In this document: in pieces, positions 1 to 32,000 of the stretch
How positions within the stretch are numbered: the first letter of the stretch is position 1
How the letters are laid out: each line of letters opens with the position of its first letter
Assembly (NCBI RefSeq): GCF_051097895.1
Contig: NZ_CP142525.1
Span: forward strand, 210,001-242,000
Reading direction: 5' to 3'
Source of the DNA: Psychrobacter sp. HD31
GTDB lineage: Bacteria; Pseudomonadota; Gammaproteobacteria; Pseudomonadales; Moraxellaceae
DNA: 32,000 nt
The notes under the pieces: generated by a model
The model's input: the letters and a program-made list of their open reading frames with translations, nothing else
Databases searched by the model: none
What the model was told of the DNA's origin: nothing
Program-made: the position numbers and the translations under genes

Positions 1-79
1 AAGCATGACGGCGCATGCAAGCGTAACATCCACAAGGCGGATTTTTTTGGTTTGTCGAATTGTTGAAAGCAGATTCATA

Positions 80-724
80 TTAAATTAAAGTTTTTAAATC
101 GGGTAGATTTTTTGTTAACTCTTGATAATCTTCAAATTGAGATAAACGACTAACCACGCAAGATAGAGGTTCAGCAAACACTTGAGAAAAGTCTTGTTCT
201 CCAACATGTGTAATAGGGTATGCTAGCTGCTCAGTGGGCGGGTCAAATTTGGCAAAAATGCCTGCTTTGTTACCGCGAGGGTCTACTCGATACCATCCGT
301 TATTGTCTTTTAAGCCTTCTACTTTTGGCAAATAAACGGCAGCCAAACCATGCAGGCAATATTCAAATTGTCCGTTTTCATTAGGCTCATCAGATAGCAC
401 CAGTCTTTGATAACAAAGCCCAGCTGGGATGTTATTTGCGCGTAGTAATGCAACTAACAAATGGCTTTTGGCGTAGCAAAATCCATGACCAAGTTGTAAA
501 ACATCCGAAGCACGGCAGCTTTTTCCATTTCGTTTATAATCGACACTATGCTCAATTTTATTGAGTACAAATTCAAAACAGCTTTTAGCGATGTCAATAT
601 CAGAACTCAAGCCATTGGCTAATTTTTTAGCCATTGTTTGAATTTGTGCATCATCAAAATCAATGACTTTTGAACTTTCAAGATACGCTGCTAGTGCAGA
701 TGTTGTTGTTAGCTTTATTGTCAT
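80..724 (-). CDS. Transglutaminase-like cysteine peptidase superfamily protein
   Basis: 214-aa ORF with a transglutaminase-core Cys/His/Asp arrangement: GHGFCYAKSHLLVALLRANNIPAG ... CLHGLAAVY ... WYRVDPRG. Confidence 0.75.
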   Translation of the reverse strand: MTIKLTTTSALAAYLESSKVIDFDDAQIQTMAKKLANGLSSDIDIAKSCFEFVLNKIEHSVDYKRNGKSCRASDVLQLGHGFCYAKSHLLVALLRANNIPAGLCYQRLVLSDEPNENGQFEYCLHGLAAVYLPKVEGLKDNNGWYRVDPRGNKAGIFAKFDPPTEQLAYPITHVGEQDFSQVFAEPLSCVVSRLSQFEDYQELTKNLPDLKTLI

Positions 725-852
725 ATTTTAGCCTATTGAATAAATAACAATAGACAAGCCGTTATTTACCAAAAATATGTTAAATAAAAACTTGTCTATC
801 TTTTAAAAAGTGTCTTTTTAAAAACTAATCACGTCAGCAATTAATGTGATTT

Positions 853-1950
853 TTACTTACTCACTGCGGTTTGCCAAACAGCAATTTGCGCTTTTGCGGT
901 TTTATCATCTGGCGTTGGAACAGCCAGTGTTTTTTCAGGTACAAAAGCATCAAAATGTGGTTCAATTTCTGTATTAATAACAGGCAACATGATATTGCTA
1001 GTCGCAATGGTTTTTTGTGCTTCTGGTGTTAATAAAAATGCCATAAAGTCTTGTGCAAGTGCCGGTGTATCACTGGCTTTCAACTGAGCAGCAAGCTCAA
1101 TTTGTACAATATGCCCTTCATCAAAACTTGCGGCAACGTATTTGTCGGTATCTTCATGGATTTGATGATATAAAGGAGACGTATTGTAGCTAAGTACTAA
1201 ATCTGATTCGCCATTTTTAAAGGCTTCGTAGGTTTCTGACCAACCTTTGCCCACAGTAACCGTATGGCTTGATAGGGCTTTCCAAGCAGTTTCTGACTGA
1301 TCGCCATATACCTCATTCACCCAGGCAAGTAAACCACGCCCAACGGTGCTGGTACGAGGGTCTTGATAAATCACCGAGTAATTTTGATTGTTAACTAACT
1401 CTTTTAAGCTTTTAGGTGGGGTTTTACCATCTTTGGCAAACGCTTCTTTGTTGTAAATAAACGCATATTGCCCATAGTCATAGGGGATAAAAGTTTGGTT
1501 TGTCCATTCAATTGGCAATTCAAGGCTGCTTATATCAATGTCAGTTTTTGCAAATAAACCAGATGCCTCGGCACTGTTAAGCAAGTTGTTATCAATACCA
1601 ATAATCACATCAGCTTTTGGATTATCACCCTCTAAACGCAAACGGTTGAACATGGTAACGCCATCTTCAAAAGGTACAAAATCGATTGTACAGTTGCAGT
1701 TTGCTTCAAAAGATTCTTTTAACTTAGGTGCAGGTCCCCAGTCGGATGTAAATGAATCATAACTATAAACGGTTAGGGTTTTACCAGCGTGGCTTGTTGT
1801 GCCATTGTTGTTATCTTGTTCGTTGCTTGTTTCGCTGGTTTGCTCTGCTTGGGTTGTTGTTTCGGCAGTTTTTTGTGTATCACAGGCAGTTAGTGCCAGC
1901 AAAGATATGGATAAAGCTGATAATGCGGGAAATGAATGAAATACTTTCAT
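853..1950 (-). CDS. thiB: Thiamine/TPP ABC-transporter substrate-binding protein (ThiB/TbpA family), predicted lipoprotein
   Basis: 365-aa ORF. Signal peptide with lipobox LALTAC, then a Thr/Gln/Asn-rich linker, then a ThiB-type binding-protein core (LTVYSYDSFTSDWGPAPKLKESFE...). SD AAAGGAAG lies upstream and a TPP riboswitch sits in the 5' leader. Confidence 0.85.
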   Translation of the reverse strand: MKVFHSFPALSALSISLLALTACDTQKTAETTTQAEQTSETSNEQDNNNGTTSHAGKTLTVYSYDSFTSDWGPAPKLKESFEANCNCTIDFVPFEDGVTMFNRLRLEGDNPKADVIIGIDNNLLNSAEASGLFAKTDIDISSLELPIEWTNQTFIPYDYGQYAFIYNKEAFAKDGKTPPKSLKELVNNQNYSVIYQDPRTSTVGRGLLAWVNEVYGDQSETAWKALSSHTVTVGKGWSETYEAFKNGESDLVLSYNTSPLYHQIHEDTDKYVAASFDEGHIVQIELAAQLKASDTPALAQDFMAFLLTPEAQKTIATSNIMLPVINTEIEPHFDAFVPEKTLAVPTPDDKTAKAQIAVWQTAVSK

Positions 1951-2049
1951 GTAGCTTCCTTTTTAAATTAATAAATAAAAAGATTAAAATAAAAAGAAAT
2001 TTAAGAAGAATCAGGTTGTTTTTGGCAATGCAAAAGTAAAACACAGGTT

Positions 2050-2156
2050 TCTCAAATTCCTTCGTGGGTATTAACCCTCAGGTTCAACGGGTCTAATCTC
2101 AGCTAATTTTTTTTGGCGATTATACTGCACTTAAAAAAATCAGCACCCCAATGAGA
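2050..2156 (-). promoter_or_regulatory. TPP (THI-box) riboswitch in the thiB leader
   Basis: The minus strand reads tctcattGGGGTGCtga...(A/T-rich stem)...aGCTGAGAttagACCCgtTGAACCTGagggTTAATACCcacGAAGGAAtttgaga. The conserved GGGGUGC, CUGAGA, ACCC-UGAACCUGA-UAAUAC and GGGAA-type elements are present, and P1 closes as tctcatt/aatttgaga. The thiB ATG is ~100 nt downstream. Confidence 0.85.
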
Positions 2157-2272
2157 ATTTTAAATTGGATTATGGCAAGAATGTAGGGGAGGGTCAAGCA
2201 GTTTGCAGTATAAAAACAATGGTTAATGTGCTAGTATGTGGCTTTAAATTTTTGTAAAAAGTATTAATAATT

Positions 2273-3157
2273 ATGAATTACAAACACGCCTACCACGCAG
2301 GTAATTTTGCGGATGTTGTTAAACATGTTTTACTCATCCAACTGTTAAACCAACTTAGTCAAAAAGGCAAACCTTTTTATGTATTAGATGCCTATGCAGG
2401 GCGTGGACTTTATAAGCTAAACAGTCAAGAGTCACAAGCAACAGATGAAGCAAAGCTGGGTATTCAAAAGTTAAATCAGGTTGGTAAAGGTAAAACTGAT
2501 GCAACCCCTGCCGCTGTTTTGCAATATTTAGAACAGTTAGAGCTTGCCAAACAAACTTATGATAAACATGTGTATCCAGGTTCACCTTGGTGGATTGCCA
2601 ATGCGGTGGAAAGCCAACCAGAAGTTGATATCCGAGCGGAAGCATTTGAAGCACAAGTGCAAGAGTATGATGTATTAAACTATCAAGTGTATAAGTTGCC
2701 AATTGGTGTCCATCACCGTAATGCATTTGAGGGTATCCCTGCGGTTATACCACCAAAAGAAAAACGTGGGCTGATTTTAATTGACCCACCTTTTGAGCAT
2801 GAACATAAAGATTTTAGCAACCTTGTTGACCTGTTAGTCGAAAGCCATAAAAAATGGCCACAAGGCATTTTTGCTTTATGGTACCCTCTAAAAAATAACG
2901 ATGCGGTTAACTTGTTTCATAAAAAAATGAAGCGCACAGGTATTAAAAAACAATTACTTTGTGAACTAAATGTTTATCCTAACGACTTACCAGTGGGCAT
3001 GAATGGTACGGGTATGTTGATTATTAATCCACCTTGGAAGTTTGATAACCATGCACATCAAATCGTTAAGTTTTTACAACCAATTTTAAAAGCTGATGAT
3101 GCACCGCAAATGACGGCGGAAGAGGCATTTCGTGTTAAATGGTTAGTTGGTGAATAA
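2273..3157 (+). CDS. rlmJ: 23S rRNA (adenine2030-N6)-methyltransferase RlmJ
   Basis: 294-aa ORF. The N-terminus MNYKHAYHAGNFADVVKH matches the RlmJ/YhiR signature (SYRHxFHAGNxADVxKH), and an IDPPFE motif is present. Confidence 0.85.
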   Translation: MNYKHAYHAGNFADVVKHVLLIQLLNQLSQKGKPFYVLDAYAGRGLYKLNSQESQATDEAKLGIQKLNQVGKGKTDATPAAVLQYLEQLELAKQTYDKHVYPGSPWWIANAVESQPEVDIRAEAFEAQVQEYDVLNYQVYKLPIGVHHRNAFEGIPAVIPPKEKRGLILIDPPFEHEHKDFSNLVDLLVESHKKWPQGIFALWYPLKNNDAVNLFHKKMKRTGIKKQLLCELNVYPNDLPVGMNGTGMLIINPPWKFDNHAHQIVKFLQPILKADDAPQMTAEEAFRVKWLVGE

Positions 3158-3179
3158 CAACGTTAGTAAAAAGATAATT

Positions 3180-3989
3180 ATGGATACAAAAAATACCAAC
3201 CCACAAAGAGTAGAACCTGTACATGATGATGGTCATGGTGGTCTTACTTTTGAAGTTGTAGAAAAACAAATAGAAGCAGATGGTGCGCATACGGTAAGTC
3301 GTGGGGTCTATTTAGTACCTAATATGATTACTACTTTATCTTTGCTATCTGGCTTTTTTTCTATTCTTTCTAGTATGCAGGGTGACTTTTATAAGGCGGC
3401 ATTAGCCATATTTTTATCTGCCATTTTAGATGGTATGGATGGGCGAGTGGCTCGCATGTTAAATGCCCAAAGCCCTTTTGGCGAGCAATTTGACTCATTG
3501 GCAGATATGTTGGCGTTTGGCGTTGCGCCTGCCATACTCATGTATAGCTATGCGTTACAACCACTTGGGCGAGTTGGGATTGCCTTAGCATTTGTATTTA
3601 CAGCCTGTGCTGCTTTTAGGTTGGCGCGCTTTAATGTGCAAATTAATGTGGTAGATAAAAAATACTTTATTGGGCTGGCAAGTCCGTTAGCGGCTTTGTT
3701 GGTTACAAGTTTTGTGGTGGTTTCTTTAGATTATTCGTTGCTGCAAAATTATGGAACAAGCATGATTGCTTTATCAGCACTTTGGGTGGTGATATGTGGT
3801 TTGCTTATGGTCAGCAATGTTAAATATTACAGCTTTAAAGAGTTTGATAGACAACGTGTCCCTTTTTGGGTATTAATTTTAGGTGTGGTTGTGTTGGCTG
3901 CTGCTATTTATGATATACCAATGGGAGTACTTGTGATAGGAACCTGCTATGCGTTGTCTGGTTTTTATACCAGCTTTACCGCAAAATAA
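3180..3989 (+). CDS. pssA: CDP-diacylglycerol--serine O-phosphatidyltransferase (CDP-alcohol phosphatidyltransferase family)
   Basis: CDP-alcohol motif DGMDGRVARMLNAQSPFGEQFDSLADMLAFGVAP in a multi-TM protein. The track ORF starts at TTG 3147. I prefer ATG 3180 (MDTKNTN...), but the start is uncertain. Confidence 0.85.
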   Translation: MDTKNTNPQRVEPVHDDGHGGLTFEVVEKQIEADGAHTVSRGVYLVPNMITTLSLLSGFFSILSSMQGDFYKAALAIFLSAILDGMDGRVARMLNAQSPFGEQFDSLADMLAFGVAPAILMYSYALQPLGRVGIALAFVFTACAAFRLARFNVQINVVDKKYFIGLASPLAALLVTSFVVVSLDYSLLQNYGTSMIALSALWVVICGLLMVSNVKYYSFKEFDRQRVPFWVLILGVVVLAAAIYDIPMGVLVIGTCYALSGFYTSFTAK

Positions 3990-4012
3990 CTTATATATGT
4001 AGTTTTTATTTT

Positions 4013-4045
4013 AAAAGTTATCAATTTGATAACTTTTTTTTATTT
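4013..4045 (+). terminator. Rho-independent terminator after pssA
   Basis: Near-perfect inverted repeat AAAAGTTATCAA / TTGATAACTTTT followed by a T-run (ttttttttatttt). Confidence 0.75.
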
Positions 4046-4059
4046 TTAATATTTATTGC

Positions 4060-4077
4060 GTACTAGTATACTAGTTT
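4060..4077. promoter_or_regulatory. TrpR-type operator overlapping the trp promoter -10
   Basis: GTACTAGTATACTAGTTT matches the E. coli trp operator core GTACTAGTTAACTAGTAC at 14/18 positions. It contains the perfect 14-bp palindrome ACTAGTATACTAGT (4062-4075). A TATACT -10 (4067-4072) sits at the dyad centre, as in E. coli. Confidence 0.7.
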
Positions 4078-4163
4078 GTAGAAATAACCTGTAAGGTACT
4101 ATTTGAACGATACTAAAAAATACTTTGTATCCTATTAATTTAATGACATATTTAAGGTTTGCT

Positions 4164-5834
4164 ATGCTTAAGGATAAAACAACCGTTTTTTTTGATAAAA
4201 AAAGCCAAGGTGTGCCATACTCTGCCGACTTAACCAGAGTCTTTGCCAGCATTTGCGAGGGCAAATCCAATACCTTATTGCTGGAATCTGCCGAGATTGA
4301 AAGCCGAAATAGCTTAACCAGCTTATTGTTTGTTAACTCAGCCTTACGCATTGTTTGTGATGAGCAAACCGTCACCTTTATTGCACTTAACCAAAATGGT
4401 AACGCATTATTGCCCAGTATCCAGCAGGCTCTTATCGATAAAGCAGAGTCTATTGAACTTGCTTCGCTTGATAATTGCGACACGGATACACCAGCCAATG
4501 ACCGCAAACAGCTTATCGCTACGTTTGCCAGTATCGACAACCGATTAGATGAAGACAGCAAGCTACACGCCCCAACGGTGTTTGATGGTTTGCGAGTGAT
4601 ACAAACCCTGTTTAACAAAGCCAATGCCAACGAGGTCGTTTATACTGGTGGCTTGTTTGCCTACGATGTGGTGCGAGGGTTTATCCCCATGCAGGGCATA
4701 ACCCTTGAGGACGATGGCATTACTTGCCCAGATTATAGTTTTTATTTGGCTGACCAGTTATTAATTTCTGACCACGAAAATCAACAAAGCGTCTTACACA
4801 GTTTCCACTTCTCGGCAGAACCAAGCGTACAAGCTGAAGTGACGCAACAAAGCAATACCATTGTTCAGCAACTAAGCCAGCCATTAAAAGACTTAACCAT
4901 TACGCCAGTGCCAACAGGCGTTAGCGAAAACTACGCTGATGAAGAGTTTATCGACATCATCACACGGTTAAAAACGCATATTTATAATGGGGATGTGTTT
5001 CAGATTGTGCCATCACGCCGTTTTTCGCTTGCTTGCCCAAGTCCGCTGGCAACTTACCATCAGCTTAAACAAAATAACCCAAGTCCTTATATGTTTTATA
5101 TGCAGGATGAGGCATTTACGCTATTTGGTGCCTCACCAGAAAGCTCACTAAAATACACACAAGACAACCGCAAGCTGGAGGTTTATCCGATTGCAGGGTC
5201 GCGCCCACGCGGATTTGACAGCAATGGCAACATTGACCCAGAGCTAGACGCACGTATGGAGCTTGATTTACGCCTTGATAAAAAGGAGCTGGCAGAACAT
5301 TTAATGCTGGTTGACCTTGCCCGCAATGACATTGCCCGAGTTTGTGACAGTGGCACTCGCCAACTAGACAAGCTCATGCAGGTTGACCGCTATTCGCACA
5401 TCATGCACTTGGTATCGAGAGTCACGGGCAAATTACAAGCTGACCTAGATGCCTTACACGCTTATCAAGCCTGTATGAATATGGGCACGCTTACAGGTGC
5501 ACCCAAAATTAAAGCCATGCAACTGATTTATCAGCAAGAAAAACAAAAACGCCATAGTTATGGCGGTGCGGTGGGCTATTTTACCTCAAATGGTGACCTT
5601 GATACTTGTATTGTCATTCGCTCTGCCTTTGTGCAAAATGACATTGCCCATATCCAAGCGGGTTGCGGAGAAGTCCTTGATTCAGACCCGCAATTAGAAG
5701 CAGATGAAACCCGTCATAAAGCAGCGGCTGTGATTAAAGCAATTGTGCAAACCCATCAAGACAATAGCCATCATCAACGCAAACAAAATCAACCTATTAA
5801 CGAAGCACAAGATAAGGAGCAGAACAATGGCTAA
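4164..5834 (+). CDS. trpE: Anthranilate synthase component I
   Basis: Strong collinear similarity to enteric TrpE: LLLESAEIESRN feedback region, FQIVPSRRFSLACPSPL, NPSPYMFYMQD, GASPESSLKY, LMLVDLARND and GTLTGAPK. Start placed at ATG 4164 (SD AAGG 7 nt upstream, N-terminal length like E. coli); the track ORF starts at TTG 4125. The C-terminus has a low-complexity tail. Confidence 0.92.
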   Translation: MLKDKTTVFFDKKSQGVPYSADLTRVFASICEGKSNTLLLESAEIESRNSLTSLLFVNSALRIVCDEQTVTFIALNQNGNALLPSIQQALIDKAESIELASLDNCDTDTPANDRKQLIATFASIDNRLDEDSKLHAPTVFDGLRVIQTLFNKANANEVVYTGGLFAYDVVRGFIPMQGITLEDDGITCPDYSFYLADQLLISDHENQQSVLHSFHFSAEPSVQAEVTQQSNTIVQQLSQPLKDLTITPVPTGVSENYADEEFIDIITRLKTHIYNGDVFQIVPSRRFSLACPSPLATYHQLKQNNPSPYMFYMQDEAFTLFGASPESSLKYTQDNRKLEVYPIAGSRPRGFDSNGNIDPELDARMELDLRLDKKELAEHLMLVDLARNDIARVCDSGTRQLDKLMQVDRYSHIMHLVSRVTGKLQADLDALHAYQACMNMGTLTGAPKIKAMQLIYQQEKQKRHSYGGAVGYFTSNGDLDTCIVIRSAFVQNDIAHIQAGCGEVLDSDPQLEADETRHKAAAVIKAIVQTHQDNSHHQRKQNQPINEAQDKEQNNG

Positions 5835-6456
5835 TATCATCTTTATTGATAATTTTGACTCCTTTACCTATAACTTGGTGGATGAATTTCGGGTGCTTGG
5901 GCATCAAGTGGTGGTTTACCGCAATGATGTTGATTTAGACACCATTACTCAGGCAGTATTGGATAAACCAAATACCCTGCTTGCCTTATCTCCAGGACCT
6001 GGCAACCCCAGCGAAGCAGGCAATCTACTTGCCATCATTGAACGGTTAAAAGACGCAGTGCCAATTTTGGGGATTTGCTTGGGGCATCAGGCGATTATTG
6101 AGGCGTTTGGTGGTACAGTGGTTCACGCAGGGGAGGTGATGCACGGTAAGGTATCGCACATCAAGCATGATGAACAAACGGTATTTAAAGGGTTAAAAAA
6201 CCCAATGCCAGTGGCACGCTATCATTCACTATGTGGTACCAACCTACCGCAAACGCTAACGGTGACTGCCAGTTATGATTACGTTGATGACAATACTAAA
6301 GACACACAAAACATTGTTATGGCAGTCAGGCACAACCGTTTGCCGATTTGTGGTTTTCAGTTTCATCCCGAATCCATTTTAACCTTGCATGGTTCGCAGT
6401 TGTTAAAGCAAACGGTAGACTGGTTGCTTGAGCCGTCCATATCAACACAATCATAA
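5827..6456 (+). CDS. trpG: Anthranilate synthase component II (glutamine amidotransferase)
   Basis: MANIIFIDNFDSFTYNLVDEF..., GICLGHQ catalytic Cys and FQFHPES. SD AAGGAG lies upstream. The ATG overlaps the trpE stop (ATGGCTAA, 8-nt overlap), which suggests translational coupling. The track ORF start at 5743 is an in-frame upstream artefact. Confidence 0.92.
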   Translation: MANIIFIDNFDSFTYNLVDEFRVLGHQVVVYRNDVDLDTITQAVLDKPNTLLALSPGPGNPSEAGNLLAIIERLKDAVPILGICLGHQAIIEAFGGTVVHAGEVMHGKVSHIKHDEQTVFKGLKNPMPVARYHSLCGTNLPQTLTVTASYDYVDDNTKDTQNIVMAVRHNRLPICGFQFHPESILTLHGSQLLKQTVDWLLEPSISTQS

Positions 6457-6478
6457 TATATTAACAACAGGAATCATC

Positions 6479-7492
6479 ATGCACACCGTCGACCCACTTT
6501 TAGAAAAACTCTTTGACGCCCAAACACTCACCCAAAAAGAAAGCCAAACGTTTTTTACTGCCATCGTCAAAGGCGAATTAAGCAACGAACAGCTCGCAGG
6601 GGCATTGCTTGCACTGAAGATACGAGAAGAAACCACCGAAGAAATCGCAGGGGCAGTGATTGCCTTACAACAAGATGCCAAGGCGTTTGCCTCACCAACG
6701 TATGCGTTTGCCGACATCGTTGGGACAGGGGGAGATGGGGCAAATACCATCAATATTTCTACCGCCAGTGCCTTAGTCGGGGCATCCTTATCTGACTATG
6801 GGGTTAAAGTTGCCAAACATGGTAACCACGGCGTATCGAGTCAAAGTGGCTCAAGCGATGTGCTCACAGCATTAGGCGTGAACATCAATGCAGAGCCTAG
6901 CATCGCTCGCCAAGCCTTAGACAAGGTGGGTATTTGTTTTTTATTTGCGCAAAAGTACCATCTAGGCTATAAAGAAATTGTGCCCGTACGCCAAGCACTC
7001 AAAACCCGTACCATCTTTAATAATTTGGGTCCTTTAATCAATCCAGCCAAACCAAAACGTCAACTGCTTGGGGTCTATAGCCCAGATTTGATTGATATGT
7101 ATGCCAACATTGCGGTTGCCTTGGGTCATGAACACAGCCTTGTGGTGCATGGCAGTGGCTTGGATGAAGTGGCATTACATGGTGCGACTCAAGTAGCAGA
7201 AATTAAAAATGGCAAAATTGAGCATTATCAAGTCACGCCAACCGATTTTGGGTTTAGCCAACAACCCCTGTCTGTTTTGGCAGGCGGTACACCCACCGAA
7301 AATGCCAAAGACATCATTGATATGCTAAGTGGTCAAGGTAATGAACACCATGCTCAAGCGGTTGCTATGAACACCGCCATGCTAATGAAATTATTTGGTC
7401 ATGATGATATTAAACAATCAGCAAGCATGATTATGGAGCATTTGGCGAGTGGGAAAGCGATGGCAACACTTGAGCAATTGAGAAGTTACTAA
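6479..7492 (+). CDS. trpD: Anthranilate phosphoribosyltransferase
   Basis: DIVGTGGDGANTINISTA, KHGNHGVSSQSGSSDVL and NPAKP motifs. Start taken at ATG 6479 (MHTVDPLLEKL). Confidence 0.92.
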   Translation: MHTVDPLLEKLFDAQTLTQKESQTFFTAIVKGELSNEQLAGALLALKIREETTEEIAGAVIALQQDAKAFASPTYAFADIVGTGGDGANTINISTASALVGASLSDYGVKVAKHGNHGVSSQSGSSDVLTALGVNINAEPSIARQALDKVGICFLFAQKYHLGYKEIVPVRQALKTRTIFNNLGPLINPAKPKRQLLGVYSPDLIDMYANIAVALGHEHSLVVHGSGLDEVALHGATQVAEIKNGKIEHYQVTPTDFGFSQQPLSVLAGGTPTENAKDIIDMLSGQGNEHHAQAVAMNTAMLMKLFGHDDIKQSASMIMEHLASGKAMATLEQLRSY

Positions 7493-7536
7493 TCCATGCT
7501 AAAAAATCGAAAGGTCAAAAGACAAAGAGTATTGAC

Positions 7537-8952
7537 ATGAGCCAACAAGACACCCCAACCATTCTAAAGCAAATCGTTGCCGATAAACGAGCATGGATAG
7601 CCAACAAACAAGCTGAGTTTCCATTGGAACAATTCCAATCGGAGATTGTGCCGAGTGAGCGTGATTTTTATACCGCTTTGCAGATAGGCATTGCTGGCAA
7701 ACATAGCCCTGCTTATATCCTAGAATGCAAAAAAGCCTCGCCATCTAAAGGGCTGATTCGTGCTGACTTTTCTCCCACACAGATTGCCAATATCTATAAA
7801 CACTACGCCAGTGCCATTTCTGTACTCACTGATGAAAAATACTTTCAGGGGAGTTTTGACTATATCAAACAGGTTCGTGAAGTTGCTCATCAGCCCATAC
7901 TTTGTAAAGATTTTATCGTGAGTCCCTATCAGGTGTATTTGGCTCGTTATCATCAGGCAGATGCCATTTTATTGATGTTATCTGTGTTAACGGATGAGGA
8001 ATATCTCCAACTTACTGAGCTTGCCCATGACTTGGGTATGGGCGTTTTGACCGAATCAGCAACCGAAGACGAGGTGCAACGTGCCATCAATTTAGATGCC
8101 AAAGTCATCGGCATTAACAACCGCAATCTACACGACTTGAGCGTGAACATTAATCGTACAGCACAGCTTGCCCAACCAATTCCCTCCGATAGAATTATCA
8201 TCAGTGAATCGGGAATAAAAAACCACCAGCATATTAAGCAAATACAACCGTATGCCAACGGCTTTCTTATCGGCAGTAGCTTGATGGCAGAGGAAGACCT
8301 TAATGCTGCTGTCCGTCGAGTGGTGTTTGGTGAAAATAAGGTGTGCGGATTAACACGGGCTGACGATGCCAAATCTGCCTATGAAGTGGGTGCGTATTTT
8401 GGTGGGTTGATATTTGCTGAGAAATCTAAGCGTAAGTTGACCTTGGAGCAAGCAAAACAGATTGTCAATTCTGCACCACTTAAGTTTGTTGCTGTCTTTC
8501 AAAACCAATCGATTGAACAAATCTGTGACGTGGCGGAATCTTTAAATCTGTTTGCGGTGCAGTTACATGGTGATGAAGATAACGCCTTTGTGAATGAATT
8601 GCGTGAAAGATTGGCAAAACCTGTACAGATTTGGAAAGCAATCAGTGTAGACATAGAGAGATCTGAGTTTATCGTGCCTGATTTTCCACAGGTTGACCGC
8701 TTTGTTATTGATAGCAAAGTCGGCAGTCAAACAGGTGGCACTGGTAAGACGTTTGATTGGTCACTTGTTCCTGCGGAGATTAAAGCAAAAAGTATGCTGG
8801 CAGGTGGCTTAAATATTGATAATATCAGCGATGCCAATGCCCAAGGATTTTTCGGGTTAGATATTAACTCTGGAGCGGAGAGTAGCGTGGGTGTGAAGGA
8901 TTTGGCTAAATTAAAATGCATTTTTCAGAGAACTCTACAATACGAAACCTAA
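7537..8952 (+). CDS. trpCF: Bifunctional indole-3-glycerol-phosphate synthase / phosphoribosylanthranilate isomerase (fused TrpC-TrpF)
   Basis: 471 aa. The N-terminal half is IGPS (ILECKKASPSKGLIR, GINNRNL). The C-terminal half is PRAI (KVCGLTRADDA, QLHGDE). This is the same domain order as E. coli TrpC. Confidence 0.92.
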   Translation: MSQQDTPTILKQIVADKRAWIANKQAEFPLEQFQSEIVPSERDFYTALQIGIAGKHSPAYILECKKASPSKGLIRADFSPTQIANIYKHYASAISVLTDEKYFQGSFDYIKQVREVAHQPILCKDFIVSPYQVYLARYHQADAILLMLSVLTDEEYLQLTELAHDLGMGVLTESATEDEVQRAINLDAKVIGINNRNLHDLSVNINRTAQLAQPIPSDRIIISESGIKNHQHIKQIQPYANGFLIGSSLMAEEDLNAAVRRVVFGENKVCGLTRADDAKSAYEVGAYFGGLIFAEKSKRKLTLEQAKQIVNSAPLKFVAVFQNQSIEQICDVAESLNLFAVQLHGDEDNAFVNELRERLAKPVQIWKAISVDIERSEFIVPDFPQVDRFVIDSKVGSQTGGTGKTFDWSLVPAEIKAKSMLAGGLNIDNISDANAQGFFGLDINSGAESSVGVKDLAKLKCIFQRTLQYET

Positions 8953-8967
8953 TTAAGGAAACTAATA

Positions 8968-10161
8968 ATGAATACGAAACTTCCTTCCTACTTTGGCGAA
9001 TATGGCGGTATGTTTGTGCCTGAAATTTTGGTACCTGTACTCTGTGAGTTGGAACAGGCGTTTATTGATGCTCAAAATGATGAAAGCTTTAAGCAGGAAT
9101 TTCATGAGCTGTTAAAAAATTATGCAGGTCGTCCAACCGCATTGACACTGTGCAAAAACTTGACCAAAGGCACAAATGCTAAGTTGTATTTAAAACGTGA
9201 AGACTTGCTCCACGGTGGGGCTCATAAAACCAATCAGGTGCTTGGACAAGCATTGCTCGCCTTACGCATGGGTAAAACAGAAATCATTGCCGAAACAGGG
9301 GCTGGACAACATGGGACAGCCACAGCGTTGGCATGTGCGTTGCTGGGATTAAAATGCCGAGTGTATATGGGTGCAAAAGACATTGAGCGTCAGTCGCCTA
9401 ATGTCTTTCGTATGAAGCTGATGGGGGCAGAAGTCATTGCAGTGGATAAAGGCTCAAGGTCATTAAAAGATGCTTGTTGTGAGGCGATGCGTGATTGGGC
9501 TGCAAACTATGATAAAGCCCATTATTTATTAGGGACAGCAGCAGGACCACACCCATTTCCGACCATTGTGCGTGAGTTTCAGCGGATGATTGGCGAGGAG
9601 ACAAAAGCCCAAATGCTAGAGCGTGAAGGGCGTTTGCCAGATACCATTGTCGCCTGTGTGGGTGGTGGCTCAAATGCGATAGGTATGTTTGCTGACTTTG
9701 TTGATGAAAAAGGCGTAGAGTTGATAGGAGTTGAGCCTGCGGGCAAGGGAGTGGATACCGATGAACATGGTGCGCCGCTAACACATGGACGTACGGGCAT
9801 TTACTTTGGTATGAAGTCGCCATTGATGCAAGACGACGATGGACAAATTGATGAGTCGTATTCGATATCAGCAGGTCTGGATTTTCCGTCTGTCGGTCCT
9901 GAGCATGCTCATTTACATGCTATTGGTCGGGTGACCTATGGTTCGATTACCGATGATGAGGCATTGGATGCCTTTAGCTTATTGGCTCGAAAAGAAGGAA
10001 TTATCCCAGCATTAGAATCATCACACGCCCTTGCGTATGCTATGAAGCTTATTCATGACAACCCCGGCAAAGAACAAATTATTGTGGTCAATCTATCAGG
10101 GCGGGGCGATAAAGATATATTTACCGTTGATAAATTTTTAGATAATGAGATTCAGCAATAG
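8968..10161 (+). CDS. trpB: Tryptophan synthase beta chain
   Basis: [24 protein letters not shown] (PLP lysine) and GGGSNAIG. Confidence 0.95.
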
Positions 10162-10170
10162 GAGAATGAT

Positions 10171-11031
10171 ATGAAAAAAGTCACGACCAGATTTAATACC
10201 ATGCTTGCTGAATTAGCCCAAAAAAACAATAGCAAGGGCAATCCTAGTAGCAATGAAAACAGCATTGGAGAAGGGGCATTTGTACCCTTTGTTACCCTAT
10301 GCGACCCTGACTTAGAACGCTCGTTTGATATCATTTGTACACTTGTAAATAATGGCGCCGATGCACTAGAGCTTGGGTTGCCATTTTCTGACCCATTGCT
10401 CGATGGTGAAGTCATTCAGGCGGCTAACCAGCGTGCGTTATCGGCAGGGCATAGCACCGAAGACAGTTTTAAACTACTTGAGAGAGTGCGTGCTAAATAT
10501 CCTGATACGCCTATCAGCCTGCTACTCTGTGCCAATTTGATTTTTGCTCAGACTTTAGATGGGTTTTATAAACGCTGTGCGGATATTGGCGTGGATGCGG
10601 TACTGGTGGCAGATGTACCATTGATGGAGTGTTTGCCATATTGTCAGTCTGCTGTTAAGCATGGCGTACAACCTGTGTTAATCTGCCCACCTAACGGTAC
10701 GGAGCAAACCATCGCTCAAGTTGCGAGTCTAACCCAAGGCTACACCTACCTTGTCTCACGTGCTGGGGTGACTTCGGCGGATAATCAAGAATCTGCGGGT
10801 AATCTTGATGAATTGGTAAGTAAACTCAAAGCCAACAACTCTGCTCCAATATTGCAAGGTTTTGGTATTGCTAAGCCAGAGCAAGTCAAAGATGCCCTAG
10901 ATAATGGCTGTGCAGGAGCAATTTCTGGCTCGGCAATTGTGCGTATTATCGAAAACAACCTTGATGACCATCAGTCGACTTTACAAAATCTGGGTGAGTT
11001 TGTAAGGCATATGAAGCAAGCAACAACTTAG
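10171..11031 (+). CDS. trpA: Tryptophan synthase alpha chain
   Basis: [29 protein letters not shown] and ISGSAIV. It carries an extra Asn/Ser-rich insertion of ~15 aa near the N-terminus relative to E. coli TrpA. Confidence 0.92.
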
Positions 11032-11296
11032 AATTACCTTTATTTTGTGTGATATTTGCTTTCTAACATTCATACTTATTAAAGCAAAACAACTAAATCT
11101 TTTCAGCCAATCCTGCTGTCCGCTCATATCTGCTTGTTTGCATGGGGCGTTGGCTAAGGTTTGGCGTGTCGCTTGCTACCACGTCGCCACACCAAACCAA
11201 GCCACCGCAATCCCACTCAACCAAGCAGGATAACCGCTACCATCAGGGCTAAACCGCACCTATGGTGAGGTTGGTTAAAATATTGCAAATATAATG

Positions 11297-11380
11297 AGTA
11301 GGTTGGGTTGAAGCATAAAACCCAACGATGGTTCTATTTTAATTGTGGTGTTTGTTCTCGATACCTCGACACTAACCTAC
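11297..11380. repeat. Palindromic (MITE/REP-like) element, copy A
   Basis: Termini AGTAGGTTGGGTTG ... CACTAACCTAC. The interior (tattttaattgtggtgtttgttctcgatacctcga) is homologous to copies B and C. It also contains the perfect 8-bp hairpin GTTGGGTT/AACCCAAC. Confidence 0.6.
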
Positions 11381-11399
11381 AAAGCTTGTATTGTTATAA

Positions 11400-11439
11400 A
11401 TTTATATCAATGCTAGGATAGCAAGATAATAAATTGTTA
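11400..11439 (+). repeat. Conserved 40-bp box, copy A
   Basis: ATTTATATCAATGCTAGGATAGCAAGATAATAAATTGTTA matches copy B (12685-12724) at 37/40 positions. It ends in GTTATGC about 20 nt before the next ORF. Confidence 0.8.
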
Positions 11440-11456
11440 TGCAATAAAATTATCGA

Positions 11457-11690
11457 TTGAATAAAGTTAAAGAAATAGAGATAGAATTTGGAATTCTTCA
11501 AGGTCGAGACTGCATTTACCTTGATGAACTACGATCATCGCATCAAAGATTACTGAACTTGATACATGGGAAGCCCAAAAAAATTGGTAAAATGAATCAA
11601 ACTTTGATTATGTCCATGAGCCAGATTGGTTGCGAAATTCTGGAGGAAAAGTTATTTCTAAGCACAGGCACTTCATTTTTTAACCTATGA
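11457..11690 (+). CDS. Hypothetical small protein (77 aa, TTG start), doubtful
   Basis: Only an open frame with a non-ATG start, no recognisable motif and no clear SD. The first in-frame ATG would give only 32 aa. Confidence 0.25.
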   Translation: MNKVKEIEIEFGILQGRDCIYLDELRSSHQRLLNLIHGKPKKIGKMNQTLIMSMSQIGCEILEEKLFLSTGTSFFNL

Positions 11691-11747
11691 TGATGTATTG
11701 GATATATTGTGCGAATCGTATGAATTTGAATTCGGGGAGCCACATGC

Positions 11748-11798
11748 ATAACAAACAAATCAAGAAACGGAAAAATGCAGCTTAGCTGGGCGTTATCT
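11748..11798 (+). other. attC-like site a (candidate)
   Basis: ATAACAAACAAATC...GCTGGGCGTTATCT. It has TAAC/GTTA termini, but internal pairing is weak by eye and 51 bp is short for an attC. It is followed by SD AAGGAG and GTG 11817. Confidence 0.25.
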
Positions 11799-11816
11799 CG
11801 AAAGGAGCCGTACAGA

Positions 11817-12425
11817 GTGATAGACGCAACGGACACAAAATTGAAAAAAGGCGATGAACCTTTTACTTATGAAGGCTCAAAACTAGCTTTTGATGTTCTG
11901 TCTTTTTGGCAATGGTCAAGTTCTGACCTGCTAGGAAATGCGCTTCGTGGGAAGTTAGCGGAATTTATTGTGGCTTCTAGCATTGATGCTCTATCAAGTC
12001 TCAGAGAAGAGTGGGATGAAGTTGATGTTGTGGCCTTAAACGGGTTAAAAATAGAGGTTAAATCCTCATCTTACTTGCAAAGTTGGCAACAAAATAAGCT
12101 TTCTAGAATCTCTTTTGGTATTCAGCCTACTGGCACATCACAAGCAAGAAATGAAGAGAAATTTAGGAAGGCAGATATTTATGTCTTTTGTGTTCTCGCA
12201 CACAAAGATATGTCGTCAGTAAATCCACTGAATCTAGAGCAATGGGACTTTTATATTCTTTCTACATCCGTGCTAAATGAAAAACTGCCAGAGCAACAAA
12301 CAATCACATTATCTAGTCTGTTGGAATTGAAACCTACTTGTGTAAAGTATGATGGATTGGGTGCTGAAATTAACAAACGAGATAACAAGCCAGTTCAGCC
12401 GACCGCTATAGCGGCGTATGACTGA
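11817..12425 (+). CDS. PD-(D/E)xK nuclease-fold protein (restriction-endonuclease-like), function unknown
   Basis: Open frame 11775-12425. I prefer the GTG 11817 start, 9 nt after a strong SD AAGGAG. Motif order is E (LAEFIVA) ... D (WDEVDVVAL) ... ExK (LKIEVKSS), as in PD-(D/E)xK nucleases. No adjacent methyltransferase. Confidence 0.65.
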   Translation: MIDATDTKLKKGDEPFTYEGSKLAFDVLSFWQWSSSDLLGNALRGKLAEFIVASSIDALSSLREEWDEVDVVALNGLKIEVKSSSYLQSWQQNKLSRISFGIQPTGTSQARNEEKFRKADIYVFCVLAHKDMSSVNPLNLEQWDFYILSTSVLNEKLPEQQTITLSSLLELKPTCVKYDGLGAEINKRDNKPVQPTAIAAYD

Positions 12426-12435
12426 GGCGTTACAA
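12382..12435 (+). other. attC-like site b (candidate), overlapping the 3' end of the nuclease ORF
   Basis: aTAACaaGCCAGTtCAgcCGaCCGCTA|TAGCGGCGtaTGACTgaGGCGTTAcaa. This imperfect hairpin is symmetric about the perfect palindrome CCGCTATAGCGG (12403-12414). About 20 of 24 positions pair, with bulged bases and TAAC/GTTA ends. At 54 bp it is at the short end of attC lengths as I recall them. Confidence 0.4.
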
Positions 12436-12530
12436 GTAAAGGATAGTTATGAGAGAGTATCGAGGAGAATGCCTTGATGCGTTTTCTGAGTATGATAGAT
12501 TAGTATGCTTGAAAACCAGCGTTCAGCTAA

Positions 12531-12653
12531 GTAAGTCGTGTTAGAATTTTTAGCAATTTCGTTAAAAATTGGTTAAAAGTCGTAAAGCGACAATATAGTT
12601 TTAATTTTGTTTTGGTTGTCGAGTTACCTCAGTGCCTTGCTAACACGACTTAC
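12531..12653. repeat. Palindromic (MITE/REP-like) element, copy B
   Basis: Perfect 14-bp terminal inverted repeats: GTAAGTCGTGTTAG (12531-12544) and CTAACACGACTTAC (12640-12653). The interior shares TGTCGAGTTAC and flanking blocks with copy C. Confidence 0.75.
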
Positions 12654-12684
12654 CTGCTTTCATGCTATGTTCATATTGTCAGTG

Positions 12685-12724
12685 ATTTATATCAATGCTA
12701 GGATGACAAAATAATAAATTGTTA
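12685..12724 (+). repeat. Conserved 40-bp box, copy B
   Basis: ATTTATATCAATGCTAGGATGACAAAATAATAAATTGTTA. It runs into GTTAGGT (12721-12727), 12 nt before the ATG at 12740. Confidence 0.8.
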
Positions 12725-12739
12725 GGTATATAAAAGTAT

Positions 12740-13219
12740 ATGAGCGCAATTCTTAAATGCCCCAAATGTAAAAGTGATTTAGGTAAATCAGGAGGCTATT
12801 ATTGTTGCTGGAATTCTGAATGTGATTTTCGCTCATATCGACCTTGGATTAGCCCACCTGAAAAAAAGGAAGAGTTTGATATATCTAAGGAACTTATCGT
12901 TGCAATTGGGGAATGCCTTAATGCTTCTGCAAACGGGCCATTCTTCGTAGATAATGAAGTTAAAGATAACCCATATTGGGAGTACCATACGTTATTAGGT
13001 TTCTATCCAGAGGAAGTACAGGAAATATCAGCGCAATGGCCTAACATAGATATTTCAGATAGTTTTATATCTGAGCTTATTAGCGATTGTTTTGCTAATC
13101 TACTAGGTTACCCACATAATTGCGAAAAATATTGGCTAGAATATTTTTCAAAAAATCGTGAGCAGCTGGCTGAGTTTGCTCGTCTTTGGAGAAAATCGAA
13201 ATATGCGCAAAGTATTTAA
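12740..13219 (+). CDS. Zinc-ribbon domain protein, function unknown
   Basis: 159 aa. The N-terminus has CPKC-x14-C-x4-EC (a four-Cys ribbon). The C-terminal ~110 aa are helical/acidic with no motif I recognise. The stop TAA lies inside ATTTAAC (13214-13220). Confidence 0.6.
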   Translation: MSAILKCPKCKSDLGKSGGYYCCWNSECDFRSYRPWISPPEKKEEFDISKELIVAIGECLNASANGPFFVDNEVKDNPYWEYHTLLGFYPEEVQEISAQWPNIDISDSFISELISDCFANLLGYPHNCEKYWLEYFSKNREQLAEFARLWRKSKYAQSI

Positions 13220-13325
13220 CAAGTTTAAGCAAAATGGACAGCTTTCTGTTTTCGTTTTTGAAATCGCTTTGCGATATTATTGGAAGACAGTTTCTATATA
13301 AATTTAACATTTAGCGGAGTTAATC
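13214..13325 (+). other. attC-like site c (candidate)
   Basis: Starts with ATTTAAC, a perfect RYYYAAC that contains the ORF stop, and ends with GTTAATC. It is exactly symmetric (55/56 nt) around the ATCGC-ttt-GCGAT stem at 13263-13275. TTAAC/GTTAA pair, followed by a 5-nt unpaired stretch. Mid-arm pairing is weak by eye. Confidence 0.3.
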
Positions 13326-13337
13326 TTCAAAAAGCCA

Positions 13338-13489
13338 AGTAGGTCGTGTTAGAAAAGGATGATTTCATCAGAAATTATCTGTCGTTGTAACACGCCGATA
13401 TAATAACTCTGAAATTTTTTGCGTGTCGAGTTACGTTTCTGCCCCCACCAAATCCAGCTACCATCTATCTAAGTGCCTTTAGACCTACT
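13338..13489. repeat. Palindromic (MITE/REP-like) element, copy C
   Basis: The left end AGTAGGTCGTGTTAG matches copy B at 14/15. The right end ...AGACCTACT pairs with only the outer 8 bp. The interior GCGTGTCGAGTTAC block is shared with B. A diverged copy of the 40-bp box follows at about 13562-13600. Confidence 0.6.
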
Positions 13490-13621
13490 GATTGTATACA
13501 TTATGCTTAAATATTAATGCAATGAAATAGCTTTTATTGCATTGTTTACATTGTTAGAAATTAATATCCTTGCTACTATTGAATTTTAATAAATTATTAG
13601 CCTTCAAGGAAAATTAATCAT

Positions 13622-14179
13622 ATGAATAAAATTTTAATAATACTCGCATCTATGGTTGTTGCCTCATGTGCAAGTAATCCAAATATTACCAACTACCAAA
13701 GCAAAGGCAACCTAGAATCACCAAAGCCGGCATCTTGTACGGTTATTAATCAGCTTCTTTCAAGTCAAAATCCAGCTGATATATTTGTGGGGATGAAAAA
13801 GTGTTTAAATGACGAAAATTATTCAACTGCCGCAGAAATGTACTACGCTGCAATGACATATGGAATCTATGACACCAAAAGAGTCAGCGACAAAACCGCA
13901 CATCAAGGTCTTATAGTCCTCCGTATGAACACATTAAATGGACTTTCAGAACAACAGATTTTTCTTCTCCAATCAGAAGTCAATGCAATCCGGCAAAATA
14001 ATGCAAAGGTATGTGATGCCTTAACTGCTAGAGGGCTACCATCATATCACCCGACATATATGATTCAGCATGGAATGGGTGCATTTACAGGAAGTCATAG
14101 CAACCAAGGTATTGTTGACGGTTTTGATAGGAAATCTGCATGGGCTGAGGCAATTGAAAAAACAGTTAAGTGCAAGTAA
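13622..14179 (+). CDS. Predicted lipoprotein, function unknown
   Basis: 185 aa. Signal peptide MNKILIILASMVVASC with lipobox VASC. No recognisable catalytic motif. Confidence 0.65.
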   Translation: MNKILIILASMVVASCASNPNITNYQSKGNLESPKPASCTVINQLLSSQNPADIFVGMKKCLNDENYSTAAEMYYAAMTYGIYDTKRVSDKTAHQGLIVLRMNTLNGLSEQQIFLLQSEVNAIRQNNAKVCDALTARGLPSYHPTYMIQHGMGAFTGSHSNQGIVDGFDRKSAWAEAIEKTVKCK

Positions 14180-14180
14180 A

Positions 14181-14243
14181 AACTAACAATCGCATATTGT
14201 GGGGGTGGTTTTCTGCTTTGCGCTAATCTTGCCGATGTTGTGG
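14181..14243 (+). other. attC-like site d (candidate)
   Basis: AACTAACAATCGCATATTGTGG...CGCTAATCTTGCCGATGTTGTGG. AACA(A)TCG pairs with CGATGTT with one bulged base, and GCAtATTg pairs with cTAATctTGC. ~60 bp. It starts 2 nt after the lipoprotein stop. Confidence 0.35.
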
Positions 14244-14286
14244 GCATTATAATGTGGATTTGAGTCATAACATATGAAGAGAAAAT

Positions 14287-14754
14287 ATGAAGTTTTACAA
14301 AGCAAGTGAATATCAGGCACGTTGTGAAGCGCTTTATCGTAAGTACGAACTTAAGATAACTGCGTTATTGCCAGATGCTGTAATTGAGCATATTGGCGCT
14401 TCGTCTATCCCTAATGCCGTATCTAAGGGCGATTTAGACATACTTGTGGGTGTTGACGGTAATAAATTAGAGCAATCAATAGAGGTACTTTCCACCTTGG
14501 GTTTCAATAAAAAACTTGATACGTTAAGAACCTCCGAGCTTTGCATGTTAGAAAGTACTTCTGGCGATGATGTCGCTTTCCAAATTGTTGCGATAGGTTC
14601 GCAGTTTGACGTTTTTGTCGAGTTTAGAGACAAGCTTTGCGCAAACCCTGCACTTGTTCAAAAATACAATGAACTAAAAGTATCTTGTACGGGTTTTACT
14701 CACGAGGCGTATCGTCGCAAAAAATCAGCTTTTATTGAGCTCGTTTTAGGGTAG
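14287..14754 (+). CDS. GrpB/UPF0157 family protein (nucleotidyltransferase-like fold)
   Basis: 155 aa. EHIGASSIPNAVSKGDLDILVGV matches the GrpB signature (HIGSTSVPGxxAKPIIDI). Confidence 0.75.
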   Translation: MKFYKASEYQARCEALYRKYELKITALLPDAVIEHIGASSIPNAVSKGDLDILVGVDGNKLEQSIEVLSTLGFNKKLDTLRTSELCMLESTSGDDVAFQIVAIGSQFDVFVEFRDKLCANPALVQKYNELKVSCTGFTHEAYRRKKSAFIELVLG

Positions 14755-14894
14755 GTATAACAAACGGCTTAAAAGCGATTTGTCTTGTGTGGTACTTTTA
14801 CTATGTATAAGTTTTAATGATGGAGGTGGTTGTGGTAACGGTGGTATTGCGTTATTTGACCTTTGTACTATGCCATTTTAATAGAGCGTTAGGT
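14755..14894 (+). other. attC-like site e (candidate)
   Basis: GTATAAC-AAACGGC-TTAAAAGCGAT ... ATGCCATTTTAA-TAGAGC-GTTAGGT. The outer TAAC/GTTA box and the inner TTAAAAG/CATTTTAA box pair, separated by a 6-7 nt unpaired spacer. This resembles the R-box/spacer/L-box layout of attC sites. 140 bp. Confidence 0.35.
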
Positions 14895-14912
14895 TAGTTA
14901 GAAGGAGAGGTT

Positions 14913-15716
14913 ATGTCCAGACTTGAAGGAAAGGTTGCATTAATTACCGGTGCTGCTAGAGGTATTGGACAAGCAATTGCTGAGTTATTCTCTGATGAAG
15001 GGGCGCAAATTATTGTATCTGATATTAATGACGAGCAAGGGCAAGCGGTAGCGAACAAGATTGGCGTCAATGCTAAATATATTCATTTAGATGTATCACA
15101 AGAATCAGAGTGGCAAAGCGCTGTAAAGTTTATTAAACATGAATATGGGCATTTAGATGTTCTTGTTAATAATGCTGGGATAACTGGTTTTCTTGAAACT
15201 CAAGGTCCTCATGATCCAGAGAATCTTGATATGGATAGTTGGCACAAGGTGCACGCAACAAATTTAGATGGTGTGGCACTGGGTTGTAAATACGGCATTC
15301 AACTAATGAAAAGCGCTAACCATGCCAGTATTATAAACATCTCATCAAGATCCGGTATTGTTGGGATTCCTGCCGCAACGGCATACGCCTCAAGTAAAGC
15401 CGCTGTCAGAAACCATACAAAATCAGTCGCATTGTACTGTGCAGAAAAAAACTATTCTATTAGATGTAATTCAATACATCCTGGCGCAATCTTTACACCA
15501 ATATGGGATACCATGCTTGGAGAAGGAGCACAAAGAGAAACGACAATAAAAGAAATCTCTGCTGGTGTACCACTGGGTATTATGGGAGAACCAAAGGATG
15601 TTGCTTATGCTGCTTTATATTTGGCTTCAAATGAATCTAGGTATGTAACCGGTATTGAGCTTAATATAGATGGGGGCATTCTTGCTGGCAGTACTGCAGC
15701 TCCATCGGCTAAATAA
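14913..15716 (+). CDS. Short-chain dehydrogenase/reductase (classical SDR) family oxidoreductase
   Basis: TGAARGIGQAI cofactor motif, NNAGI and the catalytic S...YASSKAAV. SD GAAGGAGAG lies upstream. Confidence 0.9.
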   Translation: MSRLEGKVALITGAARGIGQAIAELFSDEGAQIIVSDINDEQGQAVANKIGVNAKYIHLDVSQESEWQSAVKFIKHEYGHLDVLVNNAGITGFLETQGPHDPENLDMDSWHKVHATNLDGVALGCKYGIQLMKSANHASIINISSRSGIVGIPAATAYASSKAAVRNHTKSVALYCAEKNYSIRCNSIHPGAIFTPIWDTMLGEGAQRETTIKEISAGVPLGIMGEPKDVAYAALYLASNESRYVTGIELNIDGGILAGSTAAPSAK

Positions 15717-15997
15717 TATATAAGTTAGGTTAGTAATAAAAAGGGAAACATTACCTAGGTAAAATAAATCCGTGGTTTGTTAATGTCGTAAAAACCTCTT
15801 ATCTGTTATTTAGGTAGTTATAACGGATAACTCGCATAGAGTGTTCTTAACAAAGCAAAACCGAGCTACGCAAAGGTAAGGGATAGCTAATATATAATAC
15901 CACCTTCTTAGGAATCAAACCCCACCGCAAAAACCCCTTTCGAACCAGCCCCTTAAAAAAAAACTGTTTAAAACCTCAAAAAAACATAAAAAACCCC

Positions 15998-16025
15998 TTG
16001 CCAACCTAAAAAAACTGCGTATAAT
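15998..16025 (+). promoter_or_regulatory. rrn promoter P1 (sigma70)
   Basis: TTGCCA, 16 nt, TATAAT. An A-rich UP-like tract lies upstream and a GC-rich discriminator (acgccctc) downstream. Confidence 0.65.
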
Positions 16026-16152
16026 ACGCCCTCACGCAAACGGGGCAGAGCTGACAAAGCGAAGTTTTGTAGCGTAAATTAAAGTGAAATTGAGTTAAGC
16101 TTAAAACAAAGAAAAGCGAAGCGAAAAAACTTTAAAAAGGCGTAAAAAAGTG

Positions 16153-16180
16153 TTGACACGAGAGATAAACACTATATAAT
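16153..16180 (+). promoter_or_regulatory. rrn promoter P2 (sigma70)
   Basis: Consensus TTGACA, 16 nt, TATAAT, located 155 bp downstream of P1. Tandem P1/P2 is the arrangement seen in E. coli rrn operons. Confidence 0.75.
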
Positions 16181-16449
16181 ATGCCTTCCCTGAGTCGCAC
16201 AGCATACGTTGAAGACAAAGGGGGTAAAGATTAACCTGACGAAGGTAATCTAACTCATTAAAAACAAACTTAAAAAACAACTTGTGTGGATTTTTGCTAA
16301 TTTAGAATGACTTTAAAAAGATAATCATTCGACGAAATTAGTAGAAATACTCAAAGTTAATTCATATACGAACATACTTAAGTAAATATGCTAGTAAAGT
16401 ACGAATGAGCCAAGATTAGGGACCATCTTAAAAGGTCTCAACAAAGATT

Positions 16450-17983
<1,534 letters not shown>

Positions 17984-18043
17984 ACGAAAGCATTCAATTG
18001 GCAAGAATTCACAACAAGTTGTTTTTTAAGAAGTAAGCTATAA

Positions 18044-18120
18044 GGGTCTATAGCTCAGCTGGTTAGAGCACCGTGTTGATAACGCGGGGGTCATAAGTTC
18101 AAGTCTTATTAGACCCACCA
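18044..18120 (+). tRNA. tRNA-Ile (GAT)
   Basis: GGGTCTATAGCTCAGCTGGTTAGAGCA...TTGATAA anticodon loop...GGTTCAAGTC-type T arm...TAGACCCACCA. 77 nt with an encoded CCA. Confidence 0.95.
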
Positions 18121-18121
18121 T

Positions 18122-18197
18122 GGGGCCATAGCTCAGTTGGTAGAGCGCCTGCCTTGCACGCAGGAGGTCAGGAGTTCGACTCTCCTTGGCTCCACCA
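18122..18197 (+). tRNA. tRNA-Ala (TGC)
   Basis: GGGGCCATAGCTCAGTTGGTAGAGCGCCTGCCTTGCACGCAGGAGGTCAGGAGTTCGACTCTCCTTGGCTCCACCA. 76 nt, with the G3:U70 identity pair. Only 1 nt separates it from tRNA-Ile. Confidence 0.95.
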
Positions 18198-18510
18198 TTA
18201 ATTTACAGATATAAGTAATTTGGGAAGATTATTTATATCTGTGAAAGCAGAAAGAACATGATGACTTGAAGAGAGCATCATAAACTATTTAACAACATAG
18301 AAATGAGTCTGGGTTAAACACACTGTTCCAACAAGAATGTGTTTAACCTGATAGTTAACGGAATGACATTGTAATGTTATCCCACCGTTAACTATCGAAA
18401 AGTAAAGAGAACTGAATCAAGCGCGTTATTTATTGGAAGATAGATAACAACACAAATGGTGATATCGTTAATTAAATTACCTATACATTGCAAACTATTT
18501 TGGATTGTAT

Positions 18511-21360
<2,850 letters not shown>

Positions 21361-21503
21361 ACAATACCAAAATGGTTTATATAGTTAATATAATTTCGAT
21401 ATCATCATAAGCTTGATATCAGATAATAATCTTGAAAGTCGAAAGACATATATAAAACTCATTTCTACTAGCAACCTAGTCGGTTGCTGTTGTTAAAACC
21501 CCT

Positions 21504-21620
21504 TCGCTGACGATAATAGCAAGATGGAACCACCTGATCCCTTCCCGAACTCAGAAGTGAAACGTCTTCGCGCCAATGGTAGTGTGGTTCGCCCATGTGA
21601 GAGTAGGTCATCGTCAGCTC
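21504..21620 (+). rRNA. rrf: 5S ribosomal RNA
   Basis: Helix I is GCTGACGA/TCGTCAGC. The conserved core CCGAACTCAGAAGTGAAACG and GGTAGTGTGG...CCCATGTGAGAGTAGG is present. Confidence 0.93.
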
Positions 21621-21648
21621 CTTATTCGTAACCCAACCGGTTACTCCA

Positions 21649-21686
21649 AAACCGCCCCGCTCACTGAGTGGGGCGGTTTTTTTGCT
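21649..21686 (+). terminator. rrn operon rho-independent terminator
   Basis: AAACCGCCCCgctcactgagtGGGGCGGTTTTTTT. Confidence 0.85.
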
Positions 21687-21745
21687 TGGTTTTTTATTGT
21701 TGTTTTTATCTAAATCTCAACGTATTAGTAAAACAATACTTTATT

Positions 21746-21764
21746 GATAAAGATTATCATTAGC
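21746..21764. promoter_or_regulatory. Fur box in the promoter of the TonB-dependent receptor gene
   Basis: GATAAAGATTATCATTAGC matches the Fur consensus GATAATGATAATCATTATC at 16/19 positions. It lies immediately upstream of a TATAAT (21767-21772). Confidence 0.65.
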
Positions 21765-21834
21765 GTTATAATGCGTTTTCAATTAGTAGTTCTAACAATT
21801 ATTTCTCCCTTAAAAATTCAAGTATGAGCAAAAA

Positions 21835-24800
21835 ATGAAACAGTTAACTACCCCAAAAGTTCTTTTAGCTGCCTCAATTAGTATGTTAATGCATGCTGCA
21901 GCTGCACAAACACCATTTAATGAAAATCAAGAAGAGATGCCATCAGCAACCTTAGAAACGATTGAGTTAGTTGCAAAGCGTGATTTACTCTTGACTGAGA
22001 TATCAGAAGAGGATGTTTATGATAAAAATGAGTCCAGTACTTATAAAGACAAAGAAGAGTTAGAACGTTTTATGGGCGAGTCACCAGCAGACATTTTTAA
22101 AGGCATGATAGGTGTAGAAAGTGGAGACGCTCGTAACAGTGGTGCAATTGATCCTAATGTAAGAGGGATTCAAGGTCAAGGACGAGTTCCTGTCACTATT
22201 GATGGTACGGAACAGGCAATTACAGTTTATCGTGGTTATAATGGTGCAAATAACCGTAACTACATAGATCCATTGTTAATTAGTAACGTAAAAGTTAGCA
22301 AAGGTCCTTCTATGGAAAAAGGAATTCGTTCATCGGTTGGGGGAGCTGTTACCATTAATACGTTAAATGTTGATGATGTATTAATAGGTGGTGAAAATTT
22401 TGGTTTTAGTATCAAAGGCATAGTTGGTAATAATGCTACAGATGCCAATGCTATTGACTATAATAGTGTGGATGTGATACATGCAGAAGATAACGACTTG
22501 TATCCAGTTCAAGATCAGTACAATCCGGATTTATATGAAGAAGGTAGTTACCAAAGGCAATCTGCTGAGCAGTTACGTGATATTTTTTTAAACCTCAGTG
22601 GAGAATTGCCAAGAAAATCTAACCTTGGTATTGAAACGAGTAAAGTAGCAGATAATCGCAGTAATCCTCTTTCTATTGGTGATAAGGCTGTTCGTATTGC
22701 TATGGCAGGAAGAAGTGAGATAGGAGGTATTAAAGTAGATGGTTTAGCCGCTTATACTCGTCGTAATCGTGGTAACTATTATGCTGGTAAGCATAATAGT
22801 GATGATTATCGTACTGATGTTGATAGAAATAACCGTAAGACAGGTGATTTTACTGCGTACATGGCAGATGTTTATCTGCCTGGTAGAGAAGTACCAAATA
22901 CTTCAAACGAAAGTGACTCTTACTTGCTCAAAGGGTCTATCCGTCCTAGTGATGATCAAGCAATTCAACTTGGTTATCGCCATAGTGAAACAACGTATGG
23001 TGATATTATGCCGTCAAGGGTTGCTGGTGAAAGCATAAAAGGTGGTCTTTATGATGTTACTGGACGCGTTCCACAGTGGCCATTAAGTAATGTCGAAATT
23101 GATGCTGCTAATATTAAATATCGCTTTGATCCCAAAAATAATAAATGGGTAGATTTAACAGCCAATCTTTGGCAAACAGAAAGTCAAATAAATAGTAATA
23201 ATTCAGGTGGGTATCCTTATTTTCTAGTTGGTCCACCCAGTTACTCAATATTTAGTAATCCTGATGCATTGACTGCTTATATTGATGCATTAACTGATAG
23301 ATATGGTGACAGGTTCCCTGAAGTTGCTAACTGCGGACAAAATCCATACAACTTATATAATCCTTATACTTTGTGTGGTCAGTTGAGTACGCTTTACGGT
23401 GCCAATACGATAAAAAAAGCGGATGCATATATGCAAACCCATAATGATAGAGTTGGCATTAGTTTAAGTAATACTGCACAAATTACTGATCAGCTAGATG
23501 CAACCGTATCTGGAAATTGGCAAAAAGAGAAATTAGAAACTGATGAAATACAAGATAAAGCAGCATTCAGCTTTGTCGCTTTACCTCGTAAGGGACGCCG
23601 TGAGGAATGGAATATTGGTACAGTTCTGAATTGGCAACCATCAGACAAGTGGCGAGTACAAGCAGGGCTAGACTATAAAGAGTATTGGACTTTTGATGAT
23701 TTAGTAAATGAAGGTAGAAAAGAGGGGAAATATCCTAATAAAGGGCAAAAGCTATCTGGTATTAAAATAAATTATTATGAGAAAGCCAATCAAACCATTC
23801 AAGATGCCTATCAGTCTTATAAAAATGGTGATTCTAGTTACTATGACTATACTAACACCTTTAGAAATGAAACAGGTAGCTATCCTAACTATGGTTCTGC
23901 ACAGGGTGAGGTGAGTGATATTGAAGGTGGAAATGAAGGCACCATATACCTTAAGAAAGATTTTGTTTGGCAGGCGGATGATAAAGGTAATCTGAGCCGA
24001 GATAGCAACATATTCTTTAATGGCGAAGCTAAGGCAAATGGTTGGCTTCCTCCTGCTAAGCTAAAAGAGATTGGTACTTCAGGCGTATTAAAGGGTAGTG
24101 GAGGTGGCATCCCTATTTATGAAGACTCAACAGTAGGCGATCGACTCCAATCTTTACAAAAAGTAAAAGATCATGCTTTAGATCCTAGTCTGGCGTTGTC
24201 GTATAAAATTAATGACGGTGCGCGTGTTTATGCTCGTTATGCTCAAACCACACGTATGCCAAGCATATATGAGGCAACCTTAGGTTTTTCTTTATTACCT
24301 GGTGGTTTTGGAGAACATGTTGATGACTCTAGTCCTGTTAAACCAGAAAAAGGTACTAACTTTGAGATTGGCTATGTACAAGACTTAACTCCTTGGTTGA
24401 AAGATGCTCGTCATGCTGATTTTAAATTAGCATTCTTCAACAACCGTATTGATGATGTGATAGATCGTAATGCTGAGTTTAAATTACAAAATTTTGATCA
24501 TCAAACCATACAGGGGCTGGAAGTACAAAGTAGATATGATAATGGCGATTGGTTTGGCGATTTAAGTTTTACTCACAACTTTAAAAATGAAGTATGCGAT
24601 GCACAATATGCCATGCAAGAAGACCCTTATTATGGGCAAGTACCAGATTGTGTTAAATATGGTTTTAATTTTGGATATTTACAAAACATGGGACAGCCAG
24701 ATTGGCAAACTGATTTGACATTAGGTAAGCGTTTGATGGATGAGAAGCTTACCATTGGTACACGATTACATTATCATTCTGGTGCTGATAAAGAAATGAA

Positions 24801-25032
24801 TGTCAGCAATTATGGTAATAGTAATGAAGGTGTCTCTATATTTAATACGCCATTAGATTGGTCAGATGTTCTAACAGTTGATGGTTTTATGAACTATAAA
24901 GTAAATGATAATATGTTTTTTGAGTTAACTGGAGCTAATTTAACAGATCAATACTATATTGATCCATTGAGTCGATCGTTGATGCCAGCACCTGGAAGAA
25001 GCGTAACCGCGAAAGCAGAGTTTAAGTTTTAG
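21835..25032 (+). CDS. TonB-dependent outer-membrane receptor (large, 1065 aa; substrate unknown, probably iron/heme-related)
   Basis: Signal peptide ...MHAAAAQ, a TonB-box-like ETIELVA, a plug-domain motif (VRGIQGQGRVPVTIDGTEQ...VKVSKGPS), a long beta-barrel region and a C-terminal ...AKAEFKF with terminal Phe. A Fur box lies upstream. Confidence 0.9.
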   Translation: MKQLTTPKVLLAASISMLMHAAAAQTPFNENQEEMPSATLETIELVAKRDLLLTEISEEDVYDKNESSTYKDKEELERFMGESPADIFKGMIGVESGDARNSGAIDPNVRGIQGQGRVPVTIDGTEQAITVYRGYNGANNRNYIDPLLISNVKVSKGPSMEKGIRSSVGGAVTINTLNVDDVLIGGENFGFSIKGIVGNNATDANAIDYNSVDVIHAEDNDLYPVQDQYNPDLYEEGSYQRQSAEQLRDIFLNLSGELPRKSNLGIETSKVADNRSNPLSIGDKAVRIAMAGRSEIGGIKVDGLAAYTRRNRGNYYAGKHNSDDYRTDVDRNNRKTGDFTAYMADVYLPGREVPNTSNESDSYLLKGSIRPSDDQAIQLGYRHSETTYGDIMPSRVAGESIKGGLYDVTGRVPQWPLSNVEIDAANIKYRFDPKNNKWVDLTANLWQTESQINSNNSGGYPYFLVGPPSYSIFSNPDALTAYIDALTDRYGDRFPEVANCGQNPYNLYNPYTLCGQLSTLYGANTIKKADAYMQTHNDRVGISLSNTAQITDQLDATVSGNWQKEKLETDEIQDKAAFSFVALPRKGRREEWNIGTVLNWQPSDKWRVQAGLDYKEYWTFDDLVNEGRKEGKYPNKGQKLSGIKINYYEKANQTIQDAYQSYKNGDSSYYDYTNTFRNETGSYPNYGSAQGEVSDIEGGNEGTIYLKKDFVWQADDKGNLSRDSNIFFNGEAKANGWLPPAKLKEIGTSGVLKGSGGGIPIYEDSTVGDRLQSLQKVKDHALDPSLALSYKINDGARVYARYAQTTRMPSIYEATLGFSLLPGGFGEHVDDSSPVKPEKGTNFEIGYVQDLTPWLKDARHADFKLAFFNNRIDDVIDRNAEFKLQNFDHQTIQGLEVQSRYDNGDWFGDLSFTHNFKNEVCDAQYAMQEDPYYGQVPDCVKYGFNFGYLQNMGQPDWQTDLTLGKRLMDEKLTIGTRLHYHSGADKEMNVSNYGNSNEGVSIFNTPLDWSDVLTVDGFMNYKVNDNMFFELTGANLTDQYYIDPLSRSLMPAPGRSVTAKAEFKF

Positions 25033-25076
25033 TAATATATAATTGTCTCATTCTAGAAATTAGAATTGCTTCTCAT

Positions 25077-25126
25077 CAATGGTAGTGTGCTTTTCCCATG
25101 TGAGAGTAGATGGTAATCGTCAGCTC
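25077..25126 (+). pseudogene. Truncated 5S rRNA fragment (3' ~50 nt only)
   Basis: CAATGGTAGTGTGcttttCCCATGTGAGAGTAGatggtaATCGTCAGCTC aligns with 5S positions 21575-21620. The 5' two-thirds of 5S are absent. Confidence 0.8.
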
Positions 25127-25153
25127 ATTATTCCGTAACCTAACAGTTACACC

Positions 25154-25190
25154 AAAACCACCCCTTGCGTTAGTGAGGGGCGGTTTTTTT
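25154..25190 (+). terminator. Second copy of the rrn-type terminator
   Basis: AAAACCACCCCTtgcgttagtgAGGGGCGGTTTTTTT, homologous to 21649-21686. Confidence 0.75.
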
Positions 25191-25304
25191 GGGCTTAGTT
25201 TTATATCAATTTAGTTTTTGCTACTTATAATTTAACAATAAGCACTTTTACATCGCTATTGCTGCCTGATACTATTCTATTGTATTAGCTTAAATAAAGG
25301 TTAT

Positions 25305-25340
25305 TAAAAAAGCCTCTAAATATTCTTAGAGGCTTTTTTA
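25305..25340. terminator. Bidirectional terminator hairpin (serves the thiolase gene on the minus strand)
   Basis: AAAAAAGCCTCTAAatattcTTAGAGGCTTTTTT. Confidence 0.8.
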
Positions 25341-25355
25341 AAGATAAACCTTATC

Positions 25356-26651
25356 TTATCTTTCTAAAATACAAGTAACGCCTTGACCACCTGCGGCACA
25401 AATAGAAATAAGAGCGCGACCACCACCTTTTTGATCAAGTAATTTAGCGGCAGTGGCAAGAATACGCCCACCAGTGGCCGCAAAAGGGTGACCAGCTGCT
25501 AGTGATGAACCATTGACATTAAGTTTACTTCTATCGATTGAGCCTAATGGTGCCTCTAGTCCTAATCTTTCTTGACAGAAAGTATCATCTTCCCATGCTT
25601 TAAGTGTAGATAGAACTTGTGAAGCAAAAGCTTCATGGATTTCATAAAAATCAAAATCTTGTAAAGTTAATCCAGCACGTTGCAACATTCGTGGAACAGC
25701 ATAAGCTGGCGCCATTAATAACCCTTCTGTCACACCAGATTTGCCGATAAAGTCTACTGCTGCTGTTTCATGATGCGTAATATAAGCTAAAGGACGTAAG
25801 CCATTTTGTTCTGCCCATTCTTCACTACCAATTAAAACACATGAAGCACCATCTGTTAATGGCGTTGAGTTAGCGGCTGTCATCGTTGGATTTGCATTCT
25901 TTTTACCAAAAACAGGCTTAAGTGTTGCAAGTTTTTCTAGGCTGCTATCTGGGCGTAAGTTGTTGTCACGGGTTAAGCCTTTAAATGGTGTCATTAAATC
26001 TGCCATAAAGCCTTCTTCGTATGCACGAGCTAAGTTTTTGTGGCTATTAACTGCTAGCTCATCTTGCTCTTCACGTGTGACACCCCACTCAAGTGTGGTG
26101 ATTGCTTGATGATCACCCATTGATAACTTGGTACGCGGTTCTCCATTTTGCGGTGGATCAATTAAATCCTTTGGATTAATACCCATCAATGCTTGCATGC
26201 GTTGTTTGCCAGTTTTAGCAGCACCAAGTTTAATAATGGCTTTACGTAAGCTATCACCAACAGCAATTGGAGCATCAGAAGTGGTATCAACACCACCTGT
26301 GATGGCAGAATCAATAATGCCTAACGCAATTTTATTTGCTGCTGCAAATGTTGACTGTAAACCAGTACCACATGCTTGTGAAATATCATAGGCAGGTGTT
26401 GCAGGTGATAGGGCGGTGTTTAATGCTGCTTCACGTGTTAGATTAAGGTCACGACTATGTTTTAACACAGCACCTGCAACCACTTCGCCAATTTGCTTAC
26501 CTTGCAAATCATAACGTTCTACAAGACCATTTAATGCGGCTGTTAGCATATCAAGGTTACTTGCATTGGCATAAGGACCATTTGAACGTGCAAATGGAAT
26601 GCGGTTTGCACCCAAAATGGCAACTTTGCGAATCGTATTATTGTCTGACAT
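25356..26651 (-). CDS. Acetyl-CoA C-acyltransferase (thiolase family)
   Basis: 431 aa. Active-site Cys region DISQACGTGLQS, the C-terminal thiolase signatures NVNGSSLAAGHPFAATG and CAAGGQG. Confidence 0.9.
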   Translation of the reverse strand: MSDNNTIRKVAILGANRIPFARSNGPYANASNLDMLTAALNGLVERYDLQGKQIGEVVAGAVLKHSRDLNLTREAALNTALSPATPAYDISQACGTGLQSTFAAANKIALGIIDSAITGGVDTTSDAPIAVGDSLRKAIIKLGAAKTGKQRMQALMGINPKDLIDPPQNGEPRTKLSMGDHQAITTLEWGVTREEQDELAVNSHKNLARAYEEGFMADLMTPFKGLTRDNNLRPDSSLEKLATLKPVFGKKNANPTMTAANSTPLTDGASCVLIGSEEWAEQNGLRPLAYITHHETAAVDFIGKSGVTEGLLMAPAYAVPRMLQRAGLTLQDFDFYEIHEAFASQVLSTLKAWEDDTFCQERLGLEAPLGSIDRSKLNVNGSSLAAGHPFAATGGRILATAAKLLDQKGGGRALISICAAGGQGVTCILER

Positions 26652-26923
26652 GAAATATCCTTTATTAATTGATTGGGTGTTAAGTTAACAAACAAAAATT
26701 TTGCAAATCGATTTTAGCATATGTCTATTAGTTGGCAAGCGTAAAGCATGAACGCATCATTTAGTATTAGATTTGGTTGTTTCATCTTTACTATTATTTT
26801 TTGTGAATTAGCCAGTCTAAACATATTACATCGTAATACTTGAAAGATGGCGTAAATAACTGCATTATTATGACTATAGATTTTAACTAAACAACAATTT
26901 TATTTTATTGAAGGAAGTATACG

Positions 26924-28324
26924 ATGAGTGATCGTTATGGAAGTTTTATTCAATCACCAATGGGTCAAACTGTTGCCAAAAACTTAGGCTTACCTATGCC
27001 TATGAAGCTAGATAGATATAAAAAAGGATCAGCACTTGCTGGTGGTGACGTGTTAGTTGGTGTTGCGTCTGGCGATGATAACAAAGTAAGTGACGCTATT
27101 GCCCGGGTTGTGGTTGAAGCCAAAGCAAATGTTTTTGTAACAAAAGCAGGTGCTTTAAAAGCAAAACTTGATGAAGCTGGCGCAAAAGTACAAGAATACA
27201 CCGGTGGTGCAGATAAATATAAAGTTACTATTTTTGATGCAACTAATATTAAAAATGCAGAAGACTTAAAAGAGGTTTATGAGTTTTTCCATCCTATTGC
27301 CCGCCGTGTGGAAAAATCTGGTCGAGTTATTATCATTGGTAGACCACCAGAAGAAATTGAAGACATCGAGTTTGCAATTGCTCAACGCTCTTTAGAAGGG
27401 TTTATAAAGTCTGTTGGTAAAGAGTTTAAAAAAGGCATTACGGCACAGCTTGTTTATGTTAGCGAAGGGCAAGAATCTAACCTCGATTCAACTTTACGCT
27501 TCTTTATGTCAGCACGTTCGGCTTATGTATCTGGTCAGGTGGTTAGAGTCGGTGCAGGTGAATCGCTAGCAATTAATTGGGATCAACCATTGGCTGGTAA
27601 AACTATGGTTGTAACCGGTGCTAGCCGTGGTATTGGTAAGTCAATCGCACAAACTTTGGCACGTGATGGTGCTTACGTTATTTGTTTAGATATCCCACCA
27701 TTGTTAGAGGACTTGCAAAAAGTTGCTGGTGAAATTGGCGGTGCAAGCTTAGCTGCTGATATTACTGCCGAAGATGCTGGTGAAAAAATTGCTGCAGAAG
27801 CAGCCAAGCATAATGGCTTAGATGCAATTATCCATAACGCGGGTGTTACTCGAGATAAAACACTGGCAAAAATGGATGAAAAAAGATGGGATATGGTGAT
27901 AGATATTAACTTAGCAAGTATTGCCCGTGTTAATAAATACCTATTAGATAACAATGCGTTAACGGATAACGCACGTATTGTTTGCGTGTCTTCGATTTCT
28001 GGTATTGCTGGTAACTTAGGGCAAACAAACTATGCCACTTCAAAAGCTGGTGTAATCGGGCTAGTAAATGCAACGGCAAAACAATTTGCAAAATCTGATC
28101 AAGGTATGACAATTAATGCGGTGGCACCAGGGTTTATTGAAACACAAATGACGGCTCAAATACCATTTGCGATTCGTGAAGCGGGTCGTCGTATGAATTC
28201 GATGAGCCAAGGTGGTTTGCCAGTAGATGTTGCAGAAACCATTGCATGGTTTGCGTCACCGGCATCAGGTGGTGTTAATGGCAATGTTGTGCGTGTTTGT
28301 GGTCAAAGCCTATTAGGTGCATAA
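26924..28324 (+). CDS. High-molecular-weight FabG-type 3-oxoacyl reductase (two-domain SDR, FabG4-like)
   Basis: 466 aa. A non-catalytic N-terminal ~215-aa domain is followed by a classical SDR domain: VTGASRGIGKSIA, HNAGVT and S...YATSKAGVIG. It is divergent from the thiolase gene. Confidence 0.85.
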   Translation: MSDRYGSFIQSPMGQTVAKNLGLPMPMKLDRYKKGSALAGGDVLVGVASGDDNKVSDAIARVVVEAKANVFVTKAGALKAKLDEAGAKVQEYTGGADKYKVTIFDATNIKNAEDLKEVYEFFHPIARRVEKSGRVIIIGRPPEEIEDIEFAIAQRSLEGFIKSVGKEFKKGITAQLVYVSEGQESNLDSTLRFFMSARSAYVSGQVVRVGAGESLAINWDQPLAGKTMVVTGASRGIGKSIAQTLARDGAYVICLDIPPLLEDLQKVAGEIGGASLAADITAEDAGEKIAAEAAKHNGLDAIIHNAGVTRDKTLAKMDEKRWDMVIDINLASIARVNKYLLDNNALTDNARIVCVSSISGIAGNLGQTNYATSKAGVIGLVNATAKQFAKSDQGMTINAVAPGFIETQMTAQIPFAIREAGRRMNSMSQGGLPVDVAETIAWFASPASGGVNGNVVRVCGQSLLGA

Positions 28325-28374
28325 CACTTACACTTTTGGCTAGATGGCTAGCCATCTCAACTTATTTGTTATAT

Positions 28375-28411
28375 TAAAAAAGGGCTCGATTTATTAATCA
28401 AGCCCTTTTTT
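28375..28411. terminator. Bidirectional terminator between the reductase gene and greA
   Basis: AAAAAAGGGCTCGATttattaATCAAGCCCTTTTTT. Confidence 0.8.
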
Positions 28412-28494
28412 AATATCAGTTTTTTAGTAGGTGTGAGTTAGTATTATAGCTAACCAATTGCTTAGCAATATAGCAGTAATACTAATCAACCGCT

Positions 28495-28971
28495 TTACTG
28501 ATAAATCACTTCCATAATTTCATATTCTACAACGCCACTTGGCGTTTCGATACGAGCTTCATCGCCTTCAGATTTACCAATTAAGCCACGAGCAATCGGA
28601 GAATTAATAGAAATCTTAGCGGCTTTAAAATCAGCTTCATCATCACCAACAATTTTATAGCGTTTTTCTTCTTCGGTATCCAAGTTTTCGATAACAACGG
28701 TAACACCAAAAACCACACGTCCATCATTTGGCAAACTTGCTGGATCGATTACTTGAGCGCCACCCAGTTTTGCCTCAATATCACGGATGCGTGCTTCACA
28801 AAAACCTTGTTGCTCACGGGCAGCATGATACTCGGCATTTTCTTTTAAATCGCCGTGTTCACGTGCTTCGGCAATAGAAGCAGTAATACGCGGGCGGTCG
28901 ACAGTTTTAAGTTGCTTTAGCTCTTCTTCCAAAGCGGCATGACCTTGTGGTGTCATAGGGAAGCGTTGCAT
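28495..28971 (-). CDS. greA: Transcription elongation factor GreA
   Basis: 158 aa. [17 protein letters not shown]...[19 protein letters not shown] is the canonical GreA coiled-coil N-terminus. Confidence 0.95.
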
Positions 28972-28984
28972 AATAAATCCTCTT

Positions 28985-29026
28985 GTAAAACAAAAATAAA
29001 CACCACCTCGATGAGATGGTGTCTGT
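28985..29026 (-). terminator. Rho-independent terminator after carB
   Basis: The minus strand reads ACACCATCTCatcGAGGTGGTGT followed by TTATTTTTGTTTT. Confidence 0.7.
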
Positions 29027-29043
29027 TTACTTAATTTAGTAAA

Positions 29044-32000
29044 TTAAATCATATCTCGTTTGGCATGCAAGTCTTGTAATTTATAGACACCAAATGGCAG
29101 TTGTACTGCAAACGCCTTACAAACGGCATCTGCTCCATTAAGTGTGGTTACATAAAAGACTTTGTTCTGCAACGCAGTACGGCGGATAGAGAAAGAGTCT
29201 TCTTGAGCTTGCTTACCTTCGGTTGTATTAATGATAAGTGTTATTTCATCATTTTTCAAGGCATCAACAATATGTGGTCGCCCTTCGTTTACTTTATTAA
29301 TACGTTCACACGCAATGCCTTGCTCGGCAAGGTGCTTTTGTGTGCCAGCAGTTGCAATTAGTTTAAAACCAAATCCTGCCAGTTGCTTGGCAACATTGGT
29401 TAGGGCAGCTTTATCACTATTACGCACAGATAAGAAGGCCTTTTTATCTTCGTTATCTGTTGATAAGCTTGGTATTGTTTGGTTACCACCGGTTACTGCT
29501 TTGTAATAAGCTTCGCCAAAGGTTTCCCCAACGCCCATAACTTCGCCAGTTGACTTCATTTCTGGGCTAAGGATTGGATCAACCCCAGGGAATTTAGCAA
29601 ACGGGAACACAGCCTCTTTTACAGCAAAAAATGATGGCTTGATTTCTTTGGTGAATTTTTGGCTCTCTAAACTCTGACCTGCCATACAACGTGCAGCAAC
29701 CTGAGCTAATGATGTACCAATCACTTTTGAGACATAAGGCACAGTACGAGAGGCACGAGGATTTACTTCTAAAATATATACCGTACCATCTTTAACTGCG
29801 TACTGTACGTTCATTAAACCAACCACACCAAGCTCTTTTGCCATAGCTATGGTTTGCTCACGCATGACATCGCAAACCTCATCAGACAACGAATAAGGCG
29901 GGATAGAGCAAGATGAATCGCCTGAGTGAACGCCTGCTTGTTCGATATGCTGCATGATACCGCCAATAACAACCTCATTGCCGTCGCTGATACAATCCAC
30001 ATCTACCTCAATTGCGTCATCCAAAAAGCGGTCTAACAGTACAGGGGCTTCGTTAGAGGCTTGTACAGCAGTTTTTAGATAATGCTTGAGTTCTTCTTCG
30101 TTATATACAATTTCCATTGCACGACCGCCTAGTACATAAGATGGGCGTACTACTAATGGGTAGCCAACTTCTTTTGCTTGAACCAATCCTTCTTCTAAGC
30201 TGGTTGCCAATGCATTTGGTGGTTGTATTAAGTTTAGGTCGTGAATCATTTTTTGGAAACGCTCACGGTCTTCGGCACGGTCAATGGCATCTGGGCTTGT
30301 GCCAATAATCTTAACGCCTTCTGCTTCTAATGCACGCGCCAGTTTTAGCGGCGTTTGCCCACCGTATTGTACAATCACGCCATCTGGGCTTTCGATACGT
30401 ACAATTTCTAGCACATCTTCTAGGGTAATTGGCTCAAAGTATAAGCGGTCTGATGTGTCATAGTCGGTAGAAACCGTTTCTGGGTTACAGTTAACCATAA
30501 TGGTTTCATAGCCGTCAGCACGCATGGCAAGTGCAGCATGCACACAGCAGTAATCAAACTCAATACCTTGACCGATGCGGTTAGGACCACCACCGATAAC
30601 CATGATTTTTTTCTTATCGCTTGGGTTTGCTTCACACTCTTCATCATAGCTTGAGTACATGTAGGCAGTTGAGGTTTCAAACTCAGCTGCACAAGTATCA
30701 ACACGTTTGTAAACCGGATAGACACCTAAATCCCAACGTTTGTTACGTAGGTCGTTTTGCGATACGTTAAGTAAGGTTGATAAACGAAGGTCAGATAAAC
30801 CTTTGCGTTTAAAGGCACGTAAAGTATCTGCTGTTAGGTTATCAAAACCAAGCTGTTTTACTTGTGCTTCTGTGTTAACGATGTCTTGAATTTGTACCAA
30901 AAACCATGGGTCAATTTTGTTGATTGCAAACACATCATCAATACTCATACCAGCACGGAAGGCATCGGCAATGTAATAAATACGGTCTGGTGTTGGTACG
31001 GTCAATTTGTTTTTAATTTCTGCCAAGGCTTTGCTTGGCTCAATAGCGGCTAAATCAATTTGTTCATCAAACCCAGTTGCGCCTGTTTCCATGCCACGTA
31101 GGGCTTTTTGCATAGACTCTTGGAAGTTGCGACCAATTGCCATTACCTCGCCAACCGATTTCATTTGGGTTGATAAAGTATTGTCTGCTTGAGGGAACTT
31201 CTCAAAGTTAAAACGAGGGATTTTAGTTACGACATAGTCGATAGATGGCTCAAAGCTTGCTGGCGTTTTGCCGCCTGTGATGTCATTTTGTAGTTCATCT
31301 AGCGTGTAACCAACCGCAAGTTTTGCTGCAATTTTGGCAATTGGGAAGCCAGTTGCTTTACTTGCTAATGCCGATGAGCGAGAAACACGAGGGTTCATCT
31401 CAATAACAACCATACGACCATCGACAGGGTTGATACCAAACTGTACGTTAGAACCACCGGTTTCGACACCAATTTCACGCAATACGGCTAGTGAGGCATT
31501 ACGCATGATTTGATATTCTTTATCAGTCAAGGTTTGAGCAGGGGCAACTGTGATTGAGTCGCCAGTGTGTACACCCATTGGGTCAAAGTTTTCGATAGAA
31601 CAAATGATGATACAGTTGTCATTTTTATCACGTACCACTTCCATCTCATATTCTTTCCAACCAATTAGTGATTCATCAATTAATAGCTGGTGAGTTGGCG
31701 ACATATCAAAGCCACGAGTACAAATCTCGACAAATTCATCTTTATTGTAAGCGATACCACCGCCAGAACCACCCATGGTGAATGATGGACGGATAATGCA
31801 AGGGAAGCCAACTTTTTCTTGAATGGCAAAAGCTTCGTCCATGGTTTCGGCAATGTCTGCACGTGGGCATTCTAAGCCGATTTTTTTCATGGCTTGGTCA
31901 AATAGGTCACGGTCTTCGGCTTTTTCAATCGCATTTTTGGTAGCACCAATGAGTTCGCATCCGTATTTTTCTAATACGCCGTGTTTGTCTAAATCTAAGG
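29044..32000 (-). CDS. carB: Carbamoyl-phosphate synthase large subunit (5' end outside the window)
   Basis: CarB similarity is continuous. The frame stays open upstream of the internal Met at 31890 (...[39 protein letters not shown]) to the window edge, so the ORF-track start is not the true start. About 100 N-terminal residues are missing. Confidence 0.95.

Follow-up and report, generated by a model that had tools for sequence, protein, structure and literature searches.

A probable integrase-less integron cassette array between trpA and an rrn operon in Psychrobacter sp. HD31

What kind of element separates trpA from the rrn P1 promoter on the chromosome of Psychrobacter sp. HD31, and which recombinase would have built it? 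TrpA as encoded here is 100% identical to that of Psychrobacter sp. HD31, in agreement with the genus suggested in the sequence-only reading. Within the window (the whole stretch of DNA analysed, 32,000 nucleotides), the segment from 11437 to ~15970 is very probably an integron-type gene-cassette array without an integrase of its own (CALIN). CALINs are an already-known class of element, so far undescribed in Psychrobacter; a full-text literature search, judged largely by title, returned no work centred on integrons in this genus. A sequence-only reading had proposed an integrase-less array here, and the proposal proved largely right under (i) breakpoint comparison, (ii) an attC model trained on class 1 integrons, and (iii) a search of the window for intI.

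An attC site comprises R'' (RYYYAAC), a 5-nt spacer, L'' with an extrahelical base, a variable stem, L', and R' (GTTRRRY). A CALIN requires two or more attC sites, less than 4 kb apart, that a covariance model recognises; IntegronFinder keeps matches with E<1. The HD31 array is flanked by trpA (10171-11031) on the left, 405 nt from the first G|TT, and by the 16S gene (16450) on the right, with a G+C content of 33-40% versus 42-48% in the trp genes. Between these flanks five solid ORFs run on the + strand, in the shared orientation first described, in place of the six or seven initially counted; the left boundary lies at 11436 and not at 11032, where the array had been taken to start. The features, from left to right, are as follows:

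11386-11442, + strand: conserved junction element (D1 copy 0) with terminal ...ATAATAAATTG|TTATGC; its G at 11436 forms the left array boundary
11437-11792, + strand: cassette 0, 356 nt, poor coding potential, between the D1 G|TT and the G|TTATCT boundary, ending in attC a
11746-11798, + strand: attC a, GCATAAC AAACA AATCAAGA ... GCTTAGC TGGGC GTTATCT, short and eroded, 10/14 R/L pairs
11793-12429, + strand: cassette 1, T4 endonuclease IV-like protein (PF26887, precomputed Pfam assignment)
12380-12435, + strand: attC b, R'' AGATAAC, L'' AGT[T]CAGC, R' GTTACAA
12430-12721, + strand: segment X1, without a long ORF; 31-aa ORF (12449-12544) ending in GTTAGAA
12657-12727, + strand: D1 copy 1, inside segment X1
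12722-13319, + strand: 159-aa cassette, zinc-ribbon-like ORF (12740-13219), 3' boundary at 13319 (GTTAATC) or ~13513
13320-13596, + strand: segment X2, with hairpin H2 (13341-13392) and a small TTGTAAC...GTTACGT hairpin (13380-13437)
13513-13600, + strand: D1 copy 2, inside segment X2, ending ATTAGCC
13597-14237, + strand: lipoprotein-like ORF unit, ORF 13622-14179, then weak site d
14181-14243, + strand: site d, AACTAAC AATCG ... GTTGTGG
14238-14888 (putative 5' boundary), + strand: GrpB unit, ORF 14287-14754 (PF04229), ending with attC e
14755-14894, + strand: attC e, 140 nt, GTATAAC AAACG GCTTAAAA ... TTTTAAT AGAGC GTTAGGT
14889-15716, + strand: SDR oxidoreductase unit, ORF 14913-15716 (Pfam adh_short), start codon 18 nt downstream of the attC e GTTAGGT
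15709-15972, + strand: array right end, third GTTAGGT (15724), R''-like TCTTAAC AAAGC (15845), GTTTAAA (15966)
15998-16025: rrn P1-like promoter, right of the array

Sequence comparison lends direct support to the G|TT cassette ends, the complementarity between R'' and the cassette 5' end, the attC architecture at two or three sites, and a conserved left junction followed by different cargo. The last of these comes from a relative MAG, ~85% identical in the flanks and syntenic through trpA and D1 (copy 0 is 88.7% identical to its positions 11013-11065), in which all similarity ends exactly after ...AAATTGTT (11438), with the shared junction ...AAATTG|TT at window position 11436. To the right of D1 the relative carries entirely different genes, including a PADLOC PDC-S06 candidate defence gene, and weak similarity returns only at ~15975. 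The spacer between trpA and D1 measures 167 nt in the relative versus ~355 nt in HD31, with recognisable similarity in its D1-proximal part.

Two individual cassettes disclose the same crossover base. Cassette 1 matches a Gilvimarinus contig over 648 nt (89% identity, positions 1104-1751), with unrelated flanks; the match opens 4 nt before G|TTATCT (11792) and closes at GTTACAA (12435; G at 12429). The Gilvimarinus contig comprises small ORFs (ParE/ParD, Dabb, YjbR) and attC sites of its own. The EndoIV-like ORF of cassette 1 in HD31 probably spans 11817-12425 (202 aa), with a GTG start replacing the ATG at 11775 chosen earlier. The 159-aa cassette, whose product is 72% identical to protein P0121, is homologous at the DNA level to part of a metagenomic array (L013), with homology opening exactly at GTTAGGTA, G|TTAGGT (12721), and running through R''. 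Variation among relatives falls, as had been predicted, on the proposed G|TT points: 11792 and 12429 against Gilvimarinus, 12721 against the metagenomic array and 11436 against the relative MAG. In addition, both cassettes display the signature of a circular intermediate, in which R'' pairs with the cassette's own 5' end. The R'' of attC b, AGATAAC (12380), is the exact complement of the 5' GTTATCT of cassette 1 (11792), and the R'' of the 159-aa cassette, ATTTAAC (13214-13220, containing the ORF stop codon), pairs with its 5' GTTAGGT (12721) at 7/7 positions, two of them G-T; in the metagenomic orthologue, R'' reads ACCTAAC, the exact complement of GTTAGGT.

The attC sites were evaluated with three home-made covariance models (R1, R2 and R3), of which R3 was trained only on class 1 attCs from eight plasmid loci and recovers the attCs of the metagenomic array (four sites, E 6e-6 to 2e-4), of the Gilvimarinus contig and of the relative MAG. 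In the window, R3 matches two sites, both on the + strand: 12380-12435 (attC b; 17.5 bits, E 0.005 in 5.1 kb and 0.06 in 63 kb) and 11746-11798 (attC a; 12 bits, E 0.1 in 5.1 kb and 1.2 in 63 kb). Scaled to a 2.17-Mb genome, 17.5 bits would correspond to ~E 2, and neither site would fall below 1 or be significant genome-wide. AttC b is the top match of all three models, displays the full architecture and a textbook attC-like MFE fold, and its best duplex partner pairs at -11.3 kcal/mol; its Gilvimarinus orthologue scores 32 bits (E 2e-5). The geometry is also respected by attC a, the 5' half of which resembles the arr-2 attC, and by attC e, which shows 12/14 R/L pairs and canonical 5/5 spacing and is absent from the MFE fold and the model matches.

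Five attC-like hairpins had been proposed. Two or three of them are convincing: attC b by fold and models, attC a marginally, and attC e by R/L geometry; the others are eroded or lack support. Sites c (13214-13325) and d lack the architecture, with 8-9/14 R/L pairs, near a rough chance estimate once the TAAC/GTTA ends are fixed; like attC e, they gave no match to R1-R3 in the window. Their predicted MFE folds differ from those described, and the exact symmetry of site c about a central stem was not reproduced. Site d shares R'' and spacer, CTAACAATCG, with a cupin-cassette attC, and its L boxes are unpaired. Since L-box pairing has been lost at several sites, most likely a large part of the array can no longer move.

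The motifs that had drawn attention to the locus were rechecked and all quoted positions are correct. TAACAA occurs on the + strand at 11749, 12371, 12383, 13217, 14184 and 14758, and additionally at 15848. It lies within -60 to +15 of the stop codon in 4/5 array ORFs, compared with 3/15 genes elsewhere and 5.6% of 75-nt stretches drawn at random, and is thus enriched at array ORF ends beyond chance, in line with the original observation. Three of the four + strand copies of GTTAGGT in the 32 kb lie in the array (12721, 14888 and 15724), two of them 12 and 18 nt ahead of the ATGs at 12740 and 14913, as reported.

The remaining units are less regular. Cassette 0 holds a single doubtful ORF (77 aa, TTG start, 11457-11690), without a Pfam or NCBIfam match. 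Segment X1, which contains a 14-bp perfect inverted repeat (12531-12544/12640-12653), may be a cassette remnant or an ORF-less cassette. The 5' half of the 159-aa cassette finds its best pairing with 13492-13512. No clear attC is apparent at the 3' end of the SDR gene, and the right end forms a hairpin with a 16-bp stem (15709-15724/15798-15813, CTAAAT...ATTTAG).

Pfam scans covering the array ORFs, trpA and ten flanking ORFs detected no integrase, in line with the sequence-only reading, and tblastn of IntI1 against the whole 32-kb window gave nothing above noise (best E 0.12), with neither an integrase nor a remnant. Within 4-10 kb of the array there is thus no integron integrase and no intI pseudogene. 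In a complete or sedentary chromosomal integron, the array would be headed by intI together with a neighbouring attI and a promoter; the 32 kb contain no intI. Each unit would once have been a circular cassette (ORF plus attC), inserted at G|TT by an IntI-type tyrosine recombinase that may act, or have acted, in trans, from elsewhere in the genome or from a transient mobile integron, with the conserved ...TAATAAATTG|TT downstream of trpA as its putative docking site. The ORFs share the orientation of trp and rrn, so that read-through, or weak promoters of their own, would drive their expression.

Two other origins were weighed against recombination in trans. The array might be the decaying relic of a sedentary chromosomal integron whose intI-attI platform stood beside trpA before intI was deleted; intI loss is one of the listed origins of CALINs (Cury et al. 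2016, PMC4889954), and the erosion of several attCs (17.5 bits for attC b against 32 bits in Gilvimarinus; L-box pairing lost at c and d) fits such a history. This origin is nevertheless unlikely: tblastn found no intI remnant in the window, the spacer between trpA and D1 is too small for a lost gene in either genome, and the two genomes carry completely different cassettes beyond the G|TT that they share, which requires recombination after any shared loss. Less credible still is an ordinary variable islet, assembled by homologous recombination or transformation at an rrn-adjacent hot spot, with attC-like motifs that are incidental or passively imported from the integrons of other bacteria. 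Such an islet would account for the variability of the trpA-rrn interval between relatives, for lipoprotein and GrpB families that also occur outside integrons, and for the weakness of most proposed hairpins; however, homologous replacement would break within conserved flanks and not at the crossover base, whereas the three independent breakpoints all coincide exactly with GTT sites, and the complementarity of R'' and cassette 5' end is specific to circularising cassettes. The array is accordingly best described as a partly decayed CALIN occupying a variable chromosomal site, with the serving integrase presumably encoded elsewhere.

The CALIN described here shares with those of Cury et al. (2016, PMC4889954) short co-oriented cassettes, R''/L''/L'/R' attC sites, the G|TT crossover, and the absence of intI within 10 kb and of an intI pseudogene; it also resembles the typical case, which has ~five attC sites, in its few cassettes, mostly of unknown function, and its lack of resistance genes. 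It differs in that (i) only two sites reach a covariance-model score, both weakly, (ii) it opens with D1, which is conserved, forms no hairpin and recurs internally, and (iii) one fixed locus (trpA-rrn) holds different cargo in two diverged genomes.

D1, missed in the sequence-only reading, is a 60-85-nt repeat whose three copies end at boundaries 11436, 12721 and 13594, and crossover at its GTT is visible from the breakpoints with the metagenomic array and the relative MAG. The repeat family has no consensus hairpin and no adjoining intI, and D1 therefore matches the standard form of neither attC nor attI. Compared with the class 1 attI1 (DR2-DR1-L-R), D1 likewise ends in an imperfect inverted pair (TAAT-AAATT-GTTA) with crossover at GTT, and has an upstream direct repeat, TTGTTA, ~43 nt away, a resemblance only; the attI1 counterpart reads GTTATGG / GTTACGC / CCTAAAAC-AAA-GTTAGGC, a loose parallel. 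In contrast to attI1, D1 has no neighbouring integrase gene, occurs in three copies in one array and shows no sequence similarity. One speculative and rather doubtful proposal treats D1 (...TTGTTA-N36-ATAATAAATTG|TT) as an orphan docking site of attI type, retained downstream of trpA by at least two species of the clade, at which a recombinase encoded elsewhere loads different cassettes, including the candidate phage-defence gene of the relative. If so, the locus would be an integron platform without a resident integrase, and the D1 copies inside the array would be traces of the platform having itself been captured repeatedly.

CALINs are common yet poorly understood, both in how they form and in whether their cassettes still move. 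The HD31 array sits at a defined chromosomal position flanked by two core loci, the crossover base at its conserved junction can be read off by comparing two genomes, and the relative carries completely different cargo; it thus offers a small, tractable case for recombination at a secondary or attI-like site by an integrase supplied in trans. The range of integron-type cassette arrays is thereby extended to a Psychrobacter chromosome; the practical value is modest, with no resistance genes and several sites apparently dead.

Compared with the sedentary chromosomal integrons of Vibrio, the HD31 array lacks an adjacent intI/attI/Pc platform, comprises five to eight units and not tens or hundreds, and has heterogeneous, eroded attC sites in place of a homogeneous family. 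Links to these VCR-type arrays are nonetheless apparent. The array of the relative has a VCR-like attC (R3 E 0.03) close to the qnrVC1 attC (z 11.5), and attC e is of VCR-like length, starts with ATAACAAACG and shows weak interior similarity to VCR-type attCs (z 2-2.5). The lipoprotein homologues (~50%) lie in ordinary chromosomal contexts. The closest relatives of GrpB sit on Vibrio plasmids, without a detectable attC, and their similarity to the HD31 unit is limited to the coding region.

The region between the trp and rrn operons contains five solid + strand open reading frames (ORFs) and is lower in G+C than the trp genes (33-40% versus 42-48%).

Features of the trpA-rrn region (window coordinates)
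4125-11031, +: complete trpE-G-D-C(F)-B-A operon
11775/11817-12425, +: EndoIV-like ORF (T4 endonuclease IV-like protein)
12740-13219, +: 159-aa ORF
13622-14179, +: lipoprotein ORF
14287-14754, +: GrpB ORF
14913-15716, +: SDR ORF
15998-16025: rrn P1-like promoter
16153-16180: rrn P2-like promoter
From 16450: rrn operon, 16S followed by tRNA-Ile/Ala, 23S and 5S

The motif coordinates on which the sequence-only reading had based an integron-type array are all right on re-inspection of the sequence. The threefold occurrence of GTTAGGT in the interval is borne out, the + strand of the 32 kb holding four copies, three of them here. Likewise, the proposed association of TAACAA with ORF ends holds for four of the five array ORFs (-60 to +15 of the stop codon) versus 3 of 15 other genes; 5.6% of random 75-nt windows contain the motif.

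The comparison with unrelated arrays locates cassette boundaries at the proposed G|TT crossover points. In Gilvimarinus sp. SDUM040013 the EndoIV-like protein (PF26887) is matched by a homologue of 89% identity, and the DNA match to the Gilvimarinus contig, 89% identical over 648 nt (window 11788-12435), runs from GG(G/A)C-G|TT(A/G)TCT to GCG|TTACAA, with both flanks unrelated; the neighbours there are small ORFs encoding ParE/ParD, Dabb and YjbR. In this cassette the R'' box AGATAAC (12380-12386) complements the cassette's own 5' GTTATCT (11792-11798) without mismatch, as would be expected of a circularising unit. The probable start codon of the gene is GTG 11817, preceded by GAAAGGAG, and the Gilvimarinus gene, of 202 aa, is called with the equivalent start. 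Searched against PDB sequences, the EndoIV-like protein returned noise only, and PADLOC matched none of the window cassettes. The 159-aa ORF has a single homologue, the 72%-identical P0121, found on the metagenomic scaffold L013 in a row of six small + strand ORFs with VCR-like repeats of 110-120 nt between them. DNA similarity between the two cassettes starts exactly at GTTAGGTA, confirming the boundary at 12721, passes the stop codon and R'' (ATTTAAC in the window, ACCTAAC in L013) and ends ~25 bases further.

The same interval is found in a related metagenome-assembled genome (MAG), GCA_002747095.1, which encodes a 79%-identical TrpA and shares synteny from the transglutaminase-like gene through trpA, with DNA 80-86% identical. 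This genome keeps a 53-nt element after trpA, 88.7% identical to window 11386-11438, and all similarity stops exactly past ...ATAATAAATTGTT, the two genomes parting at G|TT. Right of this junction the MAG contig (L016) carries (i) a 763-aa AAA_13 protein (L016 11523-13814), matching PDC-S06, a candidate defence family of PADLOC, at E 3e-175; (ii) an 81-aa ORF; (iii) a 129-nt attC, close kin of the qnrVC1 attC (z 11.5); (iv) an LCM methyltransferase; and (v) a terminal CCATAAC AAATC half-site. None of these elements is shared with the window, and weak similarity returns at about 15975, in an A/C-rich stretch directly upstream of rrn P1. The TrpA search of genome contigs gave matches from distant taxa only, and the more distant TrpA relatives L019 and L021 were unusable for the interval comparison, as their synteny differs.

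The claim of attC-like hairpins was borne out in part: 12380-12435 adopts the classical attC fold with a bulged L box, and at the other sites MFE folds leave the proposed ends unpaired. R-box pairs and L-box pairs were also counted in canonical geometry.

Box pairing of candidate attC sites (maximum 14 pairs)
Site e, 14755-14894: 12/14
Site a, 11746-11798: 10/14
Site b, 12380-12435: 9-10/14
Site c, 13214-13325: 8-9/14
Site d, 14181-14243: 8-9/14
attCs of other arrays, for comparison: 11-13/14

By a rough estimate, 8-9 of 14 pairs is about what unrelated sequence would give with the TAAC/GTTA ends fixed. Two L-box pairs intact in the Gilvimarinus copy of site b are broken in the window, which reads as erosion. 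Single giant attCs spanning 12380...12727 or 13214...13600 were considered and discarded, b being complete by itself. The 5' half of site c finds its best pairing partner at 13492-13512 (-11.2 kcal/mol), and the 159-aa cassette may therefore end at about 13513 instead of 13319.

Covariance models of attC were built from class 1 integrons located in PLSDB by their attI1 sequence; eight arrays were taken and 18 attC sites delimited, all folding as expected. R1, a trimmed R/L-box model, recovered 27 known attC sites at E <= 0.003, and missed the qnrVC1 attC of its own training set in a control search with default filters; R1 and R2, both of 51 columns, were dropped for poor sensitivity to long attCs. 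R3 was built from the alignment of R1 matches with the variable region as an insert, its training set being free of any sequence from the window or from chromosomal arrays. Searching both strands of the interval, R3 found no match beyond the two window sites listed.

Matches of model R3
L013: four attCs, E 6e-6 to 2e-4
Gilvimarinus contig L004, 1696-1751: orthologue of site b, E 2e-5
Gilvimarinus contig L004, 132-230: E 4e-5
MAG contig L016: VCR-like site, E 0.03
Window 12380-12435, +: 17.5 bits; E 0.06 in 63 kb, 0.005 in the 5.1-kb interval; not significant at whole-genome scale
Window 11746-11798, +: 12 bits; E 1.2 in 63 kb, 0.1 in the 5.1-kb interval; not significant at whole-genome scale

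The array also contains a 60-85-nt repeat, D1, which the sequence-only reading had missed, with copies at 11386-11438, 12657-12723 and 13513-13595 and a weaker one at 14860-14892. Every copy ends on a cassette boundary, two of which are verified by comparison, and a metagenome scan for D1 beyond the array matched only the contig of the related MAG. D1 was rejected as a hairpin, lacking a consensus structure across copies, and as a promoter, its matches being no commoner than in shuffles. The terminal TAAT-AAATT-GTTA and a TTGTTA repeat upstream of it give D1 a loose resemblance to a simple attI site plus accessory repeats but, unlike an attI site, D1 adjoins no intI. Segments X1 (12430-12721) and X2 (13320-13596) contain inverted repeats that read GTCGTGTTAG...CTAACACGAC; we infer that in these the 3' half of one attC is set against the 5' half of the following attC, and that they are cassette remnants. 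A 31-aa ORF (12449-12544) lies 19 nt past the cassette boundary at 12429, with a good AAGGA ribosome-binding site and a TAG stop within a GTTAGAA R'-like motif. Directly right of the MAG D1 junction, L016 11093-11232 shows a perfect inverted repeat of 13 bp (GTGCAGTTGACCT / AGGTCAACTGCAC) around a nested hairpin, an arrangement much like that of the window's 14-bp repeat (12531-12653).

As the sequence-only reading had stated, no integrase was found: Pfam scanning gave none among the array ORFs, trpA and ten flanking ORFs, the remaining long ORFs, trp-operon genes or antisense shadows, being left out, and tblastn with IntI1 had no match across the window and loci L003, L004, L013 and L016. A cassette array without an integrase is by definition a CALIN, a cluster of attC sites lacking integron-integrase (PMC4889954), and the window array is one, in agreement with the earlier interpretation. 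Such an array could result from local loss of intI or from an integrase acting in trans, which would insert cassettes at a fixed chromosomal site. The empty trpA-D1 junction is common to the two diverged genomes, yet their cassettes right of the same G|TT are unrelated, which makes local loss the less likely explanation and in-trans insertion at a fixed site, on these sequence comparisons, the better reading. Because several attC sites are eroded, much of the present array is probably immobile by now. CALINs are already well known; a full-text literature search returned no paper centred on Psychrobacter integrons, and the eight papers that mention the genus along with integrons and attC sites all lack it in their titles.

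The lipoprotein unit, the GrpB 5' boundary and the SDR 3' end are candidate cassette parts. Lipoprotein homologues occur in ordinary contexts, their loci in Shewanella and Kangiella being rejected as arrays on gene context. On Vibrio plasmids, homology to GrpB is confined to the coding region, with no attC detected by R3 at these loci, and SDR homologues on plasmids are all <60% identical.

Between trpA and the array, a ~230-nt stretch missing from the related MAG includes, within about 11040-11270, a match to Rfam Flavo-1 (RF01705; 11105-11254, -; 49.4 bits, gathering score 42). The matching sequence forms a hairpin of 150 nt (-73.4 kcal/mol, z -4.4); to our knowledge, this motif has been described from Bacteroidetes only. 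The window TrpA is 100% identical to an NCBI protein of Psychrobacter sp. HD31. After the MAG at 79%, the named relatives of TrpA are Pasteurellaceae (65-70%), and in unnamed relatives from the same metagenome, ~70% identical, trpA is not part of a full operon; this kinship and operon distribution suggest that the trp operon (4125-11031) may have been acquired horizontally or that the genus label may be misplaced. A TPP riboswitch at 2039-2160 (-), barely over its gathering score (57 versus 54.3 bits), lies upstream of a solute-binding protein gene (853-1950).

Follow-up and report, generated by a model that had tools for sequence, protein, structure and literature searches.

A TonB-dependent receptor gene between an rrn operon and a truncated 5S fragment in Psychrobacter: a possible scar of rrn-anchored recombination

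How did a gene for a TonB-dependent receptor come to stand between two copies of the end of an rRNA operon? The question is raised by a 32,000-nucleotide stretch of Psychrobacter sp. HD31 DNA (contig NZ_CP142525.1, positions 210,001 to 242,000; called the window here), in which an intact rrn operon is followed by the receptor gene, a 5S fragment with its own tail, and a convergent thiolase gene (Table 1). The original prediction for this locus held that the 3' part of the 5S gene, a hairpin, and a terminator recur beyond the receptor gene with about 85% identity as judged by eye, and that the arrangement arose either by recombination, with the rrn 3' end serving as homology arm or target, or by disruption of a tandem-5S operon, perhaps as a module able to move between rrn loci.

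Table 1. Features of the window discussed in the text (window coordinates)
Feature	Position	Strand	Evidence or remark
Intact rrn operon, 16S-tRNA-Ile(GAT)-tRNA-Ala(TGC)-23S-5S	16450..21619	+	Rfam gathering-threshold matches; ARAGORN
16S	16450-17983		Rfam
tRNA-Ile/tRNA-Ala	18044-18197		Rfam
23S	18511-21360		Rfam
5S	21506-21619		Rfam
Repeat copy 1: 5S nt 69-114, trailer TCCTTATTC, hairpin, intrinsic terminator, ~20 nt past terminator	21574..21706	+	blastn, alignment, terminator scan, fold
Copy 1 small hairpin	21628-21644		
Copy 1 terminator stem	21648-21680		T-run up to 21683
Sigma-70-type promoter, TTGATA-17-TATAAT	21744..21772	+	promoter scan, 11/12 consensus positions
Fur box, between -35 and -10	21746..21764	match on minus strand	17/19 against GATAATGATAATCATTATC, 2-3 mismatches
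Intact TonB-dependent receptor gene, heme/hemophore type, 1065 aa	21835..25032	+	ORF, Pfam, NCBIfam, structure comparison, homolog contexts
Junction interval, receptor stop to truncated 5S	25033..25076	+	5S similarity at chance left of 25077
Repeat copy 2: 5S pseudogene fragment, trailer TCATTATTC, hairpin, terminator	25077..25206	+	blastn, alignment, terminator scan, fold
Copy 2 5S fragment (nt 69-114)	25077-25124		
Copy 2 small hairpin	25135-25150		
Copy 2 terminator	25152-25192		
Perfect 16-bp palindromic bidirectional terminator	25304..25341	.	inverted repeat, after convergent thiolase gene
Thiolase gene	25356-26651	minus	convergent with receptor gene

First, the repeat is real and is built as predicted. 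When positions 21506-21730 were compared with the whole window by blastn, a single further copy was found (81.2% identity over 133 columns, E=3.8e-23), and local alignment of the two copies gave a score of 81, far above that of 500 shuffles (11.2 ± 1.7, maximum 19). The predicted high similarity therefore stands, although the figure of 85% was slightly high; measured identity is 77-81% with gaps counted and ~90% without gaps. In the shared 5S part (nt 69-114), 42 of 46 aligned bases are identical, with 4 substitutions and a 3-nt insertion in copy 2, and in the trailer, hairpin, and terminator 55 of 62 positions are identical, with 7 additional gap columns. Substitutions thus amount to 9% in the 5S part and 11% in the tail, the longest block identical in both copies is 15 nt, and only weak similarity persists in the ~20 nt past the T-run. 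As the original prediction also stated, copy 2 lacks the 5' part of the 5S gene (nt 1-68). Sequence to the left of 25077 matches 5S at 13 of 21 positions, which is the chance level, and copy 2 therefore has an abrupt left end, at 5S nt ~69 or possibly nt 61. The 5S gene of copy 1 scores 95.3 bits against the Rfam 5S model (RF00001); a search of 24800-25500 with the same model gave no match even at E≤10, and copy 2 does not qualify as a full-length 5S gene.

Each copy places a conserved 9-nt trailer before a small GTAAC(C)/(G)GTTAC hairpin, which is followed by a GC-rich stem and U-run that the terminator scan identified as an intrinsic terminator. The predicted fold has an energy of -33.7 kcal/mol (z -5.7) in copy 1 and of -26.4 kcal/mol (z -3.9) in copy 2, and no shuffle reached either value. 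Copy 1 is thus predicted to be a strong terminator, and copy 2 probably serves as the terminator of the receptor gene. This type of hairpin and terminator is common to both copies and absent from 10 other Moraxellaceae rrn tails that we examined; the source of the second tail is therefore this lineage or a close relative.

Second, the interval between the copies contains a single ORF, in agreement with the prediction of a 1065-residue receptor as its only gene. The Plug (PF07715, E=6.8e-11) and TonB_dep_Rec_b-barrel (PF00593, E=9.2e-24) domains score above their Pfam gathering thresholds, and the translation begins with MKQLTTPKVLLAASISMLMHAAAAQ and ends in AEFKF, so that a plug, β-barrel, signal peptide, and terminal aromatic residue, as expected for the TonB-dependent receptor superfamily, are all present. 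The best NCBIfam families, TIGR01785 and TIGR01786, are heme/hemoglobin receptors, but both matches fall below the curated cutoffs (200.1 bits versus 316.85 and 166.8 bits versus 323.75). The closest solved structures, in the plug region only, are HasR (Serratia HasR, PDB 3CSL) and PhuR. Like receptors of the HphR/HasR type, the protein combines a plug with a 22-strand-type barrel domain and has a Fur box in its promoter. Heme or hemophore is its predicted ligand. It differs from these receptors in being an orphan in the window and in the absence of a FRAP/NPNL box with a conserved histidine; a regular-expression search for this box, which is crude and carries little weight, turned up just NPDL at residue 230, and this motif is not in the barrel region expected. 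Homologs in relatives, with 54-58% amino-acid identity and the same Fur-box promoter, are the first genes of receptor-Lcl_C-HphA-Slam hemophore operons located away from rrn. Genes for HphA hemophilin and Slam adjoin these homologs at three loci (L001, L002, and L080), as in the HphA-HphR-Slam system of Acinetobacter baumannii (PMC8560813), and the gap between the receptor stop codon and the next operon gene is 12-70 nt. At the window locus only the promoter and first gene of such an operon are found, and no HphA, Slam, or Lcl_C gene occurs in the 32-kb window. Receptor GC3 (0.237) and codon use resemble those of the thiolase and adjacent SDR genes (GC3 0.227-0.248), which argues for a source of similar composition.

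The AT-rich promoter with a Fur box that had been proposed for the receptor gene was confirmed (Table 1). Only 0.04 Fur-box matches are expected by chance, and the TTGATAATGATTATCATTAG module is also present upstream of homologous receptor genes at four relative loci (L001, L002, L079, and L080). Because the Fur box overlaps the promoter, as in Fur-regulon genes, the receptor is predicted to be under Fur control.

Third, the arrangement is lineage-specific. None of the relatives examined has the 5S/receptor/partial-5S order, the receptor homologs reside in hemophore operons away from rrn, the neighbors of the thiolase gene differ in every relative examined, and in none of them does an rrn operon adjoin that gene. 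These results speak against an old, fixed rearrangement. The carB-greA-SDR-thiolase block is kept in relatives at 87% and 97-99% nucleotide identity, and both synteny and high identity end at the thiolase terminator. Homology with locus L004 stops at 25327, whereas identity with L085 drops there from 97-99% to about 70% and is gone by about 25235; the 90 nt available from L085 contained no recognizable copy-2 flank. On the other side of copy 2, the receptor unit ends ≤45 nt after the stop codon and is fused to 5S nt 69. Judged from the alignment, an illegitimate joint must lie within this junction interval, where CTTC at 25069-25072 (compare 21566-21569) is a possible microhomology that is too short to count.

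Fourth, the same topology, an intact 5S and tail, an insert, and then a second tail behind a 5S that is decayed or truncated at its 5' end, recurs independently in other Psychrobacter. In Psychrobacter sp. JB385, a 5S gene and terminator precede a single M20 peptidase gene, behind which come a second 5S that has decayed (41.5 bits) and a further terminator. The 4.4 kb that contain these features stand where P. pacificensis and strain MF31 have 0.2-0.75 kb at the orthologous locus. In uncultured Psychrobacter 2-645A-Z and a Psychrobacter MAG, which we count as one event, a 5S gene and terminator are followed by about 140 nt, a 5S-end/trailer remnant of about 22-27 nt (blastn), and a second terminator. 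In all three events (the window, JB385, and 2-645A-Z with the MAG), the remnant retains the 5S 3' end, and its left end is found within the 115-nt gene or at its beginning. The crossover position differs among the window, L027, and L032, the three values being 5S nt ~1, ~69, and ~100 (~69 in the window). Random deletion endpoints in a 5-kb operon are an unlikely source of this pattern.

What event could have produced the locus? We tentatively favor, with limited confidence, one-sided recombination anchored in rrn, as the prediction of an rrn 3' homology arm had suggested; it gives the best fit to three independent Psychrobacter cases whose remnants start in or at the beginning of 5S. Donor DNA with the order rrn, 5S, tail, receptor would have recombined homologously within the resident rrn operon, and illegitimate recombination would have attached its far end within the resident 5S gene, pushing the 3' part of that gene and its tail downstream. 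Left ends within 5S are expected under this scheme, because the joint would form where homology between donor and recipient runs out. The displaced copy would then have decayed as a pseudogene whose hairpin and terminator can still fold and may end the receptor transcript, while the receptor's own promoter would drive its expression when iron is limiting, with the copy 1 terminator shielding it from rrn. The mosaic pseudo-5S of JB385, which is 73% identical in its 5' part and 96% in its 3' part (Fisher p=0.002), is left unexplained by this model.

One candidate route, plausible for the naturally transformable Moraxellaceae, is homology-facilitated illegitimate recombination (HFIR) or a comparable one-sided event. 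The original work on HFIR during natural transformation was reportedly done in Acinetobacter. HFIR during transformation has also been described for Streptococcus pneumoniae and Pseudomonas stutzeri, and an HFIR-type event is known from E. coli conjugation (PMC3240628). Like HFIR products, the window locus has one homologous anchor (rrn), a single interval for an illegitimate joint near the end of homology, a captured unrelated gene, and a host from a naturally competent family. It differs in being known from sequence alone and in that the joint would lie inside the anchor and leave a partial duplicate; a literature search gave no direct example of HFIR with that outcome, which we infer here. 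Among the relatives, we recovered neither a donor state, with the receptor directly behind an rrn tail, nor the empty site that the original prediction had suggested seeking, in which a single 5S and copy-2-type tail (the sequence after 25195 following directly) lead to thiolase.

A rather unlikely alternative is that copy 2 is the relic of a second rrn unit. Two co-oriented rrn operons would have flanked the hemophore operon, and perhaps more genes, and a single illegitimate deletion during genome reduction would have run from just past the receptor stop codon to nt 68 of the downstream 5S, sparing its last 46 nt and tail. This explanation requires just one illegitimate joint and accords with the small genome (2.17 Mb) and with a hemophore operon cut after its first gene. 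Moreover, paralogous rrn tails within one genome are 84% (MF31), 72% (P. pacificensis), and 97% (Aquirhabdus) alike, the same range as copies 1 and 2 (76-81%), and like these copies they have conserved stems, differing loops, and similarity that ends just after the T-run; copy 2 could therefore simply be a tail left by a paralogous operon that was lost. Deletion does not readily explain, however, why three of three right-hand endpoints are in 5S or at its beginning when they could be at any point of the operon, would require rrn operons only about 140 nt apart in the 2-645A-Z/MAG case, and finds no rrn beside thiolase in any relative examined.

An improbable alternative is that the ~135-nt rrn tail was duplicated in tandem at its own site, for instance in the repair of a break, and that a 3.35-kb promoter-receptor fragment was captured at the duplication joint; Campbell-type integration of a circle bearing the tail and receptor would amount to the same. 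Direct repeats bounding a minimal single-gene unit and the similar substitution levels of the 5S part and tail fit such a single event. A recent local duplication is nevertheless unlikely, because the copies differ by ~10% substitutions and several indels, far more than the 1-3% divergence from L085, which apparently lacks the same flank. Two illegitimate joints plus a duplication would also be needed, and the unit was seen neither as a circle nor on a plasmid nor integrated a second time.

Site-specific integration of an islet that targeted 5S, carried the 3' part needed to restore its target, and later lost its integrase is very improbable. The topology does resemble that of tRNA/tmRNA 3'-end islands, where acquired DNA stands behind an intact RNA gene and is bounded on its far side by a direct repeat, the displaced 3' fragment of that gene. 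Here, however, the target is 5S rRNA, the receptor is the only gene, no integrase or other recombinase ORF is present in the window, and the repeat, at about 130 nt with its terminator, is long but just 81% identical, with no long identical att core; nor would a site-specific enzyme be expected to give crossovers that vary between cases. A pdif/XerCD module like those of Acinetobacter plasmids was also rejected, as a search that allowed as many as 3 mismatches found no pdif-like XerC-6 nt-XerD sites and the receptor unit is on no plasmid. A simple tandem-5S origin is unlikely. E. coli rrnD is an rrn operon with two 5S genes, and it resembles the window in having two same-strand 5S-related sequences at the operon end, but the first 5S here has its own trailer and strong predicted terminator, the repeat unit itself includes a terminator, the second copy is a truncated pseudogene 3.4 kb away, and 10 of 10 other Moraxellaceae loci with a 5S match in the Rfam scan have a single 5S.

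The suggestion that the module moves between rrn loci fared no better. We found no plasmid copy, circular form, or second integrated instance of the receptor unit, and no terminal inverted repeats bound it in the window. RecA-type recombination normally needs an identical stretch longer than 15 nt, and present-day shuttling between rrn loci is thus unsupported by copies whose longest identical block is only of that length. The locus is best read as a real recombination scar without machinery of its own, and nothing shows it to be a mobile element.

In this probably host-associated organism, the locus represents a heme-uptake receptor kept as a stand-alone iron-regulated unit, with the rest of the hemophore operon absent from the locus. 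If it were only a deletion relic, it would be an ordinary by-product of genome reduction. A broader reading, which we consider doubtful at present, is that the last ~115 nt of rrn operons in Psychrobacter, and perhaps in other competent Moraxellaceae, are a recurrent, recombinase-free capture site for DNA that lies behind the donor operon and enters on transforming DNA anchored in the universally conserved rrn sequence, with a joint inside the resident 5S leaving an intact 5S, the cargo, and a displaced 5S 3' fragment with a re-used terminator. If true, such a site would be a 5S analog of tRNA-gene islands through which accessory genes are exchanged between strains and rrn loci, and 5S 3' fragments downstream of rrn would provide a simple signature for tracing capture events. 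Capture anchored in rrn would also help to account for variable rrn flanks, and would mean that the most conserved bacterial sequence also serves competent bacteria as a landing site for accessory genes.

The tail of the rrn operon recurs on the far side of a TonB-dependent receptor gene. When positions 21506-21730 were compared by blastn with the whole window, a single further copy was found, at 25077-25206 (copy 2), which aligned over 133 columns with the tail of the intact operon (copy 1, 21574-21706), 81% of them identical (E=4e-23). Local alignment scored 81, compared with 11 +/- 1.7 for shuffled sequences. Over the 46 nt of its 5S part (nt 69-114), copy 2 carried four substitutions and a single insertion of 3 nt, and the trailer, hairpin, and terminator differed between the copies by seven substitutions and seven gap columns in 69 columns. 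Likeness to 5S fell to chance left of 25077, which makes copy 2 a 5S pseudogene fragment that has lost its 5' part and keeps a tail of its own; it gave no Rfam 5S match even at E<=10. Its hairpin and terminator fold well (-26.4 kcal/mol, z -3.9). The pairwise alignment thus bears out the original prediction of a repeat lacking the 5' two-thirds of 5S, although the ~85% identity estimated by eye was slightly too high, and promoter, Fur, and ORF scans confirmed that the interval between the copies holds only a promoter with a Fur box and a 1065-aa receptor ORF.

Features of the rrn operon, the receptor gene, and other parts of the window (window positions)
Feature	Position	Strand	Remarks
trpCF, trpB, trpA	7537-11031		within the 43-47% GC block
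Complete rrn operon	16450-21619	+	only one in window
16S	16450-17983	+	tRNA-Ile(GAT) and tRNA-Ala(TGC) between 16S and 23S
23S	18511-21360	+	
5S	21506-21619	+	
9-nt trailer TCCTTATTC	directly 3' of 5S	+	
6-bp hairpin	21628-21644	+	
Terminator	21648-21683	+	15-bp stem, 9 GC, seven-T run
T-rich sequence, ~20 nt	after copy 1 terminator	+	
Near-consensus promoter	21744-21772	+	5' of receptor gene
Fur box	21746-21764		between both promoter hexamers; 17/19 matches, 0.04 expected by chance
Receptor gene	21835-25032	+	single intact ORF, 1065 aa
Thiolase terminator	25304-25341		bidirectional; predicted backup for copy 2 terminator

The receptor contains Plug and TonB beta-barrel domains, its best NCBIfam matches were heme/hemoglobin receptor subfamilies with scores below their cutoffs, and among solved structures HasR and PhuR come closest. 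The nearest homologues, in uncultured Psychrobacter-like organisms, are only 54-58% identical. At three of these loci (L001, L002, and L080) the homologue heads an operon in the order receptor, Lcl_C, Lcl_C, HphA, Lcl_C, Slam, with Slam observed in L001 and L002 and the L080 contig stopping at HphA; these operons correspond to the hemophilin system that depends on Slam and was reported from Acinetobacter baumannii (PMC8560813). The homologues share with the window's gene one promoter and Fur-box module (TTGATAATGATTATCATTAG) and stand first in their operons; the window therefore keeps the head of a hemophilin-type operon, namely its promoter and first gene, cut at most 45 nt after the stop codon. 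A blastn extension hinted that 25033-25071 might match the 3' flank in the homologues, but this was dropped after an unconvincing multiple alignment. No 5S-like sequence was found at the four receptor-homologue loci tested (L001, L002, L079, and L080). Today the receptor would be transcribed from its own Fur-repressed promoter when iron is limiting, with the strong terminator of copy 1 shielding it from rrn transcription and the hairpin and terminator of copy 2 ending its transcript.

Elsewhere in the window, GC content is 43-47% at 4500-11000, compared with 35-40% in most of the remainder except the rrn operon. A TPP riboswitch (2039-2160, minus strand, 57 bits) lies upstream of the minus-strand ORF at 853-1950 and resembles a usual leader for thiamine biosynthesis. 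Just downstream of trpA, a Flavo-1 RNA match (RF01705; 11105-11254, minus strand) scored 49.4 bits against a gathering score of 42. Flavo-1 is normally reported from Bacteroidota, so this gammaproteobacterial match may be spurious or may represent a relative not yet recognised.

We compared the thiolase side of the locus, which lies in a 2.17-Mb genome and encodes a thiolase (25356-26651, minus strand) 84-89% identical to Psychrobacter proteins. Locus L004, from a MAG with 87% nucleotide identity, keeps carB-greA-SDR-thiolase, loses homology at window position 25327, and has an unrelated gene next. L085, from a far closer strain, matches the window at 97-99% identity between 30493 and about 25300, falls to about 70% right after the thiolase terminator, and has no match past about 25235, its contig ending 18 nt before the expected start of the copy 2 terminator. 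In four more relatives the gene that follows the thiolase differs from one to the next. In none of these thiolase contexts did an rrn operon, a 5S remnant, or a receptor adjoin the thiolase, and none provided a clean empty site. Because the relatives carry differing neighbours after the thiolase, the 5S/receptor/partial-5S arrangement is not one that the clade fixed long ago; of the two outcomes sought earlier in relatives, absence of the arrangement was thus seen and an empty site was not. As a separate observation, all five thiolase loci compared (L004, L005, L077, L078, and L085) have differing DNA past the thiolase terminator, and window positions of about 25235-25330 are a local rearrangement or recombination hotspot.

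Second 5S-derived sequences were found downstream of rrn operons at three other Psychrobacter loci. At L027 (Psychrobacter sp. JB385), the 5S end and terminator are followed by one M20 peptidase gene, a decayed full-length 5S scoring 41.5 bits, and a second terminator. All of this belongs to a 4.4-kb segment, in place of which the orthologous locus has 0.2-0.75 kb in P. pacificensis (L018) and strain MF31 (L007). At L032 (uncultured Psychrobacter 2-645A-Z) and L037 (a Psychrobacter MAG), 5S and its terminator are followed by about 140 nt, a 5S-end/trailer remnant of about 22-27 nt by blastn, and a second terminator; these two loci share one older event. Counting the window, about eleven tails hold three independent events; every remnant retains the 3' end of 5S, and the left ends lie at 5S nt ~1, ~69, or ~100.

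Several further observations concern these tails. In all Moraxellaceae tails from the scan, the 5S end and the trailer TC(C/A)TTATTC are common to all and are followed in each by its own terminator; this 9-nt sequence (window 21620-21627 and 25125-25133) does not vary between Psychrobacter, Acinetobacter, and Aquirhabdus, the terminators after it do, and it is probably a conserved 5S 3'-processing signal. The pseudo-5S of L027 (NZ_FUKN01000012.1, 1-2250; pseudo-5S at 2085-2198) is a mosaic, 73% identical to functional 5S in its first 68 nt versus 96% in nt 69-114 (Fisher p=0.002), with a change-over near the 5S position at which copy 2 starts; gene conversion over part of its length or a crossover hybrid may account for it. 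The ~140-nt insert (L032 323-452; L037 150-294) holds two conserved hairpins, in one of which AATCC...GGATT is kept in both species, and a TGACCT/AGGTCA closing stem formed with the 5S-end remnant marks its end. The insert matches no Rfam family, the L032 copy gave no credible match to 5S or another known RNA, and it could be a small structured RNA. A lone 22-nt copy of the 5S end and trailer (TCATCGTCAGCTCCTTATTCGT) at L044 (2-645A-Z, NODE_1; 1951-1975) has no rRNA nearby. Read on the opposite strand (GAATAAGGAGCTGACGATG), it gives an ORF its Shine-Dalgarno sequence and start codon; this copy may be a relic of another rrn-end rearrangement. A possible loop E/helix IV (L25-binding) module retained in copy 2 was considered by inspection only and set aside; the JB385 pseudo-5S carries a substitution in this motif.

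Multiple searches bear on mobility and on the wider occurrence of such a locus. First, no integrase, terminal inverted repeats, pdif sites, or plasmid-borne copy was found for the receptor unit, and its GC, GC3 (0.237 for the receptor), and codon usage were indistinguishable from those of adjoining genes, giving no sign of a mobile element or of foreign composition. Second, a plasmid search returned just 5S or generic receptor matches, mostly from mislabelled chromosomes. Third, a genome-collection scan with ATCGTCAGCTCNTTATTC, the source of the Moraxellaceae tails, returned 70 stretches, mostly chance by our estimate of ~70 expected in 596 Gb, and its output lacked the window's own genome; a metagenome scan for the lineage-specific hairpin pattern gave four matches, all chance. 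Finally, the portions of the literature reached by our search held nothing relevant on 5S-fragment scars or 5S-targeted islands. Site-specific integration at 5S is excluded by the varying crossover position and the lack of a recombinase. Movement of the module between rrn loci, as once proposed, found no evidence, and homologous excision or rrn-to-rrn shuttling is not expected today because the longest block identical in both copies is 15 nt.

How did the scar arise? We tentatively favour, at somewhat less than even confidence, a one-sided, rrn-anchored recombination resembling homology-facilitated illegitimate recombination or Campbell-type integration. The joint would form inside the resident 5S, pushing its 3' part and tail downstream, and this would explain why the left ends of all three remnants lie at or inside the 115-nt 5S and why the cargo differs and can be an operon fragment. 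The repeat and the 5S-bounded remnants fit the suggestion that the rrn 3' end served as a homology arm, but neither the donor state nor a clean empty site was recovered. The second reading left standing, in our judgement rather unlikely, is that copy 2 is what a deletion spared of another rrn unit. This reading needs only one joint, agrees with genome reduction, and matches the behaviour of paralogous rrn tails within a genome, which are 72-97% alike and, as copies 1 and 2 do, lose homology just after the T-run; it leaves unexplained both the clustering of endpoints in 5S and the 140-nt case of L032 and L037. In-situ duplication of the rrn tail with capture of the receptor is more doubtful still, because the copies are ~10% substituted, with indels in addition, far above the 1-3% divergence between the window and L085. 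The disrupted tandem-5S operon offered in the original prediction is unlikely in its simple form, as a terminator already follows the first 5S and is part of the repeat unit, and other Moraxellaceae operons have a single 5S.

The locus is a real, neatly built recombination scar around an ordinary heme-receptor gene that is probably useful, and we saw no sign of an element of a new kind. Of the by-products of this analysis, the most interesting is that 5S 3' remnants recur behind rrn operons in Psychrobacter.
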